A DNA stretch of 64,000 nucleotides from Escherichia coli O127:H6 str. E2348/69. Lineage in GTDB: Bacteria > Pseudomonadota > Gammaproteobacteria > Enterobacterales > Enterobacteriaceae. The stretch lies in the NCBI RefSeq assembly GCF_000026545.1, contig NC_011601.1; one strand, given 5' to 3'. Below are positions 1 to 64,000 of this stretch, piece after piece. Positions within the stretch are counted from its first letter, which is position 1, and the number at the start of each line of letters is the position of its first letter. Made by a program: the position numbers and the translations under genes. The notes below the pieces were generated by a model that was not told where the DNA came from, did no database searches, and saw only the letters and a program-made list of their open reading frames with translations.

Positions 1-1
1 A

Positions 2-346
2 GCGCAGATGGGCGGGCTGGTGTATCGCGGTTTTGTCACTGGTAACGGCTTCAAACGACTGGGCGACACGCTGCGTTATTTGCAGGCGATTGAAAAACGA
101 CTGGAAAAACTGGCGATTGATCCACATCGCGACCGTGCTCAGATGCTGAAAGTCGAAAACGTCCAGCAGGCGTGGCAGCAATGGATCAACAAACTACCGC
201 CTGCACGTCGTGAGGATGAAGACGTGAAAGAGGTCCGCTGGATGATAGAAGAGCTGCGCGTTAGTTACTTCGCTCAACAACTTGGCACGCCTTATCCGAT
301 TTCGGATAAGCGTATTTTGCAGGCGATGGAGCAGATTAGCGGTTAA
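2..346 (+). CDS. hrpA: ATP-dependent RNA helicase HrpA, C-terminal fragment (5' end outside window)
   Basis: ORF open to window start (track 8..346); C-terminal HrpA-like sequence; hairpin terminator follows. Confidence 0.8.
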   Translation, partial: AQMGGLVYRGFVTGNGFKRLGDTLRYLQAIEKRLEKLAIDPHRDRAQMLKVENVQQAWQQWINKLPPARREDEDVKEVRWMIEELRVSYFAQQLGTPYPISDKRILQAMEQISG

Positions 347-365
347 CACTGCTATTTGCCTGATA

Positions 366-397
366 AATCTAAAACCCGGTAAGCATTTAGCGCCGGG
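366..397 (+). terminator. Rho-independent terminator downstream of hrpA
   Basis: stem acccgg/ccgggt with 13-nt loop followed by T-run. Confidence 0.6.
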
Positions 398-619
398 TTT
401 TTTATTAATTCTAAAAACGATAAGGGAAAAAATTCAGGAGTTCAGAAAAATACAATTCTCTGCTGCAAGATGAATAATGTTTATCTACAGCATTTCCTTA
501 AAAAAATATGTCAGGCTTGCGGAGTGGCAGTTAAGGAAATACGACTTCCTCCTTTCAGAGTGCTCCGCTTCTCACTATTATCTCACGCAGTATTCTTAAG
601 GGAACGATAAGGAGGAACC

Positions 620-1420
620 ATGAATATTACCCCGTTTCCGACGCTCTCGCCGGCAACCATAGACGCCATAAATGTTATCGGACAGTGGCTGGCGCAGGAT
701 GATTTCTCCGGTGAGGTGCCGTATCAGGCCGATTGCGTGATCCTTGCAGGCAATGCGGTTATGCCGACTATCGATGCGGCATGTAAGATTGCCCGCGATC
801 AGCAAATTCCTTTACTGATTAGTGGTGGTATCGGTCACTCGACAACTTTTTTGTATAGCGCCATCGCACAGCATCCGCACTACAACACTATCCGCACAAC
901 TGGCAGAGCTGAAGCTACCATCCTGGCGGATATCGCTCATCAGTTCTGGCATATTCCGCATGAAAAAATCTGGATTGAAGACCAGTCAACAAACTGCGGT
1001 GAAAACGCACGCTTTAGCATCGCGCTATTGAATCAGGCCGTAGAACGAGTTCATACGGCTATCGTTGTTCAGGACCCCACCATGCAGCGGCGCACGATGG
1101 CGACGTTCCGCCGTATAACCGGGGATAATCCCGATGCACCACGCTGGTTAAGTTATCCCGGATTCGTTCCTCAGTTAGGAAATAACGCAGACAGTGTAAT
1201 CTTTGTTAATCCGTTGCAAGGATTATGGCCGGTTGAGCGTTATCTATCGCTACTCACTGGCGAGTTGCCGCGTTTACGCGATGATAGCGATGGCTACGGC
1301 CCCCGCGGGCGAGATTTTATCGTTCACGTTGATTTTCCGGCAGAAGTCATTCAGGCATGGCAAACGCTGAAACATGATGCGGTGCTCATCGAGGCGATGG
1401 AAAGTCGCTCGTTACGTTAA
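620..1420 (+). CDS. ydcF: DUF218-family protein YdcF
   Basis: 266-aa ORF, strong RBS ggagg upstream, product recognised from K-12 gene order. Confidence 0.8.
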
Positions 1421-1616
1421 AAATTGCCCGTTTGTGAACCACTTGTTTGCAAACGGGCATGACTTCTGACTTTTATTTCTGCCTTTAATTCCTTTTACAC
1501 TTGTTTTTATGAAGCCCTTCACAGAATTGTCCTTTCACGATGCCGTCTCTCTGATAATCGATGTTAATTAACAATAAATTTACCAAAAACAAGCATGTAA
1601 ATCACAGGAGTCGCCC

Positions 1617-3056
1617 ATGTCAGTACCCGTTCAACATCCTATGTATATCGATGGACAGTTTGTTACCTGGCGTGGAGACGCATGGATTGATGTGGTAAAC
1701 CCTGCTACAGAGGCTGTCATTTCCCGCATTCCCGATGGTCAGGCCGAGGATGCCCGTAAGGCAATCGATGCAGCAGAACGTGCACAACCAGAATGGGAAG
1801 CGTTGCCTGCTATTGAACGCGCCAGTTGGTTGCGCAAAATCTCCGACGGGATCCGGGAACGTGCCAGTGAAATCAGTGCGCTGATTGTCGAAGAAGGGGG
1901 CAAGATCCAGCAGTTGGCTGAAGTCGAAGTGGCTTTTACTGCGGACTATATCGATTATATGGCGGAGTGGGCACGGCGTTACGAGGGCGAGATTATTCAA
2001 AGCGATCGTCCAGGAGAAAATATTCTTCTGTTTAAACGTGCGCTTGGCGTGACTACCGGCATTCTGCCGTGGAACTTTCCGTTCTTCCTCATTGCCCGCA
2101 AAATGGCTCCCGCTCTTTTGACCGGTAATACCATCGTCATTAAACCCAGTGAATTTACGCCAAACAATGCGATTGCATTCGCCAAAATCGTTGATGAAAT
2201 AGGCCTTCCGCGCGGCGTGTTTAACCTTGTACTCGGGCGTGGTGAAACCGTTGGGCAAGAACTGGCGGGTAACCCAAAGGTCGCAATGGTCAGTATGACA
2301 GGCAGCGTCTCTGCAGGTGAAAAGATTATGGCGACTGCGGCGAAAAACATCACCAAAGTGTGCCTGGAATTGGGGGGTAAAGCACCGGCTATCGTAATGG
2401 ACGATGCCGATCTTGAACTGGCAGTCAAAGCTATCTTTGATTCACGCGTCATTAATAGTGGGCAAGTGTGTAACTGTGCAGAACGTGTTTATGTACAGAA
2501 AAGCATTTATGATCAGTTCGTCAATCGGCTGGGTGAAGCGATGCAGGCGGTTCAATTTGGTAACCCCGCTGAACGCAACGACATTGCGATGGGACCGTTG
2601 ATTAATGCCGCGGCGCTGGAAAGGGTTGAGCAAAAAGTGGCGCGCGCAGTAGAAGAAGGGGCGAGAGTGGCGTTGGGTGGCAAAGCGGTAGAGGGGAAAG
2701 GATATTATTATCCGCCGACATTGCTGCTGGATGTTCGCCAGGAAATGTCGATTATGCATGAGGAAACCTTTGGCCCGGTTCTGCCGGTGGTCGCATTTGA
2801 CACGCTGGAAGAGGCTATCTCAATGGCTAATGACAGTGATTACGGCCTGACCTCATCAATCTATACCCAAAATCTGAACGTCGCGATGAAAGCCATTAAA
2901 GGGCTGAAGTTTGGTGAAACTTACATCAACCGTGAAAACTTCGAAGCTATGCAAGGCTTCCACGCTGGATGGCGTAAATCCGGTATTGGCGGCGCAGATG
3001 GTAAACATGGCTTGCATGAATATCTGCAGACCCAGGTGGTTTATTTACAGTCGTAA
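1617..3056 (+). CDS. aldA: lactaldehyde dehydrogenase AldA
   Basis: 479-aa ORF with aldehyde dehydrogenase motifs (ELGGKAP, FDSRVINSGQVC); RBS aggag. Confidence 0.95.
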   Translation: MSVPVQHPMYIDGQFVTWRGDAWIDVVNPATEAVISRIPDGQAEDARKAIDAAERAQPEWEALPAIERASWLRKISDGIRERASEISALIVEEGGKIQQLAEVEVAFTADYIDYMAEWARRYEGEIIQSDRPGENILLFKRALGVTTGILPWNFPFFLIARKMAPALLTGNTIVIKPSEFTPNNAIAFAKIVDEIGLPRGVFNLVLGRGETVGQELAGNPKVAMVSMTGSVSAGEKIMATAAKNITKVCLELGGKAPAIVMDDADLELAVKAIFDSRVINSGQVCNCAERVYVQKSIYDQFVNRLGEAMQAVQFGNPAERNDIAMGPLINAAALERVEQKVARAVEEGARVALGGKAVEGKGYYYPPTLLLDVRQEMSIMHEETFGPVLPVVAFDTLEEAISMANDSDYGLTSSIYTQNLNVAMKAIKGLKFGETYINRENFEAMQGFHAGWRKSGIGGADGKHGLHEYLQTQVVYLQS

Positions 3057-3064
3057 TGAGTGAA

Positions 3065-3092
3065 AGAGGCGGAGGTTTTTTCCTCCGCCTGT
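3065..3092. terminator. bidirectional hairpin terminator between convergent aldA and gapC
   Basis: aggcggagg tttttt cctccgcct inverted repeat. Confidence 0.7.
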
Positions 3093-3097
3093 GCGCG

Positions 3098-4099
3098 TCA
3101 GAGTTTAGCGAATTTTTCGAGGGTGCGAATAAGCTGTGTGACGAAGCCATATTCGTTATCGTACCAGGCGACCGTTTTCACCAGTTGTAAATCGCCCACG
3201 GCGGTAATTTCCGTTTGCGTGGCATCAAACACCGAACCGAAATGGCTGCCAATGATATCGGAAGAGACTATTTCTTCATCAGTATAACCAAATGACTCGT
3301 TATTGTTTGTCGCCTTTTTAAGCGCGTTGTTCACCTCTTCGGCAGTCACTTTCTTTCCGAGAATCGACACCAGTTCAGTGACCGAACCTGTTTTCACCGG
3401 CACGCGTTGCGCATGACCTTTCAGTTTGCCGCTCAATTCCGGGATCACCAGACCAATGGCTTTTGCCGCCCCCGTAGTGTGGGGAATGATATTTTCTGCC
3501 GCTGCGCGTGAAGCACGTAAATCTTTACCACGTGGGCCATCCACCAGTGACTGGGTGCCGGTATAGGCATGAATGGTCGTCATCGTGCCGACTTCTATCC
3601 CGAAACTGTCATGCAAGACTTTGGCCATCGGCGCAAGGCAGTTAGTGGTGCATGACGCCACGGAAACAATGGTGTCGTTGCCATCCAGAGTGTCGTCATT
3701 GACGTTATAAACGATGGTTTTCATTTCACCGGCAGGGGCGGAAATCAACACCTTCTTCGCGCCAGCATCAAGATGCGCCTGCGATTTCTCGGCGGAGGTA
3801 TAAAAGCCTGTACATTCGACAATGATTTCTGCGCCTTTCGCTTTCCACGGAATATTTTTAGCCTCTTTTTCGGCGTAAACCGCGATACTTTTCCCATCAA
3901 CGATAAGTGAATCTTCCGTATAATCAACGCTCCAGGGGAACGGTCCGTAGTTTGAATCATGTTTCAGCAGGTAGGCGAGAATTTTTGGGGAAGTGAGATC
4001 ATTAATAGCGACAACGTCTATGTTGCTTTTGACTTCAAGTAATCGACGCAACACCAGTCGACCGATACGACCAAAACCATTAATACCAACTTTACTCAT
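3098..4099 (-). CDS. gapC: glyceraldehyde-3-phosphate dehydrogenase GapC (intact)
   Basis: uninterrupted 333-aa ORF with GAPDH motifs ([19 protein letters not shown]). Confidence 0.9.
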
Positions 4100-4287
4100 G
4101 GTCTTCTCCTGTCAGGAACGTTCGGATGAAAATTGATCCTTTCCAGGCTTAGACCAGGATGGCGGGATGGGCAATCTACATTCTTGCAGTGAAACGTAAC
4201 GTACTGAAAACGGGTGAACAATATTTAATGAAATTTTAAGAAAAGCCCGTTATGTTAACGGCAAATTATGTTAAAGCAGGAAATGTT

Positions 4288-4818
4288 ATGGGAAATAAAT
4301 ACTCAAGGTTACAAATCAGCATTCACTGGCTGGTCTTTTTGCTGGTTATCGTAGCGTATTGCGCAATGGAGTTTCGTGGTTTCTTCCCACGTATCGATCG
4401 GCCCCTCATCAACATGATTCATGTTTCCTGTGGCATCTCAATTCTCGTACTGATGGTGGTTCGTCTTTTGTTAAGACTGAAATACCCAACCCCGCCGATT
4501 ACACCTAAGCCAAAACCGATGATGACGGGACTGGCGCATTTGGGCCATTTGGTGATTTATCTCCTGTTTATTGCGCTGCCAGTGATTGGTTTGGTGATGA
4601 TGTATAACCGGGGCAACCCGTGGTTTGCGTTTGGTTTGACGATGCCTTACGCTTCAGAGGCCAATTTCGAGCGGGTTGATAGCTTAAAGTCGTGGCATGA
4701 AACGCTGGCGAATCTGGGATATTTTGTCATCGGCTTGCACGCTGCGGCTGCACTGGCACACCACTATTTCTGGAAGGACAACACACTTCTACGCATGATG
4801 CCACGTAAACGTTCCTGA
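4288..4818 (+). CDS. cybB: cytochrome b561
   Basis: 176-aa product from internal ATG of ORF 4252..4818; membrane protein, histidine-rich helices. Confidence 0.85.
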   Translation: MGNKYSRLQISIHWLVFLLVIVAYCAMEFRGFFPRIDRPLINMIHVSCGISILVLMVVRLLLRLKYPTPPITPKPKPMMTGLAHLGHLVIYLLFIALPVIGLVMMYNRGNPWFAFGLTMPYASEANFERVDSLKSWHETLANLGYFVIGLHAAAALAHHYFWKDNTLLRMMPRKRS

Positions 4819-5062
4819 AGGATATTTAAAGAAAACGCCTGTACTAAAACCGACCCGTGGTACAGGCGAAGAATACGGGCCTACATCGGAAGCGCCTATT
4901 ATATTTATTTGTATGACAAATAAAACCATAATCCTTGTCTATACGTCCATCTGGCTTATCTTTAATCAATTCACCCGATCTTTGATCTCATCAACGGTAT
5001 CAAAATAACTCAGCGTATAACGTTCAAATCGAACATAAGATTCGATAAATCATGGAGGTTAT

Positions 5063-5236
5063 ATGAAAAAACTGGCACTTATCCTGGTTATGGGAACGCT
5101 TGTTTCCTTTTATGCCGATGCCGGGCGCAAACCCTGTTCTGGTTCGAAAGGGGGGATCTCACACTGTACGGCAGGCGGCAAATTTGTCTGTAATGATGGT
5201 TCTATTAGTGCATCGAAAAAAACATGCACTAACTGA
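5063..5236 (+). CDS. ydcA: small secreted/lipoprotein-like protein YdcA
   Basis: 57-aa ORF with signal peptide, RBS ggagg; not in ORF track (<60 aa). Confidence 0.65.
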   Translation: MKKLALILVMGTLVSFYADAGRKPCSGSKGGISHCTAGGKFVCNDGSISASKKTCTN

Positions 5237-5280
5237 AGTGTAAAAGGGGTGCCATGAGAAAATGAATCCGCTAGTCAGAT

Positions 5281-5300
5281 GCGCGGGGAAAATCCCCGCG
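5281..5300. terminator. palindromic hairpin at hokB 3' end
   Basis: gcgcgggga aaat ccccgcgc. Confidence 0.5.
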
Positions 5301-5307
5301 CTTGCCC

Positions 5308-5448
<141 letters not shown>

Positions 5449-5538
5449 TCATAGCCTTTCTCCTTGCCGGATGGCGGGTAAGAGGCTAAGATCTGAATTG
5501 CTAGGTTCATTCGTTGGCCTCGGTTTGTACTGTAGTGG

Positions 5539-5856
<318 letters not shown>

Positions 5857-5863
5857 CTAAGAG

Positions 5864-6940
5864 TCAAGCCGTTATCGGGATGCTGTTGATCTGCCTGTTT
5901 TGATTACGCAGTAATGTATAAACTTCGCGTGAGATATAGCGCTTCAGGCAGCGTATTGCTTCCATTTTTGTATGCCCTTCCGCTACTCGTCTGGCGACAT
6001 ATTCCTTCGTTTTATCGTCAGTTCGCAAACGTCCGATGGCAATGATGTGAAGTGCACTATTTGCAGCACGATCTCCACCCCGGTTAAGTCGATAACGATT
6101 CGTTTTTCCTGAAGATACGGGAACAGGGCTGACACCACACAGTGCCGCAAAACCTGATTCTGATCTTAATCGTTGGGGATTGTCTCCTGCCGTGATCAGC
6201 AACTGCGAAGCGCTTTCGTATCCAATAGCATTACGTTTAATCAGTTCAGGCGCCAGCTCATCGACAATTGCCGCAATCATGACATCCAAATCAGCGATTT
6301 CGTCATGTAACTCGAGATAGCGTCGGGCAAGGGACTTTAATGAAATACGATAAACGTTGGTAACATTGCGGTATTCACTGGCATCAGGCCGCCAGGATCC
6401 CAGAGTCCTGATGAGCTGCATGCGCGTCATATTTCTGAGCTGTTCACGTAATTCATCCGGGGCAGAGATAATATTGGAATGGATAATCTGGAGAGCGACT
6501 CTGCGGGCTGATATTGCTGTTTTTCGGCAAGTTTTTAATACCCGCAGAGACTCAATCATGCCATTGCGCGTTTTGGGTGTGACGGTTCTTATTCCGGAGA
6601 ATGCGGCGTGAGCGGCACATTCAGCATCAATCGTGTCACTTTTACCCCGTTTGCGTCGCTCCATCCGATCTGGCGCAGTCACCTCAAGAACGTCTAACCC
6701 GGCATTCTGTAAATAGCGAAGCAGACCTGATCCATAGGTGCCTGTACACTCAACACCAATTCGCTTTAATGCCCCAAACGAAGTCATCCATGCCAGCATC
6801 TGCCGGTAACCTTGCCGTGTTGTGGAGAAAAACTGGGTCCCCAGAACTTTATTGTTCTGATCTACGACAGCGGCAACGTGCAGATCTTTATGTGTATCCA
6901 CGCCACCCACAACAGCGGTTTCCGTAACTTTACCTGCCAT
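5864..6940 (-). CDS. IS110-family DEDD transposase/recombinase
   Basis: 358-aa ORF with N-terminal RuvC-like GVDTHKD / ECTGTY motifs and C-terminal SGK...NRYRL...GG region typical of IS110 family. Confidence 0.9.
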   Translation of the reverse strand: MAGKVTETAVVGGVDTHKDLHVAAVVDQNNKVLGTQFFSTTRQGYRQMLAWMTSFGALKRIGVECTGTYGSGLLRYLQNAGLDVLEVTAPDRMERRKRGKSDTIDAECAAHAAFSGIRTVTPKTRNGMIESLRVLKTCRKTAISARRVALQIIHSNIISAPDELREQLRNMTRMQLIRTLGSWRPDASEYRNVTNVYRISLKSLARRYLELHDEIADLDVMIAAIVDELAPELIKRNAIGYESASQLLITAGDNPQRLRSESGFAALCGVSPVPVSSGKTNRYRLNRGGDRAANSALHIIAIGRLRTDDKTKEYVARRVAEGHTKMEAIRCLKRYISREVYTLLRNQNRQINSIPITA

Positions 6941-7220
6941 AACAGAGCTCCTGTGAGGAAACAGAGTTGAATCTCCAGACAGATAACCCGGACAGGACAG
7001 TAACGAGACAAACCGTCAGGCCCTTCTTGAGTCACGCGCATCGGTGAGGAGACGCCTCGCATGAAGGCGCTTCCGGCAACCGACAGGTCCAGGGCAGGAC
7101 AAAAGGGTCGATCGCTGTGTGAGTCAGGATGCGGGAAGGTCTTCACTGCATCAGTAATCACACCAGTCTGGTTAAACAGCAAACAGAGTGATGATAAAAA
7201 CTGATACCGGCATTATTACT
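6941..7220 (-). ncRNA. candidate bridge (guide) RNA in the 5' non-coding end of the IS110-family element
   Basis: non-coding 280 nt upstream of recombinase; 7111-7119 identical to left flank 7221-7229; 7087-7097 is reverse complement of right junction 5840-5850; segments near 7020-7027 and 7051-7058 match the element right end 5848-5858. Confidence 0.45.
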
Positions 7221-8080
<860 letters not shown>

Positions 8081-8176
8081 TGGAGCACCTGTGTTGTTCT
8101 GAGGTGAGCATATCACCTCTGTTCAGGTGGCCAAATTCAGTGTGCCACTACATACTGACCCCAGAAAGTTGGACAG

Positions 8177-8712
8177 TTAAACACGAGGCATATAGGTCTG
8201 ATTCCGATATTCAATTGGAGTCAGACCTTTTAATTTCAGGCTAATTCTTCTGCTGTTGTAGTATTCAATATATTCCGTAACAGCATCCTTCAGCTCGCTT
8301 ATATTACTGAACTCATCAAGATAAAAACACTCCGACTTTAAGGTTCCAAAGAAACACTCCACCACAGCATTATCCAGACAATTGCCTTTTCTGGACATGC
8401 TTTGTTTAATACCATGTTCTTTAAGGACTTCTCATACGATACTGCCATCCCTGGTCAGAGTGCAGAACAGGATGCTCGTGAGGATTAAGCTTTTTGAATG
8501 CCTGATCGAGCATATTCCCGACCATGTTCATCACTGGTCTTTCCGAAAGGCTGTAAGAAATAACTTCGTTGTTGAAGAGATCTATTACTGGAGACAAATA
8601 CAGCTTGCGCCCATTGACTGCAAATTCAGTAACATCGGTAACCCACTTCTCGTTTGGCCGCGTAGCCTTGAAATCTCTTTGGAGAACATTGGGGGCGGTT
8701 TGCCCTACCTCT
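8177..8712 (-). pseudogene. IS150 OrfB (InsK) 3' fragment, additionally frameshifted
   Basis: two ORFs (8421..8750 and 8177..8398) in different frames; about 11 nt missing between ...WQYRMR and [15 protein letters not shown]. Confidence 0.75.
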
Positions 8713-8722
8713 CCTCTGTAAG
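8713..8722. repeat. target-site duplication, left copy (CCTCTGTAAG)
   Basis: identical 10-mer directly flanks both ends of the IS50-like element. Confidence 0.8.
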
Positions 8723-10272
8723 CTGTCTCTTGATCAGATCTCCTGATCAAGAGACTTCATCACCAGGTAACCCTCAACCATATCCTGAAGTCTGAACCAG
8801 CCATCCCACATGACTACCCAACCGGGGCGACCGGTGCGTTTGCTGTCATGCCATCGCCCCAGTTTCGCCAGTTTCAGACAGGCCCATTTCAGTGTCGGCA
8901 TCTGTGACGGAAGCGGTTTTCCTTCCAGCTTAACCCACAGCAGTTTCCACTCTGTCGGCGTCAGTATTTTCTCACAGCTGTCATTTTGTGTTTCTTCACT
9001 GATACCGCCCTGCCGCAGGCCCAGCACCCGCACCGCGATAAACGCCTTGATAACCACCATGCGCTCGAGGTTATCCCGGGTCTGCATTCGCAGCGATTCC
9101 ACACATGTACCACCACTTTTCCACGCCTTGTGGTATTCCTCTATCAGCCAGCGTCGCTCGTAATGGCTGACGATACGTCGCGCATCGGCGGCACTCGCCA
9201 CTTTTTCTGACGTCAGCAGATGCCAGCAGGCGCCGTCCTCTGCCTGCTCCCGGCAACAGACATACGTGAGCGGGAGCGCCTGGCCGCTGTTGTCGGGATT
9301 TTTTATGCTGACTTCGCTGTAACTGATGAACATCCGGGCCTGGCGGGCTGCCCGCCCGCCTTTTTGCATCACATTCAGCGTGTGGCTTCCCGCGGTTGCC
9401 AGGACTTCCGGCAGTTCGAAGAGCTTGCCGGGTGCTTCTTCCAGCCGGCGATTCTGTGCTGCACGCACCACGAAGCGCTGCCCGTGGCTGACTTTATAAT
9501 GCAGGTAATGCCAGATATCCGCTTCCCGGTCACAGACAGTGATTACCCGTTTCTGTATCTCCCCCAGCCGTTCGGCCATGCGCTCCGAAGCCTGCTGCCA
9601 GCGGTAACTTTCTTTTTCTTCATAGGGACGTTCTTTTCGCTGGTGCTTAACACCGTAGGTGTCCGTGGCACGACTCCAGCGCTGCTGTTCGATAAGACCG
9701 ACTGGCAGGGCGCTGTCGGGGGCGTACATCAGGACAGAGTGAGCCAGCAGCCCGCGCGTCTTCGGGTTAGTGGTGGTATTCCCCAGGTCATCAGATGCCG
9801 TACTGTGACTGAAGTTAATGGTGGTGGTGTCTTCCAGCGCGAGGAGCAGCGGATGAGCCTCACATGCCCTTACAGTGGCGGTAAATCCGGCTTCGGCAAT
9901 GGCTTGCGGGGACACAGACGGGTTACGTATCAGGCGGTACGCACCTTCAACCTGAGCAGTGGACTGGGATGATTTCACAATAGAAAGACCTGCATGCTGA
10001 GCGAGAGAAGAGGCCAGTGACACAAGGCGTCGTGTACGACGCGGATCACCGAGACGGGCATGTCCAAACTGCTCGTTAGCCCATGAATAACAATCAGAAA
10101 GTACCATAACAGACCCGAAGAAAATGAAATATAAGAGAAGATCAACGGGTGAGGAAAAAGTTCAAAAAATCGCTGCCGGGGAGGAAGGAAACTACCGGAT
10201 GGAAAGAGTCCCCCTAAAGCAGACTGACAGACATCACAAATCCCCGGGTGGGGATTTGTGTATAAGAGACAG
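8723..10272 (-). mobile_element. IS50-like IS4-family insertion sequence (about 1550 bp)
   Basis: 19-bp ends CTGTCTCTTGATCAGATCT (8723-8741) and rc CTGTCTCTTATACACAAAT (10254-10272); single transposase ORF; flanking direct repeat. Confidence 0.8.
8734..10107 (-). CDS. IS4-family (Tn5/IS50-like) DDE transposase
   Basis: 457-aa ORF; conserved [38 protein letters not shown] motifs; stop codon lies inside the terminal repeat. Confidence 0.9.
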
Positions 10273-10282
10273 CCTCTGTAAG
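10273..10282. repeat. target-site duplication, right copy (CCTCTGTAAG)
   Basis: identical to 8713-8722. Confidence 0.8.
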
Positions 10283-10577
10283 AGCGGTATCGCTTGACCT
10301 TAATCGCTGCCTTCAGTGAGAGGATTCCCATCAGGCGCTGAACAGCTTTATGGTTAATCTGTTTCCCTTCTCGATGAAGAGACAGCGTTACCCTACGGTA
10401 TCCGTATCGGCCTCTATTCTCATGATAAATCTCACCAATACGCTTTTTAACGTCCGCATACTTGTCAGGCTTGCTGAGAGCCTTTAGATGGTAATAAAAC
10501 GTACTGCGCGGTATCTCCGCAGCCCTGAGAAGCTCATCAAGAGGATAAAACTGCCTTAGCTCGTTGAGTACTTTCAC
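10283..10577 (-). pseudogene. IS150 OrfB (InsK) 5' fragment
   Basis: GTG-initiated frame MKVLNELRQFYPLDELL...KRYRSYRG then reads into the IS50-like insert. Confidence 0.8.
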
Positions 10578-11095
10578 TTTTTCGTGGGATGAGCTAAGGC
10601 TTTCAGCTTTTTTAGATACACAAGCCGCGTTTCAAGAAATCGAACTTGCCTTTCAAGATCCTCAATGCGTCGGTCTTTTGACAGCTCCAATGCTGATGCC
10701 GCTTTTTCTGGATCAACTGATATTGCAATGTTTCTTTTGGTGCCAATCTTGAGCGCGCGTAAACCAGCTTCTCCGCGCTCTTCATAAACCTTCAGCCACC
10801 TGGCTACAGAACCACTACCAGCAAGCATAAAGTGAGCAGCAGCCTGATTAAGGGACATGTGCTGCTCGATCACAGCTTTCATGACCTTAATACGCAACTC
10901 AGGAGCAGCACTAACACCTTTAGGTTTGGGAATTAAACCTTTTTCTCCATGTTTTTCATAGAGGGCAACCCATGTCCTGACCTGGGTTCGGGGGACACCA
11001 AAACGTGCCGAGATGATCCTGTAACCATCATCAGTAGTGAAGTAGTGATTCACGACTTCAAGGCGCTTTTCAAAAGGGTATTTTGGCTTTGACAT
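10574..11095 (-). CDS. IS150 OrfA (InsJ)
   Basis: 173-aa ORF MSKPKYPFEKRLEVVNHY... Confidence 0.9.
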   Translation of the reverse strand: MSKPKYPFEKRLEVVNHYFTTDDGYRIISARFGVPRTQVRTWVALYEKHGEKGLIPKPKGVSAAPELRIKVMKAVIEQHMSLNQAAAHFMLAGSGSVARWLKVYEERGEAGLRALKIGTKRNIAISVDPEKAASALELSKDRRIEDLERQVRFLETRLVYLKKLKALAHPTKK

Positions 11096-11334
11096 ATCAG
11101 GGGCTATTCCATTTCATCGTCCAACAAAATGGGTGCAGTACAGTTGATAGAAATATCGGTCGGGGCCTTCGTCTTTCTGATTCCCGGTTAGCCTGAAAAC
11201 AGAAAGTCTCAGGCACCCGTGAGCATCCTATGTGGTTTCCTTAGGGTCGAAAATAATCACCTGACGAAATTGCGTGCTGTTTTCCAGAATTTTTCGTCAT
11301 TCGGTTTAGTCAGTTTAATCATTCGTTACTCTCG

Positions 11335-11778
11335 CAAGGCCGTGGATTTGCCGTTGTCGCCAGCGAAGTACGGACACTCGCAAGCCGCAGCGCCCAGACG
11401 GCGAAAGAGATTGAAGGCTTGATCAGTGAATCAGTCAGGTTAATTGACCTGGGATCGGATGAGGTGGCAACGGCAGGGAAAACCATGTGCACTATTGTTG
11501 ATGCCGTCGCGAGTGTCACACATATCATGCAGGAAATCGCCACCGCCTCGGATGAACAAAGTCGAGGCATAACGCAGGTTAGCCAGGCGATTTCTGAAAT
11601 GGATAAGGTGACGCAACAGAATGCTTCTCTGGTAGAAGAGGCCTCAACGGCAGCGGTGTCCCTTGAAGAACAGGCGGCACGATTAACTGAGGCGGTGGAC
11701 GTATTCCGTCTGAACAAACATTCTGTGTCGGCAGAACCTCGCGGAGCTTGTGAACCAGTTAGTTTTGCTACGGTGTGA
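11335..11778 (+). pseudogene. trg: methyl-accepting chemotaxis protein Trg, 3' fragment only
   Basis: frame encodes MCP signalling domain from [12 protein letters not shown]... to C-terminus; no 5' part of the gene, IS cluster lies upstream. Confidence 0.75.
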
Positions 11779-11815
11779 AAATGTTAAAGGAGGGATCGAC
11801 AGATCCCTTCACCTT

Positions 11816-12739
11816 TCAGAACGGCATTGATTTTCGAATAGCGTTAATCATCAACTGGCAACCAGAAGAGAACGTCGCATCTACGCGGGTCAGTATTCCA
11901 ATCGGTTCGCCTGCACCATGTCCCGGAACAGGCAGGGCTACCAGCGTGGCATGACGCAGGTCGTCTTTTACAGCGCCAGAAGGGACAAACCACACGTAAT
12001 CGTATTCAACCGTAAGTTGACGAGATAGCGAAGCAGACAGCGTTTCGATACAACCCGAAGGAATTTTACATCCCTGGCTCTGCACTAATGCATCTGAATG
12101 CTGGCGTGGCGCAGTGCCTTCTGGTGATACAACGACCGGCCATTCCAGCACCCGGTTTAGCGTTACGTTCTCCTGAAGTAGCGGGTGATTGGGGCGGACA
12201 ACCAGCTTCAGCGATTCAAGAAACAGCAGTTCGTAATTAAGCCCGTTCATCAGTTCAGGATCTGACATCCGACCAATGCCGATATCGATTTCCCCGGTTT
12301 TTAAACCCGCCAGAATCATAGGGTTACTCATTGTCGCAACTTGCAAGGTCGTCTCTTTTTGTTGCTGATGAAACTGACCTATAACCGAAGGTAATATCCC
12401 TAGTGCCGCAGTAGGTAGCGCACCAACCCTGACGACATCATTATTAAGACCTTCTTTACGATGAAGCGACTGTCCGGCAGTGTTGATGGCGTCAAGAACT
12501 CTGACTGCATGCGTTAAAAATTGTTCGCCGGGTAAGGTAAGTTGCGCCCCCTGACGACCACGCTCAAACAAGCGAGCGCCCGTCAGCTGCTCCAGTTCAT
12601 TCAATGTCTTAGAGAGCGCAGGTTGACTCAAATTAAGGGTTTCAGCCGCGCGCCCCAAAGTTCCTTGTTGTGCGACAGCTACGAATGTATGAAGGTGGCG
12701 CAAACGGATGCGCTGACTAAACAGACTATTTTTTTCCAT
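11816..12739 (-). CDS. ydcI: LysR-family transcriptional regulator YdcI
   Basis: 307-aa product from internal ATG of ORF 11816..12880; N-terminal HTH. Confidence 0.85.
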   Translation of the reverse strand: MEKNSLFSQRIRLRHLHTFVAVAQQGTLGRAAETLNLSQPALSKTLNELEQLTGARLFERGRQGAQLTLPGEQFLTHAVRVLDAINTAGQSLHRKEGLNNDVVRVGALPTAALGILPSVIGQFHQQQKETTLQVATMSNPMILAGLKTGEIDIGIGRMSDPELMNGLNYELLFLESLKLVVRPNHPLLQENVTLNRVLEWPVVVSPEGTAPRQHSDALVQSQGCKIPSGCIETLSASLSRQLTVEYDYVWFVPSGAVKDDLRHATLVALPVPGHGAGEPIGILTRVDATFSSGCQLMINAIRKSMPF

Positions 12740-12955
12740 AAGCGATGTTAAAAACGAAGCGGTGTCGCTGACAAGTGAAGTTGTTTTATTATGATAACTT
12801 GATTGCAAAATATTATTAACAATTAAAGCAACTATGTTACAGCAAAATGGATAATATTGATGTTTTCGCGGCGAGATCACAGTTTGTAAATTCTTCCAGC
12901 CGGAGTGAATGCGGTTACCTACACTCCAGATTACTGACCACTGGAGGCAGACACT

Positions 12956-14299
12956 ATGGCGAACAGCATCACGGCGGATGAGATTCGGGAACAGTTTTCG
13001 CAGGCAATGTCAGCCATGTACCAGCAAGAAGTTCCGCAGTACGGCACGCTGCTGGAACTGGTAGCTGATGTAAATCTGGCGGTGCTGGAAAACAATCCTC
13101 AACTGCACGAAAAAATGGTAAATGCAGACGAGCTGGCGCGACTGAATGTTGAACGTCATGGGGCTATTCGCGTTGGGACTGCACAAGAGCTTGCTACTCT
13201 TCGGCGGATGTTTGCCATTATGGGGATGTACCCGGTGAGCTATTACGATCTCTCGCAGGCGGGAGTGCCGGTACATTCCACAGCATTTCGGCCCATTGAT
13301 GATGCTTCTCTGGCGCGTAATCCCTTCCGCGTTTTTACCTCATTACTCCGCCTTGAGCTTATCGAGAACGAGTTATTACGCCAGAAAGCGGCGGAGATTC
13401 TGCGTCAGCGCGATATCTTCACCCCACGTTGTCGACAACTGTTAGAGGAATATGAGCAGCAGGGCGGTTTTAACGAAACACAGGCACAGGAGTTTGTGCA
13501 GGAAGCCCTGGAAACGTTTCGCTGGCACCAGTCAGCAACGGTAGATGAAGAAACCTATCGCGCCTTGCACAACGAACATCGGTTGATTGCTGATGTGGTC
13601 TGTTTTCCTGGATGCCATATCAACCATCTGACGCCACGTACGCTGGATATTGACCGGGTGCAGTCGATGATGCCTGAATGCGGAATTGAACCCAAAGTGC
13701 TGATCGAAGGGCCGCCGCGCCGCGAGGTGCCGATTTTACTACGCCAGACCAGCTTTAAAGCACTGGAAGAGACGGTGTTGTTTGCGGGGCAGAAACAGGG
13801 CACGCATACCGCGCGCTTTGGTGAAATTGAGCAGCGTGGTGTGGCATTAACGCCGAAAGGGCGACAACTGTATGATGATCTTCTGCGGAGCGCTGGAACC
13901 GGACAGGATAATCTCACTCACCAAATGCATTTACAGGAAACCTTCCGCACTTTTCCTGACAGTGAGTTTTTAATGCGTCAGCAAGGGCTGGGATGGTTCC
14001 GGTACCGTCTGACGCCTTCGGGTGAGGCGCATCGTCAGGCGATTCATTCCGGAGACGATCCACAGCCCTTAATAGAACGTGGTTGGGTAGTGGCGCAACC
14101 CATTACCTATGAAGATTTCTTGCCCGTTAGCGCGGCGGGGATCTTCCAGTCAAATCTGGGTAATGAAACGCGGGCATGCAATCACGGTGATGCCAGTCGC
14201 GAAGCATTTGAGCAGGCGTTGGGGTGTCCGGTTTTGGATGAGTTCCAGCTTTATCAGGAAGCGGAAGAACGCAGTAAACGTCGCTGTGGTTTGCTTTAA
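12956..14299 (+). CDS. ydcJ: DUF1338-family protein YdcJ
   Basis: 447-aa ORF. Confidence 0.85.
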   Translation: MANSITADEIREQFSQAMSAMYQQEVPQYGTLLELVADVNLAVLENNPQLHEKMVNADELARLNVERHGAIRVGTAQELATLRRMFAIMGMYPVSYYDLSQAGVPVHSTAFRPIDDASLARNPFRVFTSLLRLELIENELLRQKAAEILRQRDIFTPRCRQLLEEYEQQGGFNETQAQEFVQEALETFRWHQSATVDEETYRALHNEHRLIADVVCFPGCHINHLTPRTLDIDRVQSMMPECGIEPKVLIEGPPRREVPILLRQTSFKALEETVLFAGQKQGTHTARFGEIEQRGVALTPKGRQLYDDLLRSAGTGQDNLTHQMHLQETFRTFPDSEFLMRQQGLGWFRYRLTPSGEAHRQAIHSGDDPQPLIERGWVVAQPITYEDFLPVSAAGIFQSNLGNETRACNHGDASREAFEQALGCPVLDEFQLYQEAEERSKRRCGLL

Positions 14300-14523
14300 A
14301 TTCTGACCATCCGCCTTTGCAAAAATTTGCCTGATTTTACAAACGAATCAGGCTCATCCCATCGACATAAAAAAAATGCCAATTTATGCATATTCTCTGA
14401 TTTCAACAATTGGATTATTAATAAATATTGTCTAGAGTGAGCGGTCATAAATAAGCACTTTCTTGCCGCTGAAAATGACCAGCGCGGGACCATTCACAAC
14501 ACCAGAAGGACTCACTTTCAGGT

Positions 14524-16179
14524 ATGGATCGTAGACGATTTATTAAAGGTTCAATGGCTATGGCCGCCGTGTGCGGTACCAGCGGCATTGCTTCTCTTTT
14601 TTCTCAGGCGGCATTCGCGGCCGATTCTGATATTGCCGACGGGCAAACCCAGCGTTTTGACCTCTCCATTCTACAGTCAATGGCGCACGACTTAGCGCAA
14701 ACAGCATGGCGTGGTGCACCACGTCCGTTACCTGATACTCTGGCGACAATGACGCCGCAGGCTTATAACAGTATTCAATACGACGCCGAAAAATCGCTCT
14801 GGCATAACGTTGAAAACCGTCAACTGGACGCTCAGTTTTTCCATATGGGAATGGGATTCCGTCGCCGCGTTCGTATGTTTTCTGTAGATCCAGCAACACA
14901 TCTGGCGCGTGAAATTCACTTTCGCCCGGAGTTGTTCAAATACAACGATGCGGGTGTGGATACCAAACAATTAGAAGGGCAAAGCGATCTCGGTTTTGCC
15001 GGTTTTCGCGTGTTTAAAGCCCCCGAACTGGCGCGCCGTGATGTAGTATCATTCCTCGGCGCGAGTTATTTCCGCGCCGTTGATGACACATATCAATACG
15101 GTTTGTCGGCCCGCGGCCTGGCGATCGACACTTACACCGACAGCAAAGAAGAGTTCCCCGACTTTACCGCCTTCTGGTTTGATACGGTAAAACCAGGGGC
15201 AACCACCTTTACCGTTTATGCGTTGCTCGATAGCGCCAGCATTACTGGTGCCTATAAGTTCACTATCCATTGTGAGAAAAATCAGGTGATTATGGATGTG
15301 GAAAATCACCTGTATGCGCGCAAAGACATTAAACAGCTGGGCATTGCACCGATGACCAGTATGTTCAGCTGCGGTACTAATGAACGTCGGATGTGCGACA
15401 CCATTCATCCGCAAATCCATGACTCTGATCGTCTGTCCATGTGGCGGGGCAACGGCGAGTGGATTTGCCGTCCGCTGAACAATCCGCAAAAATTGCAGTT
15501 CAATGCTTACACCGACAACAACCCGAAAGGGTTTGGTTTATTGCAACTGGATCGTGATTTCTCCCATTATCAGGACATTATGGGCTGGTATAACAAACGC
15601 CCAAGTCTGTGGGTGGAACCGCGTAACAAGTGGGGTAAGGGCACCATCGGCCTGATGGAAATCCCAACAACGGGCGAAACGCTGGATAACATTGTCTGCT
15701 TCTGGCAGCCAGAAAAAGCGGTAAAAGCGGGTGATGAGTTTGCATTCCAGTATCGTCTGTACTGGAGTGCGCAACCGCCTGTTCATTGCCCATTAGCGCG
15801 CGTTATGGCGACGCGTACCGGCATGGGCGGTTTCCCGGAAGGTTGGGCGCCAGGTGAACACTATCCCGAAAAATGGGCGCGACGTTTTGCCGTCGATTTC
15901 GTTGGTGGTGATCTGAAAGCTGCCGCGCCAAAAGGCATTGAGCCGGTGATTACGCTTTCCAGTGGGGAAGCGAAACAAATCGAAATTCTCTATATTGAAC
16001 CCATTGATGGTTATCGTATTCAGTTTGACTGGTATCCGACTTCGGACTCCACTGATCCGGTCGATATGCGGATGTATCTGCGTTGTCAGGGCGACGCTAT
16101 CAGTGAAACATGGCTGTATCAGTATTTCCCGCCAGCGCCGGATAAACGTCAGTATGTTGATGACCGCGTGATGAGTTAA
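14524..16179 (+). CDS. opgD: osmoregulated periplasmic glucan biosynthesis protein OpgD (Tat-secreted)
   Basis: 551-aa ORF with twin-arginine signal [10 protein letters not shown]...AFA. Confidence 0.9.
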
Positions 16180-16318
16180 TCGTTTTTTCTTCGGCATCTT
16201 CTTCGGGAGGTGCCGTCTGGTTAAACACGATCCCGCTCGCATTTTTCCCTAAGTTAAATGAGTAATCTGATGGTGTGTATTTCAGATACACCTTGTCAGC
16301 CACTAACAGGGAGTGCGT

Positions 16319-16543
16319 ATGTTTCCAGAATACCGAGATTTAATATCCCGTCTGAAAAACGAAAATCCTCGCTTTATGTCCTTGTTCGATAAACACAATA
16401 AACTTGATCATGAAATTGCCAGAAAGGAAGGTTCCGACGGTCGAGGGTACAATGCGGAAGTGGTCCGCATGAAAAAACAAAAGCTACAGTTAAAAGATGA
16501 GATGCTCAAAATCCTGCAGCAGGTGAGCGTCAAAGAGGTGTAA
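16319..16543 (+). CDS. ydcH: DUF465-family small protein YdcH
   Basis: 74-aa product from ATG 16319; hairpin terminator follows. Confidence 0.75.
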   Translation: MFPEYRDLISRLKNENPRFMSLFDKHNKLDHEIARKEGSDGRGYNAEVVRMKKQKLQLKDEMLKILQQVSVKEV

Positions 16544-16549
16544 ACTTTC

Positions 16550-16580
16550 CTAAGCCGCCAGCCAGGCGGCTTTTTTAACA
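16550..16580 (+). terminator. Rho-independent terminator after ydcH
   Basis: agccgcc agccag gcggct followed by T-run. Confidence 0.6.
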
Positions 16581-16605
16581 GCTGCATGGATTGACTGGAG
16601 ATAAG

Positions 16606-17145
16606 ATGACTGAAACGATAAAAGTAAGCGAATCACTTGAATTACATGCTGTTGCGGAAAGTCATGTCACACCTCTTTATCAGTTAATCTGTAAAAATAA
16701 AACCTGGTTACAGCAGTCGCTAAACTGGCCGCAGTTTGTTCAAAGTGAAGAGGACACGCGAAAAACGGTGCAGGGTAATGTGATGTTGCATCAACGCGGC
16801 TATGCCAAAATGTTCATGATTTTCAAAGAAGATGAACTTATCGGCGTTATCTCTTTTAATCGTATTGAACCACTGAATAAAACCGCTGAAATCGGCTACT
16901 GGCTCGACGAATCTCATCAGGGGCAGGGGATCATTTCTCAGGCGCTGCAGGCATTGATTCATCATTACGCTCAGTCTGGTGAACTTAGACGCTTCGTGAT
17001 CAAATGTCGGGTGGACAATCCGCAAAGCAACCAGGTAGCGTTGCGCAATGGTTTTATCCTTGAAGGTTGCCTTAAACAGGCTGAGTTCCTGAATGATGCC
17101 TATGATGATGTGAACTTATACGCGCGTATTATCGATTCACAATAA
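16606..17145 (+). CDS. rimL: ribosomal-protein L7/L12 N-acetyltransferase RimL
   Basis: 179-aa GNAT-fold product from ATG 16606. Confidence 0.85.
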
Positions 17146-18117
17146 CCCTGCCAGCAGCGTTCGCGTAATGCGCTCCTCGCCGTTAATGACTTTTGGACCA
17201 CGGATATGAATCGTGTCGCCATCAAAGGCTTCAACGACGGCGTGGTCAGTTAACTCCACATGGTTTTCAATTATCACCGCACCTGTAATACGGCTTTCAC
17301 CTTGTATGACAACGTGCTCGTCGAGCAGAATCGGTCCGCCACGTACCACGGCATTTCCGCCAATCAAGACATGATGTTTTAACACACAATTACCTTCCAC
17401 AATGGCATATTCCGCCACCTGTGAACTGTAATGAATCGTCGGAATGGCATCTTCTTCTATGCCAGATTTCACCTGCGCGTGACCGTAAACTTTAGCGCAA
17501 TCGCATAGCCAGACGTTGTTCTCTTCATTACCTTCAATACTGGCAAAATCAAAAACTTCGGCGCGATGTTCAATAAAAGCATACCGGACGACGGCATCGT
17601 CATAAATTTGTGCCTGGTGGACAATACGCGAGGCGCTAACCCTCGCGCGATCATAAATTTGTAGCAGGAGTTGATGGTCGGGCGTTAAGCCTTGTGCGGC
17701 GACGATCATAGAATGTTGATCAATTAAGGCGTGACCAAATATTCTACATTGACCGCAAACTAATGAGTCACGAATGGTGACGCTGTCACTTATATATGCA
17801 CCCTGGCTGATTTCACTATTATCGATCCAGACATTATCCGTTGCGTAAACCTCTCCCCACAGCACGCTGGTGCCGGTGATACGCGTATTCCCGGAAATCA
17901 CCGTTCCGCCGAACGCAATAGCATTCTGGTCGTAAATCCAGCAATTTCCTTCCTGTGCTAACACCGTTTCGTGATCGATCCAGCCGCCAGCGCTTCCTGC
18001 TATCACATCGTTAAAATCGCTCATGGCGATAATTTGCCGTAATAACACACTTTTTTTAGTGCCATCTTCCTGATAACTAAAGGCTCGCTGTTCTTCACTT
18101 AGACGATATTTACGCAT
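17137..18117 (-). CDS. ydcK: left-handed beta-helix (hexapeptide-repeat) protein YdcK
   Basis: 326-aa ORF with repetitive hexapeptide-like pattern. Confidence 0.85.
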
Positions 18118-18240
18118 AGCGTTTTCCCACAGGTGACTTACTATAACCGTAGCAAATTCTGCGGCTCTGGCTATGCTCGAGAAAATTCCATAAAATGCAT
18201 TTCAAATATACTTTATAAATTAAACAAAATGAGTAAGAAG

Positions 18241-19233
18241 ATGCAGAGCGATAAAGTGCTCAATTTGCCGGCAGGCTACTTTGGTATTGTGTTGGGGACG
18301 ATAGGGATGGGATTTGCCTGGCGCTATGCCAGCCAGGTTTGGCAGGTCAGCCACTGGTTGGGGGATGGGCTGGTGATTCTGGCGATGATCATCTGGGGAT
18401 TATTGACTGGCGCATTTATTACCCGACTCATACGCTTTCCGCATAGCGTGCTGGCAGAAGTGCGCCATCCAGTGCTGAGCAGTTTTGTGAGTTTGTTTCC
18501 GGCAACGACGATGCTGGTGGCGATTGGTTTTGTTCCGTGGTTTCGCCCACTGGCGGTGTGCCTGTTCAGTTTTGGTGTCGTGGTTCAGTTGGCTTATGCC
18601 GCCTGGCAAACTGCGGGATTATGGCGCGGATCTCACCCTGAAGAAGCTACCACGCCTGGACTGTATCTGCCGACAGTTGCCAGCAACTTTATCAGCGCAA
18701 TGGCCTGTGGTGCGTTGGGCTACACCGACGCCGGTCTGGTGTTTTTAGGCGCAGGCGTTTTCTCATGGCTAAGCCTGGAACCGGTGATCTTGCAGCGTCT
18801 GCGCAGTTCGGGAGAATTACCCACGGCACTGCGGACATCACTCGGCATTCAGCTCGCTCCTGCGCTGGTGGCCTGTAGTGCCTGGCTGAGCGTCAACGGC
18901 GGCGAGGGTGACACGCTGGCGAAAATGCTTTTCGGTTATGGACTGCTGCAACTGCTGTTTATGCTACGTCTGATGCCATGGTATCTCTCCCAGCCATTTA
19001 ATGCTTCATTCTGGAGTTTCTCGTTCGGTGTATCTGCACTGGCAACCACCGGTTTGCATCTGGGGAGTGGCAGCGATAATGGATTTTTCCATACGCTGGC
19101 GGTGCCGCTGTTTATCTTTACCAATTTTATTATTGCAATACTGCTCATCCGTACTTTTGCGCTTCTGATGCAGGGAAAATTGTTAGTCAGAACCGAGCGC
19201 GCCGTTTTAATGAAAGCAGAGGACAAAGAATGA
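18241..19233 (+). CDS. tehA: tellurite resistance / dicarboxylate transporter TehA
   Basis: 330-aa membrane protein from ATG 18241. Confidence 0.9.
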
Positions 19234-19823
19234 TCATTCGTGATGAAAACTATTTTACTGATAAATATGAATTAACCCGCACACACTCTGAAGTGCTGGA
19301 AGCGGTGAAAGTGGTTAAACCGGGTAAAACGCTGGATCTGGGCTGTGGCAATGGTCGTAACAGTCTTTACCTGGCAGTCAATGGTTATGATGTTGACGCA
19401 TGGGATAAAAATGCCATGAGTATCGCCAACGTCGAGCGCATTAAGTCCATTGAAAATCTGGATAATTTACACACCCGGGTCGTTGATCTGAATAACCTCA
19501 CATTTGATGGACAGTACGATTTTATTCTTTCTACTGTGGTGCTGATGTTCCTTGAGGCTAAAACCATCCCAGGGCTGATTGCCAATATGCAACGTTGCAC
19601 TAAACCTGGCGGTTACAACCTGATTGTGGCGGCGATGGATACCGCTGATTATCCATGTACCGTCGGCTTCCCGTTTGCCTTCAAAGAGGGGGAATTACGT
19701 CGATATTACGAAGGCTGGGAGATGGTGAAATACAATGAAGACGTCGGCGAGCTGCACCGCACCGACGCCAACGGTAATCGTATTAAACTGCGTTTCGCCA
19801 CGATGCTGGCACGTAAAAAATGA
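19230..19823 (+). CDS. tehB: tellurite methyltransferase TehB
   Basis: 197-aa SAM-dependent methyltransferase ([10 protein letters not shown] motif); overlaps tehA stop. Confidence 0.9.
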
Positions 19824-20125
19824 TCCGGTAAGAACAAAGCGCGTGAAAATTCCCCACGCTGAGATGGTTTACTGTTCTTCTTTTCGGTAAGCATATTTTT
19901 TATCGAAGGGATGTGAAATTAATCACAGTAGTCGAAGTTTTTTAGCCGCTTAACTTACTGAAATTTAACTACTGGTGATTGACTTAGCCCCTTTTTCGGC
20001 ATTGACTATGTCGTCTGTAAAGGGGCTGAAAAATTTATTTTCACCAACACTTTTTTTGCCACAACACGAAGCGGCGCTTTTTGCTATAACTTAAAAAGTA
20101 ATATAATCATCTCAGGAAACTATTC

Positions 20126-20794
20126 ATGCGTACCACATCATTTGCGAAAGTTGCAGCTTTATGCGGCTTGTTGGCTCTGTCTGGTTGTGCCTCTAAAATC
20201 ACCCAGCCAGATAAATATTCTGGTTTTTTAAACAATTACTCTGATTTAAAAGAAACAACCTCAGCAACAGGTAAACCTGTTTTACGTTGGGTAGACCCGA
20301 GTTTTGATCAAAGCAAATATGACAGCATCGTCTGGAACCCAATCACTTATTATCCGGTACCGAAACCTTCTACCCAGGTAGGGCAGAAAGTTCTGGATAA
20401 AATTTTGAACTATACCAACACCGAAATGAAAGAAGCGATAGCGCAGCGTAAACCACTGGTTACCACCGCTGGGCCGCGTAGTCTGATTTTCCGTGGGGCC
20501 ATTACCGGTGTAGATACCAGCAAAGAAGGGCTGCAATTTTATGAAGTGGTTCCTGTTGCATTAGTGGTTGCGGGGACGCAAATGGCTACAGGCCACCGTA
20601 CCATGGATACTCGCCTCTATTTTGAAGGTGAGCTGATTGATGCAGCGACTAATAAACCGGTTATCAAAGTCGTTCGTCAGGGCGAAGGTAAAGACCTGAA
20701 TAACGAAAGTACGCCAATGGCTTTCGAAAATATTAAACAAGTTATTGATGACATGGCGACCGATGCCACCATGTTTGACGTTAACAAAAAGTAG
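20126..20794 (+). CDS. ydcL: lipoprotein YdcL
   Basis: 222-aa ORF with lipobox LSGC. Confidence 0.85.
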   Translation: MRTTSFAKVAALCGLLALSGCASKITQPDKYSGFLNNYSDLKETTSATGKPVLRWVDPSFDQSKYDSIVWNPITYYPVPKPSTQVGQKVLDKILNYTNTEMKEAIAQRKPLVTTAGPRSLIFRGAITGVDTSKEGLQFYEVVPVALVVAGTQMATGHRTMDTRLYFEGELIDAATNKPVIKVVRQGEGKDLNNESTPMAFENIKQVIDDMATDATMFDVNKK

Positions 20795-20801
20795 TTCCAG
20801 A

Positions 20802-20828
20802 CGCGCCATCGTTAGATGGCGCTTTTTA
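20802..20828. terminator. hairpin terminator between convergent ydcL and ydcO
   Basis: gcgccatc gtta gatggcgc followed by T-run. Confidence 0.6.
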
Positions 20829-22001
20829 TTATCGGTTTCTGTCAGCGATTAAATTCAACACCACGTAACAAACGCCTCCGGCAATTAATCCCCAAAACGC
20901 AGAACCAATCCCGACCAGCGTCAATCCACTTGCCGTTACCAGAAATGCCACCACCGCCGCGTCGCGCTCACGCTCATTATGCAGCGCCTGATACAAACTG
21001 CCGCCAATGGTACTCAACAGCGCCAGACCTGCCAGCATCTGGATCCAACTTACGGGCAGGGCAGTCATCATCCCGGTAATGGCACTACCAAACAGACCTG
21101 CGAGCAAATAGAAAATGCCTGCAACGGCAGCGGCCAGCCAACGTTGATCTTTATCCGGATGCGCTTCCGGGCTTTGGCAAATAGCCGCGGTGATTGCCGC
21201 AATACCGACGGAATAAACGCCGAAAGGGGAAAAAACCAGTGCCAGCAATCCAGTAAACACAATCAACGGCGAAACAGGAGCCGAATACCCGGCTGCTTTC
21301 ATTGCTGCGATACCCGGTGCGTTTTGCGATGACATCGTCACCAGAAAAAGGGGGAGTGCAACGCTCAGGCTGTGAGCAAACGAAAAATCAGGGCTAATAT
21401 AAGTGGGGAGAACGGGTTTAAAGACAACATCAGTTGTGACAACGTCACCTTGCGCGATAACGATCACGACCCCAATAATCATCGCGGCAATTACCGCATA
21501 GCGCGGCGCAACGGCCCTGGTTGCCAGCCATACCAGCAACATACTGCCACACAACGTAAATTGACCATCCAGGCTCGCAAACGCCTGTAAACCAAAGCGT
21601 AATAAAATCCCGGCAAGCATTGCCGCCGCAAGCGAGTGCGGAATAATGCGCATCAGACGAGCAAAGAGTCCCGTTATGCCGCAGAGGACTATTAACGCGT
21701 TGGTGACAATAAAAACGCCGATGGTTTCGTTAAGTGTTAGTCCCTGCAATCCGGTGACCAACAAAGCCGCGCCAGGCGTTGACCATGCGGTGAGAACAGG
21801 TACGCGATACCATAATGTCAGAGCCAGCGTACTGACGCCCATTGCCAGCCCCAGCGCCGTCATCCAGCCAGAGATTTGTGCAGTGGTGGCTCCGGCGACA
21901 ATCGCTGCTTGCCAGATTATTGCCGCTGAACTGGCGTAGCCAATTAATACCGCCAGAAACCCCGCCAGTAGCGTGGGTGGAGGAATAGAAAACAGACGCA
22001 T
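20829..22001 (-). CDS. ydcO: BenE-family benzoate transporter YdcO
   Basis: 390-aa polytopic membrane protein from internal ATG of ORF 20829..22262. Confidence 0.85.
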   Translation of the reverse strand: MRLFSIPPPTLLAGFLAVLIGYASSAAIIWQAAIVAGATTAQISGWMTALGLAMGVSTLALTLWYRVPVLTAWSTPGAALLVTGLQGLTLNETIGVFIVTNALIVLCGITGLFARLMRIIPHSLAAAMLAGILLRFGLQAFASLDGQFTLCGSMLLVWLATRAVAPRYAVIAAMIIGVVIVIAQGDVVTTDVVFKPVLPTYISPDFSFAHSLSVALPLFLVTMSSQNAPGIAAMKAAGYSAPVSPLIVFTGLLALVFSPFGVYSVGIAAITAAICQSPEAHPDKDQRWLAAAVAGIFYLLAGLFGSAITGMMTALPVSWIQMLAGLALLSTIGGSLYQALHNERERDAAVVAFLVTASGLTLVGIGSAFWGLIAGGVCYVVLNLIADRNR

Positions 22002-22092
22002 AGTCACCTCGTGCGTTATAACGTACAGGTACCGTAGCATTTGTCCGTTATAACGCACAAGTGATAAACTTCCGTTTTGCCGGAGGAGTCGC

Positions 22093-22629
22093 ATGGAAAA
22101 TCTCGCTCGCTTTTTATCCACCACACTTAAACAACTACGCCAGCAGCGCGGCTGGAGTCTTTCGCGACTGGCAGAAGCGACGGGCGTTTCTAAAGCGATG
22201 TTAGGGCAGATTGAGCGTAATGAATCCAGCCCGACGGTCGCGACATTATGGAAAATTGCCACCGGGTTGAACGTGCCATTTTCAACATTTATTTCTCCGC
22301 CGCAGTCCGCTACGCCTTCAGTTTATGATCCACAACGGCAGGCGATGGTGATCACTTCGCTGTTTCCTTATGATCCACAACTCTGCTTTGAACACTTCTC
22401 GATTCAGATGGCACCCGGTGCAATAAGCGAATCGACGCCCCATGAAAAGGGGGTAATCGAACATGTCTTCGTCATTGATGGACAACTTGATCTGTGTGTT
22501 GATGGTGAATGGCAGAGCCTTAATTGTGGGGAAGGCGTTCGATTTGCTGCAGACGTCACGCATGTCTATCGTAATGGTGGGGAGCAAACCGTACATTTTC
22601 ATTCCCTCATCCATTACCCGCGCAGTTAA
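22093..22629 (+). CDS. ydcN: XRE-family HTH regulator with cupin domain YdcN
   Basis: 178-aa ORF. Confidence 0.85.
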   Translation: MENLARFLSTTLKQLRQQRGWSLSRLAEATGVSKAMLGQIERNESSPTVATLWKIATGLNVPFSTFISPPQSATPSVYDPQRQAMVITSLFPYDPQLCFEHFSIQMAPGAISESTPHEKGVIEHVFVIDGQLDLCVDGEWQSLNCGEGVRFAADVTHVYRNGGEQTVHFHSLIHYPRS

Positions 22630-22701
22630 GCGGGAAAACTATTTCGCAACGTCGCGCTTGTGGCTAAAATAGCCGCCATTTTTCAGCTACTGGATAAGAA
22701 A

Positions 22702-24663
22702 GTGACCGTATCTTCTCATCGTCTTGAACTGTTAAGCCCGGCACGCGATGCCGCCATTGCCCGCGAAGCTATTTTGCACGGTGCCGATGCTGTTTATATC
22801 GGCGGCCCTGGTTTTGGTGCCCGTCATAATGCCAGTAATAGCCTGAAAGATATTGCCGAGTTGGTGCCGTTTGCCCATCGTTATGGTGCAAAAATTTTCG
22901 TCACGCTTAACACCATTTTGCATGATGATGAGCTGGAACCCGCGCAACGGCTGATTACTGACCTCTACCAGATCGGTGTCGATGCGCTGATTGTTCAGGA
23001 TATGGGGATTCTGGAACTTGATATTCCGCCGATTGAACTGCACGCCAGTACGCAGTGCGATATTCGTACAGTAGAAAAAGCGAAGTTCCTCTCTGATGTT
23101 GGCTTCACGCAGATTGTGCTGGCGCGAGAGCTGAATCTTGAGCAGATCCGCGCGATTCACCAGGCCACGGACGCGACCATTGAATTCTTTATTCATGGCG
23201 CATTGTGCGTGGCCTATTCGGGTCAGTGCTACATTTCTCATGCGCAAACAGGGCGTAGCGCCAACCGTGGCGATTGCTCGCAGGCGTGCCGTTTGCCATA
23301 CACATTGAAAGACGATCAGGGGCGGGTGGTTTCCTATGAAAAACATCTGCTGTCGATGAAAGATAACGATCAGACTGCCAACCTCGGCGCGCTGATTGAT
23401 GCTGGCGTACGCTCCTTCAAGATTGAAGGGCGTTACAAAGATATGAGCTACGTGAAGAATATCACCGCCCATTATCGTCAGATGCTGGATGCCATTATTG
23501 AAGAACGTGGCGATCTGGCGCGCGCTTCATCAGGTCGTACTGAACATTTCTTTGTTCCATCGACGGAAAAGACTTTCCACCGTGGTAGCACAGATTATTT
23601 TGTGAATGCCCGTAAAGGCGATATTGGCGCGTTCGATTCGCCGAAATTTATCGGCCTGCCGGTGGGCGAAGTATTGAAAGTAGCGAAAGATCATATTGAT
23701 GTTGCCGTTACCGAGCCACTGGCAAATGGCGATGGCCTGAACGTGATGATTAAACGTGAAGTCGTCGGTTTTCGTGCTAATACGGTAGAGAAAACCGGAG
23801 AAAATCAGTACCGCGTCTGGCCAAATGAAATGCCAGCAGATTTGCACAAAATTCGCCCGCATCACCCACTAAACCGAAATCTTGATCATAACTGGCAGCA
23901 GGCACTGACAAAAACCTCCAGCGAACGTCGGGTGGCGGTAGACATTGAACTGGGCGGCTGGCAGGAACAACTGATTCTGACCCTCACCAGTGAAGAGGGT
24001 GTCAGCATCACACATACGCTGGACGGGCAGTTCGACGAAGCCAATAACGCCGAAAAAGCAATGAACAATCTGAAGGATGGTCTGGCAAAACTGGGGCAAA
24101 CCATCTATTACGCCCGCAATGTGCAAATTAATTTGCCGGGGGCGCTGTTTGTACCAAACAGTCTGTTAAACCAGTTCCGCCGTGAAGCCGCCGATATGCT
24201 TGATGCTGCGCGTCTTGCCAGTTACCAGCGCGGCAGCCGTAAACCGGTTGCTGATCCTGCGCCGGTTTATCCGCAAACGCATCTGAGTTTCCTCGCGAAC
24301 GTATACAACCAGAAAGCGCGTGAATTTTATCATCGCTATGGTGTGCAACTGATTGACGCGGCGTATGAGGCACATGAAGAGAAGGGCGAAGTCCCGGTGA
24401 TGATCACCAAGCATTGTCTGCGCTTTGCCTTCAATCTGTGCCCGAAACAGGCGAAAGGCAATATCAAAAGCTGGAAGGCGACGCCAATGCAACTGGTTAA
24501 CGGCGATGAAGTATTAACGCTAAAGTTTGATTGCCGCCCATGCGAGATGCACGTCATTGGCAAAATCAAAAATCACATACTGAAAATGCCGTTACCGGGA
24601 AGCGTAGTGGCATCCGTAAGTCCGGATGATCTGCTGAAAACATTGCCGAAGCGAAAAGGGTAA
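22702..24663 (+). CDS. ydcP: peptidase U32-family protein YdcP/RlhA
   Basis: 653-aa product from GTG 22702 within ORF 22660..24663. Confidence 0.8.
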   Translation: MTVSSHRLELLSPARDAAIAREAILHGADAVYIGGPGFGARHNASNSLKDIAELVPFAHRYGAKIFVTLNTILHDDELEPAQRLITDLYQIGVDALIVQDMGILELDIPPIELHASTQCDIRTVEKAKFLSDVGFTQIVLARELNLEQIRAIHQATDATIEFFIHGALCVAYSGQCYISHAQTGRSANRGDCSQACRLPYTLKDDQGRVVSYEKHLLSMKDNDQTANLGALIDAGVRSFKIEGRYKDMSYVKNITAHYRQMLDAIIEERGDLARASSGRTEHFFVPSTEKTFHRGSTDYFVNARKGDIGAFDSPKFIGLPVGEVLKVAKDHIDVAVTEPLANGDGLNVMIKREVVGFRANTVEKTGENQYRVWPNEMPADLHKIRPHHPLNRNLDHNWQQALTKTSSERRVAVDIELGGWQEQLILTLTSEEGVSITHTLDGQFDEANNAEKAMNNLKDGLAKLGQTIYYARNVQINLPGALFVPNSLLNQFRREAADMLDAARLASYQRGSRKPVADPAPVYPQTHLSFLANVYNQKAREFYHRYGVQLIDAAYEAHEEKGEVPVMITKHCLRFAFNLCPKQAKGNIKSWKATPMQLVNGDEVLTLKFDCRPCEMHVIGKIKNHILKMPLPGSVVASVSPDDLLKTLPKRKG

Positions 24664-24754
24664 AACGCCAGTTTTCGGGTTACTCACCACTCATCAAATC
24701 TGCATGATATTGCCTGCCGGGTAAGGCGTCATGCCGCATCCGGCAACAAATGAC

Positions 24755-24985
24755 TCAACGCTGTCCCGCTTCTGGTTTGCGCGATTTTTGCCAGTAAAAA
24801 TGCTCGCGCAAACCTTCCGCCGACTCTTCCGCCACAGCACGCAATTCATCGCTGTCCGCTTCATGACGCAGCTGATGATCCACATTCTTTACCCACATAA
24901 ATTCATGTCCTTTGTGCCCTGCCATGAGTTGTCCTGAGAACAGTGCACACGTTAATAAGACAACCGATAACGCCTTCGAAAACAT
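24755..24985 (-). CDS. yncJ: small protein YncJ
   Basis: 76-aa ORF with signal peptide. Confidence 0.75.
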   Translation of the reverse strand: MFSKALSVVLLTCALFSGQLMAGHKGHEFMWVKNVDHQLRHEADSDELRAVAEESAEGLREHFYWQKSRKPEAGQR

Positions 24986-25334
24986 CCCGCCACCTTTTTC
25001 TAACCTTTTGCCGCTATGATGCCGATCGTTTCTTGAGGTTATTATTCAGTTTTGCAAATTAGAGCAAAGAAATTCTGGAATCTTCCTTCCTGATTTTGCA
25101 TTGCATTCTGCCGTTGCGGCGATTTAGTGCTATTTTCGAGCACATTACACACGGAGGTAAACTTCGCCATTAAATAGTCACGATCACTTTATTGAAGTGC
25201 CTTTGAGCGTCGCCTCTAAGGCGCTTGGCAAAGAGTTATCGCTGGTGATGGTTTGATTACAGTTAATGAAAAGTTGTCATTTTTAACAACTGATATAGAC
25301 TGCCGAATCATCTGCACATAATTACGATTCGATA

Positions 25335-26741
25335 ATGAAAAAATACCAGCAGCTTGCAGAACAATTACGCGAGCAGATTGCGTCGGGTATCTGGCAACCC
25401 GGCGATCGTTTGCCTTCGTTGCGTGACCAGGTGGCGCTTTCTGGCATGAGCTTTATGACTGTCAGCCATGCCTATCAGTTGCTCGAAAGTCAGGGATATA
25501 TTATCGCGCGACCGCAATCGGGTTATTACGTTGCGCCACAGGCAATAAAAATGCCGAAAGCGACAGTCATTCCAGTCACACGAGATGAAGCAGTCGATAT
25601 CAACACCTATATTTTTGATATGTTGCAGGCCAGTCGTGATCCGTCGGTAGTTCCGTTTGCCTCGGCCTTTCCCGACCCGCGACTTTTCCCCCTCCAACAA
25701 CTAAACCGCTCGCTGGCGCAGGTAAGCAAAACCGCCACGGCGATGAGCGTGATTGAAAACTTACCGCCAGGAAACGTAGAACTGCGTCAGGCTATTGCTC
25801 GTCGCTATGCCTTACAGGGCATCACCATTTCTCCTGATGAAATTGTCATTACCGCCGGGGCGTTAGAGGCATTAAACCTCAGTTTGCAAGCGGTAACTGA
25901 ACCGGGCGATTGGGTGATAGTAGAGAATCCTTGTTTCTACGGCGCGTTGCAGGCGCTGGAGCGGTTACGGCTGAAGGCGTTATCGGTAGCGACGGATATT
26001 AAAGAAGGGATCGATCTTCAGGCGCTGGAACTGGCGTTGCAGGAGTATCCGGTGAAAGCGTGCTGGCTGATGACTAATAGCCAGAACCCACTTGGATTTA
26101 CCTTAACGCCGCAGAAAAAAGTGCGGCTGGTAGCGTTGCTCAATCAGTACAACGTAACGCTGATTGAAGATGACGTTTATAGCGAACTTTATTTTGGACG
26201 GGAAAAACCGCTGCCTGCGAAAGCGTGGGATCGCCACGATGGTGTTTTGCATTGCTCTTCATTTTCGAAATGTCTGGTGCCTGGTTTTCGTATTGGTTGG
26301 GTCGCCGCCGGAAAACATGCACGTAAAATTCAACGCTTGCAGTTGATGAGTACGCTTTCCACCAGCTCACCGATGCAGCTTGCGCTGGTGGATTACCTTT
26401 CTACTCGCCGATACGATGCTCATCTTCGTCGCCTGCGTCGCCAGCTTGCGGAACGTAAACAACGCGCCTGGCAGGCTTTGCTGCGTTATCTGCCTGCGGA
26501 AGTCAAAATTCATCACAATGACAGCGGTTATTTTCTCTGGCTGGAGCTCCCCGAGCCGTTAGATGCAGGAGAATTAAGCCTGGTGGCACTGACGCATCAT
26601 ATCAGTATTGCGCCGGGTAATATGTTTTCTACCGGTGAAAACTGGTCACGTTTTTTTCGTTTTAATACCGCGTGGCAGTGGGGAGAACGTGAAGAACAGG
26701 CGGTAAAACAATTAGGCAAACTTATTCAAGAACGGCTGTAA
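25335..26741 (+). CDS. ydcR: MocR/GntR-family regulator with aminotransferase domain YdcR
   Basis: 468-aa ORF; N-terminal HTH, PLP-fold C-terminus. Confidence 0.9.
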   Translation: MKKYQQLAEQLREQIASGIWQPGDRLPSLRDQVALSGMSFMTVSHAYQLLESQGYIIARPQSGYYVAPQAIKMPKATVIPVTRDEAVDINTYIFDMLQASRDPSVVPFASAFPDPRLFPLQQLNRSLAQVSKTATAMSVIENLPPGNVELRQAIARRYALQGITISPDEIVITAGALEALNLSLQAVTEPGDWVIVENPCFYGALQALERLRLKALSVATDIKEGIDLQALELALQEYPVKACWLMTNSQNPLGFTLTPQKKVRLVALLNQYNVTLIEDDVYSELYFGREKPLPAKAWDRHDGVLHCSSFSKCLVPGFRIGWVAAGKHARKIQRLQLMSTLSTSSPMQLALVDYLSTRRYDAHLRRLRRQLAERKQRAWQALLRYLPAEVKIHHNDSGYFLWLELPEPLDAGELSLVALTHHISIAPGNMFSTGENWSRFFRFNTAWQWGEREEQAVKQLGKLIQERL

Positions 26742-26985
26742 TAGCGTTTAATTTAATTCCTCTCAGGTTGGGTAATATGAATTTCGAATAGCAGTCATAT
26801 ATCCTAACTCCTTGTCTATACTCCAGAAGATAACCTTACAGACGGCATAATGCGCGGTAGCTCACAACCTGATTAAATTTTCTCAGGGCCGAAGGTGTGC
26901 CTGCAAGCCGCCGTCTATGGTTAAACAAGGAGATATTTTTACGGCACGGCGGCTGAACAATTAATTACGACAGGAGTAAGACCTT

Positions 26986-28131
26986 ATGAGCAAGACATTT
27001 GCCCGCAGCAGCCTGTGTGCGCTCAGCATGACAATAATGACCGCTCACGCCGCCGAACCGCCTACCAATTTAGAGAATCCGGAAGGGCGACTGGATATTA
27101 TCGCCTGGCCGGGATACATCGAACGCGGACAAACTGATAAACAGTACGACTGGGTAACGCAATTCGAAAAAGAGACAGGCTGCGCGGTGAATGTTAAAAC
27201 CGCCGCGACTTCCGATGAAATGGTCAGTCTGATGGCCAAAGGGGGTTACGATCTGGTTACGGCATCCGGCGATGCCTCGCTGCGTTTGATTATGGGCAAA
27301 CGCGTGCAGCCAATTAATACCGCCTTGATTCCCAACTGGAAAGCGCTCGATCCGCGCGTGGTTAAAGGCGACTGGTTTAACGTTGGTGGCAAAGTTTACG
27401 GCACACCTTACCAATGGGGGCCGAACCTGCTGATGTACAACACTAAAACCTTCCCGACGCCGCCGGATAGCTGGCAAGTGGTTTTTGTTGAGCAGAATCT
27501 GCCGGACGGCAAGAGCAATAAAGGCCGGGTACAGGCTTATGATGGCCCTATCTACATTGCGGATGCCGCGTTGTTCGTCAAAGCCACGCAGCCACAGTTG
27601 GGCATCAGTGATCCGTATCAACTCACCGAAGAACAGTATCAGGCGGTGCTGAAAGTGCTGCGCGATCAACATAATTTGATCCATCGCTACTGGCATGACA
27701 CTACCGTGCAAATGAGCGATTTCAAAAACGAGGGTGTGGTTGCTTCCAGTGCATGGCCCTATCAGGCCAACGCCCTGAAAGCCGAAGGCCAGCCTGTCGC
27801 TACCGTTTTCCCGAAGGAGGGCGTTACCGGTTGGGCTGACACCACCATGCTACATAGCGAAGCGAAACATCCGGTTTGCGCCTACAAATGGATGAACTGG
27901 TCATTAACCCCAAAAGTGCAGGGCGATGTGGCGGCCTGGTTTGGCTCGTTACCAGTAGTGCCGCAAGGGTGTAAAGCCAGTCCGTTATTAGGCGAGAAAG
28001 GTTGTGAAACAAACGGTTTTAACTATTTCGATAAAATCGCCTTCTGGAAAACGCCTATAGCAGAAGGGGGCAAGTTTGTTCCCTACAGTCGCTGGACGCA
28101 GGATTACATTGCCATTATGGGCGGTCGCTAA
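26986..28131 (+). CDS. ydcS: ABC transporter periplasmic binding protein YdcS
   Basis: 381-aa ORF with signal peptide; first gene of ydcSTUV-patD operon. Confidence 0.9.
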   Translation: MSKTFARSSLCALSMTIMTAHAAEPPTNLENPEGRLDIIAWPGYIERGQTDKQYDWVTQFEKETGCAVNVKTAATSDEMVSLMAKGGYDLVTASGDASLRLIMGKRVQPINTALIPNWKALDPRVVKGDWFNVGGKVYGTPYQWGPNLLMYNTKTFPTPPDSWQVVFVEQNLPDGKSNKGRVQAYDGPIYIADAALFVKATQPQLGISDPYQLTEEQYQAVLKVLRDQHNLIHRYWHDTTVQMSDFKNEGVVASSAWPYQANALKAEGQPVATVFPKEGVTGWADTTMLHSEAKHPVCAYKWMNWSLTPKVQGDVAAWFGSLPVVPQGCKASPLLGEKGCETNGFNYFDKIAFWKTPIAEGGKFVPYSRWTQDYIAIMGGR

Positions 28132-28148
28132 CTTCGCTGGGGTGTTTT

Positions 28149-29162
28149 ATGACGTACGCAGTGGAGTTTGACAACGTCTCACGGTTGTACGGTGACGTGC
28201 GCGCAGTAGATGGCGTCAGTATTGCGATAAAAGATGGTGAGTTCTTCTCTATGCTGGGGCCGTCCGGCTCCGGCAAAACCACTTGCCTGCGCCTGATTGC
28301 TGGATTCGAACAGCTTTCCGGCGGGGCTATCTCTATTTTTGGTACGCCCGCCAGCAATCTGCCACCGTGGGAGCGGGACGTGAATACTGTCTTCCAGGAC
28401 TACGCGCTATTTCCGCATATGTCGATTCTTGACAACGTAGCCTACGGGCTGATGGTCAAAGGCGTGAATAAAAAGCAGCGGCATGCAATGGCGCAAGAGG
28501 CGCTTGAGAAAGTGGCGTTGGGGTTTGTACAGCAACGTAAACCGTCACAACTTTCTGGTGGTCAGCGCCAGCGGGTTGCCATCGCCAGAGCACTGGTGAA
28601 CGAACCGCGTGTGTTGTTGCTGGATGAACCACTCGGCGCGCTGGATCTCAAATTGCGAGAGCAAATGCAGCTTGAGCTGAAAAAGCTGCAACAGTCTCTC
28701 GGTATCACTTTTATCTTCGTTACCCACGATCAGGGCGAAGCGTTATCGATGTCCGATCGGGTGGCGGTTTTCAATAATGGACGCATTGAACAGGTCGATT
28801 CTCCGCGCGATCTCTATATGCGCCCGCGCACGCCGTTTGTTGCGGGATTCGTTGGGACATCGAATGTTTTTGATGGACTGATGGCAGAGAAACTTTGTGG
28901 CATGACGGGAAGCTTCGCACTACGACCGGAACATATCCGCCTCAACACCCCTGGCGAAATGCAGGCTAATGGCACGATCCAGGCGGTGCAGTATCAGGGC
29001 GCGGCAACTCGTTTTGAACTGACACTGAGCGGCGGTGAAAAACTGCTGGTGAGTCAGGCCAATATGACAGGCGAAGAACTGCCTGCCACGCTCACGCCCG
29101 GACAACAGGTGATGGTTTCCTGGTCGCGTGATGTGATGGTGGCGCTGGTTGAGGAGAGGTGA
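28149..29162 (+). CDS. ydcT: ABC transporter ATP-binding protein YdcT
   Basis: 337-aa ORF with Walker A GPSGSGKTT and LSGGQRQR signature. Confidence 0.9.
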   Translation: MTYAVEFDNVSRLYGDVRAVDGVSIAIKDGEFFSMLGPSGSGKTTCLRLIAGFEQLSGGAISIFGTPASNLPPWERDVNTVFQDYALFPHMSILDNVAYGLMVKGVNKKQRHAMAQEALEKVALGFVQQRKPSQLSGGQRQRVAIARALVNEPRVLLLDEPLGALDLKLREQMQLELKKLQQSLGITFIFVTHDQGEALSMSDRVAVFNNGRIEQVDSPRDLYMRPRTPFVAGFVGTSNVFDGLMAEKLCGMTGSFALRPEHIRLNTPGEMQANGTIQAVQYQGAATRFELTLSGGEKLLVSQANMTGEELPATLTPGQQVMVSWSRDVMVALVEER

Positions 29163-30104
29163 ATGGCGATGAACGTATTGCAATCACCTTCACGTCCAGG
29201 TCTGGGTAAGGTGTCCGGTTTCTTCTGGCGTAATCCGGGGCTGGGGCTGTTTTTGCTGCTGCTTGGCCCGCTAATGTGGTTTGGCATTGTCTATTTCGGC
29301 TCGCTGCTGACGCTGTTATGGCAGGGCTTTTATACCTTTGACGATTTCACCATGTCGGTAACGCCGGAACTGACGCTGGCGAATATCCGTGCGCTGTTTA
29401 ATCCGGCGAATTACGACATCATTGTCCGCACGCTGACCATGGCTGTGGCAGTCACTATCGCCAGCGCCATTCTGGCTTTTCCAATGGCGTGGTATATGGC
29501 GCGCTATACCAGCGGAAAAATGAAAGCGTTTTTTTATATCGCGGTAATGTTGCCGATGTGGGCGAGCTACATTGTTAAAGCCTATGCCTGGACGTTATTG
29601 CTGGCAAAAGATGGCGTGGCGCAGTGGTTTTTACAACATCTGGGGCTGGAACCACTGCTGACTGCGTTCCTCACGCTACCGGCGGTGGGAGGTAATACGC
29701 TGTCAACTTCCGGGCTGGGGCGCTTTCTGGTGTTTCTCTATATCTGGTTGCCGTTCATGATCCTCCCGGTGCAGGCGGCGCTTGAGCGTTTGCCGCCGTC
29801 ATTGTTGCAGGCGTCGGCTGATCTTGGCGCACGTCCACGACAAACCTTTCGCTATGTGGTGCTGCCGCTGGCAATCCCGGGTATTGCCGCTGGCTCTATC
29901 TTTACCTTCTCACTCACGCTGGGCGATTTTATTGTCCCGCAGCTGGTTGGCCCTCCAGGATATTTTATCGGCAATATGGTTTATTCCCAGCAGGGGGCGA
30001 TTGGCAATATGCCGATGGCGGCGGCATTCACCCTGGTGCCGATTGTTCTCATCGCACTCTATCTGGCGTTCGTGAAACGTCTGGGAGCGTTCGATGCACT
30101 CTGA
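29163..30104 (+). CDS. ydcU: ABC transporter permease YdcU
   Basis: 313-aa membrane ORF. Confidence 0.9.
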
Positions 30105-30888
30105 ACGCGCACCGTTTTTCCTCAAACTGGCGGCCTGGGGCGGCGTGGTTTTCCTACATTTTCCCATCCTGATTATCGCTGCCTATGCGTTTAACACTGA
30201 AGATGCGGCGTTTAGTTTTCCACCGCAAGGCCTGACGCTGCGCTGGTTTAGCGTGGCAGCACAGCGTAGTGATATTCTTGATGCCGTGACACTGTCACTT
30301 AAAGTGGCGGCGCTGGCGACATTAATCGCGCTGGTGTTAGGGACGCTGGCCGCTGCCGCGCTGTGGCGACGAGACTTTTTCGGTAAAAACGCCATTTCGT
30401 TGTTACTGCTGCTGCCCATTGCGCTGCCGGGCATTGTCACTGGTCTGGCGCTATTAACCGCCTTTAAAACCATCAATCTGGAGCCGGGATTTTTCACCAT
30501 CGTGGTCGGTCATGCGACTTTTTGCGTAGTGGTGGTGTTTAACAATGTCATCGCCCGTTTTCGCCGCACCTCGTGGAGTCTGGTTGAGGCGTCAATGGAT
30601 CTTGGGGCCAATGGCTGGCAAACCTTCCGCTACGTAGTGTTGCCGAATCTCAGTTCGGCGTTACTGGCTGGAGGAATGCTGGCGTTTGCCTTGTCGTTCG
30701 ATGAAATCATCGTGACGACATTTACGGCAGGTCATGAACGAACGTTACCGTTGTGGTTGCTCAATCAGCTTGGGCGACCGCGTGATGTCCCGGTAACCAA
30801 CGTGGTGGCACTGCTGGTTATGTTGGTAACAACCTTGCCGATCCTGGGGGCCTGGTGGCTAACCCGCGAAGGCGACAATGGTCAATAA
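30094..30888 (+). CDS. ydcV: ABC transporter permease YdcV
   Basis: 264-aa membrane ORF overlapping ydcU stop. Confidence 0.9.
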
Positions 30889-30909
30889 CCACTGATACAG
30901 GAATATGCT

Positions 30910-32334
30910 ATGCAACATAAGTTACTGATTAACGGAGAACTGGTTAGCGGCGAAGGGGAAAAACAGCCTGTCTATAATCCGGCAATGGGGGACGTTTTAC
31001 TGGAGATTGCCGAGGCATCCGCAGAGCAGGTCAATGCTGCTGTTCGCGCGGCAGATGCAGCATTTGCCGAATGGGGGCAAACCACGCCAAAAGCGCGTGC
31101 GGAATGCCTGCTGAAACTGGCTGATGTTATCGAAGAAAATGGTCAGGTTTTTGCCGAACTGGAGTCCCGTAATTGTGGCAAACCGCTGCATAGCGCGTTC
31201 AATGATGAAATTCCGGCGATTGTCGATGTCTTTCGCTTTTTCGCCGGTGCGGCGCGCTGCCTGAATGGTCTGGCGGCAGGTGAATATCTTGAAGGTCATA
31301 CTTCGATGATCCGTCGCGATCCGTTGGGGGTCGTGGCTTCTATCGCACCGTGGAATTATCCGCTGATGATGGCTGCGTGGAAACTGGCTCCGGCGCTGGC
31401 GGCAGGGAACTGCGTAGTGCTTAAACCATCAGAAATTACCCCGCTGACCGCGTTGAAGTTGGCAGAGCTGGCGAAAGATATCTTCCCGGCTGGCGTGATT
31501 AACGTGCTGTTTGGCAGAGGCAAAACGGTGGGAGATCCGCTGACCGGACATCCCAAAGTGCGGATGGTGTCGCTGACGGGTTCTATCGCCACTGGGGAAC
31601 ACATCATCAGCCATACCGCGCCGTCCATTAAGCGTACTCATATGGAACTTGGTGGCAAAGCGCCAGTGATTGTTTTTGATGATGCGGATATTGAAGCAGT
31701 GGTCGAAGGTGTACGTACTTTTGGCTATTACAATGCCGGACAGGATTGTACTGCGGCTTGTCGGATCTACGCGCAAAAAGGCATTTACGATACGCTGGTG
31801 GAAAAACTCGGTGCTGCGGTGGCAACGTTAAAATCGGGTTCGCCGGATGACGAGTCTACGGAGCTTGGACCTTTAAGCTCGCTGGCGCATCTCGAACGCG
31901 TCAGCAAGGCGGTAGAAGAGGCGAAAGCGACAGGGCACATCAAAGTGATCACTGGCGGTGAAAAGCGCAAGGGTAATGGCTATTACTATGCGCCGACGCT
32001 GCTGGCTGGCGCATTACAGGACGATGCCATCGTGCAAAAAGAGGTATTTGGTCCGGTAGTGAGTGTTACGCTCTTCGACAACGAAGAACAGGTGGTGAAC
32101 TGGGCGAATGACAGCCAGTACGGACTTGCATCTTCGGTATGGACGAAAGATGTGGGCAGGGCGCATCGCGTCAGCGCGCGGCTGCAATATGGTTGTACCT
32201 GGGTCAATACCCATTTCATGCTGGTAAGTGAAATGCCGCACGGTGGGCAGAAACTTTCTGGTTACGGCAAGGATATGTCACTTTATGGGCTGGAGGATTA
32301 CACCGTCGTCCGCCACGTCATGGTTAAACATTAA
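30910..32334 (+). CDS. patD: gamma-aminobutyraldehyde dehydrogenase PatD
   Basis: 474-aa aldehyde dehydrogenase ORF. Confidence 0.95.
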
Positions 32335-32375
32335 GGATAATATTGCAGATCGTAAGAGTATGAGATGATCTTGCG

Positions 32376-32407
32376 TACTGTCAGAGCACTGATTTCTCTG
32401 ACAGTAC
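32376..32407. terminator. 12-bp perfect inverted repeat hairpin between convergent patD and yncL
   Basis: gtactgtcagag cactgattt ctctgacagtac. Confidence 0.6.
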
Positions 32408-32430
32408 GTGCTGCGTGCAAAATCACTACA

Positions 32431-32526
32431 TCAAATAAACCAGCCAAATCTCATAGAGATAAGAGTAAACAAACCAACAGCAGCAAAGACATTTATCAGT
32501 ACTACAGTTCTACTGGAAACATTCAT
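32431..32526 (-). CDS. yncL: small membrane protein YncL
   Basis: 31-aa ORF MNVSSRTVVLINVFAAVGLFTLISMRFGWFI read from the sequence (below ORF-track cutoff). Confidence 0.7.
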   Translation of the reverse strand: MNVSSRTVVLINVFAAVGLFTLISMRFGWFI

Positions 32527-32720
32527 TTTTGCCACCTTTTATCATTGCCCCTATGTGTATAGTACGGGTTAAGAAAATCCGCAATAATACTCATTCTGAA
32601 GATGGATAAGGGCAAGTTGCTGTTTGATGATTTTTTCTTTAACTGGTGAAAAAACTTGATGCACGTCAAAAAATGACGCATATTTGCGCGCGTTTTATTC
32701 ATCTGGCTGGACGCCCGTAC

Positions 32721-32894
32721 ATGTCTCTCTATCAACACATGCTTGTTTTTTATGCGGTTATGGCAGCAATCGCATTTCTTATCACCTGGTTTCTTTCTCA
32801 CGATAAGAAACGCATCCGTTTCTTAAGCGCCTTTCTGGTGGGGGCAACATGGCCGATGAGTTTCCCGGTGGCGCTGTTGTTTTCTCTGTTTTAA
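32721..32894 (+). CDS. ortT: orphan membrane toxin OrtT (YdcX)
   Basis: 57-aa hydrophobic product from ATG 32721 within ORF 32646..32894. Confidence 0.8.
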   Translation: MSLYQHMLVFYAVMAAIAFLITWFLSHDKKRIRFLSAFLVGATWPMSFPVALLFSLF

Positions 32895-32979
32895 ATCTTA
32901 CGCACTGGCTTGACGGCACCACGCAGACTTATATCATTTGGATGAATCGATAAATTTCACAAGTGGCTAAGGAGAAAGT

Positions 32980-33213
32980 ATGTCGCATCTGGATGAAGTC
33001 ATCGCGCGCGTGGATGCCGCGATTGAAGAGAGCGTCATTGCCCATATGAACGAATTATTAATCGCCCTGAGCGATGACGCGGAGTTAAGTCGGGAAGATC
33101 GCTACACCCAGCAGCAGCGTTTGCGCACCGCTATTGCTCATCACGGTCGCAAACATAAAGAAGATATGGAAGCGCGCCACGAACAGTTAACCAAAGGCGG
33201 TACCATCCTCTGA
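32980..33213 (+). CDS. ydcY: small protein YdcY
   Basis: 77-aa ORF with good RBS. Confidence 0.85.
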   Translation: MSHLDEVIARVDAAIEESVIAHMNELLIALSDDAELSREDRYTQQQRLRTAIAHHGRKHKEDMEARHEQLTKGGTIL

Positions 33214-33663
33214 TTAAAATGAGCGTCTGGCCACCAGCCAGGCGCCAACCACAAGTAAAATTGCGCCACAAATTGGGCCGATCAACGCCCGAAGTGGTAC
33301 GCCATAGCTGCGGAAGATATCCAGCACCAGACCGCCAATCAGCTGGCTGGCGACCAGTACTGCAATAGTTGTCGCCGCTCCCACATTCTGATATCCGCTG
33401 ATACTGGCGAAGACAAAAAACGATCCCAGCAAGCCAGGTATAAGTGTCCACCAGCGCACGCTGGACACCAGTTCGCCAAACCCCGCCATGCCTTGTTTAA
33501 ACCATAAAATAGAAACAAAGAGCACAATCCCCACCAGTGAGTTCAGCAACATGGCGATGAGAATGGTAGAGGAGGTCTGGGTGATGCGCACCATCAGCGT
33601 GTTCTGGACTACCAGACCAATCCCGGCTGCAATCAAAAAGGCAAGGGTAAGTGACTGACTCAT
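33214..33663 (-). CDS. ydcZ: inner membrane protein YdcZ
   Basis: 149-aa membrane ORF. Confidence 0.85.
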   Translation of the reverse strand: MSQSLTLAFLIAAGIGLVVQNTLMVRITQTSSTILIAMLLNSLVGIVLFVSILWFKQGMAGFGELVSSVRWWTLIPGLLGSFFVFASISGYQNVGAATTIAVLVASQLIGGLVLDIFRSYGVPLRALIGPICGAILLVVGAWLVARRSF

Positions 33664-34178
33664 CCAATCGCGTCCGGTTCAGTGCGCTCGTCGAGTTGCA
33701 ACTGCATAAATGTCAGATCCAGCCAGCGCCCAAATTTAGTGCCTACCTGCGGCATTTGCGCGGTGACGACAAATCCCAGCGACTGGTGCAGATGCAGCGA
33801 GGCCTGATTTTGCGATTCGATCCCGGCGACCATGACATGCTTCCCGCAATCCCGCGCTTCATCAATCAATCGGCTTAACAATTTACGCCCCAGACCTTTC
33901 CCCTGATGATCGGGATGGACATAAACCGAATGTTCCACGGTATGGCGAAAACCATCAAAACTACGCCAGTCGCCAAACGAGGCATATCCCGTCACTACGC
34001 CATCTTCTTCACTCACCAGCACCGGATAACCTGCTATGGTCCGCGCTTCAAACCAGGCAATGCGGTTATCCGCATCCACCGTTTGGTCATTCCAGATAGC
34101 CGCCGTATACAACACGGCGTGGTTATAAATTTCCGCAATTGCAGCACAGTCGGCTTTGCGGGCAAAACGGATGGACAT
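33660..34178 (-). CDS. mnaT: GNAT-family L-amino acid N-acyltransferase MnaT
   Basis: 172-aa product from internal ATG of ORF 33660..34241. Confidence 0.85.
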   Translation of the reverse strand: MSIRFARKADCAAIAEIYNHAVLYTAAIWNDQTVDADNRIAWFEARTIAGYPVLVSEEDGVVTGYASFGDWRSFDGFRHTVEHSVYVHPDHQGKGLGRKLLSRLIDEARDCGKHVMVAGIESQNQASLHLHQSLGFVVTAQMPQVGTKFGRWLDLTFMQLQLDERTEPDAIG

Positions 34179-34358
34179 GTCTGGCCTCGATAAAATAATG
34201 ATGATGATGTTATCAATACTATCGAAAACAGCCCGAAGCAACGGATTCCTCTATGAAATTATTGCGTGTTGCAGAGGGGATGTGACGGCTGCAAACAAAA
34301 CCAATCCTGTGAGCCTGCTACTATTGATGGATTCATGCCAAAAGCACAGGAGAGCATT

Positions 34359-44450: not shown

Positions 44451-44657
44451 GTGGGCCAGCTCATGGCAAAGGAGACAGCAGATAGCCGTACGGAATATGT
44501 CTATGATGCGGCAGACCTGCTACTGGAAATCCGCTGCAGATGGTCGTATGCCCGGGAAACGGACGCACCGGAGATTATCTGCTTCAGTTACGACAGACTG
44601 GGACAGTTGCTGACCGAGGAGACGGTGCAAAAATTCAAAATTATCCATTTAACCTAA
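44451..44657 (+). pseudogene. orphan rhs core fragment
   Basis: 68-aa ORF with Rhs-like EYVYDAADLL...YDRLGQLLTEE repeat sequence. Confidence 0.45.
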
Positions 44658-44959
44658 AAGTTCGTTGAGTTTTTCTGCATTGCCGGTAATTTTGGCATCT
44701 CCTTTGCCCGTGGCTTGTTTCAGCGTCTATAATGGGCGTTAATAAATTGGCAAGTCGGGAACTTGATGTTTTCTTAATGGTATGTTGGCAGAAGAATATG
44801 TTCTGCAATTTGACGATTTGTTGATGCTTTATTTAAAAGGGTGTAGTGCAAATATCTACAATTTCAAGTAGGCATTATTGTCGTAAAAACGCATCACCGG
44901 ACACACGACATTCACAATGTATGTTAATTTTACTGACAACTTTCAAAAGGAGCACAATC

Positions 44960-45187
44960 ATGCCGCACATCGACATTAAATGTTTTCCGCGTGAGCTGGA
45001 CGAACAACAAAAAGCAGCGCTTGCTGCAGATATTACCGACGTTATTATTCGCCATCTGAACAGTAAAGATAGCTCGATAAGCATTTCTCTACAGCAGATT
45101 CAACCAGAATCCTGGCAAGCTATCTGGGATGCCGAAATCGCGCCCCAAATGGAGGCTTTGATAAAGAAACCCGGTTACAGCATGTAA
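44960..45187 (+). CDS. pptA: tautomerase PptA
   Basis: 75-aa product [18 protein letters not shown]... from internal ATG of ORF 44846..45187. Confidence 0.85.
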
Positions 45188-45192
45188 AATGC

Positions 45193-45762
45193 TTAACCTG
45201 CCGTAACTCGCTTACCACTGGTAACAAACGTGCCAGCACCTAAATGATGCAACGTATTGAGCTTATCATCATCAAACTGCCAGCGGCCTTCGACAAATAC
45301 CCGTGCGTCTGCCGCTGCTGATACCACTTCGCCAAATAGCGTATCGTATTTTTCTTGCGCGGAAGTTGCAGGTAGCAGGCGACACTCCATCCACGCCAGA
45401 CATTTTTCCTCGACTAGCGGCAAACCAAGCACCGGGCCTCTCACTACCGGAATGCCGTAGCAATTAAATTTATCTTCTTCACGACCCGACACACTTCCCA
45501 CCGCCCACGTCCAGTTAGTCGCCGCAACGCCCGGGATAACGATGCCAAACTTACCGTTACGTTCAATCAACTCCCTGGTCCATGTCGATTTATCTACCAC
45601 AATCGCTACGCGTGGCGGTTCAAACTCTACGGGCATAGACCAGGCTGCTGCCATAATGTTACGCCGCTGGGATTGCTCATCGGAACTGGTGATCATGACA
45701 GTTGGGCCATGATTTAACAGACGGCTGGCATGGTGTAATTCGACGGGAATGAATTGGCTCAC
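45193..45762 (-). CDS. yddH: flavin reductase-like protein YddH
   Basis: 189-aa ORF. Confidence 0.85.
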   Translation of the reverse strand: MSQFIPVELHHASRLLNHGPTVMITSSDEQSQRRNIMAAAWSMPVEFEPPRVAIVVDKSTWTRELIERNGKFGIVIPGVAATNWTWAVGSVSGREEDKFNCYGIPVVRGPVLGLPLVEEKCLAWMECRLLPATSAQEKYDTLFGEVVSAAADARVFVEGRWQFDDDKLNTLHHLGAGTFVTSGKRVTAG

Positions 45763-45936
45763 GATATCGCCTCGCTATGAAGGGTGTTTTAAAAGCGTAG
45801 CTCGTAACGCAATAAGTAACGAAATTAACGGGATTGGCGATTTGCGAACGTGATGCATGTCCGCGATCGCACAAAATAGCCAGTGCGGCGTCTATTCCAG
45901 GTTATAAGTTGAGAAAACCACTAAGGGAAACGCCTG

Positions 45937-46782
45937 ATGACGCCCATTCTGAATCATTATTTTGCCCGTATTAACTGGTTGGGAGCTGCTGCGGCCAATA
46001 TTGATACGCTGCGTGCATTGCACCTGAAACACAATTGCACCATTCCGTTTGAAAATCTCGACGTTTTGCTGCCGAGGGAAATACAGCTTGATGATCAATC
46101 GCTGGAAGATAAACTGGTGATAGCCCGTCGTGGCGGTTACTGTTTTGAGCAGAATGGCGTGTTTGAGCGGGTGTTACGCGAGCTGGGGTTTAACGTTCGC
46201 AGCTTGTTAGGTCGCGTAGTGTTATCAAATCCGCCAGCATTACCGCCGCGCACCCATCGTTTGCTGTTGGTGGAACTGGAAGGGGAAAAATGGATTGCTG
46301 ATGTCGGTTTCGGTGGGCAGACGCTAACCGCGCCGATTCGTTTAATGCCGGATATCATGCAAACCACGCCACACGGAGAGTATCGGTTGTTGCAAGAGGG
46401 TGATGATTGGGTATTGCAGTTTAATCATCATCAGCACTGGCAGTCGATGTACCGTTTTGATCTCTGCGAGCAGCAACAAAGCGATTATGTGATGGGCAAT
46501 TTCTGGTCGGCGCACTGGCCGCAGTCGCATTTTCGCCATCATTTGCTGATGTGTCGCCATTTGCCGGACGGTGGCAAGCTAACGCTGACCAATTTTCATT
46601 TTACCCATTATGAAAATGGGCACGCAGTTGAGCAGCGAAATCTACCAGATGTGGCGCCGTTATATGCCGTGATGCAGGAACAGTTTGGTCTGGGCGTAGA
46701 TGATGCGAAACATGGCTTTACTGTGGATGAGTTAGCGCTGGTGATGGCGGCGTTTGATACGCACCCGGAGGCGGGAAAATAA
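45937..46782 (+). CDS. nhoA: arylamine N-acetyltransferase NhoA
   Basis: 281-aa ORF. Confidence 0.9.
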   Translation: MTPILNHYFARINWLGAAAANIDTLRALHLKHNCTIPFENLDVLLPREIQLDDQSLEDKLVIARRGGYCFEQNGVFERVLRELGFNVRSLLGRVVLSNPPALPPRTHRLLLVELEGEKWIADVGFGGQTLTAPIRLMPDIMQTTPHGEYRLLQEGDDWVLQFNHHQHWQSMYRFDLCEQQQSDYVMGNFWSAHWPQSHFRHHLLMCRHLPDGGKLTLTNFHFTHYENGHAVEQRNLPDVAPLYAVMQEQFGLGVDDAKHGFTVDELALVMAAFDTHPEAGK

Positions 46783-46792
46783 TTTATGTCAG

Positions 46793-46873
46793 GTTGCCGG
46801 ATGTGGCGTAAATGCCTTATCCGGCATACATTAGCCCGGTTGTAGACCTGATAAGCGAAGCGCATCAGGCAAC
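46793..46873. repeat. REP/BIME palindromic repeat unit pair
   Basis: gccggatgtggcgtaaatgccttatccggc and inverted cctgataagcgaagcgcatcaggc. Confidence 0.6.
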
Positions 46874-46877
46874 GGTT

Positions 46878-47771
46878 TCAGAGTTCAATTGCCCATTCGG
46901 CATGAAACAAAATCACCGCCGTGCCAGAAATGGTGACTTTCTCCGGTTGGTTATCGCGAATTGTCACCGTCACTTCAATTACGCCGTCACGCCCTAATGC
47001 GCGCCCTTGATGGCCTTTAACACGCAACACGTTGCCATCGTGGGGCAATACGTTGTGATGTACTAACCATGCACCCATCGGGCCATTGGCATTGCCAGTC
47101 ACCGGATCTTCCACAATACCAATCGCAGGCGAGAACATGCGACCATCGGTTTCGTTTTTGCCTGGGCGGATCTGGAACGGGAAGAAACCATTGCAGCCAA
47201 TCTGCTTGCTGATTGCGGTCAGCGCAGCAAGGTCAGGCGAAAGGGCGTCGATATCCACTTCCGGCTTCAGTGGAATCATCACTTTTGAGTGTCCTGTGGT
47301 TGCCACCTGGATCGGCAAATCCAGCAGAATATTGTCTTCGGTAAGATGCAATGCGTTGAGAATTGCCGCACGTGTTTCACCTTCCAGCGGTGGTTCAAAG
47401 CCCGGCGCACCTTGTTCCAGCGAAATACGATAATCATCGTTATGCTTTTCGATAGTCACGCGGTGTTTTCCTGCCAGCGATGTTTGCCAGACCGTGCAAT
47501 TTCCTAAACCTAACACCTTTGCACGTACATAGTGCGCAGCTACTGTCGCGTGACCACAAATCGGAACTTCAACCGTTGGCGTAAAGTAGCGGATGTGCAC
47601 ATCGCTGTCGTCGCTGTGCAGCAGAAAAGCAGTTTCCGAATGACCTAATTCGCGGGCGATAAGCTGCATTTGCGCTTCGCTGAGATTATCGGCGGGGAAA
47701 ACAACACCGGCAGAATTGCCGCGAAATGGTTGAGAGGTAAAAGCATCGACGTGGTAAACCTGCGGTTTCAT
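46878..47771 (-). CDS. yddE: PhzF-family isomerase YddE
   Basis: 297-aa ORF. Confidence 0.9.
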   Translation of the reverse strand: MKPQVYHVDAFTSQPFRGNSAGVVFPADNLSEAQMQLIARELGHSETAFLLHSDDSDVHIRYFTPTVEVPICGHATVAAHYVRAKVLGLGNCTVWQTSLAGKHRVTIEKHNDDYRISLEQGAPGFEPPLEGETRAAILNALHLTEDNILLDLPIQVATTGHSKVMIPLKPEVDIDALSPDLAALTAISKQIGCNGFFPFQIRPGKNETDGRMFSPAIGIVEDPVTGNANGPMGAWLVHHNVLPHDGNVLRVKGHQGRALGRDGVIEVTVTIRDNQPEKVTISGTAVILFHAEWAIEL

Positions 47772-47850
47772 TAATGTTCTCCTGTGGCTGGAGAATTATC
47801 ATAGCCTGCAAGTGGCCGGAGAGCGAAGGGCTATCCGGCCCGCGTGAGAA

Positions 47851-48531
47851 TTAACGCCGCGAACGCACAATCTGATACCGACGAGTAAAGTACTCAAACG
47901 GCGCGCTCCAGACATGCACCAGTCGGGTGAACGGGAAGAGCAGGAAGATGGTCATTCCAAGCACCAGATGAACGCGGAATATAAAGGCGACACCATCAAG
48001 ATGCGTAGATGCACCGCCCTGGAAAGTGACAATGCTTTGCGCCCAGCCCACCAGCTTCATCATTTCACTGCCGTCCGGATGTTGTGCTGAAAAAGGAATG
48101 GTGGTTAACCCGAGAATGCACTGAATTAACAAAATGGCGAGGATCAGGATATCCGCACCAGAAGACGTCGCCCTGATACGCGGATTTGTTAAACGACGCA
48201 CCAGTAGCCCCGCACCGCCAATCAGCGTCAATACCCCGCATATTCCGCCGAGGATCATCGCCATCTGCTGTTTTACCGCCACCGGCAGAAACCACGCGTA
48301 CATCCAGTGCGGCGTTAACATGCCGAACAGATGACCGAAGAAGATCCCCAGAATGCCGATATGGAACAAGTTTGACCACAGCACCATCCCGCGTTTATCC
48401 AGCATCTGGCTGGAGGCGGCGCGCCAGGTATACTGCCCGTAGTCGTAGCGCAGCCAGCTTCCAAGGATAAAAACCGTGCCACACAAGTACGGGTAGATAT
48501 CGTAAAAAAAGACGTTCAGATACTGAATCAT
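47851..48531 (-). CDS. narV: nitrate reductase Z gamma subunit
   Basis: 226-aa membrane ORF, operon narZYWV. Confidence 0.9.
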
Positions 48532-49223
48532 TTCTCACCTCCCGCACTGATGTCGACATACTGCGGCGCGACATCCTGGCTAAAGCGTCGCTGATATTGA
48601 TTAAGCGGCGAGCTGTCACACGCCGTGGCGTTATCTTCAATAAACTTCACCTGTTCTTCTTCCCACACCGCATCCAGCGCCTGGCGGGTGTCGTCACGCT
48701 CTTCACTGCGAATCTGTTTTGTGACACTGTCACTTGACAGAGGGCTTCCTGCCAGTTGCAACAGGGCGTCAAATAACGCGTACCACGGTGCCTCGCGTTG
48801 TTTTAAGCGTCCGCCAAGCAGGGCGAGGATCGGCGCAACGTTGAGCAAGCCTTCTTTCGCCTGATCGTCCGGCAGTACGCTTAAGTACTCCAGATACAGC
48901 GGTAGATAATCGGGCAGTTCTCGACAATCCAACTGCAGGCCGACCTTTTCATACTCCGCCAGCAGGTCCACCATTGCCTGGCCGCGATCGCGGGACTCGG
49001 CATGAACATGTTCGAACAGCAGCAGCGATGTGGTACGTCCACGGTCAAACACTTCGCACCATTCGGCCTGTTTATCCAGCAGCGGCGCATTAAGCAGGTT
49101 GCGGGTAAAATCCGTAAGCATCGGTGCGTCGCGGCGGATCAACGCCAGCGCGTCCTCCTTACATTCCCACAACAGCTCGTCCGGATACTCCATCAACAGG
49201 CCGATCACTTTGAGGATCTGCAT
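48528..49223 (-). CDS. narW: nitrate reductase Z assembly chaperone
   Basis: 231-aa ORF overlapping neighbours by 4 nt. Confidence 0.9.
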
Positions 49224-50767
49224 TATTCACCCTCCGCTTTGTCGCGCACTTCGGTGATGTTGATGGCATCGATACGGCTACTGTTGAACAGGTTGAATTT
49301 GCTGTCCGAACCGTGGCAACCGTCGCCAAAGGTAAAACCGCAGCCGTTGCGTTCTGCGAAGGCATCGCCCGCCATTTCCCGATGGCTTGTCGGGATGACG
49401 AAACGATCTTCATAGTTGGCAATGGCGAGGTAACGATACATCTCTTCGACCTGGGCGACGCTCAGACCTACTTCGTCGATGGCACGAGTATCAGTAACGC
49501 CTTCCACGGTTTGTGAACGCATATAGTGGCGCATCGCCATCATCCGTTTCAGCGCCCGCAGTACCGGACCGGTATCACCGGCACTCAACATATTGGCGAG
49601 ATATTGCACCGGAATACGCAGGCTTTCGATGGCGGGCAGCACGCCTTCGCTTTTCGGCAAACCTCCCGCATCAGCGTAGGACTGAATCGGTGACAGCGGA
49701 GGAACGTACCAGACCATCGGCAGGGTGCGATATTCAGGGTGCAGCGGTAGTGCCAGTTTCCAGTCCATCGCCATTTTGTAGACAGGCGAACGCTGGGCAG
49801 CGTCAATCACGTTTTGTGGAATACCTTGTTTCAGGGCTTCTTCGATCACCGAGGGATCGTGCGGATCGAGGAACACTTCGCACTGGCGTTCATAGAGATC
49901 GACCTCTCGTTCGGTACTCGCTGCTTCTTCGATGCGGTCGGCGTCGTAGAGCAGCACGCCAAGATAACGAATGCGACCCACGCAGGTTTCGGAGCAGACT
50001 GTTGGCTGACCGGACTCAATTCGCGGATAACAGAAAATACATTTTTCTGACTTACCGCTTTTCCAGTTGAAGTAGATTTTTTTGTATGGGCAACCGCTAA
50101 TGCACAAACGCCAGCCACGGCATTTATCCTGATCGATCAGCACAATGCCGTCTTCTTCGCGTTTGTAGATAGCGCCGCTGGGGCAGGTCGCTACACAACT
50201 GGGGTTAAGGCAGTGTTCGCACAGGCGCGGCAGGTACATCATGAAGGTGTTTTCAAACTGCCCGTACATCTCCTTTTGCATGGCCTCGAAGTTGCGGTCG
50301 CGAGCTCGTTTTTCAAATTCGCCGCCCAGCAGTTCTTCCCAGTTTGGGCCCCAGATCACTTTGTCCATCCGTTTGCCGTCAATCAGTGAACGCGGACGGG
50401 CGGTGGGAATATGTTTGCCTTCCGGCGCGCTATGCAAATGTTCGTAGTAGAAGGTGAAAGGTTCGTAGTAATCGTCAATCTGCGGCACTACCGGGTTGGC
50501 GAAAATTTTGGTAATCACGCCCATTTTGCTGCCCAGACGCGGGCGTATCTTGCCATTCACATCACGCACCCAGCCGCCTTGCCACTCATCCTGATCTTCC
50601 CAGTTTTTCGGGTAACCAATGCCCGGTTTGGTTTCGACGTTGTTAAACCATGCGTACTCCATGCCTTCGCGTCCGGTCCAGACGTTTTTACAGGTCACCG
50701 AACAGGTATGGCAGCCGATACATTTATCGAGGTTAAGCACCATGCCGACTTGCGAACGTATTTTCAT
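49223..50767 (-). CDS. narY: nitrate reductase Z beta subunit (Fe-S)
   Basis: 514-aa ORF with multiple Cys clusters. Confidence 0.95.
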   Translation of the reverse strand: MKIRSQVGMVLNLDKCIGCHTCSVTCKNVWTGREGMEYAWFNNVETKPGIGYPKNWEDQDEWQGGWVRDVNGKIRPRLGSKMGVITKIFANPVVPQIDDYYEPFTFYYEHLHSAPEGKHIPTARPRSLIDGKRMDKVIWGPNWEELLGGEFEKRARDRNFEAMQKEMYGQFENTFMMYLPRLCEHCLNPSCVATCPSGAIYKREEDGIVLIDQDKCRGWRLCISGCPYKKIYFNWKSGKSEKCIFCYPRIESGQPTVCSETCVGRIRYLGVLLYDADRIEEAASTEREVDLYERQCEVFLDPHDPSVIEEALKQGIPQNVIDAAQRSPVYKMAMDWKLALPLHPEYRTLPMVWYVPPLSPIQSYADAGGLPKSEGVLPAIESLRIPVQYLANMLSAGDTGPVLRALKRMMAMRHYMRSQTVEGVTDTRAIDEVGLSVAQVEEMYRYLAIANYEDRFVIPTSHREMAGDAFAERNGCGFTFGDGCHGSDSKFNLFNSSRIDAINITEVRDKAEGE

Positions 50768-53700
50768 TTTTTCGCCTCCTGAACCTGATCGCGACCTTCA
50801 TCATCCAGCCAGTTAACGTTCTTCATTTTGCGGATCATAATGAATTCGTCGCGGCTCGAGCCGACGGTGCCGTAGTAGTTAAAGCCCCAGGCCAGCTGCG
50901 CGTAACCGCCAATCATATGCGTTGGTTTCGGGCAAACGCGGGTAACCGAGTTATGAATGCCGCCGCGCATGCCAGTTACTTCCGAACCAGGAATATTCAT
51001 AATGCGTTCCTGGGCGTGATACATCATGGTCATGCCCGGCGGTACACGTTGGCTGACCACCGCGCGGGCAGTCAGCGCGCCGTTGGCGTTAAATACTTCC
51101 ACCCAGTCGTTATCGACAATGGTCAGTTCTTGGGCATCGGTTTCGCTGATCCAGACAATCGGTCCACCGCGAGAGAGCGTCAGCATTAGCAGGTTTTCAC
51201 TGTAGGTTGAGTGAATGCCCCATTTCTGGTGCGGCGTCAGGAAGTTAAGTGCTTTTTCCGGGAAGCCGTTTGGCGGTATCTGGCGCATTTCACTGACGCT
51301 ACGGGTGTCGATAGGCGGGCGATAAGCCACCAGACTTTCACCAAAAGCACGCATCCACGGATGATCCTGATAGAGTTGCTGGCGTCCCGACAGCGTGCGC
51401 CACGGAATTAACTCATGAACGTTGGTGTATCCCGCGTTATAGGAAACGTGATCGCTTTCCAGACCAGACCATGTGGGGCTGGAGATAATTTTACGCGGCT
51501 GCGCCTGAATATCGCGAAAGCGAATCTTCTCGTCCTCTTTGTGCAGCGCCAGATGGGTATGTTCGCGTCCGGTGATCTCGCCCAGCGCTTGCCACGCTTT
51601 GACTGCAACATGGCCGTTGGTTTCCGGTGCCAGCGCCAGAATCACTTCTGATGCGTCAATGGCGGTATCAATCAGCGGACGCCCCTGTGCCGGGCCATCA
51701 CGCTTGGTGTAATTGAGTTTACCGAGGAAATCGATTTCATCCTGGGTATTCCACGAAATCCCTTTACCGCCGTTGCCAAGTTTGTCCATCAATGGCCCGA
51801 GTGAGGTAAAGCGTTCATAGGTAGCAGGGTAGTCGCGCTCCACCGCCACAATATTCGGCGCGGTTTTGCCTGGAATCAGATCGCATTCACCTTTGCGCCA
51901 GTCGAGCACTTCACACGGCTGTGAAAGCTCTGCCGGGGAGTCATGCAGCAGTGGTTGTAATACCACGTCGGTTTCTTTGCCAAGATGGCCCACGCACACT
52001 TGCGAAAAGGCTTTGGCAATACCTTTGTAGATTTCCCAGTCGCTGCGTGATTCCCACGCCGGATCGACCGCCGCAGATAGGGGATGAATAAACGGATGCA
52101 TATCCGAGGTGTTCATATCGTCTTTTTCGTACCAGGTGGCGGTGGGCAGAACGATATCGGAGAACAGGCAGGTACTGGACATACGGAAGTCGAGCGTCAC
52201 CAGCAGGTCGAGCTTGCCTTCAATCGCCGCAGTTTGCCACTCGACTTCTTCTGGTTTGATCCCGTCGCTGGCACCGAGTTCCTGACCCTGAATCCCACTT
52301 TCGGTTCCCAGCAGATACTTCTGCATATACTCGTGGCCTTTGCCGGAGGAGCCAAGCAGGTTAGAACGCCAGACAAACAAATTACGCGGATGATTGCTGC
52401 CGCTATCTGGTTGTTCGCAGGCCATGCGTAAATCGCCCGATTTCAGCGCCTGGGCGGTAAATTCTGTGGGGGATAATCCGGCCTTGTCGGCTTCAGCTTT
52501 AATCCCGAGCGGGTTACGCCCCAACTGCGGCGCAGAAGGTAGCCAGCCCATACGTTCGGCGCGAACGTTGAAATCAATCAGGTGACCGCTGTATTTACTG
52601 GCATCGGCGAGCGGTGAGAGCAATTCCTGCGCGGTGACTTTTTCATAGCGCCACTGGCTGGAGTGATTGTAGAAAAACGAGGTGCTGTTCATCTGGCGCG
52701 GTGGCCGGTTCCAGTCGAGCGCAAAGGCCAGAGGCAGCCAGCCGGTTTGTGGGCGCAGTTTTTCCTGACCGACATAGTGCGCCCAGCCGCCGCCGCTTTG
52801 CCCGACACAACCGCAGAAGATCAGCATATTGATCATCCCGCGGTAGTTCATGTCCATGTGATACCAGTGGTTAACACCTGCGCCGAGAATAATCATCGAG
52901 CGCCCATGCGTTTTATGAGCGGTATCGGCAAATTCACGGGCGATGGTTTCAATATACTGGCGCGGTACGCCGGTAATTTGCTCGCCCCAGGCAGGGGTGT
53001 AAGGTTTGATTTCAGCGTAATCTTTCGCGCTGTTTTCATCTTCCAGCCCGCGATCGAGGCCGTAATTTGCCAGTACCAGATCATAAACGCTGACCACCGG
53101 ACAGGTGCTACCATCGGCTAATGTCAGGTTTTTAACGGGCAATTGGCGCACCAGGACAGGATTGTGTTTTACGCTGCGAAAATGTGGATTTTCAATGCCG
53201 CCAAAGTAGGGGAAGGCCACGCCTGCAACGGCGTCATGTTGACCGAGCAGAGTTAACGACAATTCGGTTTCCGTACCGGCGGCAATGGATTCCAGGTTCC
53301 ATTTGCCTTTTTCTCCCCAGCGAAAACCAATCGAACCGTTCGGCACTACCAATTCACCTGCGGTATTAACTGCCACGGTTTTCCACTGCGGATTATTGCT
53401 TTCGCCCAGTCCATCCACCAGGTCAGATGCGCGGACCATGCGCCCGGGAACGTAGCTGCCGTCGTCGCGAGGTTCCAGCATTACCAGCATCGGCATGTCG
53501 CTGTAGCGGCGGCAGTAGTTGATAAAATAATCGCTGGGATTATCGAGATGAAACTCTTTTAAAATGACATGGCCCATTGCCATTGCCAGGGCACTATCAG
53601 TGCCTTGTTTCGGTGCCAGCCACTGGTCGCACAATTTGGCCACTTCAGAGTAGTCAGGGGTAATGGCGATGGTTTTAGTGCCTTTGTAGCGTACTTCGGT

Positions 53701-54504
53701 AAAGAAATGGGCGTCCGGCGTACGTGTCTGCGGTACGTTAGACCCCCAGGCGATGATGTAACTGGAGTTATACCAGTCGGCAGATTCCGGTACGTCGGTT
53801 TGCTCACCCCAGGTCATCGGCGAGGCGGGCGGCAGGTCGCAATACCAGTCGTAGAAGCTTAAACAGGTGCCACCTAACAGCGACAGATAGCGTGTTCCGG
53901 CGGCGTAAGAAACCATCGACATCGCCGGAATCGGCGAGAAACCGGCAACGCGATCCGGGCCATAGGTTTTGATGGTCCAGACGTTAGCAGCGGCAATCAG
54001 CTGATTTAGCTCCTGCCAGTTGGAGCGGATAAAGCCACCGCGTCCACGCACTTGTTTGTAGCTCAGGCACTTTTGCGGATCGTTCATAATCGATGCCCAC
54101 GCCAGTACCGGATCGCTGTGTTGCTTGAGGGCTTCGCGCCACAGTTCAATCAGTCGTTTACGAATGAGCGGGTATTTCAGGCGGTTAGCGCTGTAGAGAT
54201 ACCAGGAGTAACTTGCGCCACGCGGGCAGCCGCGAGGTTCATGATTTGGCAGGTCAGGGCGAGTGCGCGGGTAGTCGGTCTGTTGGATTTCCCAGGTCAC
54301 CAGACCATTTTTAACGTAGATTTTCCAGCTACAGGAGCCTGTACAGTTAACACCGTGGGTGGAACGCACGATTTTGTCGAACTGCCAACGCTGGCGATAG
54401 CTGTCCTCCCAGTCGCGGTTGCTATGCATCACCTGTCCGTGACCATCGGCAAAGGTTTCGCCCTTTTGTTTGAAGTAGCGAAAGCGATCCAAAAGTTTAC
54501 TCAT
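50764..54504 (-). CDS. narZ: nitrate reductase Z alpha subunit (molybdopterin)
   Basis: 1246-aa product from internal ATG (MSKLLDRFRYF...) of ORF 50764..54627. Confidence 0.95.
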   Translation of the reverse strand: MSKLLDRFRYFKQKGETFADGHGQVMHSNRDWEDSYRQRWQFDKIVRSTHGVNCTGSCSWKIYVKNGLVTWEIQQTDYPRTRPDLPNHEPRGCPRGASYSWYLYSANRLKYPLIRKRLIELWREALKQHSDPVLAWASIMNDPQKCLSYKQVRGRGGFIRSNWQELNQLIAAANVWTIKTYGPDRVAGFSPIPAMSMVSYAAGTRYLSLLGGTCLSFYDWYCDLPPASPMTWGEQTDVPESADWYNSSYIIAWGSNVPQTRTPDAHFFTEVRYKGTKTIAITPDYSEVAKLCDQWLAPKQGTDSALAMAMGHVILKEFHLDNPSDYFINYCRRYSDMPMLVMLEPRDDGSYVPGRMVRASDLVDGLGESNNPQWKTVAVNTAGELVVPNGSIGFRWGEKGKWNLESIAAGTETELSLTLLGQHDAVAGVAFPYFGGIENPHFRSVKHNPVLVRQLPVKNLTLADGSTCPVVSVYDLVLANYGLDRGLEDENSAKDYAEIKPYTPAWGEQITGVPRQYIETIAREFADTAHKTHGRSMIILGAGVNHWYHMDMNYRGMINMLIFCGCVGQSGGGWAHYVGQEKLRPQTGWLPLAFALDWNRPPRQMNSTSFFYNHSSQWRYEKVTAQELLSPLADASKYSGHLIDFNVRAERMGWLPSAPQLGRNPLGIKAEADKAGLSPTEFTAQALKSGDLRMACEQPDSGSNHPRNLFVWRSNLLGSSGKGHEYMQKYLLGTESGIQGQELGASDGIKPEEVEWQTAAIEGKLDLLVTLDFRMSSTCLFSDIVLPTATWYEKDDMNTSDMHPFIHPLSAAVDPAWESRSDWEIYKGIAKAFSQVCVGHLGKETDVVLQPLLHDSPAELSQPCEVLDWRKGECDLIPGKTAPNIVAVERDYPATYERFTSLGPLMDKLGNGGKGISWNTQDEIDFLGKLNYTKRDGPAQGRPLIDTAIDASEVILALAPETNGHVAVKAWQALGEITGREHTHLALHKEDEKIRFRDIQAQPRKIISSPTWSGLESDHVSYNAGYTNVHELIPWRTLSGRQQLYQDHPWMRAFGESLVAYRPPIDTRSVSEMRQIPPNGFPEKALNFLTPHQKWGIHSTYSENLLMLTLSRGGPIVWISETDAQELTIVDNDWVEVFNANGALTARAVVSQRVPPGMTMMYHAQERIMNIPGSEVTGMRGGIHNSVTRVCPKPTHMIGGYAQLAWGFNYYGTVGSSRDEFIMIRKMKNVNWLDDEGRDQVQEAKK

Positions 54505-54598
54505 GACATAACTCCTGCTCCAGGAATGAATTGGGATCTGATGCCTTGTCGGATGAGACACGGTTGTAGCCTGATAAGACGTGTCAGGCATCGATCTC

Positions 54599-55987
54599 TT
54601 ATTTTTGGCTGAACTTCCGCCGACCATAAACCAGCCAGGTCAGTAGCACACAAACGATGTAGAAGATTAAAAACACTTTCATCGCGCCCACCGGAGAGCC
54701 GGTCATATTGAGCGACATGCCAAACGCCTGCGGAATAAAAAAGCCGCCCACTGCGCCAATGGCTGAGATAAAGCCCAGAGCGGCTGCCGTTTCGGTGACG
54801 GCTTCTCTTTGAGCTTGCTCATCACTACCGCCTTTCATCTTCACCCGATAAATTGTTATCTGGCGAAAGATGACGGCGATCATCTGGAAAGTAGAACCAC
54901 TTCCCAGACCCGCGGTCAGAAACAGCCCCATAAATACGGCGTAAAATGCGATGAAATTACCGGAGCCTGTGCCCGGTAAGGTAAGGAACAGCAGGGCGCT
55001 GAAAATCGCCATAAAAATGAAGTTGATCAACGTCACCCGCACGCCGCCGAATTTATCGGAAATAGCACCACCAACCGATCGCGCGATGGCACCGATAAAT
55101 GGGCCAAAGAACGCCAGGCGCAGAATATTCACATCCGGGAACTGGGTTTTTGCCAGCATGGCAAAACCCGCAGAAAAACCGATAAACGAACCGAAGGTGG
55201 CAAGATAAAGCAGGCTCAGCAGCCAGAGATGCAGGCGTTGTAAGACAGGGAGCTGGTCGGCAATTGAGGTGCGTGAACTGGCGATATCATTCATCCCTGA
55301 CCAGGCGGCGATCGTGGCAATCGCCAGTAATGGCACCCAAATCCATGCGGCATTCGCCAGCGACATCACCGAACCGTCGGCCTGCGGTACGCCATTGACG
55401 CCGAGAAAGGCAAATACGGGTACAAAAATGACCAGCGGTGCAACCAGCTGCATCACACTTACACCTAAGTTTCCTAATCCGCCATTAATCCCAAGAGCGC
55501 TCCCTTGTTTGGCTTTTGGAAAGAAGAAACTGATATTGCCCATGCTCGAAGCAAAGTTCGCACCTGCAAAACCGCATAGCAAAGCGATAACGATAAATAT
55601 CCCAAAAGGGGTATTCGGATTTTGCACGGCAATTCCGAGCCAGACGCAAGGAATAATCAGGATTGCAGTACTAAAAACCGTCCATCGGCGTCCACCGAAT
55701 ATAGGCACCATAAAGGAGTAGGGGACACGCAATAATGCGCCAGAAACGGAGGGTAATGCGGTTAATAAAAAGAGTTGATCGGTAGTGAAATTAAAACCGA
55801 TTTTATTGAGATTAACAGTAACTGCGCTAAATAGCATCCAGACACAGAAGGCAAGAAGTAGACAACTGACTGATATCCAGAGGTTTCTTCGTGCAATATG
55901 CTTTCCTTTATTTTCCCAGAAGGCCGGATTTTCTGGTTTCCAGTCGCGTAAAAGATAACGACTATTTTTCTCATTTTGCAGTGCCAT
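54599..55987 (-). CDS. narU: nitrate/nitrite transporter NarU
   Basis: 462-aa MFS product from ATG 55987 within ORF 54599..56029. Confidence 0.9.
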   Translation of the reverse strand: MALQNEKNSRYLLRDWKPENPAFWENKGKHIARRNLWISVSCLLLAFCVWMLFSAVTVNLNKIGFNFTTDQLFLLTALPSVSGALLRVPYSFMVPIFGGRRWTVFSTAILIIPCVWLGIAVQNPNTPFGIFIVIALLCGFAGANFASSMGNISFFFPKAKQGSALGINGGLGNLGVSVMQLVAPLVIFVPVFAFLGVNGVPQADGSVMSLANAAWIWVPLLAIATIAAWSGMNDIASSRTSIADQLPVLQRLHLWLLSLLYLATFGSFIGFSAGFAMLAKTQFPDVNILRLAFFGPFIGAIARSVGGAISDKFGGVRVTLINFIFMAIFSALLFLTLPGTGSGNFIAFYAVFMGLFLTAGLGSGSTFQMIAVIFRQITIYRVKMKGGSDEQAQREAVTETAAALGFISAIGAVGGFFIPQAFGMSLNMTGSPVGAMKVFLIFYIVCVLLTWLVYGRRKFSQK

Positions 55988-56265
55988 ATTGTTCCTCACA
56001 TGCACACATTGGTAATGAAAAAAAGACAAAACAGGAGGAGGAGGTAAGGCGCAATAGCCAGTTATTAGAATTAAGGATGAATCAGGTGAAGTGCTGATTA
56101 GAAGAATAGATAAGAAAGCGTAACTGCGGGGGCAGAATGTGGATTAAACAGACAGATATGTGTTACTAAATGTAACTAAAATGGCTTTCTGGTATTTGAA
56201 ATTTATTTTTTAATATTGTCAGAATTTATCTGATTAACTGCCGGGCCGTAGACCCGACAATTATT

Positions 56266-57147
56266 TTAGCCACGACGTGTCGCCAGCCAGCAGAGCAGGG
56301 AACCGCCGCAGACCATTAGCGCGCCTTGCCAGAACGAGAACGACAGCGGGGCGCTGAGCAGCACGGCTGCAAGCGCTGAGGAAAGGACGGGCGTAAAATA
56401 CGAACCTACCGCCATTATGGTGACGTTGCCATGTAATATACCGACATTCCATGCAGCATAAGCAAATCCTAAGGTAAATGCCGCAGAGATGAGTTTAATC
56501 ATGACGGGCGTGCTAAATACCATTTCTGGTTGTGGCGTAAGAAAATAGTAAACCCACAGACTTGCTCCCGTTAGCAGGACAAAAACGGTAATTCCGTTAA
56601 ATCCGCGTGCGTATTTATTCGTTACTGTGCAGTAGGCTGCCCAGATAAACGCCCCAATGAACGCCAGGAAATAACTCAATGGGCTGGTGGTGATATTATT
56701 AATAATTTGATCATAATGTAACCCATTGTCACCGCCTAACACCCAGCAGACGCCGACCAGGGCTAATAATAATCCTGGTACAATCAGCCAGTTGGTTTTC
56801 TGACCATTAAACAGAATGGCAAAGAGAATTGTCAGGCTGGGCCATAGATAGTTCACCATCCCCACTTCAATCGCCTGATGACGGGTCGCCGCATACCCTA
56901 AGGAAAGCGCCAGACAGATTTCATAGCTGACGAATAACAGACTCCCGGCGAGTAAATAGCCTTTCGGGATCTGTCGAATACGCGGAAATCCAACCGTGAA
57001 GATTAACAGCAGCCCGCTTAATGAATAGATAGCAGCTGCGCCGCCGACCGGGCCGAGTCCCTCACTGACACCGCGAATCAATCCTACCATCGTGCTCCAC
57101 AGGACGATCGCTATTAGCCCTATGAGCGTTGCTTTTTGTCGTGTCAT
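56266..57147 (-). CDS. yddG: aromatic amino acid exporter YddG (DMT family)
   Basis: 293-aa membrane product from internal ATG of ORF 56266..57183. Confidence 0.85.
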   Translation of the reverse strand: MTRQKATLIGLIAIVLWSTMVGLIRGVSEGLGPVGGAAAIYSLSGLLLIFTVGFPRIRQIPKGYLLAGSLLFVSYEICLALSLGYAATRHQAIEVGMVNYLWPSLTILFAILFNGQKTNWLIVPGLLLALVGVCWVLGGDNGLHYDQIINNITTSPLSYFLAFIGAFIWAAYCTVTNKYARGFNGITVFVLLTGASLWVYYFLTPQPEMVFSTPVMIKLISAAFTLGFAYAAWNVGILHGNVTIMAVGSYFTPVLSSALAAVLLSAPLSFSFWQGALMVCGGSLLCWLATRRG

Positions 57148-57378
57148 GCTCGCTGTTTTGTCTCTCTTGCCGTTAAAAATCAAGCTGAATTTTATAGCAT
57201 TTTTTTAACTGGTCTGTCAGGCAGTGGGGCGTTTTTCTACCGCTATTGAGGTAGGTCAATTTGCGCAGGCGGATTATTTTGTGGCAAACACGTGTTCTTT
57301 TTGATTTCGCGCAAAAAGATTCAGAATTTTACTGTTAGTTTCCTCGCGCAGTAATACCCCTGAAAAAAGAGGAAAGCA

Positions 57379-60300
57379 ATGGACGTCAGTCGCAGACAAT
57401 TTTTTAAAATCTGCGCGGGCGGTATGGCGGGAACAACAGTAGCGGCATTGGGCTTTGCCCCAAAGCAAGCACTGGCTCAGGCGCGAAACTACAAATTATT
57501 ACGCGCTAAAGAGATCCGTAACACCTGCACATACTGTTCCGTAGGTTGCGGGCTATTGATGTATAGCCTGGGTGATGGCGCGAAAAACGCCAGAGAAGCG
57601 ATTTATCACATTGAAGGTGACCCGGATCATCCGGTAAGCCGTGGTGCGCTGTGCCCGAAAGGGGCCGGTTTGCTGGATTACGTCAACAGCGAAAACCGTC
57701 TGCGCTACCCGGAATATCGTGCGCCAGGTTCTGATAAATGGCAGCGCATTAGCTGGGATGAAGCATTCTCCCGTATTGCGAAGCTGATGAAAGCTGACCG
57801 TGACGCTAACTTTATTGAAAAGAACGAGCAGGGCGTAACGGTAAACCGTTGGCTTTCTACCGGTATGCTGTGTGCCTCCGGTGCCAGCAACGAAACCGGG
57901 ATGCTGACTCAAAAATTTGCCCGCTCCCTCGGGATGCTGGCGGTAGACAACCAGGCGCGCGTCTGACACGGACCAACGGTAGCAAGTCTTGCTCCAACAT
58001 TTGGTCGCGGTGCGATGACCAACCACTGGGTGGATATCAAAAACGCTAACGTCGTAATGGTGATGGGTGGTAACGCTGCGGAAGCGCATCCCGTCGGTTT
58101 CCGCTGGGCGATGGAAGCGAAAAACAACAACGATGCAACCTTGATCGTTGTCGATCCCCGTTTTACGCGTACCGCTTCTGTGGCGGATATTTACGCACCT
58201 ATTCGTTCCGGTACGGACATTACGTTCCTGTCTGGCGTTTTGCGCTACCTGATCGAAAACAACAAAATCAACGCCGAATACGTTAAGCATTACACCAACG
58301 CTAGCCTGCTGGTGCGTGATGATTTTGCTTTCGAAGATGGCCTGTTCAGCGGTTATGACGCTGAAAAACGCCAGTACGATAAATCGTCCTGGAACTATCA
58401 GTTCGATGAAAACGGCTATGCGAAACGCGATGAAACACTGACTCATCCGCGCTGTGTGTGGAACTTGCTGAAAGCGCACGTTTCCCGCTACACGCCGGAC
58501 GTAGTAGAAAACATCTGCGGTACGCCAAAAGCCGACTTCCTGAAAGTGTGTGAAGTGCTGGCCTCCACCAGCGCACCGGATCGCACAACCACCTTCCTGT
58601 ACGCGCTGGGCTGGACGCAGCACACCGTGGGTGCGCAGAACATCCGTACTATGGCGATGATCCAGTTGCTGCTCGGTAACATGGGTATGGCCGGTGGCGG
58701 CGTGAACGCATTGCGTGGTCACTCCAACATTCAGGGCCTGACTGACTTAGGCCTGCTCTCTACCAGCCTGCCAGGTTATCTGACGCTGCCGTCAGAAAAA
58801 CAGGTTGATTTGCAGTCGTATCTGGAAGCGAACACGCCGAAAGCGACGCTGGCTGATCAGGTGAACTACTGGAGCAACTATCCGAAGTTTTTCGTTAGCC
58901 TGATGAAATCTTTCTACGGCGATGCCGCGCAGAAAGAGAACAACTGGGGCTACGACTGGCTGCCGAAGTGGGACCAGACCTACGACGTCATCAAGTATTT
59001 CAACATGATGGATGAAGGTAAAGTCACCGGTTATTTCTGCCAGGGCTTTAACCCGGTTGCGTCCTTCCCGGACAAAAACAAAGTGGTGAGCTGCCTGAGC
59101 AAGCTGAAGTACATGGTGGTTATCGATCCGCTGGTGACTGAAACCTCTACCTTCTGGCAGAACCACGGCGAGTCGAACGATGTCGATCCGGCATCTATTC
59201 AGACTGAAGTATTCCGTCTGCCTTCGACCTGCTTTGCTGAAGAAGATGGTTCTATCGCTAACTCCGGTCGCTGGTTGCAGTGGCACTGGAAAGGTCAGGA
59301 CGCGCCGGGCGAAGCACGTAACGACGGCGAAATTCTGGCGGGTATCTACCATCATCTGCGCGAGCTGTACCAGGCCGAGGGTGGTAAAGGCGTAGAACCG
59401 CTGATGAAGATGAGCTGGAACTACAAGCAGCCGCACGAACCGCAGTCTGACGAAGTGGCGAAAGAGAACAACGGCTATGCGCTGGAAGATCTCTATGACG
59501 CTAATGGCGTGCTGATTGCGAAGAAAGGTCAGTTGCTGAGTAGCTTTGCGCATCTGCGTGATGACGGTACAACCGCATCGTCTTGCTGGATCTACACCGG
59601 TAGCTGGACAGAGCAGGGCAACCAGATGGCTAACCGCGATAACTCCGACCCGTCCGGTCTGGGGAATACGCTGGGATGGGCCTGGGCGTGGCCGCTCAAC
59701 CGTCGCGTACTCTACAATCGTGCTTCGGCGGATATCAACGGTAAACCGTGGGATCCGAAACGGATGCTGATCCAGTGGAACGGTAGCAAGTGGACGGGTA
59801 ACGATATTCCGGACTTCGGCAATGCCGCACCGGGTACGCCAACCGGGCCGTTTATCATGCAGCCGGAAGGGATGGGACGCCTGTTTGCCATCAACAAAAT
59901 GGCGGAAGGTCCGTTCCCGGAACACTACGAGCCAATTGAAACGCCGCTGGGCACTAACCCGTTGCATCCGAACGTGGTGTCTAACCCGGTTGTTCGTCTG
60001 TATGAACAAGACGCGCTGCGGATGGGTAAAAAAGAGCAGTTCCCGTATGTGGGTACGACCTATCGTCTGACGGAGCACTTCCACACCTGGACCAAGCACG
60101 CATTGCTCAACGCAATTGCTCAGCCGGAACAGTTTGTGGAAATCAGCGAAACGCTGGCGGCGGCGAAAGGCATTAATAATGGCGATCGTGTCACTGTCTC
60201 CAGCAAGCGTGGCTTTATCCGCGCGGTGGCTGTGGTAACGCGCCGTCTGAAACCGCTGAATGTAAACGGTCAGCAGGTTGAAACGGTGGGTATTCCAATC

Positions 60301-60426
60301 CACTGGGGCTTTGAGGGTGTCGCGCGTAAAGGTTATATCGCTAACACTCTGACGCCGAATGTCGGTGATGCAAACTCGCAAACGCCGGAATATAAAGCGT
60401 TCTTAATCAACATCGAGAAGGCGTAA
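57379..60426 (+). CDS. fdnG: formate dehydrogenase-N alpha subunit, selenoprotein (in-frame UGA at 57964-57966), Tat signal
   Basis: two same-frame ORFs (57379..57966 and 58015..60426) joined across a single TGA; twin-arginine signal MDVSRRQFFK. Confidence 0.95.
57967..58010 (+). promoter_or_regulatory. candidate SECIS stem-loop directing selenocysteine insertion
   Basis: hairpin ggtagcaagtcttgctcc immediately 3' of the in-frame UGA. Confidence 0.55.
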
Positions 60427-60438
60427 GGGGGCGAACAG

Positions 60439-61323
60439 ATGGCTATGGAAACGCAGGACATTATCAAAAGGTCCGCAACTAACTCCATCACGCCGCCTTC
60501 TCAGGTGCGTGATTACAAAGCAGAAGTCGCGAAACTTATCGACGTTTCCACCTGTATCGGCTGTAAAGCCTGTCAGGTGGCGTGTTCGGAGTGGAACGAC
60601 ATCCGTGATGAAGTGGGGCACTGCGTCGGGGTTTACGATAACCCCGCCGATCTGAGCGCCAAGTCCTGGACGGTGATGCGCTTTAGCGAAACCGAACAGA
60701 ACGGCAAGCTGGAGTGGCTGATCCGTAAAGACGGCTGTATGCACTGTGAAGATCCGGGCTGCCTGAAGGCGTGCCCGTCTGCTGGTGCAATCATTCAGTA
60801 CGCTAACGGGATTGTCGATTTCCAGTCGGAAAATTGCATCGGCTGTGGTTACTGCATTGCCGGGTGTCCGTTTAATATTCCGCGCCTCAACAAAGAGGAT
60901 AACCGGGTATATAAATGCACGCTCTGCGTCGATCGCGTCAGCGTCGGCCAGGAACCGGCTTGTGTGAAAACCTGTCCGACCGGGGCTATCCACTTCGGCA
61001 CCAAGAAGGAGATGCTGGAGCTGGCGGAACAGCGTGTGGCGAAACTGAAAGCGCGTGGTTACGAACATGCTGGCGTCTACAACCCGGAAGGGGTCGGTGG
61101 TACGCACGTTATGTACGTGCTGCATCACGCCGATCAGCCGGAGCTGTATCACGGTCTGCCGAAAGATCCGAAGATCGACACCTCGGTAAGCCTGTGGAAA
61201 GGCGCGTTGAAACCGCTGGCAGCGGCTGGCTTTATTGCCACTTTTGCCGGGTTGATTTTCCACTACATCGGTATTGGCCCGAATAAGGAAGTGGACGATG
61301 ACGAGGAGGGAAATCATGAGTAA
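60439..61323 (+). CDS. fdnH: formate dehydrogenase-N beta subunit (Fe-S)
   Basis: 294-aa ORF with four Cys clusters. Confidence 0.95.
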
Positions 61324-61969
61324 GTCGAAAATGATTGTGCGCACCAAATTTATTGATCGCGCCTGTCACTGGACCGTGGTGATTTGCTTCTTCCTGGTGG
61401 CGCTGTCCGGGATTTCGTTCTTCTTCCCGACGCTGCAATGGCTGACGCAAACCTTCGGTACGCCGCAGATGGGGCGCATTTTGCACCCGTTCTTCGGCAT
61501 TGCGATTTTCGTCGCGCTGATGTTTATGTTTGTGCGTTTTGTGCATCACAACATCCCGGATAAGAAAGATATTCCGTGGCTGTTGAACATTGTCGAAGTA
61601 TTAAAAGGCAATGAGCACAAAGTGGCGGATGTCGGTAAGTACAACGCCGGGCAAAAGATGATGTTCTGGTCAATCATGAGCATGATTTTCGTGCTGCTGG
61701 TGACCGGAGTGATTATCTGGCGTCCGTACTTTGCGCAGTACTTCCCGATACAGGTTGTCCGTTATAGCCTGCTGATCCATGCGGCTGCAGGTATCATCCT
61801 GATCCACGCCATCCTGATCCATATGTATATGGCATTCTGGGTGAAAGGATCGATTAAAGGGATGATCGAAGGGAAGGTGAGCCGTCGCTGGGCGAAGAAA
61901 CACCATCCGCGCTGGTATCGAGAAATCGAGAAGGCAGAAGCGAAAAAAGAGAGTGAAGAAGGGTTATAA
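61316..61969 (+). CDS. fdnI: formate dehydrogenase-N gamma subunit (cytochrome b556)
   Basis: 217-aa product from ATG 61316 overlapping fdnH stop. Confidence 0.9.
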
Positions 61970-62019
61970 TCTCTTTTGAGCTTTAAGCTGAAAATGGCGC
62001 TGTAAAAGGCGCCATTTTT

Positions 62020-62304
62020 TTATTGCGTAACCAGACGGCGCAGTCGCGACACATCCACCGTTTTTTCCGCCTCTGCCAGACTCCAGGCATTTTGCAGATT
62101 CAGCCACATTTGCGGCGAACTGCCGATCACCACGGACAGTTTTATTGCCATTTCTGGCGTCAAAGCTGCTTTTCCGGTCAGCAATCGGCTTGCCGTTGAG
62201 GGCGCAATTTCCATTGCTCTGGCAAACTCGCGCAGGCTGACATTAAGTTCGTCCAGTGATTCCAGAATAATGTCCCCCGGGCGGGGATGATTGGCCATTT
62301 TCAT
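62020..62304 (-). CDS. yddM: HigA-like XRE-family antitoxin YddM
   Basis: 94-aa HTH ORF; start overlaps stop of upstream toxin-like ORF. Confidence 0.85.
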
Positions 62305-62582
62305 CAGTGATAGTCCTCGTAATCCAGTATGTATGCATCGCCATTGACGAATTCAAATGTGATTCGCCAGTTGCCCGAGACAGATATCGCCCAAATTCCA
62401 TCGCGATCGCCGCTTAACGGATGTAGTCGGTAACCGGGCATATCGATATCAGCAAGACAGCATGCTGCATCAATCACAGCGAGTCGGTGGCGTAATCGTT
62501 TGACTTGCGTCGGTATAACGCCGGAGGTTTTGCCGAGAAGAAACAAGTCACGCAATCCCTTGTGTCTGAAATTCATTATCAT
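62304..62582 (-). CDS. HigB-like (RelE/ParE superfamily) toxin candidate
   Basis: 92-aa ORF ending ...[28 protein letters not shown] stop-start overlap with yddM. Confidence 0.65.
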
Positions 62583-62767
62583 CTCTTCATCCTTGTTCCC
62601 TCGAAAGGAACACTATCACTATTGTTCCGTGCAGCGCAACAAATTTCGCTACGTTTTCGCGAATTGTGAGGGGAAAGATGGGGGAGGAAAAGAAGAAGAG
62701 TGAAATTGCGGAAAGCGTCTCGAAAAACAGGCTGCGACCCGAACATGGCAGTCGCAGCAAAGGCCTC

Positions 62768-63778
62768 TTAGCGGCGGAAATCAATCACCATACGGCCACG
62801 GATTTTGCCTTCTTCCATCTCGGTAAAGATGGTGTTGATGTCCTCTAACGGACGCAGGGCGACTTTCGGCACCACTTTGCCTTCGGCGGCAAACTGGAAG
62901 GCTTCGGTTAGATCCTGACGCGTGCCGACCAGCGAACCGACCACTTCAATACCATCCAGCACCAGCCGTGGGATGTCCAGGCTCATAGACTCCGGCGGCA
63001 GACCGACAGCCACGACACGACCACCTGCACGGACAGCATCCACCGCCGAGTTAAACGCAGCTTTAGCTACCGCTGTCACCACCGCTGCGTGAGCGCCACC
63101 GGCTTTCTCCTGCACAATTCTGGCGGCGTCTTCGGTGCGTGAGTTAATCGCTAAATCTGCACCCATTTCGGTTGCCAGTTTTAACTGTTCATCATTGACA
63201 TCAATGGCGATCACTTTGGCGTTAAAGACATTCTTCGCGTATTGCAGGGCGAGGTTACCCAGACCGCCAAGACCGTAGATAGCAATCCACTGTCCTGGAC
63301 GAATTTTTGACAGCTTAACGGCTTTGTAGGTAGTGACCCCCGCACAGGTAATGCTGCTGGCCGCCGCCGAGTCCAGACCATCTGGCACTTTTACCGCGTA
63401 ATCGGCGACCACGATGCACTCTTCCGCCATCCCGCCATCAACGCTGTATCCGGCATTTTTAACTGAACGGCAGAGCGTTTCGTTACCACTGTTACAGTAT
63501 TCGCAATGACCGCATCCTTCGTAGAACCACGCCACGCTGGCACGATCGCCTGGTTTTAATGAAGTAACACCAGGGCCAACTTCTGCCACCACACCAATAC
63601 CTTCGTGTCCCAGAATCACGCCGGTTTTGTCACCAAAATCGCCATTCTTAACATGAAGATCGGTATGACATACACCACAACACTCCATTTTCAGCAGGGC
63701 TTCGCCATGTTTCAGTGAGCGCAGTGTTTTATCCGTAACGTCAACATGATGATCCTTCGTAACAACTGCAGCCTTCAT
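62768..63778 (-). CDS. adhP: alcohol dehydrogenase AdhP (zinc-dependent)
   Basis: 336-aa product from internal ATG of ORF 62768..63808; GHEGIG and GLGGLG motifs. Confidence 0.9.
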
Positions 63779-63911
63779 AGTTCCTCCTTTTCGGATGATG
63801 TTCTGCATAGCAGGTGAGGCAAATGAGATTTATTCGCCACTACCCAGTATGGATGAGATCTGAAAAAGGGAGAGGAAAATTGCCCAGTAGCCTTCACTAC
63901 CGGGCGCAGGC

Positions 63912-64000
63912 TTAGATGGAGGTACGGCGGTAGTCGCGGTATTCGGCGTGCCAGAAATTATCATCAATGGCCTGTTGCAGAGCTTCGGCAGACGTTTTCA
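63912..64000 (-). CDS. maeA: NAD-dependent malic enzyme MaeA, 3' end (5' end outside window)
   Basis: minus-strand frame ends ...ALQQAIDDNFWHAEYRDYRRTSI stop. Confidence 0.75.
   Translation of the reverse strand, partial: KTSAEALQQAIDDNFWHAEYRDYRRTSI

Follow-up and report, generated by a model that had tools for sequence, protein, structure and literature searches.

An intact and very probably functional gapC gene in Escherichia coli E2348/69, and its inactivated counterpart in K-12

The chromosome of the enteropathogenic Escherichia coli O127:H6 strain E2348/69 carries an intact gapC gene, located on the minus strand at positions 3098-4099 of the 64-kb stretch of DNA that was analysed (the window). 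Taken together, sequence comparisons and published work on a nearly identical enzyme make it highly probable that this gene encodes a working, sigma-S-dependent GAPDH and represents the ancestral and majority state of E. coli, the gene having been lost in K-12 and its relatives.

The original prediction had described an uninterrupted reading frame of 333 codons with all of the GAPDH hallmark motifs, and both parts of this description were borne out. The frame occupies exactly 3098-4099, on a strand that the prediction had left unstated, and runs from an ATG start codon to a TGA stop codon (3098-3100). The RefSeq annotation of E2348/69 lists the same gene as an intact 'gap' (WP_000048692.1; 100% nucleotide identity). 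Its product is predicted to be a type I, NAD-dependent, phosphorylating GAPDH. In a search against the NCBIfam profiles, the type I GAPDH equivalog TIGR01534 was the only model with a cutoff that the protein passed (448.8 bits, cutoff 367.2), and it was matched over all of its profile positions (1-330 of 330). Both Pfam domains of the family were also found, namely PF00044 (Gp_dh_N; residues 3-102, E = 7e-36) and PF02800 (Gp_dh_C; residues 155-313, E = 1e-58). The set of catalytic and phosphate-site residues is complete, comprising S149-C150-TTNC154, His177, Thr180, Arg195/Arg198, Thr209-Gly210 and Arg232. Catalytic Cys150 is encoded by TGC at 3650-3652 (minus strand), within the motif SCTTNC, and His177 by CAT at 3569-3571 (minus strand). 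The elements for NAD binding are likewise present, with a Rossmann motif at residues 5-14 and Asp34 in the sequence AINDL, and a WYDNE motif lies at residues 312-316. The base composition of the gene is ordinary (GC 0.484, GC3 0.509; 0.502 for the window). Every membership test that was run, for type I GAPDH as well as for orthology with E. coli gapC, gave a positive result for the E2348/69 gene. On its sequence, the protein is a type I GAPDH, and a chance match is excluded.

The gene order in E2348/69 is hrpA, ydcF, aldA, gapC, cybB, ydcA and a hok remnant, which is identical to that of K-12; gapC is transcribed convergently with aldA and divergently from cybB. This aldA-gapC-cybB arrangement was kept in K-12, E2348/69 and 10 other sampled strains, while an eleventh, SCPM-O-B-7615, has a form of the locus truncated by IS1. 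A Shine-Dalgarno sequence, AGGAG, could be read 6 nt 5' of the gapC ATG (4106-4110, minus strand), and alignment found it unchanged in five E. coli lineages, K-12 among them. The aligned stretch 5' of gapC, which includes the divergent intergenic region between gapC and cybB (4100-4287), showed a mean column identity of 89% across lineages; this intergenic region is the putative home of a sigma-S-dependent gapC promoter. A scan for the sigma-70 consensus near gapC returned one minus-strand site (4294-4265) against 1.8 expected from shuffled sequences, with none above chance, and since the count lay within the shuffle expectation the site was dropped as a candidate gapC promoter. A GC-rich hairpin, AGGCGGAGG-TTTTTT-CCTCCGCCT, is found at 3067-3090, where aldA and gapC converge. 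Its predicted folding energy is -18.5 kcal/mol (z = -4.3), which none of 200 shuffles equalled, suggesting that it is probably a terminator shared by the two genes. The hairpin was not reported by the terminator scan because it is not followed by a run of T residues.

That the window derives from a lineage other than K-12, as had been proposed, also held: gapC is 100% identical to that of E2348/69, and the 64 kb are colinear with the E2348/69 assembly NZ_CP059840.2 except for one indel of 1 bp. This sole difference, at about 7,101 (GGACAAAAGG versus GGACACAAAGG), falls within an insertion sequence region and suggests that the window was taken from another assembly of this strain. A nest of such elements extends over roughly 5,400-11,800, just past the hok remnant, and contains IS3-family fragments, an intact IS110-like ISEc21, an intact IS4-like ISEc13 and a further transposase fragment. 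It has reduced the chemoreceptor gene trg to a C-terminal fragment (about 11336-11779), whereas trg is intact at this place in K-12; E2348/69 has thus kept gapC and lost trg, and K-12 the reverse. Farther along (about 41,300-43,500), two gene remnants, one for an RHS-repeat core protein and the other for a 'phage late control D' (VgrG-like) protein, both annotated as truncated pseudogenes, adjoin a SymE-family toxin gene.

The statement that gapC is a split pseudogene in K-12 proved to be correct. In MG1655 (NC_000913.3), gapC (b4493; formerly gapC_1/b1417 and gapC_2/b1416) is annotated as a pseudogene of 1001 bp, and papers on K-12 have named it as a split gene, for example gapC_1 (PMC4447067). 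The K-12 gene shares the locus, start, stop, ribosome binding site and upstream region of its E2348/69 counterpart. The two are not identical across the gene, a global alignment giving 24 differences over 1002 positions (97.6% nucleotide identity), and this alignment placed two disabling lesions in the K-12 sequence. The first changes the Lys39 codon AAA, retained at 3983-3985 (minus strand) in E2348/69, to the stop codon TAA (K39*). The second is the loss of 1 bp in codon 249, which causes a frameshift. A substitution, R18G, further distinguishes the K-12 gene, and E2348/69 is free of all three changes. Around codon 249, most intact strains carry GGAAAAAAAGTG, with a run of seven A residues (A7) whose 31-mer was found in 7 of the sampled gapC loci, while K-12 has GGAAAAAAGTG, with six (A6). 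The K-12 frameshift is accordingly read as a homopolymer slip from A7 to A6. In E2348/69 the corresponding sequence is GGAAAGAAAGTG (AAAGAAA), in which codon 249 is AAG (3353-3355, minus strand), and the run of A residues (3347-3358 of the window; gapC codons 247-250) is broken by this synonymous G.

The distribution of these alleles was established in 5,426 complete E. coli genomes, of which 5,417 contained gapC when matched at 90% identity or more. Alleles were counted by megablast with 31-mers, for which an exact word of 28 bases must span the variant site, so that a match means that the allele is present. The codon 39 stop allele was detected in 1,154 genomes and the Lys allele in 3,711; the A6 frameshift allele was detected in 1,049, and the AAAGAAA allele of E2348/69 in only 308. 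With the stop and frameshift 31-mers concatenated, matches were obtained at 2,203 places in 1,163 genomes. At least one K-12 lesion was thus present in 1,163 of the 5,426 genomes (21%), made up of 1,040 with both, 114 with the stop only and 9 with the frameshift only, and about 78% had neither. By these counts, intact gapC is the majority state of E. coli and no peculiarity of the E2348/69 lineage. Since the stop alone is found in 114 genomes and the frameshift alone in 9, the stop probably preceded the slip in the K-12 lineage. About a fifth of genomes evidently dispense with gapC, so that its contribution to fitness is conditional.

The individual strains that were sampled reflected the same variety. 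In seven diverse strains, O157:H7 among them, gapC is annotated as intact; YSP8-1 has only the stop, and the gapC of AH65 is identical to that of K-12. In strain 12867, gapC has an indel near nucleotides 163-166 that was found in no other genome. In SCPM-O-B-7615 (locus 2501-4678), insertion of IS1A and an adjoining deletion have removed the 3' four-fifths of gapC together with the 3' end of aldA, which constitutes an independent route to loss of the gene. The A6 allele of P15-385 lies on a flanking haplotype unlike that of K-12 and is therefore apparently either a second slip that arose separately or an assembly error in the homopolymer. Among the genomes with K-12 lesions are many natural isolates, whose sources were humans, pigs, chickens, a migratory bird and a frog. 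As the lesions are common in such isolates, they may reflect a polymorphism of one natural lineage rather than an effect of laboratory culture alone. The wider proposal that the K-12 lesions are a natural, one-lineage polymorphism and not a product of laboratory domestication, and that A7 is a recurrent slip site abolished in the AAAGAAA allele, is put forward only tentatively.

Copies of gapC were also encountered in five E. coli records labelled as plasmids, which are either 4.8-4.9 Mb in size or 250-385 kb and non-mobilizable. These are probably mislabelled chromosome, and plasmid carriage as a sign of gapC mobility was rejected. A gap gene with 74.5% identity to gapC is present on two Pantoea megaplasmids of about 0.5 Mb. 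Lateral acquisition of gapC has been claimed in the literature. Knock-outs of Klebsiella gapA and gapC were set aside, as the names used for these genes do not establish that they are orthologues of the E. coli genes.

The potential functionality of the E2348/69 gene, which had also been suggested, was well supported by comparison of the intact alleles. Among eight such alleles (28 pairs; Nei-Gojobori method), dN/dS ranged from 0.00 to 0.066, with dS reaching 0.22, and alleles differed by up to 45 synonymous changes compared with at most 5 non-synonymous changes. Because of these low ratios, the intact gapC alleles are considered to be under strong purifying selection. Further support came from a PDB sequence search, in which entry 7C5F and about 13 related entries were identical to the E2348/69 protein at 329 of 333 residues. 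These entries (7C5F, 7C5G-7C5R and 7C7K; Zhang et al. 2020/2021) describe EcGAPDH1, a 'type 1 GAPDH from E. coli', which has the same catalytic residues, Cys150 and His177. The four differences between E2348/69 and 7C5F (Y60F, V161A, K262Q and N265T) are conservative and fall at positions that also vary relative to GapA, which has Val at 161; the identical set is found in the common intact chromosomal allele. EcGAPDH1 is an active NAD-dependent GAPDH with a KM of 0.73 mM for G3P, its activity is abolished in the C150A mutant and cut by about 8,000-fold in H177A and 38,000-fold in C150S, and its thioacyl and BPG complexes have been trapped (PMC8615399). Given the low dN/dS, the conserved ribosome binding site and upstream region, and the existence of an active enzyme that differs at only four residues, the gapC gene of E2348/69 is, with high confidence, very probably functional.

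The residue matches show that the published EcGAPDH1 structures derive from the common intact allele of gapC and not from the housekeeping gene gapA. The paper that describes them is without the name gapC, and introduces the enzyme via the secreted GAPDH of enteropathogenic E. coli, with the paralog unspecified (PMC8615399). The best 60 matches of the PDB search ranged from 723 bits for EcGAPDH1 down to about 305 bits and included many unlabelled GAPDH chains. Several of the higher-scoring matches are, judging by their entry codes, presumably Gram-positive enzymes. GapA (b1779), the housekeeping glycolytic GAPDH, has the same fold, domains and catalytic residues as the gapC protein, and its residues align with C150, H177, T180, R195, R198, T209-G210 and R232; however, the two proteins are only 47% identical.

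With respect to expression, several published observations bear on gapC. According to the portions of the study by Espinosa-Urgel and Kolter (Mol Microbiol 1998, 28:325) that are relayed in later papers, the gene is intact in environmental isolates and truncated in laboratory strains (PMC2949598, PMC1796617), it is expressed in fresh water (PMC2949598), and laboratory strains with the truncated gene still activate its promoter (PMC2949598, PMC1796617). In K-12, ChIP-seq located a peak of sigma-S RNA polymerase that was assigned to gapC_1/cybB (PMC4447067). K-12 gapC transcripts are lowered by inactivation of rpoS and raised in PTS- derivatives growing slowly on glucose, and the gene has been grouped with rpoS-dependent 'putative gluconeogenic' genes (PMC2759082). 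The expression of gapC is sigma-S-dependent, unlike that of the constitutively glycolytic GapA (PMC4447067, PMC2759082). We infer from this literature that gapC may serve as an auxiliary GAPDH for starvation and slow growth or for life outside the host, the aquatic and starvation part of this role deriving from the one 1998 study as relayed.

It was also considered that the intact reading frame might be a silent relic, either unexpressed or making no contribution, which has merely not yet acquired a disabling mutation. Such a reading would fit the repeated losses of the gene, through K39*, A7 to A6 slips on two haplotypes, an indel confined to one strain and truncation by IS1, and it would also fit the result of the sigma-70 scan near gapC. 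The ratio of synonymous to non-synonymous changes among intact alleles is, however, at odds with neutral drift, roughly 78% of genomes are without either K-12 lesion, and both the ribosome binding site and the upstream region are conserved. Furthermore, sigma-S polymerase is found at the gapC promoter region (PMC4447067), and the transcripts respond to rpoS and to slow growth in PTS- K-12 derivatives (PMC2759082). A silent relic is consequently regarded as very unlikely.

Divergence of the protein towards an Epd/GapB-like erythrose-4-phosphate dehydrogenase (E4PD), a GAPDH that is NADP-dependent or gluconeogenic, or one that is linked to ArsJ and detoxifies arsenate could be imagined, given that glycolysis is already served by GapA so that a paralog might specialise, that the E4PD and ArsJ-associated models gave weaker matches and that gapC was placed in the 'putative gluconeogenic' group, but this is extremely unlikely: Epd/GapB shares the superfamily and its profiles match only in part, the gapC protein scoring well under the E4PD cutoffs (TIGR01532, 279.9 bits versus 530.55; NF010058, 283.1 versus 539) and the ArsJ-associated cutoff (NF033735, 309.3 versus 450), with the generic type I equivalog alone being passed; Asp34, which in GAPDH is consistent with a preference for NAD rather than NADP, is in place; arsJ is absent nearby, the neighbours of gapC being aldA and cybB; and the near-identical EcGAPDH1 turns over G3P with NAD+ (PMC8615399).

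The preferred reading remains that of an intact chromosomal gene encoding an ordinary, working GAPDH. By the mechanism known from the protein that differs at four residues, Cys150 would attack glyceraldehyde-3-phosphate to form a hemithioacetal, from which hydride would pass to NAD+ with the assistance of His177, giving a thioacyl enzyme that phosphate would then cleave to release 1,3-bisphosphoglycerate. Going by the literature, expression would proceed from the gapC-cybB intergenic region in a sigma-S-dependent manner during starvation, in stationary phase or in water outside the host, and the product would act as an auxiliary GAPDH under slow-growth conditions. In K-12 and its relatives, which make up about 21% of complete genomes, the gene would have been inactivated by K39* and then by the A7 to A6 slip in codon 249, with E2348/69 representing the ancestral, majority state.

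Much of this picture is already known. The existence of intact and pseudogene forms of gapC has been on record since 1998, as far as that study is relayed in later papers, the activity and structure of the enzyme have been published and the intact gene is annotated in RefSeq. The small additions made here are the lesion census (21% of genomes, nearly always with both lesions) and the apparent recurrence of the A7 slip. For E2348/69 itself, the intact gapC means little beyond a correct annotation. K-12 is unrepresentative of the species at this locus, and metabolic models and engineering based on it omit a second GAPDH that is encoded by about four-fifths of E. coli genomes. The frequency of the lesions in wild isolates also tempers the framing of the K-12 gene as a case of 'laboratory domestication'. 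If the lesions are indeed a natural polymorphism of one lineage and the A7 tract a recurrent slip site, the presence or loss of a working gapC would mark an ecological trade-off that has recurred, in which a sigma-S-dependent GAPDH for life outside the host is either kept or given up.

Follow-up and report, generated by a model that had tools for sequence, protein, structure and literature searches.

The trg locus of the enteropathogenic Escherichia coli (EPEC) strain E2348/69 (O127:H6) holds an IS150 copy that has been broken up by other insertion sequences. This raises the question of whether its transposase gene, orfB, has also suffered a small deletion of its own and, if so, what that deletion does and how it came to be there. 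We examined this in a 64,000-nt stretch of the E2348/69 chromosome (the window), in which a first-pass annotation made from the letters alone had proposed an additional orfB deletion of roughly 11 nt. Our analysis indicates that the element is almost certainly a dead IS150 lying in the truncated trg of E2348/69, and that 11 bp were lost from its orfB after this lineage split from that of 2022H047.

The window represents the E2348/69 trg locus, and three independent assemblies of this strain contain a 100% match to a 601-nt probe taken from it. The first 17.7 kb are collinear with NZ_CP059840.2 bar one single-base indel near position 7101, where the window reads CCCTTTTGTCC and NZ_CP059840.2 reads CCCTTTGTGTCC; this site is non-coding, upstream of the ISEc21 transposase, and the indel is either an assembly difference or a real variant. 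IS150 occupies one place in the E2348/69 genome. In the RefSeq annotation it forms part of an IS nest with trg, cut to 444 nt, on one side and a Hok-family toxin gene on the other, and the nest itself is annotated as a 'transposase, frameshifted' remnant, then ISEc13 (IS4 family), an 'IS3 family transposase, frameshifted; incomplete', a second frameshifted IS3-family gene, ISEc21 (IS110 family) and an integrase-core remnant. From trg to hok, the features of the locus are as follows.

11143-11590: trg remnant, the 444-nt 3' fragment adjoining the IS nest.
10273..11142, minus strand: IS150 5' segment (reference 1-870), with the left inverted repeat, intact orfA/insJ, the slippery heptamer and the start of orfB; 98.4% identity to K-12 IS150 by blastn.
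11095..10574, minus strand: orfA/insJ, encoding InsJ of 173 aa, open.
10613..10607, minus strand: slippery heptamer A AAA AAG, intact, read off the sequence.
8723..10272, minus strand: ISEc13 (IS4 family, IS50-like) within IS150 orfB; transposase at 10107..8734.
8153..8722, minus strand: IS150 3' segment (reference 861-1441 minus the 11 deleted nt), with the remaining orfB and most of the right inverted repeat; 581 blastn columns with one 11-nt gap.
5531..8152, minus strand: IS911-like element of the IS3 family, in two parts (8152..7221 and 5847..5531), lying 2 nt inside the IS150 right end.
5848..7220: ISEc21 (IS110 family) within the IS911-like orfB, assigned by RefSeq name and NCBIfam match.
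5526..5527, minus strand: displaced IS150 terminal CA-3' (reference 1442-1443), about 2.6 kb from the rest of the right end.
About 5308-5439: hok-family gene, on the far side of the nest from trg.

The name ISEc13 follows RefSeq ('IS4-like element ISEc13 family transposase') and an NCBIfam IS4 match (E = 2.6e-154), and the IS911-like element was identified from RefSeq names, NCBIfam matches and comparison with the uninterrupted element of 2022H047. NCBIfam labels the IS110 family, to which ISEc21 belongs, 'RNA-guided transposase'.

We used the annotated IS150 of K-12 MG1655 (IS3 family, IS150 group, genes insJ and insK; NC_000913.3 3720633-3722075, 1443 bp) as the reference for alignment. Reference 1-870 aligns with window 11142..10273, and the alignment of reference 861-1441 with window 8722..8153 has one gap. 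When the element was rejoined and aligned globally, this was its sole gap: reference 1156-1166 (ATATCAAAATA), exactly 11 nt, is missing from the window copy and present in K-12. The proposed deletion is thus borne out by the alignment and takes an exact size. Its position and its immediate consequences in orfB are given here, with a slash marking the junction.

Between 8428 and 8427, minus strand: deletion junction, reading ...ATGAGAAG/TCCTTAAAG...
8421..8423, minus strand: premature stop codon produced by the frameshift, from the open reading frame list and translation of the reconstructed orfB.
8177..8398, minus strand: out-of-frame C-terminal orfB remnant, containing the DD(35)E glutamate together with the Lys seven positions further on.

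Across the junction, the minus strand from 8440 to 8415 reads ATCGTATGAGAAG/TCCTTAAAGAACA; the wider read-out is ...CGTATGAGAAG/TCCTTAAAGAAC..., with the junction string GTATGAGAAGTCCTTAAAGAACAT. Neither the global alignment nor the junction read-out reveals microhomology at the breakpoints. The first-pass annotation had placed the deletion at 8399-8420, which instead separates the premature stop (8423..8421) from the ATG that follows it (8398..8396); the true junction, 8427/8428, lies 7 nt outside that interval. It had also put the element at about 1431 bp, some 12 bp short of 1443 bp. The shortfall is real, and the exact figures are 1432 bp of IS150 DNA (870 + 560 + 2) and 11 nt.

In other respects the window copy closely resembles that of K-12. 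It shares the left inverted repeat, an intact orfA, the A AAA AAG heptamer and an otherwise collinear orfB at about 98.5% nucleotide identity, and is flanked by a 3-bp target duplication, AAC. It differs from K-12 in the absence of reference 1156-1166, the presence of ISEc13 at reference 861-870, the separation of the terminal CA, and 19 true substitutions over 1432 bases. Straight alignment over the 1443 reference positions returns 21 substitution differences plus the 11-nt gap, the other two being TG of the IS911-like element set opposite the displaced CA. We therefore rejected a CA-to-TG substitution at the IS150 tip, since this TG is the start of the neighbouring element. Elements are conventionally treated by ISfinder as the same IS at 95% identity or more, and the window copy lies above this value both over reference 1-870 (98.4%) and over reference 861-1441 (97.2% with the gap, 99.1% without it). 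The window element is IS150 by descent and a pseudogene by function.

A DD(35)E-K motif is the signature of IS3-family transposases. In K-12 InsK, HSDQG occupies residues 186-190 and VVECFF residues 222-227, so that D188 and E224 have 35 residues between them. The deletion covers InsK codons 197-201. As its length is not divisible by three, the frame shifts after codon 196 (R196): two foreign residues follow before a stop (...AGA AGT CCT TAA...). The break falls 8 residues past the second Asp of the triad (HSD188QG) and ahead of its Glu (VVE224CFF). As the first-pass annotation had described, the InsK frame stops and resumes in another frame, in open reading frames at 8421..8750 and 8177..8398 on the minus strand. 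The two orfB remnants match the NCBIfam IS3 transposase profile at positions 187-290 (upstream) and 305-369 (downstream), leaving a 14-position gap. D188 and E224 lie in different frames and no single OrfB frame holds the intact triad; thus, neither OrfB nor an OrfAB fusion could hold a complete active site. A frameshifted orfB is in itself already known, as RefSeq labels the remnant 'IS3 family transposase; frameshifted; incomplete'.

Upstream of the lesion, the IS150 layout is retained, with orfB starting in the -1 frame relative to orfA and the A AAA AAG heptamer in place, from which programmed frameshifting would still be predicted.

Two further insertions break the element. ISEc13 is flanked by 10 identical bases, CTTACAGAGG, at 10282..10273 and 8722..8713, and the two IS150 alignments overlap at the corresponding reference 861-870. 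IS50-like elements are expected to generate a 9-bp target duplication, so one base at the ISEc13 flanks is ambiguous. The IS911-like element entered after reference 1441 and duplicated 3 bp, GTA, at 8155..8153 and 5530..5528; its termini are TGTAGTGG...CCACTACA, and its junctions read ...CCACTACA/GTA/CA/AAC/CGAGG and ...TCTATCAAC/TGTACTGC. The inverted repeats of IS150 terminate in 5'-TG...CA-3'. The left end of IS150 (TGTACTGCACCC...) is intact at 11142, and the right repeat runs to ...GGGGTCAGTA at 8153 with the final CA at 5527..5526. All bases of the two ends therefore exist, but those of the right end are non-contiguous. The IS150 target duplication AAC is found beyond both ends, at 11145..11143 and 5525..5523 (a 3-nt match has a chance of 1/64). 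Because the AAC copies match on both sides of IS150, the truncation of trg may predate the IS150 insertion.

This copy is thus broken in three ways, by the ISEc13 insertion, by the 11-nt frameshift and by the IS911-like insertion at its right end. It had been described as inactivated twice, by the IS50-like insertion and the deletion; both of these hold for the transposase gene, and the third break is added when the element as a whole is considered. With orfB broken and the right end non-contiguous, the copy should be able neither to make transposase nor to offer two intact ends. Established IS3-family biochemistry leads us to expect that IS150 activity has been lost and that the deletion represents neutral decay.

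A copy at the same site in 2022H047 (NZ_AP029605.1 2362833-2364273 plus the displaced CA) provides a view of the locus without the deletion. The two copies share about 18 differences from K-12, and both loci contain the truncated trg, IS150, an IS911-like insertion 2 nt from the right end, and hok. In 2022H047, however, the IS150 has the 11 nt, its annotation gives an intact gene with programmed frameshifting, and no ISEc21 interrupts the otherwise identical IS911-like element. Relative to it, the window copy adds three single-nucleotide polymorphisms (SNPs), the 11-nt loss and ISEc13, with no other differences. The flanking sequences of E2348/69 and 2022H047 differ by 0.2-0.7%, which, together with the shared arrangement, indicates that the IS150 insertion predates the split between the lineages. 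Since the 2022H047 copy and about 99.8% of E. coli copies keep the 11 nt, the deletion is a derived lesion. The SNPs private to E2348/69, at 10905, 10882 and 8518, produce InsJ D64A, InsJ V72M and InsK E167G; all three are nonsynonymous, which fits the relaxed constraint of a gene no longer under selection.

Taken together, these comparisons indicate that IS150 inserted before E2348/69 and 2022H047 separated, and that reference 1156-1166 was lost from orfB later, in the E2348/69 lineage. The resulting frameshift brings in a stop two codons on and leaves no product with the full DD(35)E triad. ISEc13 splits the copy, and the IS911-like insertion severs its terminal CA-3'.

We extended the analysis to 5,426 complete E. 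coli genomes, using a 100-nt probe across the junction at a coverage of at least 80%. About 99.8% of the IS150 copies in these genomes keep the 11 nt, so that the window copy differs at this site from nearly all of its relatives as well as from K-12. The probe returned 3,370 records, of which 3,363 have the 11 extra bases (and align at about 90%) and 7 have the deletion. The 7 deletion records are 100% identical to the probe and comprise the three E2348/69 assemblies, 1517k, TKEC21-59, its sibling CP092449, and STS63-2-E. They represent only two contexts among 5,789 places in 2,826 genomes. The deletion occurs in none of 1,411 matching plasmid records and in none of the genomes, one per species, of 100,044 bacterial and archaeal species (GTDB), and in metagenomes it occurs in one contig, from human gut, on the same island as in 1517k. 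The ISEc13/IS150 junction was seen only in the three E2348/69 assemblies, and no intermediate at the trg locus with ISEc13 alone or the deletion alone is present in the E. coli genomes surveyed. A group of matches at 99.1% identity (H10-H13) was considered as further deletion carriers and rejected: subtraction of 777 for IS1 and its duplication from their 1358 leaves 581, 100% identical to K-12.

The second context is an island IS150 found in 1517k, TKEC21-59 (and CP092449), STS63-2-E and the human-gut contig. It has the same 11-nt deletion as the window copy, and the 100-nt junction window is 100% identical. However, it lies at another locus and is a K-12-like allele, distinguished from the window copy by at least 13 diagnostic sites along the element. 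It consists of reference 184-1443 only, lacking 1-183, and has an intact right end and no ISEc13 (L003:5079-6327, L004:5079-6327 and L007:6762-8010). The neighbouring island genes encode a site-specific integrase and an AAA ATPase of about 1,900 aa. No pre-deletion form of the island copy was found, the context being present in only four records, all four with the deletion.

The same lesion thus occurs in two distinguishable IS150 alleles. The E2348/69 lineage may have acquired it by a mutation in place or through recombination with another copy, and two separate deletion events are a further possibility. We consider it probable that the deletion had a single origin and was moved between the alleles, in either direction, by short-patch homologous recombination or gene conversion from a donor that was transient in the cell, for example on an acquired island. 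Identical breakpoints that lack microhomology favour a single origin. The diagnostic SNPs nearest to the deletion are at reference 1063/1065 and 1300, with none between 1066 and 1299, so conversion could have replaced as much as 234 bp without leaving any other trace. RecA-dependent exchange would also find ample homology, the alleles being about 99% identical. Against this, E2348/69 today has no donor copy, a tract of at most 234 bp is at the short end of the usual range, and a recombinant with a longer tract is absent from the E. coli genomes, the plasmids, the 100,044 GTDB species genomes and the metagenomes.

Alternatively, a site-preferred deletion could have struck independently at the trg locus and in the island IS150 of 1517k, TKEC21-59 and STS63-2-E, with the quasi-palindrome AAGATAT-CAAA-ATATCCTT or the AT-rich tract as a possible cause. 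We regard this as unlikely. The same breakpoints are seen despite at least 13 diagnostic SNPs spread over the whole element, and with a single IS150 in E2348/69 no conversion donor is visible. In addition, an IS1 insertion at reference 1160-1169 in other strains marks the region as, at the least, a reactive AT-rich patch. However, slipped mispairing is unable to yield a deletion whose breakpoints lack microhomology, and we rejected slippage as the cause because there are no direct repeats at the breakpoints and the ATAT...ATAT repeat would remove 8 nt rather than 11. Hairpin-driven deletion was likewise rejected: the hairpin GATAT-CAAA-ATATC is weak, with a 5-bp stem and a folding energy of -1.6 kcal/mol, and folds no better than shuffled sequences (z = 0.03). 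A true hotspot should also have given more than two contexts among the places surveyed. Thus, conversion from a single origin is more likely than independent recurrence.

The third explanation, that the 11 nt are the footprint of an imprecise excision of IS1 or of a cut-and-paste IS such as ISEc13, is highly improbable. An IS1 does overlap the deleted segment in PSJ-07, L73, ETEC6 and PK5074, and the many ISEc13 ends in E2348/69 imply high cut-and-paste activity in the past. However, a reconstruction of the IS1-bearing sequence offers no repeat that would join GAAG to TCCTT, the junction retains no remnant of a target duplication or an IS end, and for two alleles to have acquired an identical footprint is less likely still. 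Finally, although an error of sequencing or assembly, or a functional allele within the normal range of IS150, was possible a priori in an AT-rich tract, either can be dismissed as next to impossible: the window is matched at 100% by all three independent assemblies of E2348/69, the junction recurs in four further genomes and a metagenome contig, the frame is broken ahead of the catalytic Glu, and nearly all copies have the 11 nt.

E. coli genomes commonly contain frameshifted and nested remnants of insertion sequences, and most of what is seen here is the ordinary decay of a dead mobile element. Our results correct the breakpoint and the lesion count, to 8427/8428, exactly 11 nt and three lesions. 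They also suggest that the sole IS150 of the prototype EPEC strain, dead three times over as judged from its sequence, would make no contribution to IS150 transposition there. The one point of wider value, in a finding that otherwise matters little, is the deletion shared by two alleles, which could mark gene conversion between IS copies or a mutational hotspot. That reference 1156-1166 is a specific deletion hotspot, acting by an unexplained mechanism and hit independently in the two alleles, is a doubtful proposition. On a weaker reading, the shared lesion would be a natural example of gene conversion over 234 bp or less, spreading an inactivating lesion between IS copies of different E. coli lineages.

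Two observations concern the other elements. A literature search on E2348/69 together with ISEc13 returned nothing; ISEc13 ends occupy 27-30 places in each E2348/69 assembly, which points to a strong expansion of this element in the strain. The IS1 insertion of PSJ-07 lies in the IS150 at the hokA locus (L005:6309-7077), with the same insertion in L73, ETEC6 and PK5074. With this insertion and the deletion both falling within reference 1156-1169, the same AT-rich patch has been struck by two kinds of event.

Follow-up and report, generated by a model that had tools for sequence, protein, structure and literature searches.

A complete copy of the IS50-subgroup insertion sequence ISEc13 within IS150 of EPEC E2348/69, and the target motif shared by ISEc13 copies

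What is the IS50-like element that interrupts a copy of IS150 in Escherichia coli O127:H6 strain E2348/69, and how did it arrive there? The element lies in a stretch of 64,000 nucleotides of contig NC_011601.1, which was analyzed as a whole and is called the window below. A first reading, made from the letters of the window without database searches (the sequence-only reading), described an IS50-like element with Tn5-type ends and a divergent transposase, and implied that it was new. In the present study, we compared the element with real IS50 and Tn5 sequences, with annotated insertion sequences, and with the corresponding unoccupied site in another strain, and then examined the junctions of many further copies. 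We have little doubt that the element is a complete and probably active copy of the catalogued ISEc13 (IS4 family, IS50 subgroup) in EPEC E2348/69, and that its transposition into a resident IS150 disrupted orfB and left that IS150 inactive.

The element (8723-10272, minus strand) is 1550 bp long and matched the annotated ISEc13 copies in E2348/69 and in other E. coli at 1550 of 1550 positions. In a megablast search of complete E. coli genomes, each of the full-length 100% matches of 1550 bp was annotated as "IS4-like element ISEc13 family transposase", and the encoded transposase was the same 457-residue protein as RefSeq WP_000244358.1. By the ISfinder convention, isoforms share more than 95% DNA identity or more than 98% protein identity. 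Measured in this way, the window element, with 100% DNA identity to the annotated copies and a protein identical to WP_000244358.1, is near-identical to ISEc13; it is not an isoform of IS50R/L, to which it shows 41.3% protein identity and 45.6% DNA identity. The name ISEc13, as we apply it to the window element, rests on the RefSeq annotation and on usage in published surveys. The region from 6500 to 12500 of the window was 100% identical to three E2348/69 assemblies, and its whole length was matched by no other genome. This ISEc13 copy is located among a cluster of dead insertion sequences.

Both ends of the element are of the Tn5 type. At one end, the terminal 19 bp CTGTCTCTTGATCAGATCT (8723-8741, plus strand) are the inside end (IE) of IS50/Tn5; they contain two GATC sites and hold the stop codon TGA of the transposase gene (8734-8736, minus strand). 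At the other, the terminal 19 bp CTGTCTCTTATACACAAAT (10254-10272, minus strand) are of the outside-end (OE) type; they differ from the Tn5 OE at two positions (4 and 18) and from the mosaic end likewise at two (17 and 18). The Tn5 ends used in the sequence-only reading were compared with those of a real IS50, carried by plasmid pMAK2 (L004), whose ends are CTGACTCTTATACACAAGT (OE) and CTGTCTCTTGATCAGATCT (IE). The sequences used proved to be correct; the claimed identity of one terminus with the inside end extended over 19 of 19 positions, and the two differences claimed between the other terminus and both the outside and the mosaic ends were confirmed at the positions given above. CTGTCTCTTGATCAGATCT and CTGTCTCTTATACACAAAT each occurred once in the 64-kb window, where about 0.01 or fewer chance matches would be expected with two mismatches allowed. 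A composite transposon with a second ISEc13 copy was considered and rejected, as the end searches revealed no second copy in the window.

According to the review of the IS4 family, elements of the IS50 subgroup are 1350-1550 bp long, have ends of the form CW------Y---CA-A--W-, and generate direct repeats of 8-9 bp. The size of the element, 1550 bp, fits this range, and both of its ends, which begin with 5'-CT, agree with the consensus at every specified position. Since ISEc13 and IS50 are only 45.6% identical in DNA and 41.3% identical in protein, the identity of their ends reflects strong constraint.

Each end is accompanied by a perfect palindrome. On the IE side (8725-8755), arms of 13 bp (8725-8737 and 8743-8755) enclose a loop of 5 nt, and the three GATC sites at this end (8732, 8737, and 8745) all lie inside the palindrome. 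The sequence-only reading had placed the three sites within an 11-bp inverted repeat at 8727-8753; the sites are indeed inside the repeat, but its extent had been underestimated. The transposase ends in ...KSLDQ, and these C-terminal residues are encoded in the inner arm. On the OE side (10235-10260), arms of 11 bp (10235-10245 and 10250-10260) enclose a loop of 4 nt, and the palindrome overlaps positions 13-19 of the OE-type end. Folding of both palindromes was more stable than that of most or all shuffled controls (for the IE side, z = -3.95 on the plus strand and -2.77 on the minus strand). The arms on the IE side were constant in all the variant copies that we read, the loop alone being changed, and the palindrome on the OE side was kept in a variant of 95.7% identity, where the loop is different and an A-to-G change has produced a G.T pair. 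We rejected a function as intrinsic terminators, because neither hairpin is followed by a T-run within the element. A search for Rfam families inside ISEc13 gave none, with only a chance-level match to sR5 (E = 0.12). Insulation against read-in transcription, or stabilization of the 3' end of the mRNA, may be offered as guesses at the roles of the palindromes.

The transposase gene (8734-10107, minus strand) is a single uninterrupted open reading frame of 457 codons for amino acids. Its product matched the Tn5 transposase structures with E = 6e-84 over residues 6-453, and 184 of 446 aligned positions were identical (41.3%); the DNA identity over the whole element, compared with IS50, was 45.6%. 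A DNA-binding domain (residues 8-65), a DDE catalytic core (D93, D193, and E323, with the YREK residues Y316, R319, E323, and K330), and a Tn5-type dimerization domain (residues 377-452) were recognized, in agreement with the Pfam matches Tnp_DNA_bind (PF14706), DDE_Tnp_1 (PF01609), and Dimer_Tnp_Tn5 (PF02281); the NCBIfam model NF033590 scored 514 bits against a cut-off of 160. D93/D193/E323, Y316/R319/K330, and W295 are the equivalents of Tn5 D97/D188/E326, Y319/R322/K333, and W298, respectively. The IS4-family review defines the family by the DDE residues and by Y-(2)-R-(3)-E-(6)-K, a signature located in region C1. The ISEc13 transposase has both, with the signature in C1, and is encoded in a single frame with no programmed frameshift. 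Its homology to the Tn5 transposase extends over the full length, including the N-terminal DNA-binding and the C-terminal dimerization domains, as in the IS50 subgroup. The alignment bore out the description of a 457-residue transposase that shares Tn5 motifs and is clearly diverged; combined with the ends (19 of 19 positions at the IE and 17 of 19 at the OE), it shows that the structural part of the sequence-only reading was right.

A further detail of that reading has to be amended. In Tn5, Met56 is reported in the literature to have a role in the synthesis of the inhibitor protein, and Glu54 and Ala56 of the window transposase had been taken as the counterparts of Tn5 Glu54 and Met56. The two residues are literally as described, but they are not homologous to those of Tn5: in both HMMER and MAFFT alignments, Tn5 Glu54 falls on Thr50 and Met56 on Gln52 (CAG), and Glu54-Gly55-Ala56 of ISEc13 align with Glu58-Gly59-Ala60 of Tn5. 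The absence of Met at the aligned inhibitor-start position holds nevertheless, the residue there being Gln52. No in-frame ATG, GTG, or TTG was found between codons 45 and 64, and the start candidates nearest to the aligned position are GTG44, GTG65, and ATG127. At the Met56 position, ISEc13 has no start codon for a Tn5-type inhibitor.

Between the OE-type end and the ATG lie 165 nt of leader and promoter region (10108-10272, minus strand). The only GATC in this region (10140-10143) is situated some 35 nt ahead of the start codon, within the motif TGATCTTC, which IS50 also carries at the Dam sites in front of its transposase gene. No promoter passed a scan for the sigma-70 consensus upstream of the transposase gene.

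How ISEc13 chooses its targets was examined by reading the junctions of about 40 other copies. These comprised copies on several chromosomes and plasmids of E. coli, a 98% variant, and a 1564-bp variant that is 95.7% identical to ISEc13 and was found in Salmonella, E. fergusonii, and other contigs. After repeated sites had been merged and two recombination-swapped copies (L021/L022) had been re-paired, 27 independent sites were obtained. Each flank was anchored on its own duplication boundary and read towards the duplication. Duplications of 8 bp were the most frequent (20 sites), followed by those of 9 bp (6 sites), and the single 10-bp duplication was that of the window copy. The same empty site had been used with 8 and with 9 bp in two cases (L005/L012 and L010/L017), and two sites had been taken in both orientations (L007/L008 and L035/L040). 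All 54 half-sites had C at positions -4 and -2. Position -3 was C in 39, T in 13, and G in 2; position -1 was T in 29, C in 18, G in 7, and A in none; and position -5 was C in 36 of the 54. The target of ISEc13 is 5'-(C)C-Y-C-B / N8-10 / V-G-R-G(G)-3', where the slashes mark the borders of the duplication. The rule was derived on 21 sites and then proved valid at 12 of 12 half-sites in 6 further sites of the 1564-bp variant. We found no description of an ISEc13 target preference in the literature searched; one may stand in ISfinder or in other papers.

Many of the sites are loops of strong GC-rich hairpins, with convergent or tandem genes on either side and with the flanking A/T runs typical of intrinsic terminators. 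For genome annotation, the target rule explains both the location of most ISEc13 copies in intergenic terminators and the repeated use of the same sites. At the window site, the half-sites CCTCT and AGCGG are separated by 10 bp, and the invariant positions fit in the 10-bp register only. This one case suggests that the half-sites, and not a fixed ruler, set both joining positions. We also considered a compensating rule, in which the length of the duplication equals 16 minus the spacing of the half-sites; it was rejected because one empty site gives either 8 or 9 bp (L005 vs L012, L010 vs L017) and because simple half-site anchoring accounts for all the sites.

The choice of target might be structural instead, with the transposase or a host factor recognizing the extruded hairpins or cruciforms of terminators, so that the C/G pattern would be simply what E. 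coli terminator stems look like. Many empty sites do fold to strong hairpins whose loop holds the duplication (L010, L011, L019, and L024 are examples), but at L001, L015, L033, and L035 the arms pair poorly (2-3 of 6 complementary positions) and C is nonetheless present at -4 and -2 on both sides. The polarity was always a C-run on the 5' side and a G-run on the 3' side, never the opposite, and the window site, in the coding sequence of IS150, is only a weak palindrome. We thus regard structural choice as unlikely, and recognition of the sequence itself is favored because the poorly pairing sites keep the invariant Cs.

The history of the window site could be read from an unoccupied counterpart. 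In strain 2022H047 (L003), an intact IS150 with its programmed frameshift occupies the same chromosomal place, between an IS3-family element and a trg remnant. Its empty site, ...CCCTACCTCTCCTCTGTAAGAGCGGTATC..., contains the 10-mer CCTCTGTAAG once. In the window, the 5' part of IS150 (10283-11142, minus strand; orfA and the N-terminal part of orfB) ends in the IS150 terminal repeat ...GGGTGCAGTACA, and the 3' part (8151-8722, minus strand; the C-terminal part of orfB), whose left boundary is approximate (8140-8151) and which is intact in L003, is annotated in RefSeq as 'IS3 family transposase, missing N-terminus'. One copy of CCTCTGTAAG (8713-8722), which is IS150 orfB sequence, precedes the element, and the other (10273-10282) adjoins the OE-type end. 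The window and the 2022H047 IS150 differ by exactly 1550 + 10 bp. Since the empty site has one 10-mer, the repeat represents a true duplication of 10 bp of target, and the element was inserted cleanly. On the minus strand, orfB is split at the codons SYRG, just as the sequence-only reading had proposed. Because ISEc13 lies within orfB, this copy of IS150 is inactivated.

A duplication of 10 bp falls outside the 8-9 bp given for the IS50 subgroup, and 26 of the 27 ISEc13 sites had 8 or 9 bp. The length is nevertheless firmly fixed, because the termini of the element are known from other copies and the nine bases adjoining its two ends are unequal (CTCTGTAAG vs CCTCTGTAA), so only the 10-bp register fits. 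A Tn5-like 9-bp duplication with one ambiguous base was excluded by the termini of about 40 other copies and by the single 10-mer in the empty site. It is very improbable, in our estimation, that the element is an immobile relic or that the 10-bp repeat is not a footprint of transposition, as it would be if it consisted of a Tn5-like 9-bp duplication and one fortuitous base or had arisen by recombination. The atypical length, both for ISEc13 (1 of 27 sites) and for the subgroup, would agree with such an origin, as would the existence of ISEc13 copies that have no duplications through recombination between copies (L006; L021/L022); against this, the open reading frame and both ends are intact and the same as in about 30 other copies, the bases abutting the ends allow no other register, the empty site has exactly one 10-mer, the flanks are contiguous IS150 sequence, and the invariant C(-4)/C(-2) are obeyed by the window site in the 10-bp register only. 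A clean transposition of ISEc13 into IS150 is the reading that we retain.

That the element had previously been uncatalogued is hardly credible, for although the literature search gave no characterization paper and only the name ISEc13 in surveys, the identical protein and element are called ISEc13 by RefSeq in hundreds of genomes and MobileElementFinder, which detects known elements, gives the same name. ISEc13 is an established name in published surveys of mobile elements, and MobileElementFinder reports it as such. The novelty implied by the sequence-only reading must thus be abandoned, because the element, which matches at 100% identity and under its RefSeq name, is a catalogued member of the IS4 family, the very finding that the reading had proposed as its own refutation. 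ISEc13 was absent from the text lists in the supplements of the IS4-family review, and literature searches on Tn5 homologs, on terminator-targeting insertion sequences, and on insertion sequence activity in E2348/69 gave nothing relevant.

Of the 5426 complete E. coli genomes, 873 contained full-length ISEc13 (coverage of 80% or more), and ISEc13 or its variants were found on plasmids of Escherichia, Shigella, Salmonella, and Klebsiella. The three E2348/69 assemblies contained 27, 29, and 30 copies. About 30 identical copies, in numbers that differ between three laboratory lineages of one strain, suggest recent activity; the differences among the assemblies could also have arisen by deletions instead of new insertions.

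A mechanism of insertion can be proposed, for which the residues and domains were taken from the ISEc13 protein itself and the chemistry and the control by Dam from Tn5, whose transposase is 41% identical. The N-terminal domain of the 457-residue DDE transposase would bind both 19-bp ends, one of the IE type and one of the OE type, and the ends would be paired in a dimeric synaptic complex. As in Tn5, the element would probably be excised by the hairpin cut-and-paste route, and its two 3'-OH ends would then be joined to staggered positions in the target. Targets are of the form C-Y-C-B / N8-10 / V-G-R-G, mostly in the loops of GC-rich terminator-like palindromes, usually with a duplication of 8 bp; in the window copy, the spacing of CCTCT and AGCGG by 10 bp would have led to the unusual 10-bp duplication. 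Dam methylation, both at the GATC sites within the IE-type end and at the one near the transposase promoter, probably damps the activity, as in IS50. In Tn5, Dam inhibition of the transposase promoters and of the binding and use of the ends is documented in the literature. The analogy with IS50 drawn in the sequence-only reading is reasonable, and Dam control is plausible because the GATC sites of the IE are identical to those of IS50 and E. coli is Dam+.

We further offer, tentatively and with more doubt than conviction, the view that, within the Tn5 branch, ISEc13 is naturally selective for its targets. In the synaptic complex, each half would read C-Y-C-B directly 5' of the attacked phosphate, and the stagger between the two strand transfers could flex between 8 and 10 bp to suit the spacing of the half-sites, which would direct ISEc13 to the loops of terminators. 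Because the ends of ISEc13 are identical (IE) or nearly identical (OE and mosaic end) to those of Tn5, the transposases of the two elements may also cross-mobilize each other's ends.

The finding itself matters little, being one further copy of a catalogued insertion sequence in a well-sequenced strain. The remaining interest is comparative and lies in the identical IE, the near-mosaic OE, the long subterminal palindromes, the flexible stagger of usually 8 bp, and the strict motif. ISEc13 is a natural relative, at 41% identity, of the most widely used transposase in genomics, and it has an exact Tn5 IE and a near-mosaic outside end; nonetheless, it makes mostly 8-bp duplications and follows a strict and symmetric target motif. 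If confirmed biochemically, it would be a tool for asking what in a Tn5-type transposase sets the stagger and the target preference, and Tn5-like enzymes that insert with another bias could possibly be developed from it.

Among known systems, IS50/Tn5 (IS50R transposase; PDB 1MUH, 1MUS, and 4DM0) is the closest to ISEc13 in design. Both have one open reading frame running from OE to IE, with the stop codon inside the IE in the same context (ATC TGA TCAAGAGACAG), and 19 of 19 IE positions and 17 of 19 OE positions are shared. IS50, too, has three GATC sites at the IE, the third just inside it. The equivalents of the DDE residues, of YREK, and of Trp298 are kept, and the N-terminal motifs LGDPRRTxRLV and EGAYRxIRNP as well as the C-terminal dimerization domain of the Tn5 type are common to both proteins. 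ISEc13 is slightly longer than IS50 (1550 vs 1534 bp) and has a longer leader (165 vs 92 nt), and unlike IS50 it has long perfect palindromes next to both ends and no start codon at the position aligned with Met56. Tn5 makes 9-bp duplications and has a weak target preference, its weak consensus being reportedly A-GNTYWRANC-T; in contrast, the duplication of ISEc13 is usually 8 bp and its motif is strong. Unlike Tn5, ISEc13 is not known to form part of a resistance transposon. The window copy has the same sequence as the other ISEc13 copies and differs from them in its duplication of 10 bp, where 20 of the other sites have 8 bp and 6 have 9 bp.

Outside the subgroup, the motif GGG(N)5CCC has reportedly been found as the target of IS231A. 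The IS4-family review describes insertion specificity for IS231 and ISRm22 and a 'spectacular' specificity for target arms in some elements of the IS4 subgroup; for the IS50 subgroup, its text mentions nothing of the kind. IS231A and the elements of the IS4 subgroup resemble ISEc13 in their DDE/YREK transposases of the IS4 family and in a target preference that is symmetric or arm-specific. However, they belong to other subgroups, begin with 5'-CA where ISEc13 begins with 5'-CT, generate duplications of 10-13 bp, and recognize a different motif.

Twenty-seven insertion sites of ISEc13 were compared, namely the site in the window (8713-8722) and those from loci L001 and L005-L044 on chromosomes, plasmids and other contigs. 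They share the target motif 5'-C-Y-C-B / N8-10 / V-G-R-G-3', in which the slashes mark the boundaries of the duplication, and C was invariant at half-site positions -4 and -2 (54 of 54). The duplication was 8 bp long at 20 sites, 9 bp at six, and 10 bp at one. GC hairpin loops resembling terminators were frequent among the 27 sites, and identical sites had been used repeatedly and in both orientations.

The flanks of two copies in E. coli CP148541.1, L021 (around 2.31 Mb) and L022 (around 2.37 Mb), have been swapped: the left flank of each pairs with the right flank of the other as an 8-bp duplication. This crosswise match indicates that the two copies took part in an inversion or a recombination spanning about 60 kb. 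The copy around 681 kb in E2348/69 LT827011.1 (L006) has a canonical half-site on either side despite the lack of a duplication.

Among 5426 complete E. coli genomes, 2991 contained some match to ISEc13, and only 873 had a full-length copy (at least 80% of the element covered). Most matching genomes carry partial fragments, 90-99% identical and typically one per genome, and many of these are located on conjugative F-type plasmids; this distribution implies that the fragments are probably old remnants that have been inherited widely.

The region at about 6000-11800 of the window is a 'graveyard' of insertion sequences. Its elements are, in order, an ISEc21 (IS110 family) transposase gene up to about 6940, an IS3-family element (about 7212-8080) that is frameshifted and truncated, the IS150 that ISEc13 interrupts, and then a trg gene without its N-terminus (11335-11778), which adjoins ydcI. 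Strain 2022H047 has intact versions of both the IS3-family element and IS150. A match to the Rfam sok antitoxin (RF01794; 11066-11218, minus strand; 70.3 bits, gathering cut-off 59) covers the whole model and consists of the last 77 bp of IS150 and 76 bp of the flank adjoining the truncated trg. Since the match spans both the IS150 end and the flank, it suggests either that IS150 was inserted into a hok/sok locus or that the RF01794 seed contains IS150 sequence. In strain 2022H047, the far side of the IS cluster holds a gene for a Hok toxin (L003 1-95).

Terminator-like hairpin-plus-T-run sites, overlapping or adjacent, lie antisense to the transposase gene (plus strand; 9187-9199, 9279-9297, 9342-9360, and 9592-9604); five were observed, whereas shuffled sequences gave an expectation of 1.1. 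A possible role would be to block transcription coming in from the IE side.

Perfect subterminal palindromes are present on the IE side (8725-8755, 13-bp arms) and the OE side (10235-10260, 11-bp arms), and both overlap the predicted transposase-binding ends. The inner arm of the IE-side palindrome encodes the transposase C-terminus and nearly repeats IE positions 3-15 in inverted orientation. In variant copies, changes in the palindromes are confined to the loops or keep the pairing.

The ends are polymorphic among copies, as seen in L016, L018, L021 (CP148541.1), L025, and L030. A C-to-T change at IE position 18 (ATCT to ATTT), by which the second GATC is lost, occurs in several copies of one strain, and the ends of L025 are degenerate. 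In the 1564-bp variant, OE position 18 is G, as in the Tn5 OE, so that position 4 alone still differs from Tn5.

Follow-up and report, generated by a model that had tools for sequence, protein, structure and literature searches.

A native hokB–trg spacer is very probably what lies between IS150 and the trg remnant in Escherichia coli E2348/69

The window, a 64,000-nt stretch of E. coli O127:H6 strain E2348/69 (contig NC_011601.1), holds a 191-bp segment (11143–11333) between an IS150 end and a truncated trg gene that matches neither IS150 nor the trg coding sequence. We conclude, with high confidence, that this segment is the native chromosomal spacer between the divergent hokB/sokB and trg loci, stranded by two independent lesions. 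For the annotation of the window this removes a mystery, as no new mobile element is present, only spacer DNA between two well-understood scars. In substance the finding is already known, and only two points described below, the origin of tls in two steps and a hotspot for IS150, go, slightly, beyond the literature that we found.

The identity of the segment follows from colinear pairwise alignment with E. coli strain 042, in which trg is intact. Positions 1–4003 of the 042 locus align with window 1529–5525, 4001–4191 with window 11143–11333 (gapless, two mismatches, 99% identity), and 5525–8191 with window 11334–14000. In 042 the segment has hokB (3781–3930, minus strand) on its left and trg (4329–5969, plus strand, ATG at 4329) on its right, and it adjoins these two genes directly wherever the IS is absent, including in K-12, where the syntenic sequence is 94% identical. 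The window retains aldA, gap, cybB, ydcA, yncP, and hokB on the left, beyond the IS cluster, and the trg 3′ end, ydcI, ydcJ/hglS, and opgD on the right; this is the standard E. coli cybB-hokB-trg-ydcI neighbourhood of the K-12 annotation (cybB-ydcA-hokB-trg-ydcI). The first-pass annotation had set aside 11144–11334 as an unassigned stretch without the expected Trg residues. Its edges were correct to within 1–2 bases and the Trg residues are indeed lacking, the alignment to 042 filling the gap completely. Its suggestion of a rearrangement joint also stood, at both ends: on the right, a deletion of 1333 bp has left a blunt joint, and on the left, the joint is that of an IS150 insertion.

At the right edge, the blunt joint (11333–11334) marks the loss of 1333 bp relative to 042 (4192–5524), made up of the 137 bp that precede the trg start codon together with trg nt 1–1196 (the first 399 codons); no microhomology or repeat was found at the joint. 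The first trg-derived base, 11334, closes Trg codon 399 as its third position, and whole codons begin with Q400 (CAA) at 11335, in agreement with the earlier placement of a chemoreceptor-like Trg frame from about 11335. The trg 3′ remnant (11335–11778, plus strand) encodes Trg residues 400–546 and the stop with 97.3% identity to 042 trg, and PGAP annotates it as a methyl-accepting chemotaxis protein missing its N-terminus. The deleted interval also holds the sequence TAAGAAAT-N11-GCCGATGA (042 4263–4289). The consensus of sigma-28 flagellar promoters is TAAAGTTT-N11-GCCGATAA, with which the deleted sequence agrees at 4/8 and 7/8 positions, a partial match made by eye that gives it a resemblance to a sigma-28 flagellar promoter of trg; the exact consensus was not found in the 042 locus.

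Truncated trg genes of this kind have acquired a literature of their own. According to PMC12623472 (EMBO J 2025), which cites Lane et al. 2006 and Borziak et al. 2013 on the subject, the truncated trg of phylogroup B2 strains, long held to be a pseudogene, encodes Tls (Trg-like signaling protein), which acts by sequestering FlhDC and whose function was shown in UTI89 and S13. The same paper reports that Tls needs a short N-terminal sequence foreign to Trg, MNVRIVLLS, for its activity, and that the arginine R4 of this sequence is needed for polar localization and repression. It names E2348/69 as a carrier of TlsN*, a variant with a 12-residue N-terminus that proved inactive, with no polar localization and no gene repression, when tested in MG1655 from a plasmid, fused to mCherry, and not as the native E2348/69 allele (PMC12623472).

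By translation, this published N-terminus is encoded in the window at 11299–11334 on the plus strand (ATT-CGG-TTT-AGT-CAG-TTT-AAT-CAT-TCG-TTA-CTC-TCG), in frame with Trg Q400, the last base being the trg-derived 11334. The E2348/69 allele therefore has the layout reported for TlsN*, with Trg 400–546 fused to a short non-Trg N-terminus, and it shares its trg breakpoint with the other B2 tls alleles. Its N-terminus differs from theirs, however, and does not carry the MNVRIVLLS motif with R4. The functional alleles (UTI89, CFT073, Nissle, and 25DN) have undergone a further deletion into hokB and start at a GTG in antisense hokB, whereas E2348/69 keeps the whole spacer, begins with ATT, and encodes the variant reported to be inactive.

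The strongest competing reading is that the segment serves E2348/69 as the working 5′ region of a functional tls, supplying promoter, start, and N-terminal codons to a protein that represses flagellar genes as in UTI89-like strains. From 11257 onwards no stop interrupts the frame across the joint, and its codons give exactly the N-terminus published for TlsN*; 602 complete genomes, ST131 among them, retain this allele; and Tls of other B2 strains is reported to be functional (PMC12623472). Yet TlsN* is without the arginine on which activity depends and failed in the assay just described. The first codon, given as M in PMC12623472, is ATT in E2348/69, and the same holds for H105 (ST131) and for the spacer of 042, where nothing is deleted; no in-frame ATG, GTG, or TTG occurs between the stop at 11254–11256 and the deletion joint, and no Shine-Dalgarno-like sequence was seen upstream of ATT 11299. 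Weak transcription, or weak translation from ATT 11299 or from internal candidate starts such as the TTG at 11419, may nevertheless occur. In addition, the sigma-28-like promoter falls in the deleted interval, and read-through from upstream is blocked by 5.6 kb of IS DNA. We therefore regard a working tls in E2348/69 as very improbable. Because the allele has ATT in place of a canonical start, no visible Shine-Dalgarno-like sequence, a lost promoter, and 5.6 kb of IS DNA upstream, it is most likely a true pseudogene.

The left edge of the stranded spacer was made by IS150. The IS150 left terminal repeat (…GGGTGCAGTACA, plus strand) ends at 11142; base 11143, which had been taken for the terminus, is the first flanking base. 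Positions 4001–4003 of 042 (GTT) align to both window 5523–5525 and window 11143–11145, the left and right copies of a target-site duplication whose length of 3 bp is that expected for IS150. Alignment to the uninterrupted 1443-bp IS150 of H105, together with the PGAP annotation of E2348/69, delimits an IS150 at 5526–11142 (minus strand) that contains two nested insertions. The first is an IS3-family element (5533–8152), 7 bp from the IS150 right end and itself split by ISEc21, and the second is ISEc13 (8723–10272), so that four IS elements are nested in 5526–11142. Both H105 and SF10 carry the uninterrupted 1443-bp IS150 at exactly the same site. Comparison of the window with NZ_CP059840.2 gave a single 1-base indel, somewhere in window 6000–11000.

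Owing to this IS DNA, hokB now lies 5.6 kb from the segment. The detached half of the locus contains the hokB coding region (5308–5452, minus strand, ATG at 5452–5450), identified by alignment to hokB of 042 and H105. Relative to both, hokB of E2348/69 has a 5-bp deletion in codons 3–5 (window 5440–5452, minus strand) that shifts the frame to MKRSGGVS… instead of MKRNPLVV…; PGAP calls a 44-aa Hok-family toxin here from an internal start. The 57-nt sokB of K-12 (K-12 locus 1620–1676) matches window 5500–5525 plus 11143–11176 exactly. From the transferred K-12 annotation, the 5′ 26 nt of sokB (5500–5525, plus strand) adjoin the IS150 right end, while the 3′ 34 nt (11143–11176, plus strand) stand in the segment, severed from their promoter and 5′ end.

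The opposite strand of the segment holds nt 1–76 of the leader of the hokB mRNA (11143–11218, minus strand). IS150 cuts the leader after this point, splitting sokB as well, so that these 76 nt are now followed by the left end of IS150 and by insJ. The leader was recognized by Rfam model RF01794 ('sok antitoxin (CssrC)'), which matches the minus strand with model position 1 at 11218 and scores 70.3 bits against a gathering score of 59; the genuine part of this match covers model positions 1 to ∼83, positions 84–157 being forced onto the IS150 terminus. The model reaches 109.7 bits on the 042 sequence, where it continues without interruption into the hokB AUG, and it therefore describes the hok-sense leader and not the antisense RNA itself. 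When the IS block and one GTT are removed in silico, the leader becomes identical to its 042 counterpart. The 76 nt still present in the segment form the expected 5′ hairpin and a small second hairpin (−28.5 kcal/mol, z = −4.5). A permissive Rfam search of the window returned RF01794 as its only match; a SNORA29 match in 042 (E = 0.19) was disregarded as chance.

Upstream of the leader, 11219–11260 (minus strand) is the presumed hokB promoter region, as read from the sequence. It contains a −10-like hexamer, TAGGAT (11230–11225), 6 nt upstream of the first base of the leader, with no good −35 element. Since a sigma-70 promoter and terminator scan of 11050–11450 gave nothing at threshold, this promoter is assigned by position only. 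The remainder of the spacer (11261–11298) carries no identified feature; it is colinear with intergenic DNA of 042 and K-12 in which nothing is annotated. insJ of IS150 lies on the same strand as hokB, and transcription from the orphaned hokB promoter would thus be expected to read into this transposase gene.

By colinearity and by its above-threshold RF01794 score, then, the segment contains the 5′ regulatory part of hokB/sokB. It does not belong to an intact, working module, because 5.6 kb of IS DNA lies within the leader and sokB and because hokB is frameshifted. Given that hokB mRNA and sokB RNA cannot be made intact, that the trg remnant has lost its sigma-28-like promoter and has no canonical start, and that TlsN* was inactive in the published test, the segment is most likely functionless.

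The distribution of the segment is that of ordinary chromosomal DNA. By megablast, 5102 of 5426 complete E. coli genomes (94%) contain 11143–11334, with a median of one copy per genome and no annotated feature beneath it, and the remaining 324 lack it altogether; 4 of its 5120 places were on plasmids, and the sequence sits at one chromosomal locus. The other half of the first-pass annotation's proposal was a leftover of a different mobile element, a reading that may be extended to foreign DNA in general. The segment does adjoin a cluster of four IS elements, and hok/sok modules are known above all as addiction systems of plasmids. Against this, it is a single-copy sequence at the same chromosomal locus in 94% of these genomes, K-12 and 042 among them, is contiguous with hokB and trg, shows no multi-copy spread, terminal inverted repeat or transposase homology and no IS annotation, and aligns end to end with the native spacer. 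We consider a mobile origin refuted by the distribution and by the 042 alignment, and give it almost no credence. Equally negligible is the idea, named at the outset as the outcome that would overturn the first assignment, that the segment is degenerate trg coding sequence with many point changes: it directly adjoins the trg remnant and shares its reading frame, but the 042 alignment refutes this, since the matching 042 sequence ends 137 bp upstream of the trg ATG, so that the segment is colinear with DNA preceding the start codon, and no part of it aligns to trg nt 1–1196.

To count the two lesions that bound the native spacer, separately and together, we used composite queries, as an 801-bp query could not separate genomes with and without IS150 (its non-IS part alone exceeded 80% coverage). 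A 300-bp query centred on the deletion joint found the joint in 602 of 5426 complete genomes. A three-part query, requiring IS150, spacer, and remnant together, found joint and IS150 in 76 genomes, and a chimeric query requiring the uninterrupted leader together with the joint found the deletion without IS150 in 526, the two adding up to 602. IS150 occupies this site beside an undeleted trg upstream region in a further 500 genomes. The IS150 insertion and the trg deletion are thus independent, and IS150 entered the site on other genetic backgrounds too.

From these co-occurrence counts we infer that in the E2348/69 lineage the deletion came first and IS150 later. An old deletion, common to many phylogroup B2 strains, would have taken away codons 1–399 of trg together with its promoter region, fusing the spacer in frame to Trg residue 400. 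IS150 would then have entered the leader of the hokB mRNA behind nt 76, within sokB, and in E2348/69 this IS150 would have taken further IS insertions that pushed hokB 5.6 kb away.

The retained spacer also bears on how the functional tls allele may have arisen. The 25DN locus (3483–3520) reads …GTG-AAT-GTC-AGA-ATC-GT/G-TTA-CTC-TCG/CAA-GGC… (slashes mark the joints), and CFT073, Nissle 1917, ABU 83972, and ATCC 25922 carry the same allele. Its trg breakpoint is identical to that of E2348/69 and is preceded by the same 10 bp, GTTACTCTCG (window 11325–11334), upstream of which lies the antisense strand of hokB, truncated there. Most simply, a second deletion in an E2348/69-type allele appears to have given rise to the common B2 tls allele, and would have brought in the GTG start together with the MNVRIV residues. 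In the passages of PMC12623472 consulted, the B2 deletion is presented as one shaded region, and the two-step order is not spelled out there. If correct, the two-step origin shows how a functional tls could arise in two deletions from a dead pseudogene, and provides a small, concrete example of how the antisense strand of a toxin gene can furnish a new gene start.

The MNVRIVLLS-type allele is present in an estimated ∼311 of the 5426 complete genomes, obtained as 837 − 526 because the raw count of 837 is too high, the search having joined hokB and trg pieces of single-deletion genomes; the estimate agrees with the number of genomes without the segment (324). The single-deletion allele (602 genomes, including ST131) is thus about twice as frequent. 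Pandemic ST131 and the EPEC strain E2348/69 therefore carry a tls allele that is reported to be inactive, and that outnumbers the MNVRIVLLS type.

IS150 has entered the leaders of other hok genes in the same way. The IS150-junction query also matched IS150 beside hokE (AR_0151) and hokA (EC21Z-097), at 84–88% identity. The insertion sites in the hokA, hokB, and hokE leaders fall at homologous positions within 3 bp of one another and in the same orientation relative to hok, and each has its own target duplication (CTT at hokA, GTT at hokB, GGG at hokE), which identifies them as independent IS150 insertions into one hotspot. Judged from the sequence, insertion at this hotspot would place the hok promoter upstream of insJ. 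Taking the two proposals together, we think it likely that the E2348/69/ST131-type allele is the ancestor of the UTI89/CFT073-type allele and that IS150 targets a 3-bp spot in hok leaders, in one orientation, with the hok promoter reading into its transposase gene.

Pedersen and Gerdes reportedly described, in 1999, IS elements beside K-12 hok genes and the inactivation of chromosomal hok/sok loci by IS elements. The E2348/69 locus resembles such IS-inactivated loci in that the IS lies close to but outside the hok frame and parts hok from its promoter and leader. It differs from K-12, in which hokB is without an IS, in having both IS150 and a 5-bp frameshift in the hokB region. A literature search for hokB together with IS150 found nothing; hok/sok homologues have been listed among mobile-element insertion hotspots, and an IS150 insertion assigned to trg has also been reported (bioRxiv 10.1101/527788). 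Among the loci that we extracted, the hotspot junction lies at 3100 in L005, L006, and L007 and at 4143 in L002, corresponding to 11142 in the window.

What the first reader, a model, noticed from the sequence alone, without database searches (positions are those of the whole stretch)
57964..58010. In-frame UGA in fdnG with adjacent hairpin (selenocysteine recoding, not a pseudogene)
Two same-frame ORFs are separated by one TGA (57964-57966), followed within a few nucleotides by the hairpin ggtagcaagtcttgctcc. This is the arrangement expected for selenocysteine insertion in formate dehydrogenase-N, and gene callers will otherwise split or truncate fdnG.
Basis: partly seen in the sequence, partly recalled or inferred. 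Interest (0 to 1): 0.25.

Follow-up and report, generated by a model that had tools for sequence, protein, structure and literature searches.

The report
Selenocysteine UGA and SECIS in fdnG
The in-frame TGA is the well-known selenocysteine codon (residue 196) of E. coli formate dehydrogenase-N, and the hairpin after it is its insertion signal, so this is an ordinary, correctly read textbook feature, not a broken gene.

Summary
The observation and the interpretation are both right, and the feature is already known. TGA at 57964-57966 joins two same-frame ORFs (57379-57966 and 58015-60426). Read through, they give a 1015-residue protein that aligns end to end with the crystal-structure chain of E. 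coli formate dehydrogenase-N alpha (PDB 1kqf_A). That chain has a non-standard residue exactly at position 196. The hairpin ggtagcaagtcttgctcc lies at 57978-57995, 11 nt after the TGA, the same spacing as in fdhF. It has the bulged U (57980) and loop G-U (57986-57987) reported in the literature as the SelB-binding nucleotides. Rfam's SECIS_3 model matches 57961-58019 at 84.3 bits (gathering score 63, E 4.5e-20). The DNA is 100% identical to E. coli E2348/69, where RefSeq annotates one uninterrupted fdnG CDS followed by fdnH and fdnI. Of 120 hits to the QARV-[TGA/TGY]-HGP motif in other species' genomes, 115 carry TGA and 5 carry a Cys codon. The apical hairpin shows compensatory changes in the TGA set. 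It is not kept in the five Cys-codon sequences. The lower stem shows no covariation. Interest is low: this was published in 1991 and is already annotated.

The parts
57964..57966 (+). UGA codon 196 of fdnG, decoded as selenocysteine (the molybdenum-ligand residue of the active site, from published structures)
   Evidence: It is the only internal stop in 57379-60426. It aligns with the non-standard residue X196 of PDB 1kqf_A. TGA is found in 115 of 120 motif hits in other genomes.
57961..58019 (+). Bacterial SECIS element (Rfam RF01989 SECIS_3), full model match
   Evidence: 84.3 bits against a gathering score of 63, E 4.5e-20, model positions 1-59 of 59. It is the only SECIS hit in the window.
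57978..57995 (+). Apical SECIS hairpin GG-U-AGCAA-GUC-UUGCU-CC, inferred to be the SelB-binding minihelix. Bulged U at 57980, loop G at 57986 and U at 57987.
   Evidence: Folds as ((.(((((...))))))). Across 74 distinct orthologous sequences, 96.7% of cells are paired, 4 of 7 pairs show compensatory changes, and 0 of 500 shuffles reach the covariation score. The bulged U and loop U are invariant and the loop G is at least 90% conserved. These positions equal U17, G23 and U24 of the fdhF numbering cited in PMC8659212.
57967..57977 (+). 11-nt spacer between UGA and the apical hairpin; also the 5' arm of the lower stem
   Evidence: The hairpin starts at index 18 and the UGA at index 4 in both fdnG and fdhF. 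The literature gives 11 nt from UGA.
58001..58011 (+). 3' arm of the putative lower stem (register uncertain)
   Evidence: The MFE fold pairs 57966-57976 with 58001-58011, while the Rfam consensus uses a register shifted by one. Neither register shows convincing covariation: 83.6% and 80.7% of cells paired, with 0 and 1 compensatory pairs.
57379..60426 (+). fdnG, formate dehydrogenase-N alpha subunit (1015 aa including Sec196). The N-terminus carries the twin-arginine motif SRRQFFK.
   Evidence: Residues 1-1015 align with 1kqf_A at E = 0. TIGR01553 scores 1622.8 bits against a cutoff of 814. RefSeq annotates a single fdnG CDS in identical DNA.
60439..61323 (+). fdnH, formate dehydrogenase-N beta (Fe-S) subunit
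   Evidence: TIGR01582 scores 482 bits against a cutoff of 334.7. RefSeq annotation.
61316..61969 (+). fdnI, formate dehydrogenase-N gamma (cytochrome b556) subunit
   Evidence: NF007558 scores 486 bits against a cutoff of 339. RefSeq annotation.

Best explanation
The TGA at 57964-57966 is codon 196 of the E. coli fdnG gene and is translated as selenocysteine. The mRNA just downstream, still inside the coding sequence, folds into a bacterial SECIS element. Its apical hairpin (57978-57995) begins 11 nt after the UGA and presents a bulged U and a loop G-U. By established knowledge of the E. coli system, the C-terminal domain of the elongation factor SelB binds this hairpin. SelB carries GTP and Sec-tRNA(Sec) (selC, anticodon UCA, made by SelA and SelD), so the tRNA is delivered to the ribosomal A site when the UGA arrives there, in competition with release factor 2. 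The result is full-length FdnG with Sec196 at the molybdenum centre, which assembles with FdnH and FdnI into the nitrate-inducible respiratory formate dehydrogenase. Shown here: the codon, the structure-model match, the identity of the gene, conservation and covariation of the hairpin, its loss in Cys-codon orthologues, and tRNA-Sec in E. coli genomes. Inferred from the literature: SelB binding, competition with RF2, and the catalytic role of Sec196.
For: Rfam SECIS_3 matches at 84.3 bits, above the gathering score of 63, with E 4.5e-20. The read-through product aligns 1-1015 with PDB 1kqf_A, which has a non-standard residue at 196. It scores 1622.8 bits on TIGR01553. The DNA is 100% identical to E. 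coli E2348/69, with one uninterrupted fdnG CDS followed by fdnH and fdnI. The 101 bp around the site are at least 99% identical in 5406 of 5433 E. coli records. fdoG differs at two synonymous sites only, and fdhF has the same 11-nt spacing and the GGU...GUC motif. Of 120 motif hits in other genomes, 115 carry TGA. The apical hairpin is 96.7% paired, has 4 of 7 pairs with compensatory changes, and is reached by 0 of 500 shuffles; the slid controls give 30-63% paired. The Cys-codon orthologues lack a SECIS_3 hit and keep 2-5 of 7 pairs. tRNA-Sec is found in 5424 of 5426 E. coli genomes. Literature: Berg et al. 1991, J Biol Chem 266:22380, is cited in PMC13188914 as evidence that UGA in fdnG encodes selenocysteine. 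fdnG, fdoG and fdhF are the three E. coli selenopolypeptide genes (PMC4009273). The SECIS rules of 11 nt, U17, G23 and U24 are in PMC8659212.
Against: Nothing contradicts the explanation. Weak points: the folding energy of the 49-nt stretch is not unusual against shuffles (z = -1.45). The lower stem has no covariation support and its register is ambiguous. Covariation inside a coding region can be inflated by codon and amino-acid constraints and by relatedness of the sequences. The presence of selA, selB and selD in this particular genome was not checked.
Confidence: 0.98

Rival explanations
1. fdnG is a pseudogene in this strain: the TGA is a nonsense mutation that truncates the protein at 195 residues.
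For: A mechanical ORF list splits the gene at this codon.
Against: The same TGA lies in a region at least 99% identical in 5406 of 5433 E. coli records, and 115 of 120 motif hits in other species carry TGA. The 803 downstream codons remain open, in frame and near-identical to the crystallised protein. RefSeq gives no pseudogene flag. A SECIS element follows the codon.
Confidence: 0.005
2. The two ORFs are separate genes, and the hairpin is an intercistronic regulatory or terminator-like structure.
For: The second ORF begins with ATG at 58015.
Against: The 48 nt between the TGA and that ATG encode HGPTVASLAPTFGRGA, which aligns residue for residue with FdnG 197-212 in 1kqf_A and is conserved as protein across phyla. 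The solved chain is a single 1015-residue polypeptide. The hairpin is not followed by a T run.
Confidence: 0.005
3. The UGA is read through by a standard tRNA (near-cognate Trp or Cys) rather than by Sec-tRNA, and the hairpin merely slows the ribosome.
For: Low-level selenium-independent read-through at the fdhF SECIS is suggested by the title of a paper (Liu, Reches, Engelberg-Kulka) listed in the references of PMC8659212. Cys-containing orthologues exist.
Against: The SelB-contact nucleotides are conserved (bulged U and loop U invariant, loop G at least 90%) at a fixed 11-nt distance. tRNA-Sec is nearly universal in E. coli. The 1991 paper cited reports selenocysteine at this codon. At most this is a minor side pathway.
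Confidence: 0.01

Closest known systems
E. coli K-12 fdnG Sec196 recoding site (Berg et al. 1991; structure PDB 1kqf/1kqg)
   Same: It is the same gene, the same codon and the same downstream sequence. The protein aligns 1-1015 with the non-standard residue at 196. The operon order is fdnG-fdnH-fdnI, next to yddG, narU and narZ.
   Different: There are only a few strain-level amino-acid polymorphisms, for example D/E at residue 127 and F/L at residue 342 in the alignment. None lies in the recoding region.
E. coli fdoG SECIS (formate dehydrogenase-O)
   Same: The apical hairpin, the spacer and the UGA are identical. It belongs to the same Rfam family type.
   Different: There are two synonymous changes in the region shown: CGC to CGT before the UGA and CAC to CAT after it. 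The second turns a lower-stem C-G pair into U-G.
E. coli fdhF SECIS (formate dehydrogenase-H; Rfam SECIS_2, RF01988)
   Same: The UGA is followed by an 11-nt spacer, then GGU with a bulged U, and a G-U in the apical loop.
   Different: The stem is 4 bp with a 4-nt GGUC loop (17 nt), against 5 bp with a GUC loop (18 nt) here. The 3' flank is different. The window element scores only 28.8 bits on SECIS_2, whose gathering score is 70.
Cys-type FdnG orthologues (Snodgrassella, Vogesella, Rivihabitans, Orbaceae)
   Same: The active-site motif QARV-x-HGP and the downstream FGRGAM are the same.
   Different: They carry TGT or TGC instead of TGA, have no SECIS_3 hit, and keep only 2-5 of the 7 hairpin pairs.

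Membership tests
Bacterial SECIS element (Rfam RF01989 SECIS_3) | Score at or above the family's gathering threshold on the covariance model | tested here: met
   84.3 bits against 63, full-length match 1-59 of 59.
Bacterial SECIS element (Rfam RF01989 SECIS_3) | Lies immediately 3' of an in-frame UGA, inside the coding sequence | tested here: met
   The UGA is at model positions 4-6, and the reading frame continues for 819 more codons.
Bacterial SECIS element (Rfam RF01989 SECIS_3) | Apical minihelix 11 nt from the UGA, with a bulged U and G-U in the loop (U17, G23, U24 in fdhF numbering) | tested here: met
   The spacer is 11 nt, the bulged U is at 57980, and G and U are at 57986-57987. The rule is taken from PMC8659212. 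These columns are invariant or at least 90% conserved in 74 distinct sequences.
Bacterial SECIS element (Rfam RF01989 SECIS_3) | Base pairing maintained by compensatory change across orthologues | tested here: met
   For the apical helix, 4 of 7 pairs are compensatory and 96.7% of cells are paired. For the lower stem the test is inconclusive.
Bacterial SECIS element (Rfam RF01989 SECIS_3) | Binds SelB and directs Sec insertion | not testable with these tools
   This needs a binding or 75Se-labelling experiment. It is reported for this gene in the literature cited.
Formate dehydrogenase-N alpha subunit (TIGR01553; Mo-bisPGD DMSO reductase superfamily) | Equivalog HMM score above the curated cutoff over the full length | tested here: met
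   1622.8 bits against 814.2, residues 2-1014.
Formate dehydrogenase-N alpha subunit (TIGR01553; Mo-bisPGD DMSO reductase superfamily) | Sec (or Cys) at the active-site position within the RV-U-HGP motif | tested here: met
   The TGA aligns with X196 of 1kqf_A. The motif is conserved in 120 hits from other genomes.
Formate dehydrogenase-N alpha subunit (TIGR01553; Mo-bisPGD DMSO reductase superfamily) | Operon partners: beta Fe-S subunit and gamma cytochrome b subunit | tested here: met
   fdnH matches TIGR01582 at 482 bits, and fdnI matches NF007558 at 486 bits, which outscores the FDH-O gamma model at 270 bits.
Selenocysteine-decoding organism | tRNA-Sec (selC) present in the genome | tested here: met
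   There is none in the window, but tRNA-Sec is annotated in 5424 of 5426 complete E. coli genomes. It matched at 100% identity to features annotated tRNA-Sec.
Selenocysteine-decoding organism | selA, selB and selD present | not tested
   These genes lie outside the window and were not searched. They are known for E. coli from the literature.

The most novel reading that the evidence does not exclude
Besides recoding, the UGA-SECIS site could act as a selenium checkpoint for the whole operon. Without Sec-tRNA, ribosomes would terminate at codon 196. The remaining 2.4 kb of fdnG would then be untranslated, and transcription of fdnH and fdnI could be cut by Rho-dependent polarity. The abstract of a paper on Treponema primitia describes selenium control of transcription through translational uncoupling (PMC3892789, listed). 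The ambiguous lower-stem register in enteric bacteria could tune how often this happens. Nothing here tests this.
Probability: 0.3. Interest if true: 0.2.

Novelty: already known. Interest (0 to 1): 0.05.

Why it matters
The practical value is for annotation. A naive gene caller will split fdnG into fragments of 195 aa and 803 aa, or call it a pseudogene. The correct call is a single selenoprotein CDS with a translation exception at codon 196, as RefSeq already has it. Biologically this is one of the three classic E. coli selenoproteins. It adds nothing new, though the contrast between Sec and Cys orthologues illustrates how a SECIS constrains coding sequence.

Tried and rejected
1. Thermodynamic stability as evidence: the 49-nt fold has z = -1.45, with 19 of 200 shuffles folding at least as well, so it is not informative by itself.

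2. Rfam SECIS_2, the fdhF-type model: only 28.8 bits against a gathering score of 70. The element belongs to the fdnG/fdoG-type family instead.

3. Lower-stem covariation was tested in the Rfam register and in the register of the MFE fold. Neither gives convincing compensatory changes, so I do not claim a defined lower stem.

It was repeated with C as a placeholder.

5. One structure string contained a stray character and was repeated.

6. The minus strand has shadow ORFs, for example 57553-58722 (389 aa). No gene is annotated there in the identical RefSeq DNA, so they were dismissed.

7. The mir-129 match at 57291-57324 (E 0.43, 20.9 bits against 48.6) was dismissed as chance.

8. The large protein-database searches, structure prediction and fold search were not used. 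They were unnecessary because an identical solved structure exists.

Full report
**Observation.** The sequence at 57960-58019 reads cgtcTGAcacggaccaacGGTAGCAAGTCTTGCTCCaacatttggtcgcggtgcgatgac. The TGA occupies 57964-57966. The mechanical ORF list gives 57379-57966 (195 aa, ATG start) and 58015-60426 (803 aa) on the + strand, both in the same frame. Translating 57379-60426 in one piece gives 1016 codons with a single internal stop. On its own it folds as ((.(((((...))))))): two G-C pairs, a bulged U, five more pairs and a GUC loop. The only refinements concern position. The hairpin begins 11 nt after the stop codon, so it is not strictly adjacent.

**Is it more than chance?** Folding energy is not decisive, with z = -1.45 against dinucleotide shuffles. 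The Rfam covariance model SECIS_3 (RF01989) matches 57961-58019 over its full length at 84.3 bits. Its gathering score is 63, and E = 4.5e-20 on the 2-kb stretch searched. On the whole 64-kb window E = 1.4e-18, and this is the only SECIS hit. The fdhF-type model SECIS_2 scores only 28.8 bits against its gathering score of 70, so the element is of the fdnG/fdoG type.

**What the gene is.**
- With a placeholder at the TGA, the 1015-residue product aligns 1-1015 with PDB chain 1kqf_A, 'formate dehydrogenase, nitrate-inducible, major subunit'. That chain has a non-standard residue (X) at position 196, exactly the TGA codon.
- The next-best solved relatives are named 'formate dehydrogenase, alpha subunit, selenocysteine-containing'.
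- NCBIfam TIGR01553 (formate dehydrogenase-N subunit alpha) scores 1622.8 bits against a cutoff of 814.
- The two downstream ORFs are FdnH (TIGR01582, 482 bits) and FdnI (NF007558, 486 bits).
- Window 57300-60500 is 100% identical to E. coli E2348/69 (O127:H6). RefSeq there annotates one uninterrupted fdnG CDS with no pseudogene flag, then fdnH and fdnI. yddG, narU and narZ lie upstream, and a HigB/HigA-type pair, adhP and maeA lie downstream.

**Conservation within E. coli and comparison with the paralogous sites.**
- The 101 bp around the TGA are at least 99% identical in 5406 of 5433 matching records, from 5425 of 5426 complete genomes.
- The fdoG site was taken from a genome in which it lies in the fdhD-fdoGHI-fdhE context. 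In the stretch shown it differs from fdnG at two synonymous positions only.
- The fdhF site was found with the SECIS_2 consensus and is present in 5419 genomes. It has the same layout: UGA, an 11-nt spacer, GGU with the bulged U, and a loop containing G-U. Its stem is one base pair shorter and its 3' flank is different.
- The published rules for the E. coli SECIS are an upper stem-loop 11 nt from the UGA, with U17 bulged and G23 and U24 in the apical loop, U17 and G23 being named as the SelB-binding sites (PMC8659212). Here these map to 57980, 57986 and 57987.

**Orthologues elsewhere.**
Of these, 115 have TGA, 4 have TGT and 1 has TGC.
- Twenty of these loci share a 59-nt element identical to the window's.
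- An ungapped alignment was made of the 74 distinct TGA sequences. The apical helix forms standard pairs in 96.7% of cells, and four of its seven pairs show changes on both sides. Examples are A-U to G-C or C-G at pair 21-33, G-C to U-G at pair 22-32, and A-U to C-G at pair 24-30.
- No shuffle out of 500 reaches the observed covariation score. Sliding the 3' partner by 1-3 columns drops pairing to 30-63%.
- These changes include paired amino-acid substitutions, VASLAP to VSSLGP. The RNA structure is therefore constraining the protein sequence.
- The five Cys-codon orthologues come from Snodgrassella, two Vogesella, Rivihabitans and an Orbaceae bacterium. They encode a similar peptide, but they keep only 2-5 of the 7 pairs and give no SECIS_3 hit at gathering score. 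TGA controls from Burkholderia, Rhodospirillales, Terriglobia and Actinomycetota do give a hit.
- The TGA-bearing Desulfovibrio, Mailhella and Chloroflexi loci also miss the SECIS_3 threshold. The Desulfovibrio and Mailhella sequences have a visibly different hairpin, which suggests a different SECIS class.
- The lower stem is not supported. The Rfam register gives 83.6% pairing with no compensatory pair. The alternative register, preferred by the MFE fold of the E. coli sequence, gives 80.7% with one. This fits the literature view that the 17-nt upper stem-loop carries the conserved, predictive sequence, but I did not test it.

**Machinery.** No tRNA gene lies in the window. The E. coli tRNA-Sec sequence matches features annotated tRNA-Sec in 5424 of 5426 complete E. 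coli genomes. I did not search for selA, selB or selD. The literature lists them for E. coli (PMC4009273).

**Mechanism.** Shown here are the codon, the model match, the gene identity, the conservation, the covariation and its loss together with the loss of TGA. The following steps are inferred from established knowledge. SelB-GTP-Sec-tRNA(Sec) binds the apical hairpin through its C-terminal domain. It delivers the tRNA to the UGA in the A site in competition with RF2. The abstract of PMC4513850 (listed) reports a recoding efficiency of 30-40% in vivo. Sec196 then sits at the Mo-bis-PGD centre of the periplasmic, Tat-exported alpha subunit. The N-terminus has the twin-arginine motif SRRQFFK.

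**Rivals.**
- A pseudogene is excluded by conservation of the TGA and of the intact downstream frame.
- Two separate genes are excluded because the 48 nt between the TGA and the next ATG encode conserved FdnG residues, and the solved chain is one polypeptide.
- Read-through by a standard tRNA can be at most a minor side reaction.

**Comparison with what is known, and verdict.**
- This is the fdnG selenocysteine site itself. It was published in 1991: Berg, Li, Heider and Stewart, J Biol Chem 266:22380, as listed in the references of PMC13188914.
- The site is also represented in Rfam, in the PDB and in RefSeq annotation.
- Novelty: already known.
- Interest: low. The main value is as an annotation caution.

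Noticed in passing
window 4829-4892 (-): RydC small RNA, Rfam RF00505, 90.5 bits against a gathering score of 48.
   Followed up: no
window 11066-11218 (-): sok antitoxin RNA (RF01794), 70.3 bits against a gathering score of 59. This implies a hok/sok-type toxin-antitoxin locus here.
   Followed up: no
window 62020-62304 and 62304-62582 (-): Two small overlapping ORFs directly after fdnI. They correspond to yddM (HigA-family antitoxin) and a RelE/ParE-family toxin in the identical RefSeq DNA.
   Followed up: partly
L002 3449-6499 (NZ_CP061758.1): RefSeq labels this gene 'fdnG, formate dehydrogenase-N subunit alpha' although it lies between fdhD and fdoH-fdoI-fdhE and so is fdoG. This is a naming slip of the annotation pipeline.
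   Followed up: partly
E. coli genome search results: Seven to eight fdnG/fdoG-like matches lie on E. coli plasmids rather than chromosomes, and some genomes have three places instead of two. These were not examined.
   Followed up: no
L004 492-583 (-) and 11047-11105 (-): In Candidatus Burkholderia verschuerenii, a tRNA-Sec gene lies about 10 kb from the formate dehydrogenase SECIS. A group II intron fragment sits at the locus end.
   Followed up: no
L028, L059, L079: The Desulfovibrio, Mailhella and Chloroflexi orthologues keep TGA in the same motif but do not reach the SECIS_3 gathering score. The Desulfovibrio and Mailhella downstream sequence (GGTACCGGCTCTGGCAGAG) suggests a different SECIS class.
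   Followed up: partly
window 57301-57314 (+): TTGATttcgCGCAA, about 65 nt upstream of the fdnG start codon, resembles an FNR-type site (TTGAT-N4-ATCAA). That would fit anaerobic control of fdnGHI. It was read by eye only.
   Followed up: no
window 57966-57976 with 58001-58011: In enteric sequences the lower SECIS stem pairs better in a register shifted by one relative to the Rfam consensus (A57972-U58005 instead of A-G). Neither register shows covariation across species.
   Followed up: yes

Follow-up and report, generated by a model that had tools for sequence, protein, structure and literature searches.

The closest described relative of the pair reported here is HigB–HigA of the Proteus vulgaris plasmid Rts1, which is known from a series of structures (4MCT/4MCX, 4PX8, 4YPB, 4W4G, and 9CHL/9CHN). 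In this toxin, His54, Asp90, Tyr91, and His92 have each been found to be essential for toxicity, which is abolished by an alanine substitution at H54, D90, Y91, or H92, whereas many nearby residues are not essential (Schureck et al., PMC5027501). The P. vulgaris hig promoter contains two 21-bp operators lying over the −35 and −10 elements, with a HigA dimer on each, and Arg40 is the sole base-specific DNA contact of HigA (PMC12266136). Relatives of this system have been catalogued in Escherichia coli. A table published in 2009 lists HigB homologues in CFT073, 536, and UTI89 and their absence from K-12 and O157:H7 (PMC2654758). A survey of adherent-invasive E. coli (AIEC) gives the pair as TA20, under the name ‘ParE-2/HigA-2’, and reports only the antitoxin at the locus in K-12 and HS (PMC7232551); TA20 of NRG857c is the yddM–adhP locus, and its toxin protein is identical to the one described here. 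TADB 3.0 names the pair higBA, and according to a 2024 review such pairs ‘remain to be characterized’ (PMC11205521). Finally, orphan antitoxins were abundant in a survey of 950 genomes, in which the toxin repertoire was reduced in B2 lineages, including ST131 (PMC10790755).

The window analyzed here, i.e., the whole stretch of 64,000 nucleotides, contains one such pair, and 851 bp spanning it match E. coli E2348/69 at 100% identity. We consider it probable, at roughly 85%, that higB and yddM form an active chromosomal type II HigB/HigA module in E2348/69. The pair itself is already known, since it is annotated in RefSeq, listed in TADB and in the AIEC survey, and represented by a solved antitoxin structure. 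RefSeq gives for E2348/69 a higB CDS with identical ends, called ‘type II toxin-antitoxin system RelE/ParE family toxin’ (WP_000605675.1), and names the yddM product ‘HigA family addiction module antitoxin’. The exact toxin protein, which is found on at least 1000 contigs, also appears as ‘Killer protein’ and as ‘proteic killer suppression protein’. A caveat in the preliminary description of this DNA, that prior annotation of the toxin would remove its novelty, therefore applies. In the literature searched, no experiment was found that directly tests toxicity of, or cleavage by, E2348/69-type E. coli HigB.

Genes and products of the hig locus

Two tail-to-head open reading frames can be read on the minus strand of the region 62020–62582 from the sequence and the list of open reading frames. 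The genes and the elements that delimit them are the following:

62304..62582, minus strand: higB, gene for a 92-aa HigB-family toxin with predicted RelE fold (ORF, PF05015, PDB HigB, RefSeq CDS WP_000605675.1)
62020..62304, minus strand: yddM = higA, gene for a 94-aa HTH-XRE antitoxin and putative autorepressor (TIGR02607, HTH_3, PDB 2ICP, RefSeq)
62302..62306, minus strand: TGATG stop/start overlap (higB TGA 62306–62304 and yddM ATG 62304–62302)
61991..62018, no strand assigned: hairpin with a 10-bp stem where fdnI and yddM converge (folding energy of the RNA −15.9 kcal/mol, z −4.6)
62728..62758, minus strand: adhP terminator hairpin, GCTGCGAC-N12-GTCGCAGC plus T-run (terminator scan, inverted repeat)

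Translation of higB, from its ATG at 62582–62580 to its TGA at 62306–62304, bears out the preliminary description, in which a 92-aa frame with a given C-terminal peptide had been placed before yddM; the strand, left unstated there, is minus. The TGATG overlap claimed in the same description is also present, with base 62304 common to both genes (a 1-nt overlap), and so is the toxin-first order, higB running from 62582 to 62304 and yddM from 62304 to 62020. This order is found in 26 of the 26 loci that have both genes. The TGATG overlap is kept in Escherichia, and an ATGA overlap of 4 nt is found in two Citrobacter species. In E2348/69, the locus is flanked by fdnH–fdnI upstream and by adhP–maeA downstream. 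The hairpin at 61991–62018, with T/A runs on both sides, is probably a bidirectional terminator for fdnI and yddM; the adhP terminator insulates the hig promoter from adhP.

The HMM search proposed in the preliminary description was run, and the higB product matched Pfam PF05015 (HigB-like_toxin) with 63 bits (E 3.8e-17; gathering score 27) over residues 4–92 and profile positions 2–91 of 91. The best PDB matches of the toxin are all P. vulgaris Rts1 HigB (4MCT, E 1.2e-31, full length), at about 57% identity. The alignment is gap-free and chain 4MCT_B shows a constant one-residue offset, so that native HigB numbering transfers directly to the toxin. Absence of the catalytic residues had been raised in the preliminary description as an argument against a toxin; H54, D90, Y91, and H92 are all identical in E2348/69 and occupy the same positions. 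These four, as well as N71, W72, and R73, are invariant across 19 aligned homologues from Escherichia, Citrobacter, Buttiauxella, Cedecea, Mannheimia, and several metagenome-assembled genomes.

An AlphaFold2 model of the toxin, built without templates from an alignment that included P. vulgaris HigB, reached pLDDT 95.5 and pTM 0.86, with a pLDDT of 97 across residues 1–20. It was superposed on P. vulgaris HigB chains, ribosome-bound states included, with TM 0.94–0.98 and rmsd 0.5–1.1 Å (top superposition, TM 0.98 and 0.6 Å), followed in the fold search by GraT, YafQ, RelE, and YoeB (TM 0.5–0.66). On this model, the toxin is predicted to have a RelE-like microbial RNase fold, with two N-terminal helices on an antiparallel sheet, as the preliminary description had supposed when it spoke of a RelE-fold toxin of the HigB family. 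The score against the NCBIfam RelE/StbE model TIGR02385 is 17.4 bits, under the cut-off of 27.9, and the toxin is therefore a member of the RelE superfamily that belongs specifically to the HigB family, not to the RelE/StbE subfamily. In PADLOC, the toxin had no match and YddM matched only generic HTH models, weakly, which lends no support to a known anti-phage system.

The name ‘ParE-2’ suggests another activity, namely that of a ParE-type DNA-gyrase poison, and it is not the only label pointing that way: CDD puts the toxin in the ‘ParE_toxin superfamily’, and in the survey that uses the name ParE is discussed as a gyrase inhibitor with a HigA antitoxin (PMC7232551). The RefSeq wording ‘RelE/ParE family toxin’ is non-committal, and ParE and RelE have a common fold. 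A gyrase poison is nevertheless very improbable, because the specific Pfam match is HigB-like_toxin and no ParE model matches the toxin, because the protein is 57% identical to a proven ribosome-dependent RNase with the four catalytic residues intact, and because the fold search returned HigB at TM 0.98 against only about 0.45 for ParE2 (probability about 0.5). The name ‘ParE-2’ is thus misleading, as sequence, catalytic residues, and fold are those of HigB, and the toxin type to be expected is an mRNA-cleaving HigB and not the gyrase poison that the name implies.

The second gene encodes the HigA antitoxin. YddM scores 92.1 bits against the equivalog model TIGR02607 (antidote_HigA; cut-off, 47.7), and Pfam HTH_3 covers its residues 17–65. 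Its sequence shares 99% identity with the PDB entries 2ICP/2ICT, which were deposited under the name ‘antitoxin higa’ and for which Arbing et al. 2010 is said to be the source paper. Both entries have been described as E. coli CFT073 HigA (PMC6393540). Compared with P. vulgaris HigA (E 1e-18), Ser23, Thr37, Ser39, Arg40, and Lys45 are retained. The YddM protein is identical in K-12, CFT073, and ST131, and the E2348/69 copy differs from it by one residue, a private Q14L substitution.

Putative control region and proposed working of the operon

Between the adhP terminator and higB lie two putative operators of 20–21 bp, with a start-to-start distance of 29 bp, and a candidate promoter. These elements and the two putative ribosome-binding sites are the following:

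62621..62641, minus strand: putative operator O1, imperfect palindrome TTGTTGCG-N5-CGGAACAA, overlapping the −35 (repeats, conservation)
62593..62613, minus strand: putative operator O2, palindrome (G)TGTTCC-N7-GGAACA(A), just past the −10 (repeat family D1, conservation)
62612..62639, minus strand: candidate sigma-70 promoter, −35 TTGCGC at 62639–62634, 16-nt spacer, −10 GATAGT at 62617–62612 (relaxed scan)
62590..62594, minus strand: AAGGA, putative Shine-Dalgarno-like element 7 nt before the higB ATG (from sequence)
62314..62318, minus strand: GAGGA, putative Shine-Dalgarno element for yddM within the 3′ end of higB, 9 nt before the ATG (from sequence)

The relaxed scan gave 7 of 12 consensus matches for the promoter, whose −35 lies inside O1 and whose −10 lies between O1 and O2; a sigma-70 scan at standard threshold found no promoter. 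A sigma-70 promoter before higB may tentatively be placed here. Comparative support for the promoter and operators is stronger than the consensus match. In Citrobacter, in E. albertii, in another Escherichia species, and in several E. coli alleles, the half-sites of O1 and O2, the −10, and the −35 are kept while the central spacers vary, and the conservation of the half-sites extends to the orphan locus of K-12. The segment AAGGATGA at the Shine-Dalgarno-like element of higB is kept from Citrobacter to Escherichia. By analogy with HigA and the P. vulgaris hig promoter, YddM would bind at O1 and O2.

The operon can be proposed to work as the P. vulgaris system does. From a weak promoter in the adhP–higB spacer, one bicistronic mRNA would be transcribed, on which higB would be translated first and yddM afterward, by means of its own GAGGA site and of translational coupling across the TGATG overlap. 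YddM, as an HTH-XRE dimer, would bind HigB and neutralize it, and would also repress the operon at the two palindromic operators of about 21 bp, one at the −35 and the other just after the −10. Neutralization by direct binding, with YddM as the more labile partner, is suggested by the P. vulgaris HigB2–HigA2 complex. Under a shortfall of YddM, free HigB would enter the ribosomal A site and cleave mRNA there, with a preference for A-rich codons, using His54, Asp90, Tyr91, and His92; translation and growth would then be halted. The analysis itself establishes the structure of the two genes, their families, the predicted fold and catalytic residues of the toxin, the synteny, the purifying selection, and the conservation of the putative operators; the toxicity, ribosome dependence, and codon preference assigned here to HigB, as well as neutralization, autorepression, and translational coupling, are carried over from the P. 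vulgaris system.

Inheritance of the operon and loss of higB

When one genome per species was scanned, 31 loci were found. A higB–higA pair convergent to fdnI occurs in E. albertii, in Escherichia sp. MOD1-EC7003, in two further E. coli, and in at least 12 Citrobacter species; the Escherichia loci, as well as those of Citrobacter spp. Awk 4 and NCU1, also have adhP on the other side. Across the fdnI-adjoining loci, the identity of HigB is 82–99% where that of FdnI is 94–99%. As the pair adjoins fdnI in E. albertii, in another Escherichia, and in Citrobacter, the operon with the toxin is the ancestral state at this site, and solo yddM the derived one. Substitution rates indicate that higB is under purifying selection, with dN/dS of 0.05–0.11 between E2348/69 and Citrobacter (dS about 0.7–1.4) and a median of 0.08 within Citrobacter. 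Three near-identical E. coli matches to records filed as ‘plasmids’ (385 kb, 4.9 Mb, and 252 kb) were rejected as evidence of mobility, these being probably chromosomal sequence. The other plasmid relatives, all less than 60% identical, belong to the Rts1 type and come from Providencia, Salmonella, Citrobacter, and Pantoea; among phages the best match, in Escherichia phage GER2, reaches 61%. With no other plasmid or phage relative above 61% identity, the E2348/69-type higBA is a distinct, chromosomally inherited lineage.

The state of the locus within the species was followed in 5426 complete E. coli genomes, a set in which counts are biased by the clones that have been sequenced, ST131 above all. 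The region around yddM is present in 5413/5426 genomes and higB DNA in 1330/5426 (24.5%). Among these 1330 are 545 genomes with the ST131-type 1-bp deletion at nt 98, which introduces a stop after codon 35 and is labeled ‘frameshifted’ in RefSeq; another 492 genomes are exactly wild-type across the 61-nt site at nt 98, and most other higB-positive genomes show point substitutions relative to both allele probes. An intact divergent allele, C41S (WP_000605676.1), is also found among higB-positive E. coli. Further lesions are independent of this one: AH21G053 lacks 17 bp of higB, strain A3 has lost 9 bp in frame, and in O157:H7 TR01 a deletion found only there joins an operator half-site to the final 47 nt of the gene. 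Decay is also seen in Citrobacter, where one locus carries a frameshift (L029), another has 27 codons left (L039), and a third is partial (L028). In K-12 and O55:H7, the gap between yddM and adhP is 146 bp, compared with 464 bp in E2348/69; both operator half-site pairs and the −10 are kept there, and the spacers and flanks are more diverged than those of Citrobacter. Among the alleles inspected (746, A287, ST131, E. albertii, and Escherichia sp.), none was an intact higBA with K-12-type operators, which could have been a precursor of the K-12 deletion. The preliminary description had suggested looking for the frame, annotated or interrupted, in reference genomes: it is annotated in RefSeq for E2348/69, frameshifted in the 545 genomes above, and absent from about 75% of complete E. 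coli genomes. This population pattern is a natural example of the decay of a toxin–antitoxin system into orphan antitoxins. As a separate observation, a copy of higB that looks intact could nonetheless be attenuated, given that the toxin is dispensable, is often lost, and shows many lesions.

The antitoxin gene left behind is not decaying. Between K-12 and CFT073, yddM has 11 synonymous and 0 non-synonymous differences, and between K-12 and E. albertii 13 and 0, which points to purifying selection on the orphan. In the preliminary description, yddM had been taken for an antitoxin rather than a stand-alone regulator. This stands for E2348/69, where TIGR02607 (92 bits) and 2ICP (99%) both identify an antitoxin, but it depends on the strain: approximately 75% of complete E. 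coli genomes, K-12 included, have lost higB and retain yddM by itself. K-12 YddM has been validated by ChIP-exo as a DNA-binding transcription factor of the Xre family (PMC6237786), and the Keio ΔyddM mutant has been reported to be hypersusceptible to epetraborole, although the phenotype was not complemented (PMC12457515). One speculative and rather unlikely idea is that orphan YddM has a selected function, either as a domesticated regulator or as an ‘anti-addiction’ factor against plasmid or phage HigB, and that toxin loss was possibly adaptive, as in ST131. Overexpressed Rts1 HigB is toxic in BW25113, a K-12 derivative carrying yddM. This toxicity in a yddM-bearing host argues weakly against cross-protection by native YddM from Rts1 HigB and, with it, against anti-addiction. 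Orphan yddM and its putative operators are well preserved after repeated loss of the toxin.

Two other accounts of the locus start from the same pattern of loss. According to the first, the 92-aa frame is a chance frame in the spacer between yddM and adhP, with yddM acting as a stand-alone regulator; in K-12 and most E. coli, yddM does occur without the frame, and many spurious open reading frames are listed nearby. This account was rejected and has practically no probability left, because homology reaches E-values of 1e-17 to 1e-31, orthologues occur in four genera, purifying selection acts on the gene, and the predicted HigB fold is confident. In fact, the PF05015 and PDB matches, the RefSeq CDS with the same ends, and the dN/dS of 0.05–0.11 make higB far more than a chance ORF. 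The other account grants an intact higB and supposes that it is attenuated, the locus being on its way to a solo yddM in which an autoregulated YddM keeps a harmless passenger. Such an outcome would agree with the recurrent and independent loss of higB (its removal in K-12-type loci, the frameshift of ST131, further indels, and decay in Citrobacter), with purifying selection on orphan yddM, and with the binding of DNA by K-12 YddM in ChIP-exo. On the other hand, the toxin protein is identical in E2348/69, CFT073, NRG857c, and DETEC-E1005, and the higB DNA of the type strain DSM 30083, UM146, F11, and Nissle 1917 matches at 100% or 99.6%. The catalytic residues are also invariant, and a dN/dS of about 0.05–0.1 at dS of about 1 is too clean for a neutral passenger. 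Attenuation in E2348/69 is consequently considered improbable, and an active HigB/HigA module remains the preferred reading.

Comparison with known systems

The designation ‘HigBA’ has been used in papers on E. coli for two unrelated loci with opposite strain distributions, and confusion between them affects the functional literature. A ΔhigBA mutant of CFT073 showed no urinary-tract phenotype (Norton and Mulvey), and this was considered as functional evidence and set aside: the primer arms of the knockout have no match in the window even at 3 mismatches, and in 4207 genomes one of them maps to the higB gene of ygjN type. The knockout targeted ygjN/ygjM, and the phenotypes of the mutant are therefore uninformative for the HigB–YddM locus. 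The K-12 ‘HigB–HigA’, YgjN–YgjM, resembles the E2348/69 pair in its name, in its toxin-first order, and in combining an mRNA interferase of the RelE superfamily with an HTH antitoxin. However, it lies at another locus (fadH–rlmG), belongs to another protein family, and has a HigA whose HTH is C-terminal. Its distribution is the opposite one, as it is complete in K-12 and HS and reduced to an orphan higA in CFT073 and NRG857c.

A nearer likeness is found in P. putida GraT–GraA and in P. aeruginosa HigB–HigA (PA4674), which share with the E2348/69 pair the PF05015 family, the toxin-first order, and a HigA partner. GraT is the next-best distinct structure (6F8S, sequence E 5.5e-7; TM 0.6–0.84), and the HigA proteins fold alike. 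Nevertheless, identity is only about 30%, and the E2348/69 toxin shows no sign of the disordered regulatory N-terminus of GraT, its residues 1–20 being modeled with high confidence. Within the species, the orphan YddM of K-12 (b1477) is orthologous to that of E2348/69, one residue apart, and has the same operator half-sites and −10. The b1477 locus differs from that of E2348/69 in having no toxin gene, a 146-bp gap instead of one of 464 bp, and a strongly diverged 5′ region. As K-12 hosts carry the cognate antitoxin, toxicity assays of this HigB call for a ΔyddM host.

The closest match is HigB–HigA of Rts1. Its toxin is likewise a protein of 92 aa, aligned without gaps, with the same H54, D90, Y91, H92, N71, and R73, and the E2348/69 model superposes on it best of all. 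Its operon likewise has the toxin gene first and an HTH-XRE HigA with Arg40, and its two palindromic promoter operators of about 21 bp have their counterparts in the putative operators O1 and O2. The differences are that Rts1 hig is plasmid-borne, whereas the E2348/69 pair is chromosomal and vertically inherited beside fdnI, and that the TGTTCC/GGAACA half-sites of the putative operators are particular to the E2348/69 lineage.

Decay and variation of higB in Escherichia coli and Citrobacter

A lesion of the HigB-family toxin gene is found in E. coli ST131, where a 1-bp deletion at nt 98 of higB (L005, the ST131 locus, 701-978; window equivalent 62485) introduces a stop after codon 35. This exact allele is carried by 545 of the 5426 complete E. 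coli genomes, O25b:H4-ST131 among them; RefSeq flags the gene as 'frameshifted', and yddM, the antitoxin gene, is intact 3' of this lesion. Independent toxin decay has also occurred in Citrobacter, as listed below.

State of higB and higA in Citrobacter loci with toxin decay
C. portucalensis A60 (L029): higB frameshifted
Citrobacter sp. FP75 (L039): higB remnant of only about 27 codons; higA intact
Citrobacter sp. On2M (L028): higB partial; higA not detectable

Another variant of this genus is that of Citrobacter spp. Awk 4 and NCU1 (L014 and L016, 2770-2785), in which the higB stop is moved by 3 nt, yielding a 93-aa protein that ends in ...DYHA; the gene overlap is therefore ATGA (4 nt) and not TGATG.

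A separate observation concerns E. coli O157:H7 TR01 (L009, 593-762), which presents a chimeric junction: 34 nt from the distal spacer of the E2348 type are joined to 29 nt from the K-12 form of putative operator O1 and to the final 47 nt of higB. This junction is present in a single one of the 5426 E. coli genomes, and it may have arisen by illegitimate recombination or be an assembly quirk.

Flanking features and plasmid-labelled records

The spacer between fdnI and yddM differs in length between strains by whole 178-bp units with REP/BIME-like palindromes.

Extent of the fdnI-yddM spacer
E2348/69, window 61970-62019: 50-bp gap, zero 178-bp units
CFT073, NRG857c and DETEC-E1005 (including L006, 1264-1488): about 225-228 bp, single 178-bp unit
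K-12, L002 1521-1926: 406 bp, two 178-bp units in tandem

On the other side of higB, the mechanical ORF list starts adhP (window 62768-63808) at an upstream ATG, giving 346 aa; RefSeq and the homologues start it as the 336-aa form (MKAAVV...). Within yddM itself, the substitution Q14L (codon 14, window 62263-62265) is private to the E2348/69 protein, Gln14 being present in all other orthologues inspected (Escherichia, Citrobacter, Buttiauxella and Cedecea).

The HigB of this locus has also been detected, with 94-100% identity, in three E. coli 'plasmid' records of PLSDB (NZ_CP141085.1, NZ_CP141089.1 and CP054253.1). Judging by their sizes (385 kb, 4.9 Mb and 252 kb), these records are more likely to be chromosomal DNA entered under a plasmid label than evidence that the gene is mobile.

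The K-12-type region upstream of yddM

In K-12, the spacer between yddM and adhP (L002, 2212-2356) retains both pairs of operator half-sites and the -10, and none of the alleles inspected combines an intact higBA with K-12-type operators. The spacers and flanks of the K-12-type upstream region are more divergent from the E2348 type than those of Citrobacter are; despite this divergence, the K-12 and E2348 types have almost the same coding sequence for yddM.
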